From positions 3,638 to 67,637 of the forward strand of contig CAYZIC010000001.1 of the NCBI GenBank assembly GCA_964478335.1: 64,000 nucleotides of DNA, given 5' to 3'. Source of the DNA: an uncultured Lentisphaeraceae bacterium. GTDB taxonomy: Bacteria > Verrucomicrobiota > Kiritimatiellia > RFP12 > DVOR01. The notes beneath the pieces were generated by a model, which was not told where the DNA came from, did no database searches, and worked only from the letters and a program-made list of their open reading frames with translations. Positions 1-64,000 of this stretch are shown piece by piece (within the stretch, counting starts at the first letter, position 1; each line of letters begins with the position of its first letter). The translations under genes and the position numbers were made by a program.

Positions 1-384
1 GACGCATGGTTGCACAGTCTACTTGCGGAGCTATGCGCTATGCAAGATGAAAAATCATCCACTTACGCGTGTCGTCATGATCTACGCTTGTCTATTCCCT
101 GAGATCTTCCTATTCGCGGCGACTTGGTTGATTTAGGATTCCCCGTCTCAATTCACGTCCATTCTAGGATTCGTGGTGGGGGATTTTGGTGCCTCTGCAA
201 GCAGTGAATAGCCCTGTTTTAGCCTTTTTGAAGCGATTTTTGGGTGTTTACGATAGAAAAGGCTTGTCAAATACCCCAGTTATATATTATAGTGTAGTTA
301 GATTTTTTTGGAGTGCTCTAGATTATTGTTTGATCTATTGAGTTGCCTCCTACAAAACAGTAACTACATGAAGGAATATTCATT

Positions 385-1092
385 ATGATCATTAAAGATG
401 GTTGGCCTCTAATCTTGACTCCCCTTGTCATTGCTTTGTGCGGTGGTGGTGCGTTGTATCACTTTGCTCATTGCCCAACTGGTGCTGGCTTTGTCGTGGT
501 TTTTTGTGTGGTACTCTCCCTCTTTATGTTGTGGTTTTTCCGTAATCCAGTGCGCACGGCTCCTGCTGGAGAGGGAAACATCGTTTCGGGTGCTGAGGGT
601 GTCTGTAAGGATGTGCAATACGTGGATGAAAACACCAAGATGGCTGATGGCTCTGTCCACCCAGCTGCAGAAATCGTCAAGGAATTTTTCCCTGGACAGC
701 AAGCAGTGCGTGTGAGCGTCTTCCTCTCGCCTCTCAATGTCCATGTCAACCGTACGGCTATCGGTGGTAAAGTCACGCAATTGGAATATCGCCATGGTAA
801 GCACTTCTTGACACCTGATGAAAGATCCTCCCTCTACAATCAATGCTCAATCATCGTGGTTGAGGGCGAAGATGGTTTTCGCTGCTTGCACAAGCAGATC
901 ACTGGGCCAATCGTGCGCCGTGTGGTCTATTGGTTGACACTTGGTCAAACAATTGGCCGTGGTGCGATCTTGGGTATGATGAAGTTTGGCTCTCGTATGG
1001 ACTTTTGGATGCCTGCCGATCAGGTGGAAATCGTTGTAAAGCCTGGCGACAAGGTGCGTGCGGGTGAATCGATCATCGCTAAACGAAAGTAA
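385..1092 (+). CDS. psd: phosphatidylserine decarboxylase proenzyme (short archaetype-like form)
   Basis: 235 aa with an N-terminal TM region. A C-terminal FGSR motif aligns with the autocleavage GS(T) site of PSDs. It lies just upstream of a CDP-alcohol phosphatidyltransferase (psd-pssA pair). Confidence 0.6.
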   Translation: MIIKDGWPLILTPLVIALCGGGALYHFAHCPTGAGFVVVFCVVLSLFMLWFFRNPVRTAPAGEGNIVSGAEGVCKDVQYVDENTKMADGSVHPAAEIVKEFFPGQQAVRVSVFLSPLNVHVNRTAIGGKVTQLEYRHGKHFLTPDERSSLYNQCSIIVVEGEDGFRCLHKQITGPIVRRVVYWLTLGQTIGRGAILGMMKFGSRMDFWMPADQVEIVVKPGDKVRAGESIIAKRK

Positions 1093-1111
1093 CTATTTCT
1101 AGGAGTCACAG

Positions 1112-1894
1112 ATGAAAAAGATAAACATTCGTCGTCCGAGTCCTCGCACCACCCGCATCAGCTTTGTCAATTCGATCACGGCTGGTGCGTTGGTTTGCGG
1201 TATTACCAGTATCATTTTTTCTGCCAGTGGGGACTTTTTCACTGCGGCGAAGCTGATTTTGGGGGCTATGATCCTCGATGGTCTCGATGGGACCTTTGCG
1301 CGTGCGCTCAAGGTGGAGTCGCCATTTGGTGCGGAGTTTGACACCTTTGTCGATATCACGGCATTTGGCATTGCTCCAGCGATGTTGGTCTATTTTAGTG
1401 TGCTTCAGGGTCCTGTGGGGATCATGTTGGCGTGTGCGATTGCGCTCTCGGGTGCGTTGCGCTTGGCTAGATTTAAGGTGGTCGATGAGGATCACGGCAT
1501 GAGTGGCTACACGGGAATGCCGATCACGGCGAATGCGCTTTGCTTGGCCGGCATTATCCTCTTTATGTCATCGCCTGCGTGGGGTACGGCGGTTGGTCAA
1601 TGGGCTTGGAAACCTGCTTGGCTCTCGCTTGAGTCACCCTATATCTTGGGATTCATGTACCTCAACTGCATCGCAAGCTTGCTCTTGCAGATTTCGCCCT
1701 TTAAATATCCTAAGCCAACGAATACGCCTATCGGTCAATTCGTCGGAGTGGTGATGTTTATTGGCTTTTTCTTAAATCCTAAGACGGCGATTATTTCTTG
1801 CTGTTACTTGATTCCCTCGACGCTCTTTTACGTCTACCTCTCACCCTTTTGGTATTACATCAAGCGTCGCTATCAAGCTCGCAAGGCCGCCTAA
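1112..1894 (+). CDS. pssA: CDP-diacylglycerol-serine O-phosphatidyltransferase (CDP-alcohol phosphatidyltransferase family)
   Basis: The CDP-OH transferase signature DGxDGxxAR...G...D...D is present (DGLDGTFARALKVESPFGAEFDTFVD). The protein is multi-TM. An RBS AGGAG lies before the ATG. Confidence 0.7.
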   Translation: MKKINIRRPSPRTTRISFVNSITAGALVCGITSIIFSASGDFFTAAKLILGAMILDGLDGTFARALKVESPFGAEFDTFVDITAFGIAPAMLVYFSVLQGPVGIMLACAIALSGALRLARFKVVDEDHGMSGYTGMPITANALCLAGIILFMSSPAWGTAVGQWAWKPAWLSLESPYILGFMYLNCIASLLLQISPFKYPKPTNTPIGQFVGVVMFIGFFLNPKTAIISCCYLIPSTLFYVYLSPFWYYIKRRYQARKAA

Positions 1895-1948
1895 TGGGCA
1901 TCCTTTACTAAGTTTCACCGATTTTAACAACAAATATCTACGATTTAT

Positions 1949-3889
1949 ATGAAGACAGTTACCGAAAAAATTCTCCAAGCTCACCTTGTTTCAGGCACCC
2001 CTACCGCAGGGCAAGAGGTTGCCATCCGTATTGACCAAACGCTGACCCAGGATGCCACTGGTACCATGGCCTATTTGCAATTTGAGAGCATGGGACTAGA
2101 GCAGGTCAAATCCGATTTGGCCGTCAGCTATGTCGACCACAACACGGTGCAGATTGGCTTTGAAAATGCCGACGACCATGACTACTTGGCCAGTGTGGCC
2201 AAGCGCTACGGCGTGGTCTACTCTAAGCCGGGCAATGGCATCTGCCACCAGCTCCATTTGGAACGTTTCGGCAAGCCTGGCGCAACCTTAATTGGTAGCG
2301 ACTCTCACACGCCTACTGGCGGTGGCTTAGGTATGATCGCAATCGGTGCTGGCGGTATCGATGTGGCTGTGGCCATGGGCGGTGGGGCGTTTTATTTGAC
2401 TTGGCCCAAGGTCATCGGCATCAAGCTGACTGGATCTTTGCCCAAGGGCGTTTCTGCAAAAGACATCATCCTCAAAGTCCTCTCCATCTATGGTACAAAG
2501 GGTAACGTCGGTAAGATCTTTGAATACTTCGGTCCTGGTGTCGCAGCACTCGACGTACCCAGCCGCGCCACGGTGACCAATATGGGCGCAGAATTGGGCG
2601 TCACCACATCCGTATTCCCCTCCGACGATGTGACCAAAGCATTCCTCAAGGCTCAAAGCCGCGAAGGCGACTGGCAGGAATTAGTTGCCGATGCAGATGC
2701 CGCCTACACCGATGTCATCGAAATCAACCTCTCCACCCTCGAGCCCCTCGCTGCTGCGCCCCATTCTCCGGGCAACATCGAGACTGTCGCCTCACTTTTG
2801 GGTAAGCCTGTGCAACAAATCATGATTGGCTCATGCACCAACTCCTCTTATCGCGATATCAAGACTGTCGCTCTCATGCTGCAAGGTAAGACGGTGCATC
2901 CCGATGTCGAAGTCGGCATCGCTTGCGGCTCTCGCCAAGTCGTGCGTATGCTCGCTGATGAAGGCCTCCTCACCCACCTCATTGCAGCGGGTTGCCGTAT
3001 TTTAGAGAATGCGTGCGGTTTTTGCATTGGTGCGCACATGTCCCCCAGCTCCAAGGCAGTCAGCTTACGCACCAGCAATCGCAACTTTGAAGGTCGCTCA
3101 GGCACACAAGATGCAGGCATCTATTTAGTCAGCCCTGAAACAGCTGCTGCAGCTGCCCTGACGGGTGTCTTTACTGATCCTCGTACCTGCGATGTCCCCC
3201 CCGTTGATATGCCCACACAATTCACCATCGATGACTCGCTATTCCTCTACCAAGAGACCGCTTGCAAGGGCGTGCCAGGCACGGCTATCATGCGCGGCCC
3301 CAATATCGGTGAAGTGCCCGCAGGTCAACCCCTCACTGCAAAACTCGACGGCTATGCCACAATTAAGGTTACAGACAAAATCACTACCGACCACATCATG
3401 CCTGCTGGTGCAAGACTCAAGTTTAGATCCAACATTCCCCAATACGCCAAGTACGTATTTGAGCACGTCGATCCGAACTTTTACGCCAACTGCAGTGCCA
3501 ATCGCGATGCAGGTAAAGCCAATGTCATCATCGCTGGCGAAAGCTACGGTCAAGGGTCCAGCCGTGAACACGCCGCCTTGTGCCCAATGTATTTGGGAGT
3601 CAAGGCCGTCATCGCCAAGAGTATTGAACGCATCCACTTGGCCAACCTCATCAACTTTGGCATCATCCCATTTTCATTTATCAATCCTGCCGACTACGAC
3701 ATGATTGAGCAAGGTGATGAAATCGCCATCGACAATCTCATCGACGTTGTCACAGGCAATGGTCAAGCGACCTTGATCAACCGCACCAAGAGGACGCAAA
3801 TCCCCTTAACGACGACACTCTCTACCCGTCAAAAACAAATCATTCTCAATGGCGGCTTACTTGCAGCTGTTGCCAAAGGCCAAGCATAA
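1949..3889 (+). CDS. aconitase-family hydratase (646 aa, fused catalytic plus swivel domain)
   Basis: Aconitase/IPM-isomerase motifs are present: GSDSHT, GSCTNSSYRDI and NACGFCIG (Fe-S cysteines). The length fits a fused large plus small subunit. Confidence 0.8.
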   Translation: MKTVTEKILQAHLVSGTPTAGQEVAIRIDQTLTQDATGTMAYLQFESMGLEQVKSDLAVSYVDHNTVQIGFENADDHDYLASVAKRYGVVYSKPGNGICHQLHLERFGKPGATLIGSDSHTPTGGGLGMIAIGAGGIDVAVAMGGGAFYLTWPKVIGIKLTGSLPKGVSAKDIILKVLSIYGTKGNVGKIFEYFGPGVAALDVPSRATVTNMGAELGVTTSVFPSDDVTKAFLKAQSREGDWQELVADADAAYTDVIEINLSTLEPLAAAPHSPGNIETVASLLGKPVQQIMIGSCTNSSYRDIKTVALMLQGKTVHPDVEVGIACGSRQVVRMLADEGLLTHLIAAGCRILENACGFCIGAHMSPSSKAVSLRTSNRNFEGRSGTQDAGIYLVSPETAAAAALTGVFTDPRTCDVPPVDMPTQFTIDDSLFLYQETACKGVPGTAIMRGPNIGEVPAGQPLTAKLDGYATIKVTDKITTDHIMPAGARLKFRSNIPQYAKYVFEHVDPNFYANCSANRDAGKANVIIAGESYGQGSSREHAALCPMYLGVKAVIAKSIERIHLANLINFGIIPFSFINPADYDMIEQGDEIAIDNLIDVVTGNGQATLINRTKRTQIPLTTTLSTRQKQIILNGGLLAAVAKGQA

Positions 3890-3897
3890 GGATTACT

Positions 3898-5487
3898 ATG
3901 AGCAACGATAACACCACCGAATCCCTCTTGTCCAATCTCGACTTTACCCCAGATTGGGCAAAGACCTCTGCCGACGATTATGTCGAGCGCTACAAGTCTG
4001 ACTCCTACACTTCTCCTCGCCACGAAAGCCGCAACGAGGGCATGCGACGACCTCGTAGAGATCGCGACGACCGTGATGAGGCGAATTCTCCGCGCCGTGA
4101 TCGCCCGCCGCGTCGTCAAGAGCGTGGTCAAGAGCGTCGTACCCCCCGAGATGGCGCAGCCGCTCACATCGACACACCTCCAGCTTTTCCTGCAGATCGT
4201 GCACCTCGTGGCGAGCGTGCCACAACGGATCGCTCGGCTCCACGTCGTCCTCGTCGCGAATTTGTCCAGCAGCTCAATGCTGAGATCCGTTTGTTGCCTG
4301 GTCAAAAGAACCTTGGCACCGTGATGAAGCGCATCCAATCCTCTCACCAAGCCTATCCGATCAAGAGCTTTGTCAACCTCTTCATTGACAATCCCAGTGC
4401 CTGCCTCGTACGCTTGGAGTCAAAAAAAGACGACCCCAAGACCTTTTATCAGTGCAAAAAGTGTGGGTTTGTGGCGTTAGACCCGAATCAAGTCGAGCAA
4501 CACATCATGGGCACGCACTTTGAGGAATACTACACACCCGAAGTCATCGCTTGTCAACCACCATCTGGTGCATTCTCTAGCGTAAACCGCTGCACGCTCA
4601 CTGGCGAATGGCTCGGAGCACCTAACCACCATAGCTACAAGCATCGCGTTGCCGAGCTCGCTGCCCGCGCCCAAATGTCTGAGCAGCGCTACCTATCCTC
4701 CTCAATTGAGACCTTGCGTGACGAAGCCTCAATCGAAGCCTGGAAGCAAACGATGACCTCAAAAAAGGTCTACAAGCTCGCCATCGATCAAGCCACGCAA
4801 AGCGAGGCGGAGGATGAAGCAGCTCAAGCCATGCCAGCCATCGAATTTGATGCTGCCGAGATGCTCTTTAAGCGCGACATCATGCCCAAAATCATTGCAA
4901 GCGCATCACACGTCTGCTGCCCTGTCTCAATTGCTGAGGCTACCCCAGATGCATCGATTAAGCTCTTGCTTAAAAATACCATCCGCAATGAGACGCGGTC
5001 ACCTCGATCTCTCTTCTTTGCGCTACGTGGTGCTTTTCGCCATCACAAGTTTCATCTCTTTCGTGCGAATGACTCACGAGGCGCAGAATTCGTCATGGGC
5101 ACGACACCCTCCATGCTAGACATTGAGCACGTCACCCCTGTTTTAAAGCAGGCACTGGGATTCGTCATCGACCACCCCTACTGCGTGCGCCGTGATTTGA
5201 TGGCGGCTTTAACCGATGGCAAAGACGGCGACGCCCTCAAAGAGGTCGCCTCTCAAGTCTCATGGTTGCTCTCCAAAGGCCATCTAATCGAATTCTACAA
5301 CGGCATGCTCGCCATCCCTGCAGATTTCCCCCTCTTTAAGAAATTGCCCGAAGAGCTCGGTCAAGGCATCAAAGAGAGCGAAGAGAAGCCCGCCGAGCCC
5401 ATCGAGGCTGTTGCTCCTGTCGCTGAGCCCGCCGAGCCCATCGAGGCTGCAGAGGTCTCTGCCGATGCAGACACTCCCCAAGCTTAA
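3898..5487 (+). CDS. hypothetical protein with an Arg/Asp-rich disordered N-terminus, a C2H2-like zinc finger and a C-terminal Pro/Glu repeat
   Basis: Long ORF with good codon usage. The motif YQCKKCGFVALDPNQVEQHIMGTHFEEY has the pattern C-x2-C-x12-H-x4-H. A 23-bp direct DNA repeat at 5385-5455 encodes AEPIEA twice. Confidence 0.6.
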   Translation: MSNDNTTESLLSNLDFTPDWAKTSADDYVERYKSDSYTSPRHESRNEGMRRPRRDRDDRDEANSPRRDRPPRRQERGQERRTPRDGAAAHIDTPPAFPADRAPRGERATTDRSAPRRPRREFVQQLNAEIRLLPGQKNLGTVMKRIQSSHQAYPIKSFVNLFIDNPSACLVRLESKKDDPKTFYQCKKCGFVALDPNQVEQHIMGTHFEEYYTPEVIACQPPSGAFSSVNRCTLTGEWLGAPNHHSYKHRVAELAARAQMSEQRYLSSSIETLRDEASIEAWKQTMTSKKVYKLAIDQATQSEAEDEAAQAMPAIEFDAAEMLFKRDIMPKIIASASHVCCPVSIAEATPDASIKLLLKNTIRNETRSPRSLFFALRGAFRHHKFHLFRANDSRGAEFVMGTTPSMLDIEHVTPVLKQALGFVIDHPYCVRRDLMAALTDGKDGDALKEVASQVSWLLSKGHLIEFYNGMLAIPADFPLFKKLPEELGQGIKESEEKPAEPIEAVAPVAEPAEPIEAAEVSADADTPQA

Positions 5488-5509
5488 TTCATCAAGAATC
5501 GAGGTCTCT

Positions 5510-6550
5510 ATGATCATTACCGAAGTTGCAAAAATCCTTAATGGAACTATTCAAGGCGACGAATCTCTCGAGATCCTTGCCATGGCAAGCCTCCTCGAAG
5601 CGCGCGAAGGCGATGTTTCGTTTCTCTCCAATTCCAAATATGCCAAGCAAATGACTGCCACTGCGGCCTCTGTAGTCTTGGTTACAGAGGACTTCACAGG
5701 AGAGACCTCGGCGAAAGCACTCATTCGCGTGTCCAACCCCGACAAGGCCTTTGCCTCCTTGGCGCCGATCTTTGGCCCCAAACCCGTCATTCGTGCGCCG
5801 GGTATTCACCCATCTGCCGTCATTGCCCCCTCCGCAACGATCGGGAAAAATGTCCACATCGGCGCATGCACGGTCATTGAAGCAGGTGCAACCATCGGTG
5901 ACGACGCAATCATTGAGGCGCAAGTTTTCATTGGCCAAGATGTCAAAGTCGGTAACCGTTGCCACATCTATCCTCAAGTGACCATTCGCGAAGGCTGCCT
6001 CATTGGCGATGAGACCATTCTTCACACGGGTGTCCGCATTGGATCCGATGGCTACGGCTACACCGTCGAGCTGACCGAGCAAGGTCCCACCGTCGTCAAG
6101 GTGCCCCAGGTCGGAATCGTCGAGATCGGTAGGGGCGTTGAGATAGGCTCAAATACCTGCATCGACCGCGCACGCTTTGGCCGGACACGTATCGGCAACA
6201 TGGTCAAGATCGACAACCTCGTGCAAATCGGCCACAATGTGCAAATTGCAGACCTCTGCGGCGTCATTGCACAAGCGGGTATCGCGGGAAGTGCCAAGAT
6301 CGAGTCGGGCGTCATCATTTGGTCTCAAGCAGGCGTTTCGGGTCATTTAACCGTGCACGAACGCGCCCAAGTAGGTCCCAAATCTGGCGTTACCAGTGAT
6401 GTGCCCGAGGGCGAATATGTGATCGGTTTGCCAGCAGTGTCCAAGCGTAAATTTGCCGAGAGTCTCATGATGCCTCGCCAAATCGACAAGCTCAAGAAAA
6501 AGCTCGCCGACCTCGAAGCACAAGTCAAAGCGCTGGAAAAAGACCTCTAA
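5510..6550 (+). CDS. lpxD: UDP-3-O-acylglucosamine N-acyltransferase
   Basis: An N-terminal LpxD domain is followed by hexapeptide left-handed beta-helix repeats and a C-terminal coiled coil. The start was moved to the internal ATG at 5510 (MIITEV...), just after the upstream stop. Confidence 0.85.
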   Translation: MIITEVAKILNGTIQGDESLEILAMASLLEAREGDVSFLSNSKYAKQMTATAASVVLVTEDFTGETSAKALIRVSNPDKAFASLAPIFGPKPVIRAPGIHPSAVIAPSATIGKNVHIGACTVIEAGATIGDDAIIEAQVFIGQDVKVGNRCHIYPQVTIREGCLIGDETILHTGVRIGSDGYGYTVELTEQGPTVVKVPQVGIVEIGRGVEIGSNTCIDRARFGRTRIGNMVKIDNLVQIGHNVQIADLCGVIAQAGIAGSAKIESGVIIWSQAGVSGHLTVHERAQVGPKSGVTSDVPEGEYVIGLPAVSKRKFAESLMMPRQIDKLKKKLADLEAQVKALEKDL

Positions 6551-6711
6551 GCCAGCAACACATCCAGGTGTAAGATGTTTTTGATGACGCTCTATCGCCA
6601 ATTCTTTCAAATCAAGCATCTGGGACTTCAGCGCTTTTTATTTTTCATCCTCACCTTGTGCCTCATCGGCCTGTGGGGATATTACTTTTGGAAGTAGGAG
6701 TATCTGTAACA

Positions 6712-7857
6712 ATGGCTCTAACCTATCATACCGCAGGAGAATCGCACGGCCCTGCCCTGACGATCATCCTGCAAGGCATGCCAGCAGGCATACCATTGAC
6801 AGCCGAGATGATCAACCATGATCTCGCCCAACGCCAACTCAAAGCAGGCGCGGGTGCCCGCATGGTCATTGAAACCGACCAAGTTGCCCTTCTTTCTGGC
6901 ATCATGGCAGGTCAGACCACCGGTGCCCCAATTGCCATGACAATCACCAATCGTGACCACGCAGCCTGGCAAGGTAAAGCCGTTCTCGCCTACACCACCC
7001 CCCGCCCAGGACACGCCGATTGCGCGGCTGTCACCAAGTACCGCTACGACGATATTCGCCCCTCCTTAGAACGCGCCTCCGCCCGAGAAACGGCTTGTCG
7101 CGTCGCCATGGGCGCAATCTGCCGCGCCTACCTTGGTCTCTTTGGCATCGAGATCCGCACCTTTGTTGCCACGCTAGGAGATTGCGACTGTCCCACTGTC
7201 GCAGATCCGACCCAAGCCTGTGACTTTGCCGCAACATCCCCCATCAAAGCACCATCAGCCGACCACCAAGATGCCTATCAAGCCGCCATCCTCGCTGCAA
7301 GACAAGCCGGTGAAACGCTCGGAGGCACGATCACGTGCGTTGCAACAGGACTTCCCACGGGACTGGGCTCATTTACCTCGGCCGACAAACGCCTCGATGC
7401 CCGTCTAGCAGGCGCCCTCATCAGCATCCAAGCGATGAAAGGCGTTGAGATCGGCTCTGCCTTTGAGAATACCCGTCATCCAGGCTCACACGTGCATGAT
7501 GCGATAACCCAAGACGGCCGCCCAACCAATCGATGCGGGGGCATTGAGGGGGGCATGTCTACAGGCGCACCCGTCATCTCAACCGTCGCTATGAAACCCA
7601 TTCCGACGACATTAGTCAAACAAGAATCATTTGACCTGTCCACCCACCAGCCCGCCCAGACGACCTATGAACGCTCCGATACCGCGCCCGTGCCACGCGC
7701 CTGCGTCGTCGTCGAATCCATGACGGCATTTGTTCTCGCCGATGCCCTCCTTGAGAAGCTTGGTGGAGACTCAATCATCGAGCAGCTCCCGCGCTTTAAG
7801 GCTCTTCCGACTATGCGCGATATTCATCTAGACCCTCAACCTAAGGTATTTTGGTGA
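6712..7857 (+). CDS. aroC: chorismate synthase
   Basis: MALTYHTAGESHGPAL is the canonical AroC N-terminus. The start was set at the internal ATG, which has a GTAGGAG RBS. Confidence 0.9.
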   Translation: MALTYHTAGESHGPALTIILQGMPAGIPLTAEMINHDLAQRQLKAGAGARMVIETDQVALLSGIMAGQTTGAPIAMTITNRDHAAWQGKAVLAYTTPRPGHADCAAVTKYRYDDIRPSLERASARETACRVAMGAICRAYLGLFGIEIRTFVATLGDCDCPTVADPTQACDFAATSPIKAPSADHQDAYQAAILAARQAGETLGGTITCVATGLPTGLGSFTSADKRLDARLAGALISIQAMKGVEIGSAFENTRHPGSHVHDAITQDGRPTNRCGGIEGGMSTGAPVISTVAMKPIPTTLVKQESFDLSTHQPAQTTYERSDTAPVPRACVVVESMTAFVLADALLEKLGGDSIIEQLPRFKALPTMRDIHLDPQPKVFW

Positions 7858-7861
7858 AGCT

Positions 7862-8647
7862 ATGTTTGACGCACACTGCCATTTAGACGATCCGACCCTT
7901 GCGCCTTTTGCTCAAAGGCTCATCCAGCAAGCGAGTCATCTCAAAGGCATGATTAATTGCTCCGTCAAACCCGAAACCTGGGGTCTCTCCCTACCCGATG
8001 CCCCCTTTCCCATCATTCGCGCAATTGGCTTTCACCCCTGGTACAGCTGTGAAACCACCCCCGAGCAATGGACTCTGCTCCGCCAGACCCTCACAGCCAA
8101 CCCACAGTACTGGATTGGCGAGATTGGACTAGATGCGACCCAGCAAGCCCCTGATGACATCGACTGCATGATAGACTGCTATCAAGCCCAACTCGATCTC
8201 GCAGCCGAGCTCAAGCGCCCCATCGTCCTCCATGGCGCACACATGTGGCAAAAACTCTTTAACCTAGCCAATGACTATGCCGACAAAATTCCAGCAATCG
8301 TTGTTCATGGAGTTGGCTTTCATCCCCAAATATTAGCCCACCCCCTCCTCCAGCGCGATACGATCTTTCTCTCAATCAATGGAGCCGTCTCCTGGCACAA
8401 TCGTCACCGCACCCAAGATCTCGCAATCATGGTCTCAGACGACAAGCTCCTCATTGAGACCGACTCGCCGGGATTTTTCCCACAAGGAGGCGATCCCCTC
8501 ACCCTGGGCAGACCTGAGCTCCTCAATCAATCAAGTAACTTGCTCTCCATTGCCAAAACCATTGCAACCTTACGCAACACCGACTGGCAAACCATCGAAG
8601 CACTCACCGACCGTAATGCCCAGCGGCTACTCGATCTCGCCAAGTAA
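7862..8647 (+). CDS. tatD: TatD-family metal-dependent hydrolase
   Basis: An N-terminal HCH motif (MFDAHCHLDD) is present. The protein is 261 aa with a TIM-barrel hydrolase pattern. Confidence 0.7.
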   Translation: MFDAHCHLDDPTLAPFAQRLIQQASHLKGMINCSVKPETWGLSLPDAPFPIIRAIGFHPWYSCETTPEQWTLLRQTLTANPQYWIGEIGLDATQQAPDDIDCMIDCYQAQLDLAAELKRPIVLHGAHMWQKLFNLANDYADKIPAIVVHGVGFHPQILAHPLLQRDTIFLSINGAVSWHNRHRTQDLAIMVSDDKLLIETDSPGFFPQGGDPLTLGRPELLNQSSNLLSIAKTIATLRNTDWQTIEALTDRNAQRLLDLAK

Positions 8648-8824
8648 AGCGAGAGGCGAATCACCGTTTTGAGGTGGGGCTGCTCCGAAGATGGCCAGCC
8701 AGAGGGACGTGGGAGGGCTGATGTGGATGGCCGGGTGCAGTGGTACCAAACGCCACGTAAGTAAATAAACCATTGATTAAATAGGCAGCGGCATATAATA
8801 TCCACAAAAACAATAAAGTTCGCT

Positions 8825-8852
8825 TGACATTTTTTGTCTAATTTGCTATAGT
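8825..8852 (+). promoter_or_regulatory. sigma70-like promoter (TTGACA, 16 bp spacer, TATAGT) for the tRNA
   Basis: Near-consensus -35 and -10 hexamers lie 15-40 nt upstream of the tRNA 5' end. Confidence 0.5.
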
Positions 8853-8866
8853 AACCCCGTTTTCAA

Positions 8867-8942
8867 GCCGGTTTAGCTCAGTTGGTAGAGCAGCTGATTT
8901 GTAATCAGCAGGTCGTGGGTTCAAGTCCCTCTGCCGGCTCCA
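8867..8942 (+). tRNA. tRNA-Thr (anticodon UGU), CCA encoded
   Basis: The sequence folds by hand into a cloverleaf: acceptor GCCGGTT/GCCGGC, T-arm GGTTCAAGTCC, anticodon loop TTTGTAA. Confidence 0.9.
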
Positions 8943-8950
8943 GTTTATAT

Positions 8951-8990
8951 CCCTCATAGGTCAATGACTTATGGGGGATTTTTTTGCGCC
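8951..8990 (+). terminator. rho-independent terminator after the tRNA
   Basis: An 8-bp stem (CCCTCATA/TATGGGGG) with a 12-nt loop is followed by ATTTTTTTG. Confidence 0.5.
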
Positions 8991-9639
8991 TTGGTGGTGG
9001 GGCAATTTGACGAAATTGGTGCGTTTTGACGCTGAAAACGGCTATTTAGCCCCGTATGTCTCTTGTTCTACTTTAATGACTAAGCGGCGCAATCGCTAGG
9101 ATTTGGGGTTTGGGATTTGGGGAGACTGTTGCATCCACTCCCCGCCTCTGCGTTATACCTGATTACGACTTGGTGCCATGAGGAGGCTCTGCCTCCAGGA
9201 AGAGTCGCTACGCTCCTACTTTTTCTACTTCCGATCCTCTATAATCGTACAAGAACCGAAAATCAGGCTTGAGAGATTACCTAAGGGGCGAGTCAAAGGT
9301 CAGCAGACTCTCAAATCGAGGGTAAGGCAAGGTTTATTTGCGTCCCTAAAGGAGGCTGCGTCATCTAGTTCGAGTCTAGATTGCGAGTGCGAGTGATGAG
9401 GACTTGCCTCATGCTCCGCTTATTTACCCACGCCCTGCTTATTGAGCCCCATACCCCGCTAGCGGTCTGCGACGGAGCGGCTACGCCTCTAGATTGTGGG
9501 ATTTGGGATTCAGTCACTGATAGCGGCCTGTGGCCTTAGAGGCTCCCGCAGGTCGCTTGTGGAGGATTCCCCAATCTCCAAATTCTAAACCCTACCCCCC
9601 GTAGAGATGACCTTGGTCCTCGCCACGACAGTTGCGATA

Positions 9640-9685
9640 CTCCAACCTTTTATACTTCCGACCAATTAAAATTAAACAAGAGTCG
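9640..9685 (+). mobile_element. solo ISL3-family terminal inverted repeat remnant (copy 1 of 4)
   Basis: The motif CCAATTAAAATTAAACAAGAG is shared with three copies at 33.6-34.3 kb. Its outward end reads GGCTCTTG on the reverse complement, the ISL3 IR terminus. Confidence 0.45.
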
Positions 9686-9976
9686 AAAAGGTTCAAGAAA
9701 TATGCCCAAAAGTTACACTTCCCAACTTTTACACTGGGTCTATGGTTCATTTTAAGCGTTCAAGAATGCGTTATCTCATTGATAAAACGCGTCCACCCTT
9801 CTAATTATTAAGTTTCCTTATCTTTTTCCTTGCGTTTTTGTTTAACTGTGATAACATACGCCTCGTTTTTGAGATTCTTTCTGGATTGATCAAATAGCAA
9901 GGCCTGATTTGGCTGAGTCTAGGCGTATTTTTCGTTTGTCGCTATCATCAAAATCTCATCACAAATAAGGATTGTT

Positions 9977-11410
9977 ATGTATACACAGTTTGAGTTTCCA
10001 ACCGACCGCACTGGCTTATTGTCCAAACTAACAGAGCGTAGTGCAATGCCTCACGGAGACATGATGTCGATGATGATGTCTAAGCAAGAAGTCGACACAC
10101 AGGGGGTGTGGTGCAAGACGCAGCCTAGCTCAAATGGGATGATGCTTTATATCCATATTCCTTTTTGTGTGAGTCGGTGTGCATTTTGTGGATTTTATGC
10201 GCATAGCACGTCCGATGAGAGTCGCTTGGCTTATATTGATCTCTTGATCAAGGAGCTCCAGCAGGAGGCCGATCGTGGTGTCTACACGGCTCGTCCGATT
10301 GATGTGGTTTACTTTGGTGGTGGCACGCCGACGACGTTGTCAGGGGATGAGTTTCGCCGGTTGATCGGCTTTATCTACACGCACTTTACTATTGCATCAG
10401 ATGTGGAATTCACTGTTGAGGGGAGGATCTTTGGCTTTGATGATGATCAGGTGCGTGCATGCGTGGAGTCTGGTGCGACACGATTCTCTTTTGGTATTCA
10501 AACGTTTGACACAGTGCTTCGTCAGAGCTTGGGTCGTCGTAATTCTCGTGAGGAGCTGATATCACGCTTGCATCGCATCAAGGATATCTGTGGCGACAAG
10601 GTGGCGCTCGTAGCGGATCTCATCTATGGTTTACCAGGTCAGACACAATCGGATTGGATGGAAAACCTGCGCACGGTGCGTGACGATGTGCCGCTTGATG
10701 GGGTGGATCTCTATCGCTTGAAACTTTTCCCTGGCTTGCCGATAACCAAGCGAATGGAGCGTGAGGGAGCTTGGTCTGAAGAGGAGCTGATCTTGCGTCA
10801 TAGTGAGGCATGTGACTATCTGCAGGGCGCCAATTGGCGACAGCTCTCCTGCACCCACTGGGGGCGCAATTCACTTGAGCGCAATCGTTACAATCAGTGG
10901 GCTAAGACAGATATCGACCTCATCCCCTTTGGCTGTGGAGCAGGTGGTGCAATTGGCGAGAGCTCTTTTATGCAGACGAGCAACATCGACAAGTATAAGG
11001 AGATGGTCAATGCAGGTCTTAAGCCTTTGCAGATGGTGATGCCTAAGATGCCCTATCATGCGCAAAAGGCTCGCGTCGTGGATCAAATGGAGCGCGGCTA
11101 CTTTGTGCCCTCGACCAGTCCTGATGTCGACTTTGCGCCGCTATTTGACAATTGGCAAGCTGCGGGGCTGTGCACGGCTGATGGTGATGATCGATTTCGA
11201 TTGACTCGGTTGGGTGAATGCTATCAAGTGAAGCTCTCCTCAATGCTGACGGGTTATATTTTTGCTGGTGCAGCTGGGATGGGGGGAGTAGGTAGCATGA
11301 TGGGTATAGGGGGTAAGACACCCGACAGCCCAGCAACACAGGGCAAGGGCTTGATGGAGCTCTTTGCACAGATGGCATCTGGTAAAGAAACGCCCAAGAT
11401 GGGAGAGTAG
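9977..11410 (+). CDS. HemN/HemW/ChuW-family radical SAM enzyme (oxygen-independent coproporphyrinogen oxidase-like)
   Basis: The CxxxCxxC radical-SAM motif (HIPFCVSRCAFCGFY) and the GGGTP motif are present, with a HemN_C-like C-terminal domain. An N-terminal Met-rich extension is also present. Confidence 0.8.
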   Translation: MYTQFEFPTDRTGLLSKLTERSAMPHGDMMSMMMSKQEVDTQGVWCKTQPSSNGMMLYIHIPFCVSRCAFCGFYAHSTSDESRLAYIDLLIKELQQEADRGVYTARPIDVVYFGGGTPTTLSGDEFRRLIGFIYTHFTIASDVEFTVEGRIFGFDDDQVRACVESGATRFSFGIQTFDTVLRQSLGRRNSREELISRLHRIKDICGDKVALVADLIYGLPGQTQSDWMENLRTVRDDVPLDGVDLYRLKLFPGLPITKRMEREGAWSEEELILRHSEACDYLQGANWRQLSCTHWGRNSLERNRYNQWAKTDIDLIPFGCGAGGAIGESSFMQTSNIDKYKEMVNAGLKPLQMVMPKMPYHAQKARVVDQMERGYFVPSTSPDVDFAPLFDNWQAAGLCTADGDDRFRLTRLGECYQVKLSSMLTGYIFAGAAGMGGVGSMMGIGGKTPDSPATQGKGLMELFAQMASGKETPKMGE

Positions 11411-11414
11411 GCTT

Positions 11415-11966
11415 ATGCAGGATCGACCCTTTTATTGGCAAACAGAAGAGCTCATCGTGATTGGGCTTTTTACCGCACTGAGCAAGGTGTCGTCTCTAAT
11501 TATTTCCTTGCTGGGAGGAGGGCCAAATCCCATTACTTTGATGCTTAAGAATGGTATCGCCACGGCACTTTTGATTGTGATGGTGGCGCGAGTCTGTAAG
11601 TTTGGCACATTGGCTCTGTATACGCTCGTGGGTCAGATGATCACCTTTTTGATTGCGGGGGGCTCGTTGATTAGCCTTTTGCCAGGCTTTCTCTTGGGTG
11701 CGATCATCAGCGATGGTCTGATTGCAATCATGGGAGGCTACACCAAGATGCGAGCTGTGGTCTGTGGGGTACTCTTTTACGACTTGTTTGGTCGCATGCT
11801 ATCGCTCTCTTTCTCCTATTTGACGGTGCGTGAAAATCCTGCGCTCTTTATCTTTGGGGCGGCCGTGGTGCTTTTGGGTTATTTAGGGTGTCTCTTTATT
11901 GGTGTGCCCTGTGGTGTTAAGTTTGTAAAGGAGCTCCGCCATGCCGGAATTATTCGAGAGATTTAA
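11415..11966 (+). CDS. ECF-transporter substrate-specific (S) component-like membrane protein
   Basis: 183 aa with about 5-6 TM helices. It starts 5 nt after the upstream stop and overlaps the T component. Confidence 0.5.
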   Translation: MQDRPFYWQTEELIVIGLFTALSKVSSLIISLLGGGPNPITLMLKNGIATALLIVMVARVCKFGTLALYTLVGQMITFLIAGGSLISLLPGFLLGAIISDGLIAIMGGYTKMRAVVCGVLFYDLFGRMLSLSFSYLTVRENPALFIFGAAVVLLGYLGCLFIGVPCGVKFVKELRHAGIIREI

Positions 11967-12834
11967 CTCAAATAGACAGCCTACGAGCGATCGCTTTGAC
12001 ATCCGCACGCGCATCTTGATCTCGTTGATTGTTGCAGCGACAGGGATTTACTTAAGTGCGACAGGACCGCTACTTGTGATGGTTGTAGCGACTTCACTCT
12101 ATGTCCTTGCGACACGTCGATATAAGGTCATTTTCATGACTTATGTGGGCATTACTTGTATGATTGCAGTCTCGATGGCAATTATTTTAATCTCATTTAA
12201 ATTGGCTGAGATAGCCTTTGATGGTACGCCAACTGCGCAGACTGTGGCGATCTTTAAGCAGGTGCTAGTAGACAACTATCATACGCCATTTATTCGTATG
12301 ATTCCCTCGGTTAACGTGATGCTTGCTATTAGCTTAAACTTCCAAGTACAACGTTTTGTTAATGCGATGAAGAGCGTCCGCTTTCCGCGAGTAATCTTTT
12401 TGCCGTTGACAGTATTTTGTCGCTTTATCCCCGAATTTGTCTTAAATATCCGTCAATTGCGCGATGCGGTGATGATGCGAGGGTTTGCGCTAACGATCCA
12501 ATTTGCCGTGCTCCACCCTATTCAGACACTGCGCTTGACAGCGATCCCTTTGTCGATGCGCACACTGCGCATGGCTGACAATCTGGCCATGGCAGCTGAG
12601 ATGAAGCGTATTGGCTACACCCGCCAACCCACGCATTATAATGAATTATACTTCAGCAAGTTTGATTTTGGCATGCTTGCTTTGACGCTGATCATCGCCA
12701 CCAGTGCGATACTCTGGCAAAACACCTATCCCAAGGGTGTCGGTTATGGACCTGGAGGTATGATGTCGATGAAACCGCCCGTAGCAGCACAGCAGACGCC
12801 TGAAGCCACTCCCAAGACTGGAGAAAATCAATGA
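11941..12834 (+). CDS. ecfT: ECF transporter transmembrane (T) component, CbiQ/EcfT family
   Basis: A polytopic membrane protein with the C-terminal EcfT signature AVMMRGFAL (AxxxRG). It overlaps the ATPase gene start. Confidence 0.65.
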   Translation: MPELFERFNSNRQPTSDRFDIRTRILISLIVAATGIYLSATGPLLVMVVATSLYVLATRRYKVIFMTYVGITCMIAVSMAIILISFKLAEIAFDGTPTAQTVAIFKQVLVDNYHTPFIRMIPSVNVMLAISLNFQVQRFVNAMKSVRFPRVIFLPLTVFCRFIPEFVLNIRQLRDAVMMRGFALTIQFAVLHPIQTLRLTAIPLSMRTLRMADNLAMAAEMKRIGYTRQPTHYNELYFSKFDFGMLALTLIIATSAILWQNTYPKGVGYGPGGMMSMKPPVAAQQTPEATPKTGENQ

Positions 12835-14315
12835 GCACTGTCAACGAGGCCCCCAAGATGTCCCATATCGATACTGCGACTACGTCGATAGATGCGGTGT
12901 GTGCAAAGCATCTGGGGTACAACTATCCCTTTCAATCAGAGCCAGCATTGTACGATCTAAGCTTTTCGCTGCGCCGTGGCGAAGCGATGCTGATTACAGG
13001 CCCCAGTGGATGTGGCAAAACAACGCTCTTGCGAATCCTTAATGGGCTTATCCCTAACCATTTTAAGGGTACGGTCACTGGTGAGCTAACCGTCGCTGGG
13101 ATGACCTATCCAACGCCCTTGGCAGAGGTCTCTGAGCACGTAGGCACAGTCTTGCAGAATCCAGATGAGCAATTCATGGCGACGACCATCGAGGAAGAGG
13201 TCGCACTCGCACTCGAGTGGCAATGCGTCTCTCATGATGTCATGCATCAGCGTGTTGGAGAAGCGTTGCGAATCCTCAACCTCTCTGACATTGCTACGCG
13301 CTCGGTCTTTAACCTCTCCCAAGGCGAAAAGCAAAAGTGCATCATCGCATCAGTCATCGCCGCCTCTGCTGATATCGTCGTGATGGATGAGCCTACCGCC
13401 AATCTCTCGCCTGATGCTACGGTATCTCTTGCAGAGATTTGCCTCGCCCTTAAGCAACGTGGTGTGACGCTGGTCATTGTCGATCACCGGCTCTATTGGC
13501 TCCGTGGGATTCTTGACAAGCTACTCGTGCTCTCAGAGGGGCGACAAGTCTACTATGCGGATCGCACCGATGGCATCGATCCGCTCGATCGACTCAATGG
13601 CTGTGGCGCACTTGCTCAGTGGGGGTTACGCCGCACCGATGTCAAGCGGCTCTCTTTCCCCGCTTGCTCTGAGGCGCAAGCCTTTGCGATTGATGTCACA
13701 GGTTTAACCTTTACCTATCCACGTGGCGACACCATTTTTAACAACTTTAGCACCCATATCCCAAGTGGCGCAGTAACTGCGATTGTCGGCGAAAATGGTG
13801 CTGGTAAGACTACCTTTGCCAGACTCCTCTGTGGACTCAACAAGGTCAAGACTGGGGCTATCCTCTTTAAGGGAGAAAAGCTCACCCCAAAGGTAAACCG
13901 CATGCGAACCGCCTTTGTCATGCAGCAGATGGAAGTCCAGCTCTACATGCGCACCGTCTGTGAAGAGCTCACGCACTCAGCCACTCACAAAAGTGCCGAT
14001 GATGATCGTGATGCGCGAGTTGCCCATTGGATGGACGTTTTTCAAATTGCCCACCTCGCCCAGAGGCATCCTCACTCCTTATCGGGAGGCGAAAAGCAAC
14101 GCCTCGTCATCGCCTGTGCCTTGATGAAACAACCTGAGCTCCTCATCTTGGACGAACCGACCAGTGGACTAGATGGACGCAATATGCACATTATTGCAGA
14201 CCAATTAAAAGCATTTTCTCAAGCAGGAGGCGCGATCCTCCTTATCACACACGACCTTGAGCTCCTCGAGCTCATCGCTGATTATCAACTCGTTATCGAA
14301 GGAAAGCACAAATGA
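12831..14315 (+). CDS. ecfA: ECF/ABC transporter ATPase with fused duplicated A domains (EcfA1-EcfA2)
   Basis: Two Walker A sites (GPSGCGKTT, GENGAGKTT) and two ABC signatures (LSQGEKQ, LSGGEKQR) are present. Its start overlaps the T-component stop. Confidence 0.85.
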   Translation: MSTVNEAPKMSHIDTATTSIDAVCAKHLGYNYPFQSEPALYDLSFSLRRGEAMLITGPSGCGKTTLLRILNGLIPNHFKGTVTGELTVAGMTYPTPLAEVSEHVGTVLQNPDEQFMATTIEEEVALALEWQCVSHDVMHQRVGEALRILNLSDIATRSVFNLSQGEKQKCIIASVIAASADIVVMDEPTANLSPDATVSLAEICLALKQRGVTLVIVDHRLYWLRGILDKLLVLSEGRQVYYADRTDGIDPLDRLNGCGALAQWGLRRTDVKRLSFPACSEAQAFAIDVTGLTFTYPRGDTIFNNFSTHIPSGAVTAIVGENGAGKTTFARLLCGLNKVKTGAILFKGEKLTPKVNRMRTAFVMQQMEVQLYMRTVCEELTHSATHKSADDDRDARVAHWMDVFQIAHLAQRHPHSLSGGEKQRLVIACALMKQPELLILDEPTSGLDGRNMHIIADQLKAFSQAGGAILLITHDLELLELIADYQLVIEGKHK

Positions 14316-14812
14316 AAGCCGCAATCGTATGTTCCTCTAAGACCGGCAACACGATGAAAGTCGCCCAAGCCATCCACGCCGCCATGCCCGCTGGTACCGA
14401 TCTCTTTGCTGTCGAAGAAGCCGCTGCTGCTGATGGCTATGATCTCATCGTCATGGGTTTTTGGGTCGATCGCGGTATGCCCGACGAAAAGGCCAAGCAG
14501 TACATGAAGACCATCGTAGGTAAAAAGGTCTTTACCTTTTTTACCCTCGGAGCAGACCCTGACTCAAATCACGCAAAGGAGTGCATGGCGAAGTGTTGCG
14601 AATTTTATGGTGCAGACTGCTCCGAAATCGGCAACTTCCTCTGCCAGGGTGCCATTGACCCTAAACTCATCGAGGTGATGAAAAAAATGACCGATGGTCC
14701 TCATGCGCCCACTCCTGAGAGCTTGGCTCGCTGGGCGCGCGCTGCATCTCACCCAAATACTGCAGACTATGAGGCGGCCGCGGCTGCTATCTCTGCCGCT
14801 TTAGCCAACTAA
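14312..14812 (+). CDS. short-chain flavodoxin
   Basis: The N-terminal FMN phosphate loop SSKTGNT is present. The protein is 166 aa and its ATGA overlaps the ATPase stop. Confidence 0.75.
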   Translation: MKAAIVCSSKTGNTMKVAQAIHAAMPAGTDLFAVEEAAAADGYDLIVMGFWVDRGMPDEKAKQYMKTIVGKKVFTFFTLGADPDSNHAKECMAKCCEFYGADCSEIGNFLCQGAIDPKLIEVMKKMTDGPHAPTPESLARWARAASHPNTADYEAAAAAISAALAN

Positions 14813-14911
14813 AGACTCTCCGCAAATCATGCGGTAAACCCTGTGGTGTCCCAACGCTGTTGTTGATCAGAGACACCCATAGTAAAAAACAAAATAAAAA
14901 GGAAACTCATC

Positions 14912-16012
14912 ATGAGTATAAGTAAAAAATCTGGTTTCACGTTGGTGGAACTCCTCGTGGTCGTGGCAATCATCGCCGTTATTGGTGCTGGCGTCGCTGT
15001 GACCTATCAACGCCTTGATGACAAGGCCAAAACGTCCGTCGAAATCTCCGACGTCTCTATCCTCAAAAAGGTCATCAAGCACTGGAGCGCAATCAATGAT
15101 TACAAGTTGGTCAACGAGATGGACTCTTTGATCGATAGTCAAGGCAATCTCTACACTGCTGGGGACTTCGAAGGTATGGGTGGTTCAGTTGCCAATAAAT
15201 ATGGCAAAGGCTTAAATGGTCCCTTTGGTGCGACGCTCATGGTTGAGCAGGCGCCAGATGAGATCGTCGAGACCTTGGCTACCAGTGGCATGACCCTCAC
15301 TTATAAGCACATCGCTGATGCGACTGATGCGAATGACTCAACGTGGGAAGCCAATATGATGGGCGGTGGTGTTGATGTCAAGAATACCCGCTGCACGCTC
15401 GTCGGTAAAGACGCATTGGTAGACGCTAATGCTCTCGTGGACGCAGGTAAGAAGACCGCTGACGATTTCGTTAATGGTGCCATTACCATCAATAAAAAAG
15501 AGTACAAAACTCTTGACGCGTGGCAAAAGGCCTACAGCGATGCCGAGAAGATTACAGATTCCAACCCTGTTGACAAGCTCGCATTCATCTATCCCGGTGG
15601 CGGTGCTTCGATGGCTATGGGACCTAACACAATCACAATGCCGATGAACTTGACCGATGAAATCATTAGCAACTGTGGGTTCGATCCTGAAGACATTGTC
15701 AAACCCGGCGAAGAAGCTAGCAAGCCGACGGCTAAGTACTACTTGATCGCAATGGGTCTGGGACGTTTTAGCTCGATCTATAGCGGTAAGTCAATTCGCG
15801 CAGATGCGCCTGCTTATGGCAAGCGTCAAGTGCAGAACGCTGGTGCTTACAACCGCTATGTTGCTGTAATCCGTATCCCTGTCGGTGGCTACAACTCGAT
15901 GACGGGGGCAGGTGAACCCGCCCAAGTGATCGACGTTTTGACGCCTCAGGGTTACTCCGTGGCTGCTCTCCGCGACAACTTGGTTAAGGACGAGGACAAG
16001 ATCCGCGACTAG
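14912..16012 (+). CDS. prepilin-type N-terminal cleavage/methylation domain protein (long pilin/pseudopilin)
   Basis: A class III signal KKSG|FTLVELLVVVAIIAVIGAG with Glu at +5 is present. An AAGGAAA RBS precedes the start. Confidence 0.8.
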   Translation: MSISKKSGFTLVELLVVVAIIAVIGAGVAVTYQRLDDKAKTSVEISDVSILKKVIKHWSAINDYKLVNEMDSLIDSQGNLYTAGDFEGMGGSVANKYGKGLNGPFGATLMVEQAPDEIVETLATSGMTLTYKHIADATDANDSTWEANMMGGGVDVKNTRCTLVGKDALVDANALVDAGKKTADDFVNGAITINKKEYKTLDAWQKAYSDAEKITDSNPVDKLAFIYPGGGASMAMGPNTITMPMNLTDEIISNCGFDPEDIVKPGEEASKPTAKYYLIAMGLGRFSSIYSGKSIRADAPAYGKRQVQNAGAYNRYVAVIRIPVGGYNSMTGAGEPAQVIDVLTPQGYSVAALRDNLVKDEDKIRD

Positions 16013-16082
16013 TACTGATACACGATGCCCAGAGTCACCATCTGGTGTCTCTGGGGCATTTCTTTTAAATAAGGATTAACTG

Positions 16083-16589
16083 ATGAAAGCTGCAATTATA
16101 TGTTCTTCTAAAACGGGCAATACGATGAAGATCGCCCAGGCGATTCAAGCCGCCATGCCCGAGGGCACGCCCCTCTTCCCCATTGCCGAAGCACCAGACC
16201 CGGCTGCATATGATTTCATCATCATGGGATTCTGGATAGATAAGGCTGCGCCTGACCGCAAGGCAAAGGCCTACATGAAGACGCTCACAGACAAAAAGGT
16301 CTTCACCTACTTTACCCTCGGCGCAGTGCCGCATGGTGACCATGCACAACGCTGTTTACGTAATAGCACCAAAGCGTATGGTAAGGGCTGCACCGAGGTG
16401 GGCACCTTCCATTGTCAGGGAGCCATTGATCCTAAGTTGATCAAGATCATGCGGTGGCTATTCCCCTTTGGCCCTCACGCCAATACCGAAAAGAATCGTG
16501 CACGGTGGGCTGAGGCTGCCAAGCACCCAAATCAAGATGACTGCTCTGCTGCGGTAGAGGCTATCAAGCACGTTTTACAGGCACTCTAA
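16083..16589 (+). CDS. short-chain flavodoxin, paralog of 14312-14812
   Basis: About 60% identical to the first flavodoxin, with the same SSKTGNT loop. Confidence 0.75.
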   Translation: MKAAIICSSKTGNTMKIAQAIQAAMPEGTPLFPIAEAPDPAAYDFIIMGFWIDKAAPDRKAKAYMKTLTDKKVFTYFTLGAVPHGDHAQRCLRNSTKAYGKGCTEVGTFHCQGAIDPKLIKIMRWLFPFGPHANTEKNRARWAEAAKHPNQDDCSAAVEAIKHVLQAL

Positions 16590-16623
16590 GCACAGTTGCG
16601 TAAATGAGTGGGAAAGGCTTTAG

Positions 16624-17442
16624 ATGATGGAGCAATGTTACCGTTTAGGATTTACCTTGGTCGAGCTACTGGTCGTGATTGCGATTGTGGCGGTCATCGG
16701 GGCTGGGGTATCGGTCTACTATGGTCGTGACAATGTCGATCGTGGTAAACGAGAGATGACACGCCATGAGATGGGGCAAATCAGGCAGGCCTTTCAACAA
16801 TGCTATGCGGATAATAGCATTCAGCTCATGCGCGAGATCACAGAGCATGATTCATTAAAACCCTTGCCAACAACCTCTTTTATCAATACTTTTAAAGCTA
16901 AGCCAGATCAAACCAATCGCCTCTATGGGATGGTGAATTTTTTTGAAAGGTATGGTCTCTGGTGTCTCAAGCAACCTGCTATTCGAGATGTTGCCTCAGG
17001 GAGATTGATTACCTTTAAACCTTTTGATGCGATGGTAGGTACAGGCTGGCAGGGGCCTTATATCTCAATGAATGCTGGTGCGGCCTGCGTTGTGGATGGA
17101 GACAACTGGGTCAAGCCAGACCCTGACAAAACCACTGAAATCATCCTCCCACAAATTGCCACGCGCTATGAGGGGATTTATCGCATAGTCTACTTTGAGC
17201 ACTGTGAGGATGAGCGTGATACTAGCGAGCCCATTTACCGTCGTCTCTTGTTGGTCTGTGCGGTGAATGATGAGGCGATCGATACTGCTGATGAGTTGCG
17301 CAGCTATTCAGGTAATCGCCGCAAGGGCGATAATGCCTATCCGCTGAACCTCGACACGGGGGTGATTCGTACCTACGATGAGAGCAAGGGCCTTTTCTTT
17401 GTTGAGCTACTCAATCTTGATCAATGGAGGATACAGCAATGA
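16624..17442 (+). CDS. prepilin-type N-terminal domain protein (pseudopilin)
   Basis: RLG|FTLVELLVVIAIVAVIGAG is near-identical to the N-terminus of the 14912 gene. Confidence 0.75.
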   Translation: MMEQCYRLGFTLVELLVVIAIVAVIGAGVSVYYGRDNVDRGKREMTRHEMGQIRQAFQQCYADNSIQLMREITEHDSLKPLPTTSFINTFKAKPDQTNRLYGMVNFFERYGLWCLKQPAIRDVASGRLITFKPFDAMVGTGWQGPYISMNAGAACVVDGDNWVKPDPDKTTEIILPQIATRYEGIYRIVYFEHCEDERDTSEPIYRRLLLVCAVNDEAIDTADELRSYSGNRRKGDNAYPLNLDTGVIRTYDESKGLFFVELLNLDQWRIQQ

Positions 17443-18458
17443 TGCGCCCATGCATGGTTGGCCGTTCGGGGATGACGCTCGTTGAGCTCATGGTTGTCTT
17501 GGCAATCTTAGCTGCCGTGCTGACGACGGTTTCGGTTTCAACGATAGCCTCGCGAGACCGTCAGCGAGTCGAGAAGACTCAGCGTCAAGGGCGCGCGATG
17601 GTAGAGGCCCTGACGCGTACTGATGGGCTCTCTTTTATTTCCGACTTTGGTCGTCTCCCTCAGACGATTGACGAGGTCAAGTGGCTGTGCCAGCGGGCGA
17701 TCTTTAATAGCACATCGACGATACATGAAGCCCCCCTGTATCAACTCTTGCCGATCTGGCGTGCAAACACCGCCTCATCTACAGGAGCCGTATCACTAAA
17801 GACTTTTATTGGCAGCTCCAATTCCGTTAAGACAGCACTCGAGGCGGCACATTTGGGGGCGGGCTGGCGTGGACCATACACCTCTGCGGTGGTGCTACAG
17901 ACTGAAACAGAGGAGGACAAGACCGAGTCTCGTCTCTGTGATGCATTTGGCGGGGATTGGGTCTTTGAGGAGGGATCGGGCACGACTGATGCTCAGCTAA
18001 TTAGCTATGGCCGTGACCAGCTCAAAGACGACGCGGGTCAAGAGCGCAGCTGGCAAGATAGTGATCAGCGATTCGCCATACACCAAGCTCAAATCTCCCA
18101 GCAAGTTGAATTGGCTGTGTCACTCACCTGGGGTGAGGAGCAATTAGCATCTGCATCGATCTATTACTTTGAGCCAACCCTCATTGGTAAAAACACGTCC
18201 TATAGCATGGACATCCAGTGCCTTTATCATACGACTCAGACAAATCCAGCATCCTTTGTGATTAGCCCTGCGCAACCTGTGACCCTGAATGGGAATATCC
18301 CCAATCCATCAGACTCAAGTGGTTTGACAATTGGTCTGCGAGCGATTGTTGTCACTGCCACAGATACAAACAGCAACAAAGCGATCTCTGCGGTGCAGTA
18401 TGTGCATTTAAAGCCGGGCACCAACCACCTCGACATTTCCCTTTATCCACTAAAATAA
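17424..18458 (+). CDS. prepilin-type N-terminal domain protein (pseudopilin/minor pilin)
   Basis: SG|MTLVELMVVLAILAAV has the prepilin hydrophobic segment with E5. Confidence 0.7.
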   Translation: MEDTAMMRPCMVGRSGMTLVELMVVLAILAAVLTTVSVSTIASRDRQRVEKTQRQGRAMVEALTRTDGLSFISDFGRLPQTIDEVKWLCQRAIFNSTSTIHEAPLYQLLPIWRANTASSTGAVSLKTFIGSSNSVKTALEAAHLGAGWRGPYTSAVVLQTETEEDKTESRLCDAFGGDWVFEEGSGTTDAQLISYGRDQLKDDAGQERSWQDSDQRFAIHQAQISQQVELAVSLTWGEEQLASASIYYFEPTLIGKNTSYSMDIQCLYHTTQTNPASFVISPAQPVTLNGNIPNPSDSSGLTIGLRAIVVTATDTNSNKAISAVQYVHLKPGTNHLDISLYPLK

Positions 18459-18473
18459 GAAGAACATAAGACG

Positions 18474-19850
18474 ATGAAAAAGCCCAAACCCACCTACGCA
18501 CACACCCTCTTGACCTATGATGGCGAGCGGTGGTCTTATTATGCTGGCGCTACTCATGAGATGATCTTACGTCAATCGTTCATTGGTGCAGCCCAGGTCA
18601 TCCCTGCTGAAATCATCAGCGAATTACAGGCTGCTCATACGACGCATACGCGTTTATTGCTCGCTGGCGAGGTACATCGACTCGAAGTGGGATTGCCTAC
18701 GAATTTAAGCTTTAAAGAGGTTAATCGCATCATCACCTCAGAGCTGGCTGACATGACCAATGTTGATGTTGCAGAAATGATCACAGCAGGTGCCACGATC
18801 CCTTATCCTGGGGTTGCGGAACCAATCGTGCTGACGGCAGCATTTGTTAAGGATCGTATTACTGCGCTTCACCAACAGTTGATCGATGCGGGCGTATTGA
18901 TTACTGGGGTGGCATCTTTGGAAATGGCTTGTATGGCGACTTGGATGACACAATCCAAGCACACTGAGACGCTCTTGATCATGGGCCATACTCACGATCT
19001 GGTGATCCCCGGTAGGCGTCGAGGTGAAAACCCTGGGCCGACCTCTCTCTCTGGCGGTATGCGCTACCTCGAAATGGATGAGCTCGATTGGCTCAATAGA
19101 CTTCAGCGCGGCGTGCGATTTCTTGATAAACAGCAGCCTTGCTCAGTCTTATCATTGATGGTGCGCGAGGGGCCCACTGCGGTCATGCGTGCCGGGGGCT
19201 TCTCAGAGACGGTTACCATTGAGCGTGAGCCATTCTTGAATCGCGTCATCAATGAGGCCGCATTGGTTCGGGCCAATCTCAAGGGTGCGCTCTTACCAAT
19301 GGTCAATCCCTATGTCCCTCGTAAGCGCTTTAGCCATGCGTGGATTGTCGTGCCTACGCTCTTGCTCATGGCTTCTCCTTATCTCTACTGGGGTGTCAAT
19401 GTCCTCTATCGCAATCACCACGCTACTGAGTATCAGCAGGATGCGGCTCCCTATTTGCCTTTGGAGCAGGAGCTAAAGACGGCGCGTCAGGCTAAACAGT
19501 CGGCAACGTGGGCACTGCAACAAGAGCAGGCAAACTTTAATGCGCTGGTCAATCGACGGAAGCCCTTGGCTGCTTTTATCCATACGGCCTACTTCTTTTG
19601 CAAATTTGCTGGCGTGACGGTCTCGCTAGAGAAGATCGAGGAGCAGGATGGTAAGATCTTGGTCTCAGGGACGATGGGAGACCCGGAGGATAGACTGCGC
19701 ATAAACCAGTCGCTCAAATCGTTTACAAAAAAGTATGGTCTCGTCATTATCGAGAATAAGCTCTCAGACTCAATTGATGAAGAGGGCAACCCTGTTTCAC
19801 ACTTTGACTTAACTCTGTCATACCAAAATTTGAAGGATCCTGCCCAATGA
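18474..19850 (+). CDS. pilus assembly protein, PilM-like cytoplasmic domain fused to a PilN-like TM/coiled-coil region
   Basis: A cytoplasmic region of about 290 aa is followed by a single TM (AWIVVPTLLLMASPYLYWGV) and a coiled-coil periplasmic part. Its position ahead of PilO/PilB supports the call. Confidence 0.45.
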   Translation: MKKPKPTYAHTLLTYDGERWSYYAGATHEMILRQSFIGAAQVIPAEIISELQAAHTTHTRLLLAGEVHRLEVGLPTNLSFKEVNRIITSELADMTNVDVAEMITAGATIPYPGVAEPIVLTAAFVKDRITALHQQLIDAGVLITGVASLEMACMATWMTQSKHTETLLIMGHTHDLVIPGRRRGENPGPTSLSGGMRYLEMDELDWLNRLQRGVRFLDKQQPCSVLSLMVREGPTAVMRAGGFSETVTIEREPFLNRVINEAALVRANLKGALLPMVNPYVPRKRFSHAWIVVPTLLLMASPYLYWGVNVLYRNHHATEYQQDAAPYLPLEQELKTARQAKQSATWALQQEQANFNALVNRRKPLAAFIHTAYFFCKFAGVTVSLEKIEEQDGKILVSGTMGDPEDRLRINQSLKSFTKKYGLVIIENKLSDSIDEEGNPVSHFDLTLSYQNLKDPAQ

Positions 19851-20710
19851 ACCTCTCCCTCAAAAAGACTAATAGTTGGCACTGGCTCGCCATTGCATTG
19901 ATCCATGGTATTGCCTTTTCTTATTGTGGCTGGCGTGCTTGTCTCGACCGTGTCGAGACGCAATGCCTACCACAAATCGCCAAAGAAGAGCAACACTTGA
20001 TTCAATTAAAGGCTATGGACGCATTTGAGCCAGATCGTCTTGATCGTGAAACCAAGCGTCTTGAGCAGCAACTTGACACCTTGCAAAAACGCCTGGATCA
20101 GGCAGGCACCAAGCCTATCCCTCAGGGTAAAGATGCGGTCGTGGTGATCAAAAATAGCATCGATCAGGCATTGGGGCATCATCAGCTACAGGTGGCTAAG
20201 TGCAATTTAAGCCTCTCTCTCTCGACGCAAGATCTGTCACGTGAGGCCTCACCCAAGGCAATTCCGCAACCTCGACCAGTCCAGCAAAAAGTGCCTCGCC
20301 TCTCTCAGGAGGAATTTATCCTCTCCTATGATTTAGATAAGATGCTCGCATCGTATGAGCAAATCCCCGATAAGGCACTGCGTAAGCAAATGGTCCAGGA
20401 GGAGAAGCGGCGCTCGCATCGGATCTTGGCACAGCAGGCCAAACTGAGAGCGCAAGGTGTCACGATCAAAGCAAAAGCTAATCCAGCTCGGGTCGTACAA
20501 GCACCCGTGAAGCCGACCTTTAAGCCCAATCTGCCCTTTAAAACTGTAGAGATCAACTATGTCGTGCGGGGGGACTTTAGGCAGATGTTTCTCTTTCTCG
20601 TCAAGCAATCGTTTTTAAAGCAGTCCTACCACTTTAAGCAGATCCAGGTCGTGCAGTTCGATGATGGTGAGATGGGCATGGCATTTGTTTTACAGGTGAA
20701 TTATCTATGA
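19847..20710 (+). CDS. PilO-like bitopic pilus assembly protein
   Basis: An N-terminal TM and coiled coil are present. The gene overlaps its neighbours at both ends (operonic). Confidence 0.45.
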   Translation: MNLSLKKTNSWHWLAIALIHGIAFSYCGWRACLDRVETQCLPQIAKEEQHLIQLKAMDAFEPDRLDRETKRLEQQLDTLQKRLDQAGTKPIPQGKDAVVVIKNSIDQALGHHQLQVAKCNLSLSLSTQDLSREASPKAIPQPRPVQQKVPRLSQEEFILSYDLDKMLASYEQIPDKALRKQMVQEEKRRSHRILAQQAKLRAQGVTIKAKANPARVVQAPVKPTFKPNLPFKTVEINYVVRGDFRQMFLFLVKQSFLKQSYHFKQIQVVQFDDGEMGMAFVLQVNYL

Positions 20711-22203
20711 CACACCCAAACATGACACAGGTTGACTTACGTCGTATCGCCCCATCACAGGCGATCCTTGACCTCGTACCTGCCAAGGTGGCTCGCGGGC
20801 TCAATGTATTGCCGATTTATCTCGATGAGCAGATGCTGACAGTCTGCGTGGCTGACCGAGCGAACTATTCAATCCAAGAGAAAATCGAGCGAATCCTCCC
20901 ACAGTATAGTGTGCGCTTGGTCGAGCCGCTCGAGCCGCTCTCCTTACGAAAGGCTTTGCGGGATAACTATCCTGATGCACTGCTCAATGGAGAATTGGAT
21001 TTACCAGAAAATTTATTCTTTTACATCCTCAATCGAGCACTGACTCGTAATGTCTCAGATATCCATATCACGCCGACAGAATCAGGCGCTCGGGTGCGAT
21101 TGCGTCTTGATGGTAAGCTCCATGCCGATCGGGTGATCCCTGCAGAAACTGCCGCAGAGCTCTCCTCCTATGTCAAGGTCGCTGCAGGGCTAGATATTTC
21201 GGAGAAGCGTGTTCCTCAAGATGGCAATATCGATACGCGTATTGGTGGGCAGGAGGTCAGCTTGCGCGTGGCGACCGTGCCAACGATTTATGGAGAGCAT
21301 ATCACGCTGCGTATCCTCAGCCAAGCTGCTGAGGCACTATCGTTGGATTCACTAGAGAGCCTCGGGATGCATCGTAAGCAATTGGCACTTTTTACCGCAG
21401 CCTTGCAAGCACCTAATGGTGTGGTAATTATCTCAGGGCCGACAGGCTCAGGCAAGACGACGACGCTCTATGCTGCACTGCGCAAGCTAACTCAGTCTGA
21501 CACGCTCCATGTCATGAGCATCGAGGATCCAGTAGAGAAACCTGTCGCTGGGGTCACTCAGATTAAGATCGATAGCAAGCAAGATCGAGTAAGCTTTGAG
21601 GGTGCGCTGCGTAGTGTCTTGCGTCATGACCCAGATGTCGTCATGGTGGGTGAGGTGCGTGACGGGGAGACTGCTACGACGGCTTTGCGTAGTGCGCTTA
21701 CGGGGCATTTGGTTTTTACGACGCTGCACACCAATAATGCGCCTGGCATTTTGACACGATTGGTGGATTTGGGAGTACCTGCCTATTTAGTCGCAGCGAC
21801 CTTACGCTTGGCGATCGCTCAGCGACTATTGCGCAGACCCTGCCACGAATGCATGTCATGGGTGCTTGCTGATGAGGCGACTTGTCGGGTATGTGGATGG
21901 GACCCTACGCATCCTCCCAAAATCCCCAAGGTGCACGGCTGTGCCTATTGTGGTATGAAAGGCTACTCCGGGCGTACTGCCATCTATGAGATCTTGCCCA
22001 TTACCGATCAAGTCCGTAAGTTGCTTTTGTCTGGCAAAAGCGAAATGGAGATCTATCAGTATCTCCGTGGCCGCCAGCCTGAGTTAACTCTGATGGGTGA
22101 TGGACTAGCCAAAGTCATCGAGGGAGAAACGACGCTAGAGGAGCTGCGCTCGACCGTTTGTGAAGAGGGCGATTCACTCGATGAGAATAAGGATCTCTTA
22201 TGA
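20707..22203 (+). CDS. pilB: type IV pilus assembly ATPase (GspE/PilB family)
   Basis: Walker A GPTGSGKTTT is present. The Asp box, Walker B and His box pattern are present. A tetracysteine Zn motif CHEC...CRVC...CAYC is present. Confidence 0.85.
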   Translation: MTHPNMTQVDLRRIAPSQAILDLVPAKVARGLNVLPIYLDEQMLTVCVADRANYSIQEKIERILPQYSVRLVEPLEPLSLRKALRDNYPDALLNGELDLPENLFFYILNRALTRNVSDIHITPTESGARVRLRLDGKLHADRVIPAETAAELSSYVKVAAGLDISEKRVPQDGNIDTRIGGQEVSLRVATVPTIYGEHITLRILSQAAEALSLDSLESLGMHRKQLALFTAALQAPNGVVIISGPTGSGKTTTLYAALRKLTQSDTLHVMSIEDPVEKPVAGVTQIKIDSKQDRVSFEGALRSVLRHDPDVVMVGEVRDGETATTALRSALTGHLVFTTLHTNNAPGILTRLVDLGVPAYLVAATLRLAIAQRLLRRPCHECMSWVLADEATCRVCGWDPTHPPKIPKVHGCAYCGMKGYSGRTAIYEILPITDQVRKLLLSGKSEMEIYQYLRGRQPELTLMGDGLAKVIEGETTLEELRSTVCEEGDSLDENKDLL

Positions 22204-23444
22204 TTACGGATATGCCGACCTATAAGTATGTGGGAGTCAAGGCGAGTGCGAAGGTTTCGGGCACGCTTGCAGCGGAGAATGAATCGCACCTCAGAGGGCT
22301 TTTGCGAGAGCAGGGGATTCTCCTTATTTCGGCCAAGCAGATCAAAATCTCGGGTAAGGATACGCTTAAAGTGCGTGCGAAATGGGAGCGTCACATCTCG
22401 AATTTTTTTATCAAACAAACGGAAATCGAGCAGGCGATGTTGCAACTGGTCATCCTGCTCAAAGGGGACATCGCCATTGTTGAAGCGTTTGAGCAGGCGG
22501 CCCGATTGGCTAAGGGCTACATGGCATCTGCTCTTTTTGAGGTCGCCTTAAGTGTCAAGCAGGGGAGCTCGCTCTCTAAGGCGATTCGATTGGCTTTACC
22601 ACAACTCGGTGAGCTCTATCAGGGATTGATTGGTGTGGGTGAGGTCAATGGCTCGCTGCCTCAAATGTTTGCCTATTGCGTGAGGTTGATGCAACAAAAA
22701 CGCAAAATGCGCAATAGCATGATCCGCGCGATGACCTACCCTGCGATAGTCGTCTTGCTAGGGGCTGGGGTTGGTTATTATGTGAGCACTGTTTCAATTC
22801 CGCAGATTGCATCGGTGATGGGGGGCGAGTCCGATAAGCTCCCCCCTGTGACTCGGGCTCTACTTGATACCAGTGACTGGATTGCAGACAAAGGATATAT
22901 GCTCATTATCTATCCTTGCCTCGTGACGATCATCCTACTAGTGATACGACTATTTAAGCCATGTGCTTTGGTAATGGATCACCTATTCCTTTGGATTCCG
23001 ATTATTGGCAAAGCGTTATGCTTCGCAGAGAATGCTCTCTTTAATAAAACCATGGGAATCTTGATCCGCAGTGGGATCTCTGTGGTCGAGTCGCTCGATC
23101 TGATCGAGGCGACGCTGACGAATGCTTTTTACAAGACTCAAATCGATGGTATCAGACGAGCTGTCCGCGCAGGTAAGATGTTTTCCGACGGATTGGCTCA
23201 ATCGGCGTTGCAGCGACTCTCGCCACTAACCCCTGCGCTGGTGCAAGTCGGTGAAAGCTCGGGAAATATGGATGAGGGCTTACACTATGTCGGAGAGTAT
23301 TATGAGGATGCTCTAGAGCGCCGTCTTGATTTGATGGCTAAACTGATCGAGCCAACTCTCGTCGTCGTCGTCGGGGGGATGGTTGCCTTTGTCTATGTCG
23401 CATTTTTCATGGGCATGGCCGCAATGAATACCGCTACACTTTAA
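22200..23444 (+). CDS. pilC: type IV pilus platform protein (GspF/PilC family)
   Basis: 414 aa with two repeated GspF-type domains and 3 TM helices. It overlaps the pilB stop. Confidence 0.8.
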   Translation: MITDMPTYKYVGVKASAKVSGTLAAENESHLRGLLREQGILLISAKQIKISGKDTLKVRAKWERHISNFFIKQTEIEQAMLQLVILLKGDIAIVEAFEQAARLAKGYMASALFEVALSVKQGSSLSKAIRLALPQLGELYQGLIGVGEVNGSLPQMFAYCVRLMQQKRKMRNSMIRAMTYPAIVVLLGAGVGYYVSTVSIPQIASVMGGESDKLPPVTRALLDTSDWIADKGYMLIIYPCLVTIILLVIRLFKPCALVMDHLFLWIPIIGKALCFAENALFNKTMGILIRSGISVVESLDLIEATLTNAFYKTQIDGIRRAVRAGKMFSDGLAQSALQRLSPLTPALVQVGESSGNMDEGLHYVGEYYEDALERRLDLMAKLIEPTLVVVVGGMVAFVYVAFFMGMAAMNTATL

Positions 23445-23479
23445 CCTCGTATAATTGATTACTAAATAAGGAACCTATC

Positions 23480-24079
23480 ATGATATCTAAATACACGTCT
23501 CTTATCCTCTTAGGCATGGCAACGATGGTTGCTATACCCATGGATCTCTCGGCACAAGAGCCCTCCAAGCCCAAGGCGCCTGTAGCACAGGCTAGCGCAA
23601 AAGTCTCGCAAAAGAATAAACCTGAGCCAGTGCCATTAGTCCAGCCTCCTCAAACGTTGCTCGACGCAGAGGGCAACCCAGAGCTCGAGCTCATTAACCC
23701 ATTTGCTAAGGGGCGCTCTCGTGAGGTTGAAACCGATGGCTCTATGGGGAGATTGCAACGAACGACCCTAGGTGAAGTCTCCAATGATTTTGCCTTGCTG
23801 GCGATCGTCGTTCCTGAAGATGATACAGTTGAGCCGATGGCTCTGATCCGTCAAAATCAGGATGCAGGCCCTATTTTAGTCCGGCCTGGCGATCTCATCC
23901 GTACCCGTGAGCCTACTAAGCGAGGCAATAGATGGGGGCGGAGCAAGGAAGAATTGGCACGAGAAAAGCTTAAAGGCAACTTCACTTTTTACCTCTACAT
24001 CAAAAATATTTTACCGACACATCTCGAGGTTTATCATAATAAGAAAAACCCCAATGAGACAACCATCATCACCCTCTAA
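23480..24079 (+). CDS. PilP-like periplasmic pilus assembly protein
   Basis: A signal peptide is present. The gene lies immediately upstream of the secretin. Confidence 0.4.
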   Translation: MISKYTSLILLGMATMVAIPMDLSAQEPSKPKAPVAQASAKVSQKNKPEPVPLVQPPQTLLDAEGNPELELINPFAKGRSREVETDGSMGRLQRTTLGEVSNDFALLAIVVPEDDTVEPMALIRQNQDAGPILVRPGDLIRTREPTKRGNRWGRSKEELAREKLKGNFTFYLYIKNILPTHLEVYHNKKNPNETTIITL

Positions 24080-24110
24080 TTTAAAAGAACCAAAGAGAAA
24101 GTTACACATT

Positions 24111-25916
24111 ATGTTAACGATAAGAAAAAACTTTACACGCATGGTCTTACTGGGACTAACGTGCCTAGCAATTGAGCAAGGTGTTGCTTTTGCGCAACCT
24201 ACTCCAAACGTACCTGGACGTAATCTACCGATGATTAAATCGCTCATGATTCGCGAAGCACCAGCAGAGTATGCGATGTGGCTACTCGGAGAAACATGGG
24301 GGCGACATATTGTAGTTAATGAGTCAGCAAAAAAGGTCAACGTCCGAGTCTTCCTCAGGGGGATTGACTGTGCGAGTGCACTCAAGGCGATCTGCCACGC
24401 TCATGGACTTTGGTATCGTGAAGATCCAGAGAGCGATGTCATCTACGTGCAAACTCTCGATGAATATATCCGCGGTAGCTCGCTCAACGATAAAAAGTTT
24501 GTCTCAACTGTCACAGTCGTCTATCCGCGAGCTGAAGATATCGCAGCAAGCTTGCAAGAGGTCTTTAAGGACATGGTTGCTTATACTGCGCCAGACGAGT
24601 ATAGCAACGACCCCAGCGATGATATTGACAAGGCTATTGAGCGAATGCAACAGCTCGCCGAGCAATCAACCATCGTCGAATCGAGCACATCGAGCACACG
24701 CAGCTCTAGTCGTAGCTCTAGCGGATCGAGTAGTCGGTCGCGTCGTAATAATGACAATGACGATGGCATTCAGCGCGTCCGGGAGTACTATGATGACCTT
24801 GAGTCTCTCAATAAGAATAACACCCAGATCACTGCGGGCTTAGATGGGCGCCCCACTCCGAGCCTGCCAGGAGTCGTCTTTCTCGCCGTCGAGCGTGCCT
24901 CCAATACCATCCTCTTGCGTTCCTCTGATAAAGAGGTCTTAAAGCAGGTTGAGGAGATGATTGCCACGCTCGATAGACCGACCTCTCAAGTACTCCTCGA
25001 AGTGCAAGTACTCGAACTCGACACCACGGACAAGGAAGCTCGCAAGCTGGATATCAACTTCCAGGGACATGGTGGCGACTACACTGGGTCATTCGCGGAT
25101 ACCGCTTTGGGTGCAAAATCGGGTGTTCTGCAGATGCTCAGGAAAGATCTTCAGTTGAAACTTGAATTTCTTGATAGCAATGACAAAGTGCGTCGCTTGG
25201 CAACACCGAGCCTCATGGTCGCAGACCTGGAAGCTTCTCGTATCTTTGTCGGATCAGAAACGACGTTGCTCATGAGTGTCGAGGAAACCGTGGTCACAGG
25301 GAGTGGTAATAACCCTACGACAACCGCTGCAAGTAACCCCGAAACCGATCGCCGTGATATCGGCACCACGCTCGTCATCACGCCCAAGATCCATGGCGAT
25401 GGCACTGTCACCGTCCGCATTATGCAAGAAAGCGCAAGCATTGGCGCTGAAAAGGACATTAACTACGGCACGGATGAGCAGGGAAATCAAAAGACCTTTA
25501 CCAGCACAGATGTCAAGAAGCAAACGATCTCCTCTACGGTCGTAGCCAAGTCTGGTGCAACAGTTTCTTTGGGTGGTCTTATTAGCCATGAAACGGTGGA
25601 TAGCGTCTCACGCGTGCCGATTCTGGCTGACCTCCCCTATATCGGGAAGTATCTCTTTGAGCGCACCAGCAAGGCTGAGATCGAAAAGGAGCTCATTGTC
25701 CTCATTCGCCCTTATGTCATCTTGACACCTGATCGCGCAGAAAAAATGAGTCAACATTTCCTGAATAGTGCAGTCAATGATTCCTTATTACTCAAAGAGA
25801 TCACCGAACGCATGGGGCATAAGGAGGCATTGCTTAAGCCAGAAATTCTCGAATTTATTCAACAGAGCACACCTATCGCACCCGTGACACCCGAATCAAA
25901 GAAAGATCCCCAATGA
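24111..25916 (+). CDS. pilQ: type IV pilus secretin (PilQ/GspD family)
   Basis: A signal peptide (MLTIRKNFTRMVLLGLTCLAIEQGVAFAQ) starts at the internal ATG at 24111. The C-terminal secretin domain is present (VPILADLPYIGKYLFERTSKAEIEKELIVLIRPYVI). A Ser-rich linker is also present. Confidence 0.8.
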   Translation: MLTIRKNFTRMVLLGLTCLAIEQGVAFAQPTPNVPGRNLPMIKSLMIREAPAEYAMWLLGETWGRHIVVNESAKKVNVRVFLRGIDCASALKAICHAHGLWYREDPESDVIYVQTLDEYIRGSSLNDKKFVSTVTVVYPRAEDIAASLQEVFKDMVAYTAPDEYSNDPSDDIDKAIERMQQLAEQSTIVESSTSSTRSSSRSSSGSSSRSRRNNDNDDGIQRVREYYDDLESLNKNNTQITAGLDGRPTPSLPGVVFLAVERASNTILLRSSDKEVLKQVEEMIATLDRPTSQVLLEVQVLELDTTDKEARKLDINFQGHGGDYTGSFADTALGAKSGVLQMLRKDLQLKLEFLDSNDKVRRLATPSLMVADLEASRIFVGSETTLLMSVEETVVTGSGNNPTTTAASNPETDRRDIGTTLVITPKIHGDGTVTVRIMQESASIGAEKDINYGTDEQGNQKTFTSTDVKKQTISSTVVAKSGATVSLGGLISHETVDSVSRVPILADLPYIGKYLFERTSKAEIEKELIVLIRPYVILTPDRAEKMSQHFLNSAVNDSLLLKEITERMGHKEALLKPEILEFIQQSTPIAPVTPESKKDPQ

Positions 25917-26590
25917 TCGATGATGCTCCATGTTGTCACGTGCTCCCCACATTGCTCAAGCATACACTCATCATTGTCTGTGTGGGCATGATGAGCAGTG
26001 GGTGCGCACTAACGCAACCAACACCTCCAAAGACTGAGCATCCCCCACTGTCTGAGCAAGAGGCTCTCCAGCAGGCCATTACGCTCGTCGCAGAGGGGCT
26101 CCCCAAACAAGCTGTGCCACAATTACTTGCGATACGGGACAATACTCAAGATCCCGCCATCAAAGCCAGTGCAATTCAAACATGCGCAAAGGCTTTTGCT
26201 GCACAAGGTGATTTTAAATCAGCAATCAATGTCCTCAGTCCCTTGCCCCCCCTTGTCTTGCGTGAGGAGCAGGCAATCTCAAATGCGATGGCTGGTGAAT
26301 ATTACTTGCGCATGGGGGCTTACAAGCTCGCAATCCCGTGCATTGAGCGAGCACTCTACAATGAGCTCCCTAAAAAGCACACAGATTGGCGGGCTGCGGC
26401 TTTCTTCAATTATGGTAAGTGCGCCCTCTCGCTCAATATGCCACGACGTGCGCAGGCTCTCTTTAGTGAAGCGCAACTACAATTTAAACACCTCAATCAC
26501 CCGCAAGCGGTCATACTGTGCCAAACGCTCCTCACAACAATCGACCGTGCAATACTCCAACAAGAAAGCCCCCCCCCCCATGTCAAATAG
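25913..26590 (+). CDS. TPR-repeat lipoprotein, PilF/PilW-like pilotin
   Basis: A lipobox (MSSGC) and TPR-like helical repeats are present. The gene overlaps the secretin stop and the pilT start. Confidence 0.5.
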   Translation: MIDDAPCCHVLPTLLKHTLIIVCVGMMSSGCALTQPTPPKTEHPPLSEQEALQQAITLVAEGLPKQAVPQLLAIRDNTQDPAIKASAIQTCAKAFAAQGDFKSAINVLSPLPPLVLREEQAISNAMAGEYYLRMGAYKLAIPCIERALYNELPKKHTDWRAAAFFNYGKCALSLNMPRRAQALFSEAQLQFKHLNHPQAVILCQTLLTTIDRAILQQESPPPHVK

Positions 26591-27644
26591 TGAAATCCTA
26601 CAAGGGCTCTTTGATCTAATCGTGGAGAAAAACGCATCCGACTTACATTGGTGCGAGGGCGAGCCATTGAGACTACGTATCCACGGACAGCTTGCCATCG
26701 TCGAGCACCCTCTCCCAGAAAACATCGAGTTTCAAGGCCTCACCGAAACGCTTATCGGGCACAAGACCTTTGATCGCTTTCTCGAAACACGCGAATATGA
26801 TGGAGCTATCACCATCGCAGATGGTCGCCGCCTCAGAGTCAATATCTATTTTAAGCGCGACAAGGTCGCGTGGGCCATTCGCCTCCTCCCCAATACCTTT
26901 ATGACCTTTGAGGAGCTCGGTCTCCCTCTCGACCTCTGCCAAGAAATTACTCAAATGCACCAAGGGCTCGTCTTGATCACTGGTGCTACAGGCTCTGGTA
27001 AGACGACTACTCTCGCATCGATCCTCAATCAAATCAACCAGCAGCGCCACGCACACATCTTCACAATCGAAGACCCCATTGAGTATATCCATACCTCCAA
27101 ACAATGCCTCGTCTCCCAGCGGGAAGTCGGCAGAGACACCCGATCATTTCACGATGCACTCAAAAGCGTCTTGAGAGAAGATCCCGATATCGTGCTGCTT
27201 GGCGAAATGAGAGACCGAGAATCGATGGATGCGGCTCTGACGCTTGCAGAAACTGGACACTTGACATTTGCCACACTCCACACCTCTGGTGCCGTCGAAT
27301 CTATCGCTCGTATTATTAGCAACTTTGATGCCATGGAGCAAGCTCAAGTGAGAGAGCGTATAGCAAGCAACTTAAAGATCGTGATTACCCAGCAACTCAT
27401 TCCCTGGTCTAACCATCAAGGTCGATCCCTTTGTGCCGAGATCATGGTCTCAACCAAGGCGATTCGCGCGATGATCCGGGATCAAAAAGAACGCCAACTC
27501 CCCGCACTCCTCGAGACGGGCACCGAGCAGGGGATGCTGACGATGGATCGATCGCTTGTGACTCTCGTCAAGAATCATCACATCACCCTTGATGAGGCTC
27601 TCCTCTACACGACTGACAAGGATGCCCTCCTCAGATTTGTTTAG
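26580..27644 (+). CDS. pilT: twitching motility/retraction ATPase PilT
   Basis: 355 aa from the internal ATG at 26580. Walker A GATGSGKTTT and the PilT-type motifs (EDPIEY, HLTFATLHT) are present. The upstream extension listed in the ORF track is an overlap artefact. Confidence 0.85.
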   Translation: MSNSEILQGLFDLIVEKNASDLHWCEGEPLRLRIHGQLAIVEHPLPENIEFQGLTETLIGHKTFDRFLETREYDGAITIADGRRLRVNIYFKRDKVAWAIRLLPNTFMTFEELGLPLDLCQEITQMHQGLVLITGATGSGKTTTLASILNQINQQRHAHIFTIEDPIEYIHTSKQCLVSQREVGRDTRSFHDALKSVLREDPDIVLLGEMRDRESMDAALTLAETGHLTFATLHTSGAVESIARIISNFDAMEQAQVRERIASNLKIVITQQLIPWSNHQGRSLCAEIMVSTKAIRAMIRDQKERQLPALLETGTEQGMLTMDRSLVTLVKNHHITLDEALLYTTDKDALLRFV

Positions 27645-27649
27645 GGCGA

Positions 27650-27700
27650 GCATTGCTCGCCGTTGTTAGCTAATCGTGGCGACGCAGTCGCCCAGTAAGG
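27650..27700 (+). terminator. two GC-rich hairpins after pilT (GGCGAGCA/TGCTCGCC and GGCGAC/GTCGCC)
   Basis: Perfect short palindromes lie directly after the stop. No U-tract is present, so they may be a terminator or an RNA-stability element. Confidence 0.3.
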
Positions 27701-27706
27701 ATTGAT

Positions 27707-28447
27707 ATGGAAACGTTTATTGCTTTGGTACTTTTTGTCGCATGGTTGCAAACATGCTTAAAATTCGCCTTGATTTCTCGCATATGGGGATTTTTATTTA
27801 TTGTGATTATCGGGTGTTTGCCCTTTGCCAATCACTCCCTATTGATCGCCAGCAGTTTGCAAGAGCAGATGGCGATGGTATGCTCGGAATCATTTTTACA
27901 AGCTTGGTGTGTCATTTTGGTGGTGCAGGAGTTTCTCGTCTTTATTATGGGGCTCTCGCTCTTATCCGCTTATCAGTTAGAAGAGAAAATACACTGGTGG
28001 AAAATGGTTGTTTTTGTGCCGTCATTTTTAATTTATCCTGGCGTGGTCTTTCTCCAGATGCAGAGCTATAATCACTTTGTGATGGCTGACTTTGATTGGG
28101 TTTGTGCTGGAGTAAGTGCCGTCTTGGTATTCACCTCTTTAGCTGTGATTGAGGGAATGCGTTGGTATAAACGCCACGATTTTGATGGTGCGATTTTATT
28201 ACTCTTTAATAGTGAGTTTGTCATTACTATATTAGCTGTCTTTTTACCAATTGCAGCGGTCGCATCTGACCGCCTGCAGATTGGTGAATGGCAGATTAAT
28301 TGGCAAGACGCTCAGCCATTACTTTATCTGTTAATCCCTGTATTGCTCTCTGCGTGTGGGTATGCGCTATGGCAATTGGGGGTGCAGATCTATTACCGCC
28401 GTATACATCATTATCATCAAGTGAATCAAAGGAATAACCATGTCTAA
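27707..28447 (+). CDS. polytopic membrane protein of unknown function (first gene of the chelatase operon)
   Basis: 246 aa with about 6 TM helices. The sequence is AT-rich relative to its flanks and overlaps the next gene start. Confidence 0.5.
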   Translation: METFIALVLFVAWLQTCLKFALISRIWGFLFIVIIGCLPFANHSLLIASSLQEQMAMVCSESFLQAWCVILVVQEFLVFIMGLSLLSAYQLEEKIHWWKMVVFVPSFLIYPGVVFLQMQSYNHFVMADFDWVCAGVSAVLVFTSLAVIEGMRWYKRHDFDGAILLLFNSEFVITILAVFLPIAAVASDRLQIGEWQINWQDAQPLLYLLIPVLLSACGYALWQLGVQIYYRRIHHYHQVNQRNNHV

Positions 28448-29027
28448 CATCACCCAAATTCTTAATCTAATCTCAAATAGTTTACTCCTGCCTGTTATCG
28501 TTTTACTCTTAATTGCTGTCGTTTATGCGCTGATTGCGTTGGGTGGGTTTTGTGCCAGTAGTATTATGCTTTTGATTGAGCAGCGCAAGAATCGCACATT
28601 CTTACGTCAGATCCATCGTGGGGAGCTAGATGTGGTCAATCAAGAGGATTGCTCTCTAGCCCGACACGTGGCTTACTTTATCGAGAAAGAATGGAATGAA
28701 ATCGAATGCGAAAAGTATATCTCCGAGCATCTCGAGCGTTATGATCGCGAACTTGAGCGGCATCGTTTTTTCATCAAGATCGGGCCGATGCTTGGTTTGA
28801 TGGGAACTCTCATCCCCATGGGACCGGCTTTAGCAGGCTTAGCCTCTGGAGATATTGGCTCAATGGCCTATAATATGCAAATCGCTTTTGCGACAACAGT
28901 ACTTGGATGCTTTATCGCAGGCGTGTCGGTCTTGATCATTTCGGTAAAGAAGCATCACTATACCGCTGAAATCTCAAACCTACGGTATCTATTAGACCGT
29001 CAATTGGAGGGAGGAGCACATGCGTAA
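28440..29027 (+). CDS. exbB: MotA/TolQ/ExbB-family proton channel protein
   Basis: The C-terminal motif GPMLGLMGTLIPMGPALAGL resembles the TolQ/ExbB GLLGTVxGM region. Three TM helices are present. Confidence 0.55.
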   Translation: MSNITQILNLISNSLLLPVIVLLLIAVVYALIALGGFCASSIMLLIEQRKNRTFLRQIHRGELDVVNQEDCSLARHVAYFIEKEWNEIECEKYISEHLERYDRELERHRFFIKIGPMLGLMGTLIPMGPALAGLASGDIGSMAYNMQIAFATTVLGCFIAGVSVLIISVKKHHYTAEISNLRYLLDRQLEGGAHA

Positions 29028-29364
29028 GGCAAGGCGATATGAGCCATTTACAGAGCAAGATGATGATAATCCACTGAGCAATTTGGTGAACTTATTTGAC
29101 GTTGCAATGGTTTTTGCCGTAGCACTCATGGTCGCATTTGCGATACAAAGCCGTATGTCCGAGTTTTTAACCGCTCAAGATGCGACATTTGTTAAAAATG
29201 CAGGCTCGCCAGACATGGAGATCATTGTCAAAAAAGATAACAAAGTCACACGATATAAATCAGAGCAATCGACCACTGGCAATGGCAAAGGCCAGCGCGT
29301 GGGAGTCGCTTATCGATTAGAATCAGGTGAAATTATTTATGTACCAGAAGGAGATACAAAGTAA
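29020..29364 (+). CDS. exbD: ExbD/TolR-like (DUF2149-like) small bitopic protein
   Basis: A single N-terminal TM (LVNLFDVAMVFAVALMVAF) resembles the ExbD anchor. The gene overlaps the exbB stop. Confidence 0.45.
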   Translation: MRKARRYEPFTEQDDDNPLSNLVNLFDVAMVFAVALMVAFAIQSRMSEFLTAQDATFVKNAGSPDMEIIVKKDNKVTRYKSEQSTTGNGKGQRVGVAYRLESGEIIYVPEGDTK

Positions 29365-29365
29365 A

Positions 29366-32300
29366 ATGAAAACTAAATTATTTAAACCATTACTCGCATG
29401 TGCTATTGTCTTGGCTATAGTGGGTGCGATTTTTGCCTACATTCGTTATGCGGCACCTACTCGCATCGCCTTTGTTGGATATCCTGAGTATATGATTGCA
29501 CAATCTTTGGATCAGCAGATTGACCCTGAGACGCAAGTCGATGTTGTTAAGTGGACAGAAAAGTCAGGTGCCGAGCTGCGTCACTATGATGCTATGATTT
29601 TCTTTGGTATGGGGCTTAAGTTTACCCCAGAGCAAGAGGTTATGATCAAATCGTTAAAAGCACCCCTATACGTAACTGCATCGACACGTCCCGAAACAAA
29701 ACTGGACACCTTTACCCCAGAGCAGTCAAAGCAAGTCCAAGCCTATTTGGGTGGTGGGCAGGCTAACTTTAAAGAGCTCCTACGCTACCTACGCTACACG
29801 GTCGATGGTAAGCGCATCAATGCTATTGCACCAAAGGCCCCCATTAAGATTGAGCATAAGCCATTTTTTCATGTCAAAGACCAAGATCAGTTTGCCAATT
29901 ATGACGACTATATGGACTTTTACAAAAAGAGCGGTCGATATAATGCCTCGCATCCCACAGTCTGTATCCTCAGTGGTAATGGCGGGGGCGCACTTGAGAT
30001 GCTGATTGATGCCTTTGAAAAACGTAACTTTAATGTCATAGGCACCTCGCTCTTTGGTTCTTTCCTTGAGGAAATGCAAAAAATAAAACCTGACCTTTTA
30101 ATCTATCAGCCACACGGACGCATTGGTCGCGGTGACCCAGACAAAACCTATGAGCTACTCAAGACGCTTAATGTCCCGTTACTCTGCCCAATCAAAGTCG
30201 GTCAACCCTATGATGAGTATCTCAAAGATCAGCGAGGGATGACTGGGGGGATGCTCAGTCAGAGCATCACGATGCCAGAGCTTGATGGCGGCATTGTCCC
30301 CTACGTCCTCTCCGCTCTTTACAAAAATAAACGAGGTCTTTATGTCTATAAAATGATTCCTGAGCGCCTCGAACGCTTTACTGAAATGGCCGTCAAACTC
30401 GTCGCGCTTAAGCGCAAGGCAAACTTTGACAAACGCATTGGTATCATTTATTACAAGGGACCAGGCAAAAACTCTACTGAAGCAGGCAGCATCGAGGTTG
30501 GAGATTCAATGCTCAATACCCTCCGCTATCTCAAAGAGCAAGGTTATGATACTGGAGACTTGCCCAAGTCTGTCGCCGCACTCCAAGAGCAGATCCAGCA
30601 AAATGGTGCCAATTTCAATACGTATGCCGCAGGTGCAAGAGAACGCTTTGTCAAGGAGGCCTCCATCCAAACGATTTCACCTGACACCTTTGCAAAGTGG
30701 GTCAAAAAAGCAATGCCAGATGACCTCTATGATGAGGTACGCAAACAATATGGCGACTTCCCAGGACAGTATTATGATGATGGACAAGGTAATCTCGCTC
30801 TCAGCCAGCTACGATTTGGTAAAATTGTCCTCATGCCACAAAGTGCCGCAGGTATCGGTAGCGATGATAATAAAATCGTGCATGGTGTCAAAATGGCACC
30901 TCCACACCATTACATTACCACCTATCTCTATCTCCAAAATAACGTTGATGCCATTATCCACTTTGGCACACACGGCAGCTTAGAGTTTACCCCGTGGAAA
31001 CAAGTCGCCCTCTCCTCATACGATTGGCCTGATGTCTTAATTGGATCGCTCCCACATTTCTATCTCTACGTCTGTAATAACATCGGTGAGGCTATTATCG
31101 CCAAGCGCCGTAGCTATGCCACAATGATGACACACCTCACGCCGCCTTTTATGCGTGCTGACGGATATGGCGAGCTCAATCAGCTAGACGAAAAAATCCA
31201 CTTCTACGCCAGCTGCGAGAATAGCGAGCTTAAGGCTGAATATGAAAAATCCATCATTGCTGTCGCCAAAGCTGAAAAATACGATGTCGACCTTAAGCTC
31301 TCTGACGACTTCCAAAAAGGCACCCTTACCCCAGAGGACTTCACCCGTCTACATGACTTTATTCATGAAATCAAGCTCTCCAAAGTCAATCGTGGCCTTT
31401 ATGTGATTGGCAGACCTTATACCCAAGAGGAGGCTCAAGAGACTGCGGGGCTCATGCTCGTCGATGTCATCGCTGATCAACTCTTTAAAAATGACCTGAC
31501 AGCGGGTAAAGTCCGCGAGGAGCAGCGCGATCAAGCTGGATTCTTTGAGCATCGCTACCGTGCCGCTGCACAAAAGCGCATCACAGACATCTTTGCAAAC
31601 CCAGACCGCTACCGCGATGGTAAGCTGAGTGTCAGACCGGCAGAAACCAAACCTGTCAAACCACACAAGATGCCAACTGCGACTATGTCCAAGAAAAAGC
31701 ACCCCTCTGCAGTACCAGCCAATATACCCGCTGCAATGAAAAAAATGATGGCTGCAAGGCAAGCTCCCCAAGCACCCAAACCTCAGCCCACCATTGAGCA
31801 ACAGACCCTCAAGGCAAAAGATGACCTCCTCATCTCTACTCCTCTTGAGCTCAAGACCATTGCCAATGCCCTCAATGGAGGATACATTATCCCAACATCA
31901 GGAGGTGACCCAATCGGCAATCCCGCCTGCGTACCTACGGGTAAAAATATGTATGGTATCGACCCTGAGCGCACCCCTACCAAAGAAAGCTTCGCCCTCG
32001 GCAAAAAGCTTGCCAAGCAGCTGATTCAAGCCAAGATTAAAGCCACTGGCAACTTCCCCAAAAAAGTAGCCTTTTCACTCTGGGGGGGCGAATTTATTCG
32101 TACACAGGGATCTGATATCGGTGAAATCTTTTATTTACTCGGGTGTGAGCCTATTTGGGATATGCGTGGCACCGTCAACGACGTACGACTGATCCCAATT
32201 GATCAACTCAAGCGTCCCCGTATCGATGTCATTGTACAGACCTCTGGGCAATTTCGAGGCGTTGCAACCAGTCGCATGCGCCTCATTGACAAAGCTGTCA

Positions 32301-33448
32301 AGCTCGCAGCTACTGACCCAGATACGCCTGATGCCAACAATTACGTTAAAGAGGGCTCTAGCATCATCGCTAAGTCTCTCATCAAAGCAGGCCTCACCCC
32401 AGAGAAAGCAAAAGCACTCGCCGATGCACGACTCTTTGGTGGAGTGGGTGGCAACTATGGCACCAATGCTCAAGGTATGATTCAATCTGGAGGCAAATGG
32501 GATGATCCAGACATTATTGGTGAGCTATACCTCAATAACATGGGTGCCCTGTATACCGATGACCACTGGGGAGAATTTGTGCCTGGTGCCTTCCGCGCGG
32601 CTGTACAAAATACCGATACTATCGTCCAATCCATCTCATCAAACTCATGGGGGACTCTTTCACTCGATCACGTCTATGAGTTTACTGGTGGTCTCAGCAG
32701 AGCTATTAAGACTGCAACTGGCAAAGATCCTGATGCCTACTTTAATAATATGCGCACGCCTGGACGAGCCAAAGTGCAAGAAGCTGGCGAAGCAATCATG
32801 ATCGAGGCTCGCGCATCTGTCCTCAATCCCAAATACCTTAAGGAAATGATGCAAGAGGGACCGGGCGGGGCAAGCCACTTCGCTGCCGTTTTCCAAAATA
32901 CATTTGGGTGGGAAGTCACCAAGCCGGACCTACTCGATCAACACCTCTGGGACGAGTATAAAAATGTCTTCATCGACGACGAACACAAACTTGGCATGCA
33001 AGAGTACTTTAATAAAAAGAATCCATATGCTTATCAAGAAATGACCGGTGTCATGCTCGAATCTGTCCGTAAAGGATATTGGCAACCCAATGAGCAAACC
33101 ATCAACAAGATCGCAAATATACACGCTGAGCTCGTTCGCAAGCATGGTGCTGGATGTAGTGGCTTTGTCTGTGACAATCCCAAACTACGCAAGATGATCG
33201 AAGCCGCCATCAAAGACCCACAAACGAAAGCCGACTACCAAAAAGCAATCAAAGAGGTCTTAGGGACTACCAAGAAACCAAAATCCCAAAAGGATAAGGA
33301 TGTTAAAGGGCAAGTCCTTAAAGAACAAAAGATCACTCCAGATCAAGTTACCAATAAAAACGAAAAAGCGATTTACGTAATAGGTGGCCTCGTCTTGCTA
33401 GCCATCCTACTCGTGCTGACAGGCACACGACGAAGCCGAGCCAAATAA
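29366..33448 (+). CDS. cobN: CobN/ChlH-family (metallo)chelatase large subunit, membrane-anchored at both termini
   Basis: The family-diagnostic motif IHFGTHGSLEFTPWKQ is present. The length (about 1360 aa) fits CobN/ChlH. TM segments sit at the N-terminus and the C-terminus. An RBS AGGAGA lies upstream. Confidence 0.75.
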   Translation: MKTKLFKPLLACAIVLAIVGAIFAYIRYAAPTRIAFVGYPEYMIAQSLDQQIDPETQVDVVKWTEKSGAELRHYDAMIFFGMGLKFTPEQEVMIKSLKAPLYVTASTRPETKLDTFTPEQSKQVQAYLGGGQANFKELLRYLRYTVDGKRINAIAPKAPIKIEHKPFFHVKDQDQFANYDDYMDFYKKSGRYNASHPTVCILSGNGGGALEMLIDAFEKRNFNVIGTSLFGSFLEEMQKIKPDLLIYQPHGRIGRGDPDKTYELLKTLNVPLLCPIKVGQPYDEYLKDQRGMTGGMLSQSITMPELDGGIVPYVLSALYKNKRGLYVYKMIPERLERFTEMAVKLVALKRKANFDKRIGIIYYKGPGKNSTEAGSIEVGDSMLNTLRYLKEQGYDTGDLPKSVAALQEQIQQNGANFNTYAAGARERFVKEASIQTISPDTFAKWVKKAMPDDLYDEVRKQYGDFPGQYYDDGQGNLALSQLRFGKIVLMPQSAAGIGSDDNKIVHGVKMAPPHHYITTYLYLQNNVDAIIHFGTHGSLEFTPWKQVALSSYDWPDVLIGSLPHFYLYVCNNIGEAIIAKRRSYATMMTHLTPPFMRADGYGELNQLDEKIHFYASCENSELKAEYEKSIIAVAKAEKYDVDLKLSDDFQKGTLTPEDFTRLHDFIHEIKLSKVNRGLYVIGRPYTQEEAQETAGLMLVDVIADQLFKNDLTAGKVREEQRDQAGFFEHRYRAAAQKRITDIFANPDRYRDGKLSVRPAETKPVKPHKMPTATMSKKKHPSAVPANIPAAMKKMMAARQAPQAPKPQPTIEQQTLKAKDDLLISTPLELKTIANALNGGYIIPTSGGDPIGNPACVPTGKNMYGIDPERTPTKESFALGKKLAKQLIQAKIKATGNFPKKVAFSLWGGEFIRTQGSDIGEIFYLLGCEPIWDMRGTVNDVRLIPIDQLKRPRIDVIVQTSGQFRGVATSRMRLIDKAVKLAATDPDTPDANNYVKEGSSIIAKSLIKAGLTPEKAKALADARLFGGVGGNYGTNAQGMIQSGGKWDDPDIIGELYLNNMGALYTDDHWGEFVPGAFRAAVQNTDTIVQSISSNSWGTLSLDHVYEFTGGLSRAIKTATGKDPDAYFNNMRTPGRAKVQEAGEAIMIEARASVLNPKYLKEMMQEGPGGASHFAAVFQNTFGWEVTKPDLLDQHLWDEYKNVFIDDEHKLGMQEYFNKKNPYAYQEMTGVMLESVRKGYWQPNEQTINKIANIHAELVRKHGAGCSGFVCDNPKLRKMIEAAIKDPQTKADYQKAIKEVLGTTKKPKSQKDKDVKGQVLKEQKITPDQVTNKNEKAIYVIGGLVLLAILLVLTGTRRSRAK

Positions 33449-33502
33449 TACATTATCAAGCAATGAGCTTGATAAAAAGTCACCCTGTCATCTGATCCCC
33501 AA

Positions 33503-33541
33503 AGTCCCAACTTGCGACTTGTCGCAAGTTGGGACTTTTTA
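33503..33541 (+). terminator. strong rho-independent terminator after cobN
   Basis: A perfect 16-bp stem (AGTCCCAACTTGCGAC/GTCGCAAGTTGGGACT) is followed by TTTTTAT. Confidence 0.8.
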
Positions 33542-33599
33542 TTGTGCACCCCTTAAGGGAGGATTAAATGGACGACTGTCTACATTCCTGCGGCGCAAG

Positions 33600-33664
33600 C
33601 CCCTCCTATTCACCAGGAGGCTACTTCTCCTACCTATTTTACCCATTAAAATTAAACAAGAGCC
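33600..33664 (+). mobile_element. ISL3-family right-end remnant (copy 2): degenerate transposase 3' codons plus terminal IR
   Basis: TTTTACCCATTAAAATTAAACAAGAGCC is homologous to the IR after the transposase fragment at 34261. Confidence 0.5.
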
Positions 33665-33783
33665 TAACAAATCGCCTCTTGTGCGATTATAGTGGGTGAC
33701 AGAGCAAAGAGCAGACCCCATGCCACGCCTGAGACCGAGACCAGTACTACCCCGCCCCATGATCCATTGCAATGGGATTACAA

Positions 33784-33875
33784 TTTGCCTTGCAATCCAT
33801 TGATCATTTGCCTTGTAACCCAAAAGACGAATGCCTTGCAACCCAAAAGAAGAATGCCTTGCAACCTATTTATGA
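33784..33875 (+). repeat. four tandem degenerate 23-bp repeats with core TGCCTTGCAA
   Basis: Core occurrences start at 33786, 33809, 33832 and 33855, giving an exact 23-bp period. A 12-bp perfect palindrome CCATTGCAATGG lies just upstream at 33766-33777. Confidence 0.6.
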
Positions 33876-34005
33876 CACCTTAGCAGACAGAGAGTAAAAC
33901 AGCACCATCGACACCGTCACCCAGACGGAGTCGACAGATTATTGCCATTCGATTAATCGCACCCTTAAGGATTTTTGAGGGTGGGCACTGGGGAGAGTAC
34001 GTCCA

Positions 34006-34030
34006 ACCCATTAAAATCGAACAAGATCCG
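34006..34030 (+). mobile_element. ISL3-family IR remnant (copy 3)
   Basis: AACCCATTAAAATCGAACAAGATCC is a degenerate copy of the same IR. Confidence 0.4.
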
Positions 34031-34084
34031 AATGGTTAAGCAACCATCGATCGATCGTTTTATTAAAACGCTAAGAAAGCACTT

Positions 34085-34290
34085 CAAGAGGTATCATTCA
34101 ATACTTTAACAGCTATATTACCAATGCAATTACCGAGGGTTTTAACTCTAAGATTCAAAACCTAAAGGCCAATGCAAAAGGCTTTCGTAACTTTGAAAAC
34201 TACAGGACTACAATCCTATTCTTTTGTGGAAAACTGGACCTAAGACCACATTTTACCCATCAAAATCACACAAGAGCCAAAAAACTTAAA
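34085..34290 (+). pseudogene. ISL3-family transposase C-terminal fragment with terminal IR (copy 4)
   Basis: The fragment translates to RGIIQYFNSYITNAITEGFNSKIQNLKANAKGFRNFENYRTTILFFCGKLDL, the conserved ISL3 Tnp C-terminus. It is followed by IR TTTTACCCATCAAAATCACACAAGAGCC. An upstream frameshift and stop interrupt it, and no N-terminal part is present. Confidence 0.7.
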
Positions 34291-34408
34291 AAAACGGCAA
34301 CTTAGTTATTTTTATTGTTGATTTTATTATATTGTTTTGCTATCCAAAAAGTAGCTTGTGAAACATATTTCGAAGGAATAACATTCTTCATTAACTGTTG
34401 GAGGTAGT

Positions 34409-35560
34409 ATGAAGTCCATTATTCTGTCACTCTTAATATCTGCTCTTACCTATCAAGTCTTGCACGCAGATTGGCCGTTAAAAGCCTACAAGATTTGTTG
34501 GGATTGTGGAGAGGGAATCCCAGCTGGTCAGACCACGTGCCCTTGCAAGCAAGGTGCTCGCAGACCATCCTCCCCTGCTACCAAGCAAGCACATCTGGCT
34601 CCCAATCGGCAAAAGTCAACCGCATCAAAAGACACATACAAACCGGCCTCCCAGGAAACCCTCTGCATTTCAGCCCCCAATCTGCCGTCAACACCTCCTA
34701 AGGGACGCTTTGTCAAAATTACGATTCCGAATGGTGGCCCCCTGTCATTAGCAGAGGTCGAGGTCATCTCTAATGGTGTCAATGTCGCACGACAAGGCAC
34801 CGCAACGCAAAGCACAACGGGATACAATGCTCACCCCAACTTAGCGATTGATGGCTGCAATGATGGATTTTTCGCGCACGGCTCCGCGACTCACACCTAT
34901 AATAGAGACAAGTCTCCTTATTGGCAACTCGACCTCAAGCAGGCCTACCCCATTGAGAAAATTGTCATCTGGAATCGTAATGATCGCGGTTGCTCCAAAC
35001 GGCTCGCCAACTACACCGTTACCATCAGCGATGACAAGCACGCTGTGGTCTGGGGTGGGAAACTGATTCCCCACGCTGCAATTTATGACACGCATATCCC
35101 CACCACAACCAAGCAAACGTATCAGCCTGCAAAGATGCGTCTACCTCAATATATTCGCATTTCACTCCCCCACCGAGGTATTATCTCCCTGGCGGAGATC
35201 GAAGTATTCTCCAATGGGGTCAATGTCGCTGGGAGCGGTACAGTACGTCAAAGTAGCACCTATATGATAGGCCAAGCCAAGCTCGCTATTGATGGCAACA
35301 AAAACGGCGACTATAACAAGGCTCTGTCTCACACACACCATGGAGACCCCAGCTCGACGCCCTATTGGCAACTAGCCCTAAAAGGCCCCATGCCCATTGA
35401 GAAGATCGTCATTTGGAATCGTTCAGACCCCGGTCTACACTCGCGACTCAACGGCATGCTCCTCACAATCCTAGATCGTGACTTTAAGCCAATCTGGCAA
35501 GAGGCGGTGGAGAAACCATCTCAATTTGACACGGTCTTTACATTTCAACCCAAAAGGTAG
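34409..35560 (+). CDS. secreted protein with two tandem F5/8 type C (discoidin)-like / galactose-binding-like domains
   Basis: A signal peptide is present. An internal duplication of about 150 aa is present (LSLAEVEVISNGVNVARQGTATQSTT... versus ISLAEIEVFSNGVNVAGSGTVRQSST..., each ending in PIEKIVIWNR). Confidence 0.6.
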   Translation: MKSIILSLLISALTYQVLHADWPLKAYKICWDCGEGIPAGQTTCPCKQGARRPSSPATKQAHLAPNRQKSTASKDTYKPASQETLCISAPNLPSTPPKGRFVKITIPNGGPLSLAEVEVISNGVNVARQGTATQSTTGYNAHPNLAIDGCNDGFFAHGSATHTYNRDKSPYWQLDLKQAYPIEKIVIWNRNDRGCSKRLANYTVTISDDKHAVVWGGKLIPHAAIYDTHIPTTTKQTYQPAKMRLPQYIRISLPHRGIISLAEIEVFSNGVNVAGSGTVRQSSTYMIGQAKLAIDGNKNGDYNKALSHTHHGDPSSTPYWQLALKGPMPIEKIVIWNRSDPGLHSRLNGMLLTILDRDFKPIWQEAVEKPSQFDTVFTFQPKR

Positions 35561-35586
35561 GTGAGACGCTTGCTCCTCTGTACAAG

Positions 35587-36651
35587 GTGATGGTCACCCC
35601 CAAAAAACGCCCAGTTGCGCAGGACTCCCCACGCCCAAAGAGTGTCGATGCGGTGCCCTCCCATCAACCCGCTCCCAAAGCCACAAAACAAAAGATACAC
35701 AAGAAATATTTATCCACCTTTAGGCAGACACTGAATAAAGCAAGCCGTCTCTTTGTGCAAACGAGGTCACCTTTTGAGAAGTTTCTCTACGCCTGTCAGA
35801 TACGGGGTATCTATGCCGCACTGGATGCCACCAAACACTACGAGGCGGTTAATCATTTAATCGAAACCACGCTCCTGCAAAAGATCAAGCACGGCTACTT
35901 ACCATGCGAAAAGTGTCACGGCAAAGGCTATTTTGGCTCCAACGCTAAGTCAAGCCAATGTAAAATCTGTAATGGCAGAGGCTATCGTTCCCTTAAATTG
36001 GTTGAGTATGATGCGCCTATTTTGATTCAGGGGTGGCAAGACGCAATCAAAACGATCTCGGCTAAATTAAAATCAGCGTCAACCAATCAGAGCTACTCCT
36101 CAGAAAATGTGACCTACCCAAAGGATATCATCTATGACCATCAATCTACATCTGGAAAGCTCTTCACTCAATTGACTCAGAGCGCTCTGGTAATCTGCCC
36201 AACATGCCATGGTGGTAAGATTATCTACTGTACAAAATGTAACAATTCGGGGAAGATTAATTGTTACGAGTGTGGCGGACGGGGCTATCAAAAGACATGC
36301 AGCTGCCGGTACAGATGTAATCACTGCGAGGGCAAAGGTAAGATAAAATGTTCGCGCTGCCCACCGCTGAGAGGATCTATTTGCAAGTCGTGCTCTGGTG
36401 CGGGATTTCGACCTGCTTGCACGCAGTGCAACGGTACAGGGTTGATATTGTGCACGAGCTGCAACAATACCAACCCCCACTGCAGCAAATGCAGGGGCAC
36501 AGGCTTTGTATTATGCAGGAAATGTAATGGTGCTGCTACCGCGCGCACTAATCTTGGCGCAAGGCACCAAGGATTTTGCGAGCTTGAGCCAGGTTGTAGC
36601 GTTCGGCTTGGGCTTGCCCCCCTCGTAAGCAGAGGGCGCTGTCTGCAATGA
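35587..36651 (+). CDS. cysteine-rich protein with about 14 CxxC(xGxG) zinc-knuckle repeats (DnaJ-CR-like)
   Basis: A basic N-terminus is followed by repeated CxxCxGxG units (CEKCHGKG, CKICNGRG, CPTCHGGK, CYECGGRG, CNHCEGKG, CKSCSGAG, CTQCNGTG, CSKCRGTG...). The 3' end overlaps a convergent minus-strand gene by about 100 bp. Confidence 0.6.
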   Translation: MMVTPKKRPVAQDSPRPKSVDAVPSHQPAPKATKQKIHKKYLSTFRQTLNKASRLFVQTRSPFEKFLYACQIRGIYAALDATKHYEAVNHLIETTLLQKIKHGYLPCEKCHGKGYFGSNAKSSQCKICNGRGYRSLKLVEYDAPILIQGWQDAIKTISAKLKSASTNQSYSSENVTYPKDIIYDHQSTSGKLFTQLTQSALVICPTCHGGKIIYCTKCNNSGKINCYECGGRGYQKTCSCRYRCNHCEGKGKIKCSRCPPLRGSICKSCSGAGFRPACTQCNGTGLILCTSCNNTNPHCSKCRGTGFVLCRKCNGAATARTNLGARHQGFCELEPGCSVRLGLAPLVSRGRCLQ

Positions 36652-36913
36652 GAATGAGTGGGGCGAGCCAGAGACCGTAGGGCAAGCTGATGGCTGCGCT
36701 GAGCACGGCGCTCCAAGTCAGTGTGAAGCGGACGGTGCGCCCTAAATAGAGGTTGGCAAGGGCGAGGGGGAAACAGGCGAGCACGGTAAAGGTGTCGGGG
36801 GATTTGAAGCGGCGTTGGGTTTCTCGATAATAGATGGCTTGCTGCTCTTGGGGTAAGCTCTGGGCTTGCTTGGCAAGGGCTGCCAAGGCGGCATAAATCT
36901 CGGTCAAGGTCAT
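36548..36913 (-). CDS. small two-TM membrane protein, hypothetical
   Basis: 121 aa with two hydrophobic helices. It is the last gene of the minus-strand hydF-slyX unit. Confidence 0.45.
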   Translation of the reverse strand: MTLTEIYAALAALAKQAQSLPQEQQAIYYRETQRRFKSPDTFTVLACFPLALANLYLGRTVRFTLTWSAVLSAAISLPYGLWLAPLILIADSALCLRGGQAQAERYNLAQARKILGALRQD

Positions 36914-36940
36914 GGGCGTTTATTCCCCTACTTGATGGGC

Positions 36941-37153
36941 TTAGTAGTGTGGGGGTGGGGTTTCTTCGGCTTGCGCACGAATGGCGGATTCGGTTAGGCG
37001 ATTTTGGATTTGGGTGACATGGGTAGTGAGCATCTCAATGATGCGGCCTTGGCGAATGATCTCGGTATTTAAATCGTCAAGGGTGCGGTCTTGGTTGGCA
37101 ATGATCATCTCGAGATCAATAACGCGAGCTTGCAGGTCGGTGAGGGTTTCCAT
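36941..37153 (-). CDS. slyX: SlyX-family coiled-coil protein
   Basis: 70 aa. METLTDLQARVIDLEMIIANQDRTLDDLNTEIIRQ matches the SlyX pattern. Confidence 0.65.
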   Translation of the reverse strand: METLTDLQARVIDLEMIIANQDRTLDDLNTEIIRQGRIIEMLTTHVTQIQNRLTESAIRAQAEETPPPHY

Positions 37154-37179
37154 GGGATGGGGAACTTTCCTAGTGGAGA

Positions 37180-38412
37180 TTAATGGTGGATAAAGGGGGT
37201 AATGACGCGGGGTAGGACGCCTTTGATCGCGGAGATGCAGACACCATAATTGGTGATTGGGACGTGTGCTTCTTGGGCTTGCTTAATGCGCCAGAGCATG
37301 AGCGGGCGATTGATCATGCAGCCACCGCAATGAACGATGAGGGCATAGTCAGCGAGATTGGCGGGGAAGTCTTTGCCCGATACGATGTCAATCTTGATCT
37401 TTTTTTGGGTGGAGGCTTGGAGCCAGTTGGGGATTTTGACTCGGCCGATATCCTCTTGGGTGGCGTGGTGGGTGCAGGCTTCTGCGATGAGGACTTTGTC
37501 GCCGTCTTTGAGTGCATGCACGGCTTGCACGCCTGCAATCAATTGCTGGAGATCGCCTTTGATGCGCGCCATGAGGACAGAGTAGGTCGTACAAGGCACG
37601 TCCTCTGGGATGGCGGCGAGGGTTTCTTGGACGACTTGTGAATCGCAGACGACGAGGTCGGGTTTGCGATTGAGTGCGGCTAGGGTGGCGGCAATCTGGT
37701 CGACTTTGACAACGATGCTAATGGTATTTTGGTCTAGGGCATCGCGCAAGGTGACGACCTGTGGGACGATGAGTCTACCTTTGGGGGCTTGCGAGTCAAT
37801 CGGGGTCACTTGCAGGACGAGGTCGCCGGGCTTAATGAGGTCGGCGAGGATGGTCGGTGGATTGATAAAGGCTGGTGGCATGATGGCGCTAATCGCGGTC
37901 TTGAGCTGCGTCAAAAAGGCATCACGATTGGCGGGGTCGGTGGCGGCGACTTGCAGCACGGTGCCGAGGGGCTGCAGGGCGTCAAGGAGCGTTTGGGTGG
38001 GGAGCGTTTCGTCGCAGTGGGTGAGAATGGCGATGGCGGGCTTTTGGGTGGTTTTGACGAGGCTCAGCCAGTCTCGCACAGCTGGGCTGTCGGGGTCTGT
38101 GGTGGTTGCAGGGATGACTCCCAAAAGGATGTCTGCTTGGGCAATCGCTTGGGCGGTTTTGGCTTCTCTGGCTTGGCCGAGGGTGGTCTGATCGTGCCAG
38201 CCGCCGGTATCAAGGAGGAGGATGGGGCCAATTGGAGGCAGCTCCATGGCTTTTTGCACGAGGTCGGTCGTGGTACCAGCAATGGGGGATGCGATGGAGA
38301 CATCTTGCCCGGCAATGAGGTTAAGCAGGGTGGATTTACCTGCGTTGGTCTGACCAACAAGGGCAAAGGTGAGTCTCTGGGCATTCAGCACGTGCATCGG
38401 GTTATCCTCCAA
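37180..38412 (-). CDS. hydF: [FeFe]-hydrogenase maturation GTPase HydF
   Basis: An N-terminal GTPase is present (GQTNAGKSTLLNLIAGQDVSIASPIAGTTTDLVQKAMEL, DTGG). The C-terminal cluster motif CTHH...HCGGC matches the CxH...HCxxC pattern. Confidence 0.75.
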   Translation of the reverse strand: MEDNPMHVLNAQRLTFALVGQTNAGKSTLLNLIAGQDVSIASPIAGTTTDLVQKAMELPPIGPILLLDTGGWHDQTTLGQAREAKTAQAIAQADILLGVIPATTTDPDSPAVRDWLSLVKTTQKPAIAILTHCDETLPTQTLLDALQPLGTVLQVAATDPANRDAFLTQLKTAISAIMPPAFINPPTILADLIKPGDLVLQVTPIDSQAPKGRLIVPQVVTLRDALDQNTISIVVKVDQIAATLAALNRKPDLVVCDSQVVQETLAAIPEDVPCTTYSVLMARIKGDLQQLIAGVQAVHALKDGDKVLIAEACTHHATQEDIGRVKIPNWLQASTQKKIKIDIVSGKDFPANLADYALIVHCGGCMINRPLMLWRIKQAQEAHVPITNYGVCISAIKGVLPRVITPFIHH

Positions 38413-39685
38413 TTAATTGTGGAAAGCACATCAATATGGCTACGCCTAGTAGCAGTAGGGCAATATAGGGCATCGACCCGCGAAAGATCGTTGGTAGCGG
38501 GATGGTTTTAGCCATGCCACCGACGACATAGACGTTGACCCCGACGGGTGGGGAGATGACACCAATCTGCGTGACCAGCACAATGATAATCCCAAACCAA
38601 ACGGGATCAAATCCCATGGCCTTAATCACAGGCAAAAAGATCGAAGTCGTCAAGAGAACAATGGCTAATGCATCCAAAAAGCACCCACTCACCACATAGA
38701 AAGCAACAATCATCGTAAAGATGATAATTTTGGGCAAGGGTAAGCTCGTCAGGGTGTTGGCGAGGATATTGGGGACTTCAGTTACTTGCATGAAGTGCCC
38801 AAAGACCGTCGCGCCTGCGACAATCAGCAGGACCATGCACGATGTACGGATCGTTTCATTGCAGGCGACGAGGAGCTTCTTAATCGTGATTCGGCGCATT
38901 GCCACGGCAAAGGCAATCGATCCAAAAGCGCCCACTGCGGCAGCTTCTGTAGGAGTAAACCAGCCTGCAAAGAGTCCGCCCATCACCAGAGCAAAGAGAA
39001 GCAAGGTCTCAGTAACGCCAAGGAGCGACTGAAACTTCACCCGCCAAGAGACCTTTTCGCCAAGCGGTGCGAGCTGAGGATTGAGCGTGCAGCGCACAAA
39101 GAGGTAGATCATGAAAATCGCCGTCATCATGATTGAGGGAATAATAGCAGCCATAAAGAGACGATTAATGGAGATCTCGGTCAAAATGCCATAGACAATC
39201 AGCACCACACTCGGTGGGATCAACATCCCCAGCGAACCACCCGCCGCAACAACACCGCTGGCGAGAGCCAAGTCGTAGTTGCGCTTTTTCATCTCAGGCA
39301 ATGCTACAGCGGTCATGGTTGCAGCGGTTGCAGGGCCCGAACCCGAGACCGCGCCAAAGATCGCACAGGCGCCGATGGTGGCAATTGCCAATCCCCCTCG
39401 CACCCGCCCAAACCACGCTTGGACCGCCTCGAAGAGGCGTTTGCTAATGCCCGCATGGTAAACGACCTGTCCCATTAAGACAAAGAATGGAATCACCGTC
39501 AAGCCATAGCTGCTAAAGGTATCATAGATATCGGCCAAGAGCAGCGCACCAGCGGCATGCCAACTCACGACGATCCCAAAGCCGACAAAGCCCACCAGTG
39601 CCATTGCGACACCCACGGGCATACTAATGACCAAGAGGGCCATGAGCGCAACAATGCCCCAAATACCAATCTGCAGAGGATCCAT
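38402..39685 (-). CDS. dctM: TRAP transporter large permease
   Basis: 427 aa with 12+ TM helices and a DctM-family pattern. Confidence 0.8.
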   Translation of the reverse strand: MDPLQIGIWGIVALMALLVISMPVGVAMALVGFVGFGIVVSWHAAGALLLADIYDTFSSYGLTVIPFFVLMGQVVYHAGISKRLFEAVQAWFGRVRGGLAIATIGACAIFGAVSGSGPATAATMTAVALPEMKKRNYDLALASGVVAAGGSLGMLIPPSVVLIVYGILTEISINRLFMAAIIPSIMMTAIFMIYLFVRCTLNPQLAPLGEKVSWRVKFQSLLGVTETLLLFALVMGGLFAGWFTPTEAAAVGAFGSIAFAVAMRRITIKKLLVACNETIRTSCMVLLIVAGATVFGHFMQVTEVPNILANTLTSLPLPKIIIFTMIVAFYVVSGCFLDALAIVLLTTSIFLPVIKAMGFDPVWFGIIIVLVTQIGVISPPVGVNVYVVGGMAKTIPLPTIFRGSMPYIALLLLGVAILMCFPQLIGG

Positions 39686-40203
39686 TACTTACCTCCTCGT
39701 GATGAGAGATGCATAAAGGGTTTCCCCGGGCGCATCAAGTGAAAGATGGTGACAGCGGTCGTCAATGCAAAGGACCATGCAAAGACCCATGGTAGCCAAA
39801 AGAGTGGCACATAGAGCGTCGGTGAGACCTCGTGGGCATGATAAAAGACGATCCCATAGCGAATGGCTTGCACGGTCATGATCATGAAAAATCCCGTCAT
39901 CAGCGTGCGCGAGATGACATCCATGATCTGGCGTCCCAATCGCCGCCTCTTGTGGTAGAAGTATTCGATGGCGACGTGACCTTTGAGTGCTTTGGTCAGA
40001 GGCATGGCACCTGCTATGGTCAAGGCTCCGCCAATCCCAACGAGGTCATAGACGCCGTAGATCCCTTGGCCTTGACTACGCAAGACAATGTCGAGAACAA
40101 TTAAAAGGGAGAGTATGAGGAGCGTTCCGCCGGACAAAATAGCCATCCATCGAATCATTCTCCGTAAGAAACGGATAGCTAGCACTAAGAGAGCGATCTT
40201 CAT
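39685..40203 (-). CDS. dctQ: TRAP transporter small permease
   Basis: 172 aa with 4 TM helices, lying between dctP and dctM with overlapping stop and start codons. Confidence 0.7.
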   Translation of the reverse strand: MKIALLVLAIRFLRRMIRWMAILSGGTLLILSLLIVLDIVLRSQGQGIYGVYDLVGIGGALTIAGAMPLTKALKGHVAIEYFYHKRRRLGRQIMDVISRTLMTGFFMIMTVQAIRYGIVFYHAHEVSPTLYVPLFWLPWVFAWSFALTTAVTIFHLMRPGKPFMHLSSRGGK

Positions 40204-41237
40204 TTTACCTCCTCCTGTGTGTGTTGAATTGCACGGCGCAGTGCCTCTAAGAAGTCTTGCGCATGGGGATCTTTTTGCGAGGCGCGCTGCACATAGTCCT
40301 CAAAAACAGGCGCGATGCGTGCTTGCCATTTGGCCTCTTCTTCTTGCGTCAAGGTGTGATAGGTGGCCTGCTTGGCATCCATAAAGGCAAAGCCCGCTTT
40401 GTCGGCGGCGTTCCACCCCTGGCCATGCAAATCGATGTAGCGATTGCTGACCGCAGTGATGGCTTCTTGGATATCTTGTGGGAGAGCCTCCCAGCGGGCA
40501 CGATTCATCGCGACAAACATTGTGGTCGTATAGCCTAGAGCAGGTGTCTGGAGGACGTGGTCGACACATTCGCCCTGGCGCCAGCCTTTGAGGGTTTCGA
40601 CGGGGCAGAGGGTGGCATCAACGACGCCTTTGGAGAGGGCATCGTAGGTTTCTGGCTGACTCATGCCAATGGCCTGACCGCCGAGAGCCTTGACGACGCG
40701 AGCCATGAGGCCAGTGGCACGGATCTTTTGCGTGTCAAAGGTGGAGAGATTTTCTACCGAAGCCACAGAGGCCAAGACGCCTGGTCCATGAGCATGGACA
40801 TACAATAGGTGCACATCATCGAGCTCTTTTGGGGAAAAGCGCCGAATCATCTGATTGGTGACACGCGAGGCATGGAGCCCATCACGATAACCAACGGGCA
40901 AATCCAATGCCTCCAAGAGCGGAAATCGACCAGGCGTATAGGCAAAGCAACTCATCCCAATATCAGAGATGCCATCGACGACACCTTGATAGCACTGGCT
41001 GGCTTTGGTGAGCGAGGCTCCGGTAAAGACCAAGATGCGGACGCGGTTTTGCGTGGCAGCCTCGACATCTCGAGCCCATTGCGTGGCAAGCTTGGCATGG
41101 ACGTGTGTCGGCGGGAAAAAGACACTGTAGGTCAGGCGATAGCGCGCTTGATCCTTTTCTTGACGGCAGCCTGCAACGGCCATCAGGAGTAAACTGAGCG
41201 TAAGACCTCTTACCCAATGAGTCAAGAGCTTGATCAT
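40200..41237 (-). CDS. dctP: TRAP transporter substrate-binding protein
   Basis: A signal peptide or lipobox (LLLMAVAGC) and a DctP-family periplasmic binding fold pattern are present. Confidence 0.75.
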   Translation of the reverse strand: MIKLLTHWVRGLTLSLLLMAVAGCRQEKDQARYRLTYSVFFPPTHVHAKLATQWARDVEAATQNRVRILVFTGASLTKASQCYQGVVDGISDIGMSCFAYTPGRFPLLEALDLPVGYRDGLHASRVTNQMIRRFSPKELDDVHLLYVHAHGPGVLASVASVENLSTFDTQKIRATGLMARVVKALGGQAIGMSQPETYDALSKGVVDATLCPVETLKGWRQGECVDHVLQTPALGYTTTMFVAMNRARWEALPQDIQEAITAVSNRYIDLHGQGWNAADKAGFAFMDAKQATYHTLTQEEEAKWQARIAPVFEDYVQRASQKDPHAQDFLEALRRAIQHTQEEVK

Positions 41238-41238
41238 A

Positions 41239-42006
41239 TTAAGCGTCCTTATCGAATGTTAAACGAGCATGATGCACAGCAATCGAATAGGCTGTGACGA
41301 CATTGAGGGAATTTTTACGACCAAAGAGTGGAATCTTGACGCAGTGATCACACGCCGCAACCACATCGGGATCGAGACCGAAGCGTTCACTCCCCAAAAA
41401 GAGTGCGCATGGCCACGGCCAGTCAAAAGTCTCCAGTGGCGAAGCATGGCTAGCCGTCTCAAGTGCCACGCAGGTAAAGCCCTCGGCCTTGAGTGCCTCA
41501 ACGGCATCAAGTGTGCGTTGAAACCGCCTATAGGGAACCCAAGCCTCCGTACCCAGCGCTGCGGCTTTGGCGCGGCCATCGTCAGGATCTGGAGAATAGC
41601 CCGTCAGAATGACCTCTTGGATGGCAAAGCATTCTGACACACGAAAGAGCGTCCCCACATTGATTGCCGAGCGGAAGTTGTCCGCAACGACGACCAGGGG
41701 CATTCTTTTAGCGGCGGGATCAGTCAGGGCGGGCTGGTCGGTTGAGAAGATCTCAATATCGGTGATTTTGGTGCGCGCGAGTTGGCGTTCGACAGGGATT
41801 AAGAGATCCCACAACTGCTTGCGCGTCATCTCTGGCGAGACAATGCGCACGAGGGCCGCGAGGTGAGGAGTCTCCTGGCAACGAGTCTCTAAGAACGTCT
41901 TGAGCATCTCAATGCGCGAGGCTCGGAACCGCGGCTTCTCCCAATTCTGCTCAAGGGCGGTGAGTAATTTATGGGCATCGCGCCAAGGTTTCTCAACATC
42001 CATCAT
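41239..42006 (-). CDS. SpoU/TrmH-family RNA 2'-O-methyltransferase
   Basis: The C-terminal SPOUT motifs LFLGSERFGL and VKIPLFG...SLNV are present. Confidence 0.7.
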   Translation of the reverse strand: MMDVEKPWRDAHKLLTALEQNWEKPRFRASRIEMLKTFLETRCQETPHLAALVRIVSPEMTRKQLWDLLIPVERQLARTKITDIEIFSTDQPALTDPAAKRMPLVVVADNFRSAINVGTLFRVSECFAIQEVILTGYSPDPDDGRAKAAALGTEAWVPYRRFQRTLDAVEALKAEGFTCVALETASHASPLETFDWPWPCALFLGSERFGLDPDVVAACDHCVKIPLFGRKNSLNVVTAYSIAVHHARLTFDKDA

Positions 42007-42013
42007 CTCATCC

Positions 42014-42256
42014 TTACATTTTGGCGATCCAGCGGCCTAATTTGCGACTCAGAGATTCTCGCGATTCTTTTGCGGAGATCGCTTTTGCACGAGCGCGCAT
42101 TTTCCAAAGAGTCCAGCCAGTTAATACTAAGGGGATTGCCGCAAACTTCATGATTCTAGCCGCAAGATGCGGTGAGGCAGCCATCAGCACAAAGATGCCA
42201 ATGACTGCCAAGAAAAAGAGCGTTTCGAAGCTTTTGCGGTTCACCGATTGGTCCAA
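42014..42256 (-). CDS. small membrane protein, hypothetical
   Basis: 80 aa with two TM helices. It lies in the gap between metG and the trmH-like gene. Confidence 0.35.
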   Translation of the reverse strand: MDQSVNRKSFETLFFLAVIGIFVLMAASPHLAARIMKFAAIPLVLTGWTLWKMRARAKAISAKESRESLSRKLGRWIAKM

Positions 42257-44317
42257 TTAGTGTAAGCGAGCACCTGGCTTTGCACCAGCATCAGGGCTGA
42301 TAGTAAAGAGCGCGCCATCGTCATTGCTTGCGGCCAAGATCATACCTTCGCTGATGCCAAAGCGCATCTTGCGAGGGGCGAGATTGGCGACCATCACGAC
42401 CGACTTACCAACGAGGTCCTCTGGAGCGTAGGCTTTGCGAATGCCCGCAAAGACCTGACGGGGTTTTTCCTCTGCGATGTCAATCAAGACGCGCAGGAGC
42501 TTGTCCGACCCATCGACCACCTCAGCAGAGACGACCTTGCCGACGCGCAAATCGAGCTTGGCAAAGGTGTCAATGTCAATGGTCTCAGCAATGGGCTCAG
42601 GGAATGGCAATGGTGCACTGGCCTTTTTGGCGGGCTTAGCCTTTTTGGAAGTTGCCGCGATAGGCTGCGTGGTTGCTTGCAAATCTTGCTTGCTGGCATC
42701 GACCACGGCCTGTACGGACTTGGGATCAAGACGGGTAGCGAGATAAGCATAGGGGCCAATGGTACAGTTTTCGCGAACCATTTGCGTCGAGCTCCAGACA
42801 AAGGGCTCTTCACCAAACATGGCTTCGACCTTGTCGGTATAGCTGGGCAAGATAGGCTTGAGGCAGATTGCGAAGTAGCGAAAGATATTCAACGTCGTCG
42901 TCAGGATCTGCTGGGTGGCAGCGGGATCGGTTTTGATCAAGACCCACGGAGCCTTGGCATCGAAGTAGCGGTTTGCCTCATCGGCCATTTCACGCATGGC
43001 GACCATCACGCGGCAGAAATCACGATTTTTGTACGCGGCGGCGATGGCATCCTGGCGCGTAAGCAGCGTTTGGAAGAGTGCCCTACCCTCGTCATCCATC
43101 TGTGCGAGCAGACCATTAAAGTGCTTGTGTAGCATTTGTGCGCCACGCGAGGCCAAGTTGGTAATCTTACCAACCAAGTCAGAATTGACACGATCAACAA
43201 AGTCCCCCAAATTGAGGTCAAGGTCGTCGGTGGTGCCATTGAGCTTGCACGCATAGTAGAATCGCAACGCCTGAGCAGGCAAGTGATTCAGGTAAGTACG
43301 AGCACTGATAAAGGTGCCCTTAGACTTGGACATTTTCTCGCCATTGACAGTCAAGAAGCCATGGACAAAGACCTCATTAGGCGTGCGGAAGCCCGATTCC
43401 TCGAGGACCGTCGGCCAAAAGAGGCAGTGGAAGCGCACAATATCTTTGCCAATAAAGTGATAGATCTCAGCGTCTGGATTTTGCCACCACGCCTCAAAGG
43501 ATTCATTATTGACATCGCACCATTGCTTGAGCGTGGCCATGTAGCCTACGGGAGCATCCATCCAGACATAAAAGTACTTGTCGCTGTAGCCAGGGATTTT
43601 AAAGCCAAAATAGGGCGCATCGCGGGAGATATTCCAGCCACGTAGCGGCTCGCCAAACCATTCCATCAGCTTATTGGATACGCTCGCCTCGACATGCTGC
43701 GGGATCCACTTTTGCAAGAAGTCTCGCGACGGCTCCAATTCAAAGAAAAGCTGATCCGAGTCACGCATCACCGGCTTAGCCCCGCAGACCGAGCAATATG
43801 GCTCGACCAATTCAGCCGCACCATAGGTCGCCCCACAGGCATCGCAAGAGTCGCCGTATTGATCCTTGGCACCGCACTTCGGGCAAACGCCCTTTACAAA
43901 GCGATCTGGCAAAAACATCTTGTCGTTTTCGCAATAGAGTTGATTGACAACACGCGTTGAGATGCGGCCCTTGTCTTTGAGCGCAGTGTAGATAGTTTCA
44001 CTCAGGTGGCGATTTTCATCACAATTGGTCGAGCCATAGCGGTCAAAAGTCACCTCAAAGTCTGCAAAGTCCTTGGTATGCTGCGCATAAGAATCGGCCA
44101 ACAGCTCCTCTGGCGTGATGCCCTCTTTGCGAGCACGGATCATAATGGGCGTGCCGTGGGTATCATCTGCGCACATATAGACACAGCGGTTGCCCATCAT
44201 TTTTTGGAAACGCACCCAAAAGTCAGTCTGTAAATACTCAACCAAATGCCCCAAATGCAGTGCCCCATTAGCATACGGTAAAGCCGATGTCACAATCATC
44301 TTTTTATTCATAGTCAA
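42257..44317 (-). CDS. metG: methionyl-tRNA synthetase with C-terminal tRNA-binding domain
   Basis: The HIGH motif (ALPYANGALHLGHL), the KMSKS motif (KMSKSKG) and Zn-knuckle cysteines are present. Confidence 0.9.
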   Translation of the reverse strand: MTMNKKMIVTSALPYANGALHLGHLVEYLQTDFWVRFQKMMGNRCVYMCADDTHGTPIMIRARKEGITPEELLADSYAQHTKDFADFEVTFDRYGSTNCDENRHLSETIYTALKDKGRISTRVVNQLYCENDKMFLPDRFVKGVCPKCGAKDQYGDSCDACGATYGAAELVEPYCSVCGAKPVMRDSDQLFFELEPSRDFLQKWIPQHVEASVSNKLMEWFGEPLRGWNISRDAPYFGFKIPGYSDKYFYVWMDAPVGYMATLKQWCDVNNESFEAWWQNPDAEIYHFIGKDIVRFHCLFWPTVLEESGFRTPNEVFVHGFLTVNGEKMSKSKGTFISARTYLNHLPAQALRFYYACKLNGTTDDLDLNLGDFVDRVNSDLVGKITNLASRGAQMLHKHFNGLLAQMDDEGRALFQTLLTRQDAIAAAYKNRDFCRVMVAMREMADEANRYFDAKAPWVLIKTDPAATQQILTTTLNIFRYFAICLKPILPSYTDKVEAMFGEEPFVWSSTQMVRENCTIGPYAYLATRLDPKSVQAVVDASKQDLQATTQPIAATSKKAKPAKKASAPLPFPEPIAETIDIDTFAKLDLRVGKVVSAEVVDGSDKLLRVLIDIAEEKPRQVFAGIRKAYAPEDLVGKSVVMVANLAPRKMRFGISEGMILAASNDDGALFTISPDAGAKPGARLH

Positions 44318-44323
44318 TCTCCT

Positions 44324-45574
44324 CTATTTCACTTCTTGTAAATCAATCAGTTGACCGCGGTTAAGGCGGCTTTTTTCTGCAGCAAAGGCAATCACATGGC
44401 TCGCCAGCGATAGCTTAAAGATTGCGATAAAGTCCTCAGTGGTGCCCGTTTGCAATTGCTTGACAAAGTAGCGCATCAATCCGAAGTCACCGCCACCATG
44501 GCCAGAGGCCATCGCCGACCCGGCCTCTAAGACAGCATCCCAGACCGTGACCGTGCGCGTCGTAAAGTCAGAGATTGTGATTTTGCGGCCATCGCCGACA
44601 ATCTCACCGTGCGTACCAAAAATCTTAGTCTGACGCCCACCACAATACGTATACGCCTGCATGCTATGCGAAACGGTTACGCCTGAGCCAAAGGCCAAGT
44701 TCACAATTTGATTGTCTACCGCGTCATTGTCACAGGCATAGACACAGCGCCCATAGGGACCATCTTGCAAACGCACCATCATCGCTTCATCGCTCTTATC
44801 GGCAAAGGGATACCGGTAGTCCGTACTCTCCAAATAGATCTTGCGCGCAGAATAGGGACATGCTCGCTCAATCGCCGCAGGGCAATCCAAGCAACGATTC
44901 GCAGCGCCAGCGGGTTGATTCTCGGCCTTAAAATGCATCAGCGAGCCAAAGCTCGAAACCGCTACGCAGGGTTCGCCAAGCCACCAGGCAAACTGATCAA
45001 AGTCATGACAGCACTTTTGCACAATCATCGGCGTCGAGCGCTCAGTGTTGCCCCAGTTGCCACGGCAAAATGAATGCGCCGCATGGCGATAGGCCACAGG
45101 TTCAAAATGGTTGATGCTCACCACATCGCCAATCACCTTGGCATCAAGCAAAGCTTTAATCTTGGAGAAGTAAACCGTATAGCGTAGCACATGACCCACC
45201 AAGACCAATTTACCCGTCTGCTCCACCTTAGCCTCAATATCCTTGCACTCAGCCCAAGAGCGCGCCATAGGCTTTTCGAGCAAGAGGTGATAGCCCGCAT
45301 CCAAACAAGCCAACGCAGGCTCATGGTGTAGCGCATCCGGCATACAGATTGCCATCACATCACAGTCAGGGCGAGCATCGACAGCGTCTTTCCAGTCCAA
45401 CCAAACAGCATCTGCGGGCAGGTTGTATTCTTTGACAAACCATTCACGGCTCACCTGATTAGGCTCAGCAACGCCAACTATTTGAACCTCTTGAGGACTG
45501 GCCTTGGCATAGGCTGCATAGGTACGACCACGATCACCCGCACCCAAAACGACAATTCTTATCGGTAAATTCAT
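44324..45574 (-). CDS. Gfo/Idh/MocA-family NAD(P)-dependent oxidoreductase
   Basis: An N-terminal Rossmann motif IRIVVLGAGDRG is present. The start is set at the internal ATG (MNLPIR); the longer upstream ORF has no RBS. Confidence 0.7.
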   Translation of the reverse strand: MNLPIRIVVLGAGDRGRTYAAYAKASPQEVQIVGVAEPNQVSREWFVKEYNLPADAVWLDWKDAVDARPDCDVMAICMPDALHHEPALACLDAGYHLLLEKPMARSWAECKDIEAKVEQTGKLVLVGHVLRYTVYFSKIKALLDAKVIGDVVSINHFEPVAYRHAAHSFCRGNWGNTERSTPMIVQKCCHDFDQFAWWLGEPCVAVSSFGSLMHFKAENQPAGAANRCLDCPAAIERACPYSARKIYLESTDYRYPFADKSDEAMMVRLQDGPYGRCVYACDNDAVDNQIVNLAFGSGVTVSHSMQAYTYCGGRQTKIFGTHGEIVGDGRKITISDFTTRTVTVWDAVLEAGSAMASGHGGGDFGLMRYFVKQLQTGTTEDFIAIFKLSLASHVIAFAAEKSRLNRGQLIDLQEVK

Positions 45575-45914
45575 TATTGATAGACCTTTGCTAAAACAAC
45601 AAAACTTCATAAATATACCATAAATCATCCCGTAAATCAAGCATAATCCGGAGGGAAAGAGCAGCAGAGGTGCGAATGTTTCTTCTGAAACCTGCAATAA
45701 TAGATGTCGCCCCTCGCCGATGGGTGACGTGGCAAAACATCCTTAGAGGCGTAGACGCCACCTAACGCACGCTTTAGATTCGTGGAGAATGTGCCCCTAA
45801 AAAACAAAAGACCCACGCAATTTGCGTAGGCCCAATAAATATGGTGGGCCAATGGGGGAGATATTCTAACTTTAGGGGCGGTTGCGGGAGATATTATCAG
45901 ATTGTTAGCGGCAT

Positions 45915-45939
45915 AAAAAAGCCACCTTTTGGGGGTGGC
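45915..45939 (-). terminator. rho-independent terminator (minus strand) closing the prophage accessory genes
   Basis: GCCACC(CCCAAAA)GGTGGC is followed by TTTTTT on the minus strand. Confidence 0.4.
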
Positions 45940-46137
45940 TGCGGGGTCAGGATTTTGCGTGGGCTCTGATAGCTGCTGATACCCAGCTGACGCGGTCGGC
46001 TCCTGGCGGGATGCTGGCGAGAGCTGCGGTCTCAACCCTGATGACGCTGGTCTCTGGGCGCGGCTTGTCGCCCCAGCGGCTGCGGGCTCCTAGTTGGCCC
46101 GCTGCGCTTTTTGTCGGCACTTTGCTCATTGGTACTC

Positions 46138-46617
46138 CTAGCAGCCAAAGGGCATGACGCACCAACCGCATGGGCGGTCGCCTCCAACGGGTTCGCAATA
46201 GCTATAGCCGATTTTGGCAAGCTCTGTTTGGATAAAATCGGCGATTGAGTTGGATTGCCATTCGTCGTTGCAAGATTCTTCCTTGCTGTGGTTTTTAATC
46301 TCATAGCCATTGTTATAGATCTCCCACGCAATAACCAGGCCTCTAAGATTAGCGTCACAATCATTCCACGCAAAGGCCTCAAGGCCTTCGGTCAAAAAGC
46401 GCACGCCCTCGTAAGTTAGGCTGATGTCAGCCATTTCGCCATACTCGGCCTTGATGGATTTTTGGATATTTTCAAGCGTCTGCTCGACAAGTGCGAGGTC
46501 GTCGAGGGCAACTTGATTGAGCAACTCGATCAAGGCCTCCTGCTTGTCTTTACGTTTGGAGATCGTATTGATGCGGTGGGCGGGGTCAAAAGTTACTGTA
46601 ATTTTGCGATTTTTCAT
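46138..46617 (-). CDS. hypothetical prophage accessory protein
   Basis: 159 aa, Cys-containing at the C-terminus (CGWCVMPFGC). An RBS AGGAGCACCACC precedes the ATG. Confidence 0.5.
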   Translation of the reverse strand: MKNRKITVTFDPAHRINTISKRKDKQEALIELLNQVALDDLALVEQTLENIQKSIKAEYGEMADISLTYEGVRFLTEGLEAFAWNDCDANLRGLVIAWEIYNNGYEIKNHSKEESCNDEWQSNSIADFIQTELAKIGYSYCEPVGGDRPCGWCVMPFGC

Positions 46618-46643
46618 GGTGGTGCTCCTTTTTGTGGGGGTGC

Positions 46644-47330
46644 TTAGAGTGAGTTTCCAAGGTCGATAAGTTGATCTTGGTTGCCATTACGCCCAAACAT
46701 CGAAACGATATCACGCAATTGGCTATCGTCGGCGAATTGATTTGATGCCAAGACCTCGAGGATGGCAGCGGTTTCATCAGCCGAGAAAACTCGGTCGATG
46801 TATGTGATTTGCAAATTGCCATGTTTGGTAAAGGCTTTGCGGTCGATTGCATTGCGATCCTCAAGGCTCATCGCGTCATATGCCTCTTTGCCTTTTTTGT
46901 GGGCGAGGTAGTCCTCTGTGGAAGCAAAGCCAGAAACGTAGATGTCGCAGAGGGAATAAGTGATGCCCATGTCATCGCCGTGGTCTTGCCATTGCGCTTG
47001 GTCGTATGAGCCTTGGGTTTGAGCAGCGTCAAGCAGTGCATCTGCCTCGGCTTGTGTGAGGCCATCAATGTCGCAAAACGGATTTGTCTCGATCTGCTGC
47101 GGTTGAGGGAGGTCGAGAAGTTCGGCTAGCTCATTGGCTGCGTCGTTTCGTTCGGTTGCCGTCACTGCACGGCCGTGGACGCTTTCAAGATACTCATTGA
47201 TCGCAGATAGCTCATCGAGGTGACCATCTTCACATAGGCGCTCGAATCCCCTGAAGTTGGGGTTGAGGCCATCGCAGTCGCAGTATAGTGGGTAGAGGGT
47301 TGCTTGCTTAAGTGTGTTTTGATTTTTCAT
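46644..47330 (-). CDS. acidic hypothetical protein (candidate DNA-mimic/anti-restriction-like)
   Basis: 228 aa and strongly D/E-rich, with an RBS GGAATACCACT before the ATG. No recognisable catalytic motif. Confidence 0.5.
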   Translation of the reverse strand: MKNQNTLKQATLYPLYCDCDGLNPNFRGFERLCEDGHLDELSAINEYLESVHGRAVTATERNDAANELAELLDLPQPQQIETNPFCDIDGLTQAEADALLDAAQTQGSYDQAQWQDHGDDMGITYSLCDIYVSGFASTEDYLAHKKGKEAYDAMSLEDRNAIDRKAFTKHGNLQITYIDRVFSADETAAILEVLASNQFADDSQLRDIVSMFGRNGNQDQLIDLGNSL

Positions 47331-47381
47331 AGTGGTATTCCTTTGGGTTGTTGCGGGGGCTTTCGCCCCCAGTGAGTGTAG

Positions 47382-47855
47382 TTAGCCAATGATCAAGTTT
47401 TCGTTTGCCAATTCGAGGTAGCGTTCAATAAACTCCTCGTCGGTGTCTGCCTCGATCTGGTCGCAGATACTGTCGTCCATCAGATTGCGGATTGCATCCA
47501 TGCCCACTTCTTCGATTGCTTCGGCAGGAGTGGTAAAGCTAAGGCCGTTATCAACGGAGATAGCAGCGTCTGCACCAAGCTCGAATGCTTCGAGCGTGCC
47601 AATCTGCGTGTACACGTCTACTAACTCGCACTCACCAAGGTTAACCCATCCGTATTGCGTTTCGATTGCAACGTATAGGCCAAACTCCTCGGATGCGTAA
47701 ACCTTAATTTGTTCACCTTGAGCATCATTGCCTTCGTACGCTAAAAATGCAAACGATACGTTGTCCGCATCGAAACCAACGTCTGCTGCGATAAGTGCTG
47801 CGGACTCTTCTGCTGTTAGCTTGCGGGTGTTTTTGATTGAGTTAATTGTTTTCAT
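47382..47855 (-). CDS. very acidic hypothetical protein (candidate DNA-mimic/anti-defense)
   Basis: 157 aa from the internal ATG at 47855 (RBS AAAAGGAACACGACC). D/E-rich throughout. The ORF-track N-terminal extension lacks an RBS. Confidence 0.5.
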   Translation of the reverse strand: MKTINSIKNTRKLTAEESAALIAADVGFDADNVSFAFLAYEGNDAQGEQIKVYASEEFGLYVAIETQYGWVNLGECELVDVYTQIGTLEAFELGADAAISVDNGLSFTTPAEAIEEVGMDAIRNLMDDSICDQIEADTDEEFIERYLELANENLIIG

Positions 47856-47954
47856 GGTCGTGTTCCTTTTTTGTTGGTTGGTTGATTGTGTTTTGTCTCT
47901 TAAAACGCCTCTATTATAGCGTATTTGTGCTATTGTTACAATAGCAAATATACA

Positions 47955-48000
47955 AAAAAGTGCAAAAAAATGCACTTTTTGGGGTATTTTGGGGTATTTT
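47955..48000. promoter_or_regulatory. operator-like inverted repeat (AAAAAGTGCA-N7-TGCACTTTTT) plus 2x GGGGTATTTT direct repeat upstream of the accessory-gene operon
   Basis: Perfect 10-bp inverted arms, with direct repeats adjacent. The element lies in the 5' region of the minus-strand genes. Confidence 0.4.
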
Positions 48001-48023
48001 TGTTTTTTTTAGGGGGCTGGATG

Positions 48024-48054
48024 CAAAAAAACCGCAGTTTTAGCTGCGGTTTTT
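48024..48054. terminator. bidirectional rho-independent terminator
   Basis: The sequence is AAAAAAA-CCGCAG-TTTTA-GCTGCGG-TTTTT. It lies 23 nt downstream of the stop of the minus-strand gene ending at 48077. Confidence 0.65.
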
Positions 48055-48076
48055 GCCCTTATATATAAGGATGGGG

Positions 48077-48790
48077 TCAAATTGTCGGGATACTAAAGGC
48101 TGGCGGGGCACTATCGAGGGTGACCAGGCTGCTGGCATGGAGGTCGATCGACCCCTCCTTTGCGTCTGCGACCGCAGTCGAACTTGGTCGAATTGCAAAA
48201 GTCACGTGTGGTATTGTATGACCGTATGCGACTGCCTCGGCCCTGGCCGTCATAGCCATTGGTAGTATCTCGCTGTAAGGCTGCCCCTGCACTATATCGG
48301 TTGTAAGTGTTGCCAGCTGCTGGCAGGCGGCAGGGTTTACGGTTGACGGCTTGGCGCCAATGGACAGCAAGATATCGACGGTTGCAGTACCAACAATTGC
48401 AAGAGACGAGCAGTCCCCAATAAGGCGTATCGTTCGGCGGCCAGCAGGCCTCCCTGAAACGAAACTCACGGAAGAATAGGCGTCTGTGGTCAGCTCGACC
48501 GGGTAACTTGTCTCTGATTGCTCGAAGCGGAACGCATAGGCAGCCGACAGGCTGCTGCCATAGACGACGGTAGGCTCTAACGTGTCAACCTTGCTAGACG
48601 CAGCTCCGCTCGCCTCTCGCTGGATAATTGCCGCGACTGGCCTGCTTGACAAGTCAACCGTATCACTCGAGTGTCTCTGCGACGCAAAAGCTGTCGCAGT
48701 GCGGCCGCTGTGGGGATTGGCGGTGCGGAGGATAACTTTGCCGCTTGCGCCGATCAGCAGGTGCCGATTATGAGTGAGGAGGGTTGCCAT
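48077..48790 (-). CDS. phage tail-associated hypothetical protein
   Basis: 237 aa from the ATG at 48790, 4 nt after the upstream stop. It is the last gene of the structural module. Confidence 0.45.
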   Translation of the reverse strand: MATLLTHNRHLLIGASGKVILRTANPHSGRTATAFASQRHSSDTVDLSSRPVAAIIQREASGAASSKVDTLEPTVVYGSSLSAAYAFRFEQSETSYPVELTTDAYSSVSFVSGRPAGRRTIRLIGDCSSLAIVGTATVDILLSIGAKPSTVNPAACQQLATLTTDIVQGQPYSEILPMAMTARAEAVAYGHTIPHVTFAIRPSSTAVADAKEGSIDLHASSLVTLDSAPPAFSIPTI

Positions 48791-48794
48791 GGCG

Positions 48795-49865
48795 TTACTC
48801 AAAGATGTGGTTATTGTCGTGAGGCTCAAATGCCACGATGAGCGACGGATTGGTGGCGACGGTGATGCGTTGGTTGGCATCGACCTTGACCAGCTTGGCC
48901 GTGATGCCGTCGTCCGTGACGGTTAAGTCACCTGCGAGAGTTGTCGGTGGCACATATTGGCCGAGCTGGTATGGTCCTCTCTGATACTGCGTGATCGAGG
49001 CATTGCCTAGTACTGCGACAATCATCGATACAACCGTACCAGACTCTTTTGCGGTCGAGAGATGCCAGGTAAAATCATAGGTGTGACTCTGCGCATCGAT
49101 TATTTTTTTGACGGCCTTGATATGCAAATAGACGGGGCCAGCGTAGGTGTCATCAGCCACCGGATGCCACGGGGTGTCATACGTCCCGCTATAGGTTACC
49201 GTTGCGCCGCCGAGCGCATTGACGCAGCCCTCGTATTGAGGCGCAGTACCTAAAAACATCTCAAACTTTTTGCCATTAATCCTGGCATCAAAGATCTCGA
49301 TCTTGCCGCTCCCGCCAGAGACTGCGGTAATCGCGGACGTGACATAGGGGATCACGTGGACATTATAATCGTCAGATCGGATATTGAGCTCATCGCCGTG
49401 GAGGACAGGCACAACTCGCGCGATCCTTACAAAAATATCAGACTTGCTGCGTAACGCATCGAGCTCATCGCTCGTTAGACTTGCGTGATACTTGCAATAC
49501 GCGCTATCTCCTCCGCCAATCCTGATGGCTGCATACACATCCACGGACGAGGATAGGCGAGTAGGCGACCAAGTTGACATCGTCTCGCCATGCGCAACTT
49601 TGACCCATCTGGCATACGCATCGGAGGTCGCTCGCCCCTCAATATCCGCACCCTTGTTGTCGCAATAAACGGACTCGACAGACGACAGACACCCACTGGT
49701 GTGATAGACAATAATCGATTTATTTTTATAAGAGTACCTGACCTCAAAAGGGTGAGGAGGCCTGCGGGCGTTGCGGCTTGAGGCAGGGGATGGAGAGGCA
49801 AGATTTTGCGATCCGAGGAGCGCTGCCAACTGTGCGGCCGTTGTGTCTGAGAGTAATTTTGCCAT
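48795..49865 (-). CDS. phage tail fiber/receptor-binding-like protein
   Basis: 356 aa from the ATG at 49865 (MAKLLSDTT...), with a beta-rich composition. It lies at the distal end of the tail module. Confidence 0.45.
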   Translation of the reverse strand: MAKLLSDTTAAQLAALLGSQNLASPSPASSRNARRPPHPFEVRYSYKNKSIIVYHTSGCLSSVESVYCDNKGADIEGRATSDAYARWVKVAHGETMSTWSPTRLSSSVDVYAAIRIGGGDSAYCKYHASLTSDELDALRSKSDIFVRIARVVPVLHGDELNIRSDDYNVHVIPYVTSAITAVSGGSGKIEIFDARINGKKFEMFLGTAPQYEGCVNALGGATVTYSGTYDTPWHPVADDTYAGPVYLHIKAVKKIIDAQSHTYDFTWHLSTAKESGTVVSMIVAVLGNASITQYQRGPYQLGQYVPPTTLAGDLTVTDDGITAKLVKVDANQRITVATNPSLIVAFEPHDNNHIFE

Positions 49866-49878
49866 AGTCAAAAGATCC

Positions 49879-50232
49879 TTACTTAACAAATAATTTGGCA
49901 ACGCTGGCAAAAATCGACTGCCCGCCGACAGAGATGAGCAACGCAGCCCCCAGCCAGATAATCGCACGATCTCGTCCCCTGAGGATACCCTCGTACTTAG
50001 ACTCAACGGCCCTGACAATCCCGTCGCAATCCGCTCGCTCCTGCTTGATCCGCTGGTCAATTTTGGCCAGCGTCTTGCCCTGCTCAGAGATCAGTCTGAG
50101 GCAGAGTAGGCTCAGGTTGATCGACACGGCACTCGCAGCAGGTGCCCCCTCTTTTTTGAGATCCTCAAGGGCACTTTTTGCCTCCTCCACCTGCTGCTGC
50201 ATCAGCGTCGCCTCTGTTGTTGATATGCACAT
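49879..50232 (-). CDS. hypothetical prophage protein with coiled coil and C-terminal TM
   Basis: 117 aa with a C-terminal hydrophobic helix (AIIWLGAALLISVGGQSIFASVAKLFV). Confidence 0.4.
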   Translation of the reverse strand: MCISTTEATLMQQQVEEAKSALEDLKKEGAPAASAVSINLSLLCLRLISEQGKTLAKIDQRIKQERADCDGIVRAVESKYEGILRGRDRAIIWLGAALLISVGGQSIFASVAKLFVK

Positions 50233-50296
50233 CGCCTAATACTCCTTGACAAAAAAATAAATAAATGATACCTTAGCTCCAAAAAAAAGGAGCTCC

Positions 50297-50488
50297 ATGA
50301 AAAAACTGTTTACCGAATTAAGCAAAATCGCTATCGCCTTGGCGATCTCTCTCGCCATCGGCCTGGCCATCGCAGAGATCCTCTTTAGCCTGCAACGCAG
50401 CTACTCAATGACCATCGGACACGCCAGGCTAATCATCCCCATTATCATCTATCTCGCAATCGAGCGACATTGCCTCAAGGATGATTAG
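50297..50488 (+). CDS. small hydrophobic two-TM peptide (toxin-like/holin-like), opposite strand to the phage genes
   Basis: 63 aa with a strong RBS AAAAGGAGCTCC. An inverted repeat AGCTCC-A8-GGAGCT overlaps the RBS. A TTGACA -35-like element lies upstream. Confidence 0.4.
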   Translation: MKKLFTELSKIAIALAISLAIGLAIAEILFSLQRSYSMTIGHARLIIPIIIYLAIERHCLKDD

Positions 50489-50499
50489 CCGCTACGCTG

Positions 50500-50805
50500 C
50501 TACTTGGTTAACGATATAGGCAGATCGGTCTCGGGCGAGATCGTTTGCGTGGGTGTGGCCGTGGTCGACTCTTCGCCCTCGTTTTGTGCCATGATGTCTG
50601 CCGAGAGGATGGAGAGGGATCTGCGACCGTCGTCTGTGTCGGGGGTGCGTGGATCACCTGGCACCTTGCCGACAGTGATGGTGCAGTCTCGGACATTGAG
50701 GGTAATTGCGTTGGAGCGTGACGGGGTCATCCCCATGCCTGCGCAGCCCGTAAGAGCGAGTAGCGCAGGGATGGCGAGGAGGGTGAGTAGGTGTGTTTTT
50801 TGCAT
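50500..50805 (-). CDS. lipoprotein, hypothetical (prophage)
   Basis: A lipobox (LALTGC) and a Pro/Thr-rich mature part are present. Confidence 0.5.
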   Translation of the reverse strand: MQKTHLLTLLAIPALLALTGCAGMGMTPSRSNAITLNVRDCTITVGKVPGDPRTPDTDDGRRSLSILSADIMAQNEGEESTTATPTQTISPETDLPISLTK

Positions 50806-50816
50806 GATTGCGTCCT

Positions 50817-50990
50817 TTATTTATCAGAATCCTTGGAGCAAATGAGGCCGCCAGCTGTGATGATGACGGGTACGACAAGCTGCCAGTTAGCGGTCGTTGT
50901 GGGGTCGTTGTCCCATTGCGCAGCGAGCTGCGTAGCGACGACCGAGACGACAGTGAGAATGGCGGCGGTGGTGGTTTTCCAGTTTTTCAT
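50817..50990 (-). CDS. small membrane protein, hypothetical
   Basis: MKNWKTTTAAILTVVSVVATQL is a single TM. The start at 50990 has a weak AAGGAC RBS. Confidence 0.35.
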   Translation of the reverse strand: MKNWKTTTAAILTVVSVVATQLAAQWDNDPTTTANWQLVVPVIITAGGLICSKDSDK

Positions 50991-51149
50991 TTTTTTTAGT
51001 CCTTTTTTAAGGGTTAGTAAAATCATTAAGCGGGTCGTAAACAGATGCGATCTGTATCGTGGCTAGCCAGTGGCAGCAGTCGTAGCGCATGGCCGAGTAG
51101 CCGACAACGAGGGCGACCGCAGCGAGGACGATAGCGATGAGCCATTGCA

Positions 51150-51845
51150 TTACTTCGTCTCCTGGCCGTCATAGTATGGCGGTGGCGTGAGCGGATAATC
51201 GTCCCAGTTTGGCTCCTCGATCGGCTCTGGTTTTGGCTTAGGCGAGATGTCAAAGGCGATGCGTTGCGGTTGGGGAGTCATTGGCGCGGCCATCATGCGG
51301 CTGCGCATCATGGGTTGAGGTGCGAGAGCCATCGCAGGGTCAACCAAAACGCCCCCTCTAAAATCGTAGTGCTTGCCACCGATGAGGCCGCTCCACGTAC
51401 GGCCTCGGCGGACGCCCGCATCGCTCACGAGCAGGAGCTGACCGCTCTCAAAATTGCGCAATGCTCCGCCAAAGCGAACTCTGCGTGATGGCGTGATGCG
51501 CTTGGCGTTGACGGCTTCGGGGAGGGTAATTGTGTAGCGATAGGTGTTGTAATTACCCTGCTCTTTACTCGGCCAGCTGCACTGCTCCTCGCCTGCAAAA
51601 ACGGATACCGCTTTTTTTGTGCCAGTAAACCGAAACTCCATCGAGGGAGCTGCTGTCGGCTCTTTGCTAAATGATACATAGATATCGGCTGTCCTGCCGT
51701 CATCGGCGACTTTTATTGACTCGACACGGCCACGGAGGTCGGGTTGCACGATGGCGTAGGGGTCTGCCTCAAATGTGGTGACCACGGGGGTGTCAAGGGC
51801 AAGGCAAACGCTTGCCATCATCGATAAAAATAGTGCTAGTCTCAT
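51150..51845 (-). CDS. secreted hypothetical protein with a Pro-rich C-terminus (prophage)
   Basis: A signal peptide is present. The gene overlaps its neighbour's start (operonic). Confidence 0.45.
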   Translation of the reverse strand: MRLALFLSMMASVCLALDTPVVTTFEADPYAIVQPDLRGRVESIKVADDGRTADIYVSFSKEPTAAPSMEFRFTGTKKAVSVFAGEEQCSWPSKEQGNYNTYRYTITLPEAVNAKRITPSRRVRFGGALRNFESGQLLLVSDAGVRRGRTWSGLIGGKHYDFRGGVLVDPAMALAPQPMMRSRMMAAPMTPQPQRIAFDISPKPKPEPIEEPNWDDYPLTPPPYYDGQETK

Positions 51846-52162
51846 TGGTTGCCTCCTACTTGTTGCCTCAGCTCTTGCAAGGCTTGGTTAAGCTTGCCCA
51901 TTAGTTGGCCATTGATCTCTGCGGTGGTGTCAGCCCCGTAAAGGCGAGCTTGGGCAAGCTCTACTCGATTGAGGGATACTGTGATGTTTACCCCTCGGTT
52001 TGTGTAATGGAGCCGTGGCATCTCGGGATCGTCCCAGTCCATCGTCACCATCTGCGGGATCGTGGGTTTTGGTTTGGGCGGGTCAGGCTTGCCCACGCCG
52101 TCTAAGCCCATGGCGAAGCAGTACCAGACGCAGAGTCCGCCAAAAAGTAAGCCCTTGCTCAT
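51842..52162 (-). CDS. small secreted hypothetical protein
   Basis: A signal peptide is present. Stop and start codons overlap the neighbours. Confidence 0.4.
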   Translation of the reverse strand: MSKGLLFGGLCVWYCFAMGLDGVGKPDPPKPKPTIPQMVTMDWDDPEMPRLHYTNRGVNITVSLNRVELAQARLYGADTTAEINGQLMGKLNQALQELRQQVGGNQ

Positions 52163-52935
52163 GGTGTCACCTCGTCAGCCAGTGGCGTGAGGTCGTCCAC
52201 TAAAACCCCGCCAACAAAGTTGAGCACGGTGCCATCATCGGCCGTGATTGTAACAGTCTTGCCCTTTGCTCCGTTTACGCTAAGCCCCCCGTAAATCGGG
52301 AAGCCGTAGCCATCAGACACTGCGCCATCGGGCGAGGCGACTACTTTCCAAAAGTGCTGACCTTGCGGCCTTGCGGACGTGTAGGTGTAGCAGACACCGC
52401 TTGTCTTGTCTGCTGGGTTGGGGACTGTGGTGGGGTAGCTGCATACCCACTTTTCGGTCTTAAAGCCACTGAGCGTGGTCGACCCCATCATCTCGAGCTG
52501 TGACGCGGCCGCTGGTACTTGGCTGCACCAAAGGGTGATCACCGCTTCGGCCTCCGTAAACTTGAGGTCAACGATCTGCAGTTCGCCCGTGTATGGCGGG
52601 ATGCCAGTCAAAACTGAGATGCTGTTTGCATAGGCTTGCAACCACCAGATGCCATCACGTGTGGCATCGTTAATCTCGGCCGTCAAGCTGTCGATTGTCG
52701 TCTGCATGGTGGTCAGCTCTGCCTCTTGAGCGGAGACTTTGGCACTGACTGCGTCTGCCTTTGACTCAACCGCTTTGACTTGTTGGCCAGAGGCGATCGC
52801 ACCTTTGGGGTAGACCTCTTTGCCATCAGTGGTGATCAAGGCTCGAGCGACATTGGCTGGCATCGGTGGGAGGCCTTGAGCGGATAATTGCAATGTGCAT
52901 ATTATGCACATTGCTAATAGGGGCTGCTTAATCAT
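52159..52935 (-). CDS. secreted protein with coiled-coil, tail fiber-associated
   Basis: A signal peptide and a coiled-coil segment are present. It lies directly downstream of the tail fiber gene. Confidence 0.4.
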   Translation of the reverse strand: MIKQPLLAMCIICTLQLSAQGLPPMPANVARALITTDGKEVYPKGAIASGQQVKAVESKADAVSAKVSAQEAELTTMQTTIDSLTAEINDATRDGIWWLQAYANSISVLTGIPPYTGELQIVDLKFTEAEAVITLWCSQVPAAASQLEMMGSTTLSGFKTEKWVCSYPTTVPNPADKTSGVCYTYTSARPQGQHFWKVVASPDGAVSDGYGFPIYGGLSVNGAKGKTVTITADDGTVLNFVGGVLVDDLTPLADEVTP

Positions 52936-54101
52936 TACTTGACCTCCTTGAGTACGAGGGTTTGGAGATTATCATCGTAGGCGATGACGCACTTTTTGTT
53001 GTCGACTGTGTGAGTTGTGCGGGCGTCTAAGTCGCTTTTTCGGGCGATTGCCGTCGGCTGAGTCGGGTCTAGGTGGTAAAACGTATGGTTGTCGCCAACC
53101 TTGTAGTCGATCTTGTCGAGCTCTAATGCCGAGTAGTCAAACGTTTGATTGGTCGAGGATCTCACGGCAAATCCGCCAGCAATGTTGGTGCCTGTATTTT
53201 TTGCCAATGCCCAATAGTACTTTGCGGGATAGAGTACCAGCCCGCCATTTTTGAGCCACTCTGTCCCCGCCTTACCATCGATCGAGCCCTGCAATCCTGC
53301 AATCTCACCGATCGAGTAGCTGGGCTTAGTGGCGGCCTTTGCCCATGCTTTAATAGTTGGGTCTACCTCTTTAGTGAGGTAGCCGCCTTTGGGCTGTGAA
53401 TAGGCCTTGAGCGCTGCGATCGTGGCCAAACTCGACACGCCAGGCTGGTCGCGATAGGTGGTAAGGTCGCTGAGGCCATCTCGCATCATGAGGGCAGATG
53501 CGCCCTGCGCCAATAAAAGCTGCGTGCGATCGCCCATAAGGATTGCGCCAGCCTGCATCTGCTTGTCATCCGGGTTGGCGTATCGACTAATTTGGATGAG
53601 CGCACCGTCTGCGCCATTGCCCATCTGCACGACTTGATCTTGCGGCGCAAACTGGATTACGCCATCACCACTATTTAGATTAGCGATAAAGCTAGCTGTT
53701 GCACCGCCCTTGATCTCGCCAATCGAGTAGCTCGGCTTGCTCGCAGCTTTAGCCCAGGCCTTGATGGTGGGGTCGGCCTCAGTGGTGAGGTAATTGCCCT
53801 TGGGCTGCTTGCCGGCCAACGCACCCTGCAATCCCGTGATGGTGCTAATGGCCTGCGTATGGGCGGCTGGCGCAAAGGTTGCGGGCTTGCCTGAGATGAT
53901 ATCCCAGCTTACTGCGTCAAGGTAGCCTAGCGATTGGATAAAGTTGCGCAGCGTTTGATCGAGGTCGTCTCGCTGCTCGGTTACGTAGGTCACGACCTCC
54001 TCAGCGGTGAGTAGCTTGTCGTCATTGTAGAGATCCTCTTTGGCTGTGCCTGCTGGTGTGGCGACTGCTGCGAGGGTGGTGAATAAAATTACGTTAATCA
54101 T
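52935..54101 (-). CDS. phage tail fiber protein with an internal ~40-aa duplication
   Basis: The repeat (DPTIKAWAKAASKPSYSIGEI) occurs twice. The position and size are fiber-like. Confidence 0.55.
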   Translation of the reverse strand: MINVILFTTLAAVATPAGTAKEDLYNDDKLLTAEEVVTYVTEQRDDLDQTLRNFIQSLGYLDAVSWDIISGKPATFAPAAHTQAISTITGLQGALAGKQPKGNYLTTEADPTIKAWAKAASKPSYSIGEIKGGATASFIANLNSGDGVIQFAPQDQVVQMGNGADGALIQISRYANPDDKQMQAGAILMGDRTQLLLAQGASALMMRDGLSDLTTYRDQPGVSSLATIAALKAYSQPKGGYLTKEVDPTIKAWAKAATKPSYSIGEIAGLQGSIDGKAGTEWLKNGGLVLYPAKYYWALAKNTGTNIAGGFAVRSSTNQTFDYSALELDKIDYKVGDNHTFYHLDPTQPTAIARKSDLDARTTHTVDNKKCVIAYDDNLQTLVLKEVK

Positions 54102-54628
54102 TGCTTGTCTCCGATCTCTTTGAGGGCTGCGATGAGCCCGTTAAGCGTTTGCTTGACATCCTTGTCACGGTAACGATCTGGCACCGCTGCGACCGCTGAG
54201 AGGACGGTCTCGAGCATCTCCACCGTCACTGGACGAGAGACCTCTGTTGGCCCAATGCCAGAGCCTAAGCCAAAAGGATTGATCGCGATCATCGTATCGG
54301 ATGATGAGATAAAGTGGTAGTCGTCGCCGACGACGACTGAGACTGGATAGTGCTTGGTCAAGCGGTCGCCCGCCTTGGCCACCTCGACCAGGTAATCGAC
54401 CATCTCGTTAGTCCGGGTATCAAGCTCAAAAGTGCCATCAGGCGCAATCTTTGCAGACGCAAGGATATCGTTAGTGGCTGGATTGCGCAGCTCGACCTTG
54501 AGGCCTGTGATGCCAGCAAGCCCGAGTTTATCAAAGTTAAGCACTTTGGCCCGCTCAATCGAGTAAGCAGCCAATACGCTTGGGCCAAAAGAGCAGCCAC
54601 GGCGATTAAGATCTATGATTAAGTTCAT
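54098..54628 (-). CDS. phage tail/baseplate-associated protein
   Basis: 176 aa, lying between the distal tail protein and the fiber and overlapping their stop and start codons. Confidence 0.35.
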   Translation of the reverse strand: MNLIIDLNRRGCSFGPSVLAAYSIERAKVLNFDKLGLAGITGLKVELRNPATNDILASAKIAPDGTFELDTRTNEMVDYLVEVAKAGDRLTKHYPVSVVVGDDYHFISSSDTMIAINPFGLGSGIGPTEVSRPVTVEMLETVLSAVAAVPDRYRDKDVKQTLNGLIAALKEIGDKQ

Positions 54629-54630
54629 TT

Positions 54631-55560
54631 TTACTCCTCGTTAAAAAACCACTGCTTGTACCAGGTGGCCGATTTATGTTTTGCAATCCTCTTAAAAACA
54701 GGTGTGCCCGTAAAATTACGCTCGCCTTTTTCGTTGAGTAGGACTGGAGATGTCGACGGAATTGCCTCGCCAGTCTCCTCGTCGATCTCCGTCGCACGAG
54801 CGATAAGTCCGCACGATTGCCGCTTGACAAGATAACCTTGCAGCACGATGGCCACGTCGTGGCCGATGTCGATAAGCTCATCGTCGATCGTGACCATATT
54901 GTGGTCTTGTATGGCGACGGTAATCGTGTATCGCCACAGCCATGTCGGATCGTCATAAACTCGAGCCGCGCTCACTGACAAGAGCCCGCATCGCGGCTCA
55001 ACGGTTCGGCCGTCTAGCTTAATGCGATTTGCATTAACGGTGCCAGACGCGGCGAGGATTGACGCAGGGATTGCCTTGGCATGGCGTGTAATCGTAAAGA
55101 CTGGCCGATCGATCTCCGTTTGTATCGCTGACGCAAGCGGCTCTAAGGTCACGGGCATGACGATCGCCTCGCCTGTCTCGGCATCCTTGAGCAGGTCGAC
55201 GGTTGAGCGTTGCATGGTCCAGGATCGATCCACCTCTTGCTGCACTGGCAGCTCAGGATCGCTCCCACCTGAGCCACCTCCTCCAGAGACTTCCTCGCTG
55301 CGTTCGTAGGTCGCGGTAAAAATAGCGATACCATATTCAAATGCGCAGCTATACTTTGTCAAGCGCAGCCGCTGGTCGGTTGGCGTATAGAGCGAGCCGT
55401 ATGGCGGCAATCCCGCCCGATCAGGCGTGATATCGCTGGGCACGACACTGGCCAGAGGCGACCAAACTTTGTACTGTCGAGAGACCGACTCGATCTGGCC
55501 GCTCACGTCGCGGTCTACTCTGAGCCCGCCTGCGATCTCTGCGTGGATATAGTGTGCCAT
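54631..55560 (-). CDS. phage distal tail protein-like
   Basis: 309 aa, immediately downstream of the tape measure gene with a start/stop overlap. Confidence 0.4.
   Translation of the reverse strand: MAHYIHAEIAGGLRVDRDVSGQIESVSRQYKVWSPLASVVPSDITPDRAGLPPYGSLYTPTDQRLRLTKYSCAFEYGIAIFTATYERSEEVSGGGGSGGSDPELPVQQEVDRSWTMQRSTVDLLKDAETGEAIVMPVTLEPLASAIQTEIDRPVFTITRHAKAIPASILAASGTVNANRIKLDGRTVEPRCGLLSVSAARVYDDPTWLWRYTITVAIQDHNMVTIDDELIDIGHDVAIVLQGYLVKRQSCGLIARATEIDEETGEAIPSTSPVLLNEKGERNFTGTPVFKRIAKHKSATWYKQWFFNEE

Positions 55561-64000: not shown

What the first reader, a model, noticed from the sequence alone, without database searches (positions are those of the whole stretch)
46138..47855. Three-gene accessory operon at the prophage end encoding strongly acidic proteins: candidate DNA-mimic anti-restriction or other anti-defense factors
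After the last tail gene and a bidirectional terminator, three small genes (157, 228 and 159 aa) each have good RBSs and MKN/MKT starts. They sit behind an operator-like 10-bp inverted repeat plus a 2x GGGGTATTTT repeat. The first two proteins are extremely Asp/Glu-rich, like Ocr/ArdA-type DNA mimics. I could not match them confidently to ArdA motifs. The third has a Cys-cluster C-terminus. Position, composition and independent regulation are typical of moron or anti-defense cargo.
Basis: inference. Interest (0 to 1): 0.55.

Follow-up and report, generated by a model that had tools for sequence, protein, structure and literature searches.

The report
Prophage cassette with anti-CRISPR-like gene
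A small, separately regulated gene cassette at the end of a prophage encodes three unusually acidic proteins; the first ends in a diverged copy of a known anti-CRISPR domain (AcrIC5), and the other two have no relatives in any database searched, so this is a plausible but untested counter-defence locus.

Summary
Three minus-strand genes lie between a bidirectional terminator and host genes: g1 47855-47382, g2 47330-46644, g3 46617-46138. They have their own sigma-70-like promoter. They are the three most acidic of 67 ORFs in the window (pI 4.05, 4.22, 4.66).

A possible fourth ORF (g4, 46129-45947) encodes a 60-aa very basic protein, followed by two terminators. A perfect 8+1+8 palindrome covers the -35 box.

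g1 is a two-domain protein. Its last 59 residues are a diverged member of the AcrIC5 anti-CRISPR family (PF22147). They are 47% identical to Bacillus phage Mgbh1 gp12, which is a clear family member. A family profile that includes g1 hits the AcrIC5 crystal structure 7YHR at E=1.6e-9. g1 alone scores below Pfam's cut-off.

g2 and g3 are orphans; only self-matches were significant among 5.8 billion proteins. Nothing supports ArdA or Ocr membership. AlphaFold models without alignments were unusable.

Best reading: an acr-type anti-defence moron in a prophage of a Kiritimatiellae/Lentisphaerae-like (PVC) bacterium. Function is inferred, not shown. It is a new member of a known kind and of moderate interest.

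The parts
48027..48054 (.). Bidirectional intrinsic terminator separating the last tail-fibre-like gene (48790-48077) from the cassette
   Evidence: Perfect 11-nt arms AAAAACCGCAG/CTGCGGTTTTT. RNA fold -17.6 kcal/mol, z -3.5.
47977..47996 (.). Tandem direct repeat, 2x TTTTGGGGTA, upstream of the promoter. Function unknown; it could be an UP element or a regulator-binding site.
   Evidence: D2. Unique in the window, 0 expected by chance.
47955..47980 (.). 10-bp inverted repeat AAAAAGTGCA(N6)TGCACTTTTT. It is equally well read as a second, A/T-rich bidirectional terminator that insulates the promoter.
   Evidence: Listed as terminator-like on both strands. Fold -14.2 kcal/mol, z -7.1.
47929..47945 (.). 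Perfect palindrome GCTATTGT-T-ACAATAGC covering the -35 hexamer and part of the spacer. It extends to imperfect 16-nt arms at 47921-47953. Best operator candidate.
   Evidence: I2; one match in the window, 0.19 expected.
47913..47941 (-). Sigma-70-like promoter TTGTAA-17-TATAAT (10 of 12 consensus positions), about 57 nt upstream of the g1 start codon
   Evidence: A consensus match only; the transcription start is not shown.
47382..47855 (-). g1, 157 aa, pI 4.05. The N-terminal ~98 aa is a domain with no relatives. The C-terminal 59 aa (residues 99-157, DNA 47382-47561) is a diverged AcrIC5-family domain of the 'IS.DNG...MDD...YLE...LIIG' subfamily.
   Evidence: PF22147 scores 19.9-22.4 bits against a cut-off of 27. 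tblastn to Mgbh1 gp12 gives E=1e-6, 47% identity; gp12 itself scores 46.1 bits on PF22147. A profile built without g1 finds only g1 among 1204 six-frame segments of the window, E=7.6e-4. Profiles that include g1 have 7YHR AcrIC5 as top PDB hit, E=0.0027 and 1.6e-9.
47355..47370 (-). Intercistronic GC-rich stem-loop GGGGGC-GAAA-GCCCCC, 11 nt after the g1 stop codon, with no T-run. Probably an mRNA-stabilising or processing hairpin.
   Evidence: Fold -15.7 kcal/mol. The same 21-mer (hairpin plus GCAAC) occurs in 9 IMG/VR contigs in 3 unrelated contexts; in 8 of them (two contexts) an ATG follows within about 25 nt. No Rfam CRISPR-repeat match.
46644..47330 (-). g2, 228 aa, pI 4.22, net -25. An orphan.
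   Evidence: Only a self-match among 5.8e9 proteins. An exhaustive phmmer search of 1.84e9 representatives found self plus one marginal repeat-motif hit, P0004. No significant Pfam, PHROG, NCBIfam, PADLOC or PDB hit; the best were weak PHROG and Pfam matches of unknown function (phrog_32893 E=0.0047, DUF5962 E=0.15). No tblastn hit in phages or plasmids.
46138..46617 (-). g3, 159 aa, pI 4.66. Basic N-terminal ~30 aa, acidic core, and a C-terminal Cys cluster (C141, C150, C153, C159). An orphan.
   Evidence: Only sub-threshold DUF7895 hits, E=0.03-0.1. AlphaFold2 from the single sequence gave pLDDT 43.
45947..46129 (-). g4, a possible fourth gene: 60 aa, pI 11.4. Its AGGAG RBS overlaps the g3 stop codon. 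It may be a small DNA-binding regulator; this is inferred only.
   Evidence: Sequence. Composition: GC 0.64, with no clear codon-position signal. No significant Pfam, NCBIfam, PADLOC or PDB hit.
45920..45940 (-). Intrinsic terminator immediately after g4 (AGCCACC...GGTGGCT followed by TTTTTT)
45809..45833 (-). Second, stronger terminator between the cassette and the promoter of the host oxidoreductase gene
   Evidence: Fold -16.7 kcal/mol, z -5.5.

Best explanation
The locus is a self-contained accessory cassette (a moron) at the host-proximal end of a prophage in a bacterium of the PVC group (Kiritimatiellae/Lentisphaerae-like). It most likely serves counter-defence.

Shown:
- It has its own near-consensus promoter and is flanked by terminators on both sides.
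- It encodes the three most acidic proteins in the window.
- g1 is a fusion protein. A novel ~98-aa N-terminal domain is joined to a diverged AcrIC5-family domain.

From the literature:
- The Pseudomonas protein blocks CRISPRi, is very acidic, and is predicted to occupy the PAM-binding site of Cas8c.

Inferred:
- g1 binds the host's Cascade (Cas8c-like subunit) and prevents target-DNA binding. This would protect the phage on infection and the prophage from self-targeting.
- g2 and g3 are lineage-specific orphans. They are candidate additional inhibitors by association with g1 and by their charge.
- The palindrome over the -35 box is an operator through which the cassette is repressed. The repressor might be the small basic g4 product or the basic N-terminus of g3, as Aca proteins do in acr operons.
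For: g1's domain:
- Pfam lists AcrIC5 as its only hit, at 19.9-22.4 bits.
- It is 47% identical over 59 aa to Mgbh1 gp12. gp12 scores 46.1 bits on PF22147, against a cut-off of 27.
- An independent profile built without g1 picks g1 alone out of 1204 window segments. E=7.6e-4; the next best is 1.9.
- All 8 aligned relatives hit PF22147. Their profile, which includes g1, hits PDB 7YHR AcrIC5 at E=1.6e-9.

Family context:
- 33 IMG/VR and 7 metagenome loci carry the same subfamily. At least 7 of these genes have unrelated N-terminal extensions, as g1 does. Several are followed by small basic genes that look like RHH or HTH proteins.
- Mgbh1 gp12 lies in an early-gene region that also holds an ArdA gene.

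Literature:
- AcrIC5 is broadly distributed and blocks CRISPRi (PMC7913775).
- A Bifidobacterium prophage homologue is active against type I-C (PMC10651486).
- It is described as acidic and as binding the DNA-binding site (PMC10478522). A Cas8c PAM-site complex is predicted (bioRxiv 10.1101/2025.06.06.658234).
- An AcrIC5-like domain fused to a structural homologue of another Acr has been described (PMC10799925).

Cassette layout and charge:
- Promoter, palindrome and terminators.
- Acidity ranks 1-3 of 67 ORFs.
- The cassette is absent from 14 related genomes that keep the oxidoreductase-metG synteny.
Against: - g1 alone is below Pfam's gathering score. It has lost conserved family positions: the R of D-I-R-E is C, the H is E, and the 4-residue 'LAPC' segment is deleted.
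- No function has been measured.
- The host's CRISPR-Cas type is unknown. The window holds no cas genes and no CRISPR array.
- g2 and g3 have no homology to anything, so their role rests on association and charge only.
- g4 has no hit to a DNA-binding family and no clear coding signature. No HTH or RHH was detected in g3 either.
- Structure predictions were unusable: pLDDT 38 and 43.
Confidence: 0.5

Rival explanations
1. Ocr/ArdA-type DNA mimics: the acidic proteins, especially g2, imitate B-form DNA and sequester type I restriction-modification or BREX complexes.
For: Total negative charge (-26 and -25) is of the order I recall for Ocr and ArdA; that comparison is from memory and was not computed here (charges). 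The position as an independently transcribed accessory cassette also fits. DNA mimics share no sequence similarity with each other, so the absence of hits does not exclude the idea.
Against: - No ArdA (PF07275) hit at E<=1 for any of the proteins, and none at E<=10 on fragments. A later Pfam scan scored a genuine phage ArdA at 67 bits.
- BLASTP of g2 against that ArdA shows only a 23-residue match, E=0.013 for the single comparison.
- No significant match to any PDB chain by sequence at E<=10.
- Charge density is lower than I recall for Ocr (from memory).
- The only positive homology in the cassette points to an anti-CRISPR family instead.
Confidence: 0.1
2. An ordinary lineage-specific moron or early-gene set unrelated to immune evasion, for example superinfection exclusion, host takeover or lysogenic conversion. 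On this reading the AcrIC5-like domain is a generic small helical module reused in another role.
For: - g2 and g3 are complete orphans.
- g1's domain is diverged and below the Pfam threshold.
- The subfamily is fused to many unrelated N-terminal domains, which could indicate a general adaptor module.
- Only two family members have been tested experimentally (PMC7913775, PMC10651486).
Against: [quoted passage not shown] The family's typical neighbourhood fits anti-defence islands: small acidic genes, ArdA, and small basic regulator-like genes. The extreme acidity of all three products would be an unexplained coincidence.
Confidence: 0.25
3. A toxin-antitoxin or immunity-type module: the acidic proteins neutralise a basic partner (g4 or a host or phage nuclease), which stabilises the prophage.
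For: A very basic 60-aa ORF (pI 11.4) is translationally linked to acidic proteins. A palindromic operator at the promoter is typical of autoregulated TA operons.
Against: No significant Pfam, NCBIfam or PADLOC hit to any toxin, antitoxin or immunity family. Three large acidic genes for one 60-aa partner is atypical. It is uncertain that g4 is coding.
Confidence: 0.05
4. The cassette is not phage cargo but a small host islet that happens to lie next to the integration site.
For: The att site and integrase are outside the window, so the boundary is undefined. Two terminators and a pair of 20-nt direct repeats (45846-45895) lie left of g4, not right of g1. The GC content of g1-g3 (0.48-0.51) is a little lower than that of the phage structural genes (0.53-0.57).
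Against: The cassette is absent from all 14 related genomes that keep the oxidoreductase-metG neighbourhood. Its strand is the same as the phage late genes. All relatives of g1's domain that were found lie in phage or viral contigs.
Confidence: 0.05

Closest known systems
AcrIC5 (Pseudomonas delhiensis anti-CRISPR; Pfam PF22147; PDB 7YHR)
   Same: The core motif is shared..NLMD(D/A)..(R)E.......(T).(E)F...Y.. The protein is strongly acidic and phage- or prophage-encoded. The family is spread across phyla. A family profile that includes g1 matches 7YHR at E=1.6e-9.
   Different: - g1 is 157 aa, not about 60. It carries an unrelated ~98-aa N-terminal domain, a 20-residue 'IS.DNG.S..TPAEA' lead-in and a C-terminal 'LIIG' tail, none of which AcrIC5 has.
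- On its own it scores below the Pfam cut-off.
- The host is a PVC-group bacterium.
- Activity and target are untested.
Bacillus phage Mgbh1 gp12 (AMQ66671.1) and its metagenomic relatives: the 'M.IS.(D/N)NG...MDDD.RE.VH..LAPC..EFL..YL.....L(I/V)(I/V)G' subfamily
   Same: 47% identity over the whole 59-aa domain, including the lead-in and the terminal IIG. The genes are phage-borne. In Mgbh1 the gene sits among early or accessory genes that include an ArdA gene.
   Different: Most members are stand-alone proteins of 66-77 aa. g1 lacks the LAPC segment and the R and H of the DIRE.VH motif. None of these proteins has been characterised.
acr-aca operons, e.g. the acr loci of Pseudomonas JBD30-like phages repressed by Aca1 (comparison partly from my own knowledge)
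   Same: A strong promoter with inverted repeats, one or more small acidic inhibitor genes, and a candidate small DNA-binding gene at the 3' end. The operon is located in a prophage and transcribed on its own.
   Different: No recognisable HTH or RHH Aca domain was detected. The genes are larger than typical acr genes (157-228 aa). The regulator assignment is inference only.
Fused anti-CRISPRs (AcrIE4-F7; predicted fusions of AcrIC5-like and AcrIIC4-like domains, PMC10799925)
   Same: An Acr-family domain fused in one polypeptide to a second domain.
   Different: g1's N-terminal domain has no detectable similarity to any known Acr or to the N-terminal extensions of other family members.
Ocr (T7 gp0.3) and ArdA DNA-mimic anti-restriction proteins
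   Same: High net negative charge; phage accessory genes.
   Different: No sequence or profile similarity. The fold could not be assessed.

Membership tests
AcrIC5 family (Pfam PF22147) | Match to the family HMM at or above the curated gathering score (27 bits) | tested here: not met
   g1 full length scores 19.9 bits (E=8.3e-4). The C-terminal 59 aa alone scores 22.4 bits (E=1.3e-4). PF22147 is the only family listed.
AcrIC5 family (Pfam PF22147) | Significant similarity to undoubted family members, shown by transitive and profile evidence | tested here: met
   tblastn to Mgbh1 gp12 gives E=1e-6 against 2.3 Gb, 47% identity over 59 aa. gp12 scores 46.1 bits on PF22147. A profile built without g1 retrieves only g1 from the window, E=7.6e-4. 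A profile of g1 plus gp12 has 7YHR as top PDB hit, E=0.0027. An 8-member profile that includes g1 hits it at E=1.6e-9.
AcrIC5 family (Pfam PF22147) | Conserved core residues (M-D-D ... F ... Y) | tested here: met
   M126, D127, D128 and Y146 are invariant across all 8 aligned members. However, g1 has C for the conserved R and E for the conserved H, and it lacks the 4-residue LAPC segment.
AcrIC5 family (Pfam PF22147) | Small (~60-75 aa) single-domain protein | tested here: not met
   g1 is 157 aa with an extra N-terminal domain. At least 7 other members (110-167 aa) also carry unrelated N-terminal extensions.
AcrIC5 family (Pfam PF22147) | The AcrIC5 fold (7YHR) | tested here: inconclusive
   AlphaFold2 from the single sequence gave pLDDT 37.9. 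That is too low for a fold search, and alignments containing outside sequences could not be submitted.
AcrIC5 family (Pfam PF22147) | Inhibition of type I-C CRISPR-Cas interference by blocking DNA binding | not testable with these tools
   This needs a plaque or CRISPRi assay. The host's CRISPR type is unknown; the window holds no cas genes or CRISPR array.
acr-aca operon | A gene for an HTH or RHH autorepressor (Aca) in the operon | tested here: inconclusive
   Candidates are g4 (60 aa, pI 11.4) and the basic N-terminus of g3. Neither has a Pfam, NCBIfam or PDB match to a DNA-binding family.
acr-aca operon | Inverted repeats overlapping the acr promoter | tested here: met
   The perfect palindrome at 47929-47945 covers the -35 box of a 10/12-consensus promoter. 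Binding has not been shown.
Moron (autonomous prophage accessory transcription unit) | Own promoter and terminator, located between conserved phage modules or at a genome end | tested here: met
   Terminator at 48027-48054, promoter at 47941-47913, terminators at 45940-45920 and 45833-45809. Tail genes lie to the right and host genes to the left.
ArdA anti-restriction (Pfam PF07275) | Match to the ArdA HMM | tested here: not met
   No hit at E<=1 for the whole proteins or at E<=10 for fragments. Positive control: Mgbh1 gp4 scores 67.4 bits. g2 against gp4 by BLASTP gives only a 23-residue match, E=0.013 for the single comparison.
Ocr (T7 gp0.3) | Sequence similarity to Ocr, or an Ocr-like DNA-mimic fold | tested here: inconclusive
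   No significant PDB chain match at E<=10, so sequence similarity is absent. The fold could not be assessed because the models are of low confidence.
RNA anti-CRISPR (Racr, a solitary CRISPR-repeat mimic next to an acr gene) | A hairpin that resembles the host's CRISPR repeat | tested here: inconclusive
   The hairpin at 47355-47370 lies 11 nt after g1. It has no Rfam CRISPR-DR match. The same 21-mer occurs in three unrelated viral contexts, in two of them shortly upstream of an ATG, which favours a generic stem-loop. The host's repeat is unknown.

The most novel reading that the evidence does not exclude
The cassette is a multi-inhibitor anti-defence island from a phage lineage with no close relatives in IMG/VR, infecting PVC-group bacteria. 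On this reading g1 is a dual-function fusion: a new inhibitor domain joined to an AcrIC5-like Cascade blocker. g2 and g3 would found two new families of acidic inhibitors (anti-CRISPR or anti-restriction), and g4 a new type of Aca-like repressor.
Probability: 0.12. Interest if true: 0.65.

Novelty: new member of a known kind. Interest (0 to 1): 0.4.

Why it matters
If g1 is active, the AcrIC5 family would extend to phages of the PVC superphylum, which includes gut-associated Kiritimatiellae and Lentisphaerae. It would also give a natural example of an AcrIC5-like domain fused to a second, unknown module.

Known Acr homologues are the usual anchors for finding new inhibitors by association. That makes g2 and g3, orphans among billions of proteins, reasonable candidates for new anti-defence families. 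This is a useful lead rather than a surprise. Acidic accessory cassettes with an Acr homologue at prophage ends are an established pattern.

Tried and rejected
- **Homologue searches, g1-g3.** The word-indexed search of 5.8e9 proteins returned only self-matches. An exhaustive phmmer search of 1.84e9 representatives with g2 found self plus one marginal hit, P0004. That is an acidic repeat protein sharing an 'NQFAD' helix motif; its score is summed over 7 repeats and says nothing about function.
- **tblastn** of g2 and g3 against phages and plasmids, and of g1 against plasmids, found nothing. blastn of the whole locus against phages found nothing.
- **Family libraries.** PHROGs, NCBIfam and PADLOC gave nothing significant.
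- **AlphaFold2.** Single-sequence models of g1 and g3 had pLDDT 37.9 and 43.1. I therefore ran no fold searches, because matches to such models are meaningless. Alignments with outside sequences are not accepted by the tool.
- **Joint search of g1+g2.** They are in the same frame, but the query was rejected because of the stop codon.
- **Paralogy among g1-g4:** none.
- **N-terminal domain of g1** against the N-terminal extensions of other family members: no similarity.
- **Neighbours of 40+ family loci:** no g2, g3 or g4 relatives.
- **ArdA resemblance of the g2 C-terminal half,** suspected by eye, was rejected.
- **Racr (CRISPR-repeat mimic) reading of the g1-g2 hairpin:** no Rfam support, and the same hairpin recurs in unrelated phages.
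- **Related phages.** Scans of IMG/VR with the tail and portal proteins found none. The exact-sequence look-up of the source contig failed.
- **Empty-site comparison.** It identified the host lineage and the conserved oxidoreductase-metG synteny. At 64-69% protein identity the relatives are too distant to map the att site.
Full report
**1. The observation**

The three genes are on the minus strand.
- g1: 47855-47382, 157 aa.
- g2: 47330-46644, 228 aa.
- g3: 46617-46138, 159 aa.

Each follows an AAGGA(A/G) ribosome-binding site.

Their products have pI 4.05, 4.22 and 4.66 and net charges of -26, -25 and -10. g3 has six cysteines, four of them in its last 19 residues. Among 67 non-overlapping ORFs in the window they rank first, second and third for D+E content and for negative charge per residue. 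The window mean is 10.1% D+E, sd 3.7.

Upstream of g1 lie these elements:
- a perfect bidirectional terminator at 48027-48054;
- the 2x TTTTGGGGTA repeat at 47977-47996;
- the 10-bp inverted repeat at 47955-47980.

**2.

- **Promoter and operator.** A near-consensus promoter (TTGTAA-17-TATAAT, 47941-47913, 10 of 12 positions) sits about 57 nt upstream of g1. Its -35 box lies inside a perfect palindrome, GCTATTGT-T-ACAATAGC (47929-47945). This is a better operator candidate than the 10-bp inverted repeat. That repeat lies upstream of the promoter and is followed by a T-run, so it also scores as a terminator on both strands.
- **Possible fourth gene.** Eight bases after g3, with an AGGAG overlapping the g3 stop codon, a 60-codon ORF runs 46129-45947. 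I call it g4. Its product has pI 11.4. Two minus-strand terminators follow at 45940-45920 and 45833-45809. Its coding status is uncertain: GC is 0.64, there is no codon-position signal, and it has no database hit.
- **Intercistronic hairpin.** A GC-rich GNRA hairpin (47355-47370) lies 11 nt after g1 and has no T-run.

**3. Context**

To the right, on the same strand, are phage genes: portal, head-maturation protease, tape measure and a tail protein. They are followed by tail-fibre-like ORFs that have no family hits.

To the left are a GFO/IDH/MocA oxidoreductase and metG. The oxidoreductase-metG pair is conserved, at 64-69% protein identity, in 14 metagenome-assembled genomes. These are labelled Kiritimatiellae, Lentisphaeraceae, 'Candidatus Spyradenecus' or Verrucomicrobia. 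None of them carries the prophage or the cassette. The host is therefore a PVC-group bacterium, and the cassette is accessory DNA at the prophage-host junction.

The att site and integrase are outside the window, so the exact boundary is not defined. No close relative of the phage was found in IMG/VR using its tail and portal proteins as queries. The rest of the window holds ordinary host genes: radical SAM, ABC transporter, type II secretion/type IV pilus and CobN genes. It has no cas genes and no CRISPR array.

**4. What the proteins are**

All three proteins match only themselves at E<=0.001 among 5.8 billion clustered proteins.

*g1.* Pfam lists a single sub-threshold hit, the anti-CRISPR family AcrIC5 (PF22147). 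It scores 19.9 bits against a cut-off of 27, over residues 116-147. Further evidence links the C-terminal domain to this family:
- tblastn against phage genomes found one clear relative of residues 99-157. It is gp12 of Bacillus phage Mgbh1 (66 aa), at E=1e-6 and 47% identity, including a shared C-terminal 'LIIG'.
- gp12 is an unambiguous PF22147 member at 46.1 bits. It lies in an early-gene region that also holds an ArdA gene.
- A profile of g1 plus gp12 has the AcrIC5 crystal structure 7YHR as its top PDB hit, E=0.0027.
- A profile built without g1 retrieves g1 alone from all 1204 six-frame segments of the window. E=7.6e-4; the next best is 1.9.
- Metagenome and IMG/VR scans added about 40 loci. 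All eight aligned members hit PF22147. Their joint profile, which includes g1, hits 7YHR at E=1.6e-9.

The subfamily signature is M.IS.(D/N)NG...MDD(D/E).RE.VH..LAPC..EFL..YL.....L(I/V)(I/V)G-stop. Most members are stand-alone proteins of 66-77 aa. At least seven carry unrelated N-terminal extensions and are 110-167 aa long. g1 is one of these fusions.

g1 is also a diverged member. It has C for the conserved R and E for the conserved H, and it lacks the LAPC segment. Its N-terminal ~98 residues match nothing.

*g2.* An exhaustive phmmer search of 1.84 billion representatives found only g2 itself and one marginal hit. That hit is a 763-aa acidic repeat protein sharing a short 'NQFAD' helix motif.

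*g3.* It has only sub-threshold DUF7895 hits.

*All three.* None has a significant hit in PHROGs, NCBIfam, PADLOC or the PDB. AlphaFold2 without an alignment gave pLDDT 37.9 for g1 and 43.1 for g3. I ran no fold searches on these models.

**5. How it most likely works**

From the literature:
- AcrIC5 is widely distributed across phyla, blocks CRISPRi (that is, target-DNA binding) and works against two type I-C systems (PMC7913775).
- A prophage homologue from Bifidobacterium is also active against type I-C (PMC10651486).
- AcrIC5 is highly acidic and is described as binding the target-DNA-binding site (PMC10478522). A preprint predicts that it occupies the PAM-binding site of Cas8c (10.1101/2025.06.06.658234).
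- A predicted fusion of an AcrIC5-like domain with a structural homologue of another Acr has been noted (PMC10799925).

My best explanation is that the cassette is an acr-type anti-defence moron.
- g1's C-terminal domain blocks DNA binding by a class 1 Cascade. This is inferred.
- g2 and g3 are candidate additional inhibitors, by association and charge only.
- Expression is controlled through the palindrome at the -35 box, perhaps by g4 or by the basic N-terminus of g3, in the manner of Aca repressors. This is inferred, and no DNA-binding domain was detected.

In other family loci the AcrIC5-like gene is often followed by a small basic gene that looks like an RHH or HTH protein. This fits the proposed layout.

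I put the domain assignment at about 0.85 and the anti-defence function of the cassette at about 0.5.

**6. Rival explanations**

- **Ocr/ArdA-type DNA mimicry.** There is no sequence support. ArdA's HMM finds nothing here, although a later Pfam scan scored a true phage ArdA at 67 bits. The idea cannot be excluded for g2, because DNA mimics lack common sequence features.
- **A moron unrelated to defence.** This remains possible. Only two AcrIC5 family members have been tested, and g1 is diverged.
- **A toxin-antitoxin or immunity reading, or a host-islet reading.** Each has little support (see the rival explanations).
- **The g1-g2 hairpin as an RNA anti-CRISPR** (as found 11 nt after an acrIC5 homologue in PMC10651486). 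It has no Rfam CRISPR-repeat match. The same 21-mer occurs in three unrelated viral contexts, in two of them shortly upstream of an ATG. It is more likely a generic stabilising stem-loop.

**7. Verdict**

The support is for anti-defence through an anti-CRISPR family, not for Ocr or ArdA. The cassette is a new, diverged, fused member of a known kind, accompanied by two true orphan acidic proteins, in a phage-host group for which no close relatives turned up. Interest is moderate (0.4). It is a good experimental lead but not a surprise.

Noticed in passing
window 45947-46129 (-): A 60-codon ORF encodes a very basic protein (pI 11.4). Its AGGAG RBS overlaps the g3 stop codon, and a terminator follows it directly. 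It may be a fourth gene of the cassette and a candidate small regulator. It has no database hit and no clear codon-position signal.
   Followed up: partly
window 45846-45895: Two 20-nt direct repeats, 30 nt apart (GGGCCAATGGGGGAGATATT and GGGCGGTTGCGGGAGATATT), lie between the two terminators at the prophage-host junction. They could be att-arm or recombinase-binding sites, or part of the promoter region of the oxidoreductase gene.
   Followed up: no
window 47350-47370 (-); loci L125-L133: The exact 21-mer GGGGGCGAAAGCCCCCGCAAC (a GNRA hairpin plus GCAAC) recurs in 9 IMG/VR contigs in three unrelated sequence contexts. In 8 of them (two contexts) an ATG follows within about 25 nt. It looks like a convergent intercistronic stem-loop design in phages.
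   Followed up: partly
window 48077-64000 (-): The prophage has no close relatives. Most structural proteins, including the presumed capsid (60009-61046) and the tail-fibre-like ORFs, have no Pfam or PHROG hit. IMG/VR scans with the portal and a tail protein found nothing. The host is a PVC-group (Kiritimatiellae/Lentisphaerae-like) bacterium.
   Followed up: partly
window 61279-61466: A 27/54-nt tandem repeat (about 7 copies of the 27-nt unit) lies inside the gene for the head-maturation protease (61062-62243).
   Followed up: no
window 49879-51026 (-): Small membrane-type ORFs lie between the tail genes and the tail-fibre-like genes: a 117-aa protein with a C-terminal transmembrane segment, a 101-aa lipoprotein with an LTGC lipobox, and a 69-aa membrane protein. 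They may form a lysis or spanin-like cassette in an unusual position.
   Followed up: no
P0004 (763-aa protein from the representative library): An acidic protein built from at least 7 near-identical repeats of about 80 aa. Each repeat contains the motif '...LRE(I/L)LERLADNQFADIAQIVDI..LG', which is the only thing resembling the g2 C-terminus (residues 186-211). Its function is unknown and its Pfam hits are all spurious-looking.
   Followed up: partly
L110 3992-4192 and 5027-5227: One IMG/VR contig carries two nearly identical copies of the 66-aa AcrIC5-like gene about 1 kb apart. This is either a duplication or an assembly repeat.
   Followed up: no
L087/L088 (metagenome contigs): AcrIC5-like domains are fused to an N-terminal region containing the basic motif 'AARALGSIKTEKKAAAARENGKKGGRP', giving an overall basic protein (pI 8.4-8.9). 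Not all members of the subfamily are acidic, which bears on how general the 'DNA mimic' idea is for this family.
   Followed up: no
window 8867-8942 and 33809-33866: A single tRNA-Thr(TGT) gene lies among the host genes. A 23-nt tandem repeat of 2.5 copies lies downstream of the CobN-like gene. Neither is connected with the finding.
   Followed up: no
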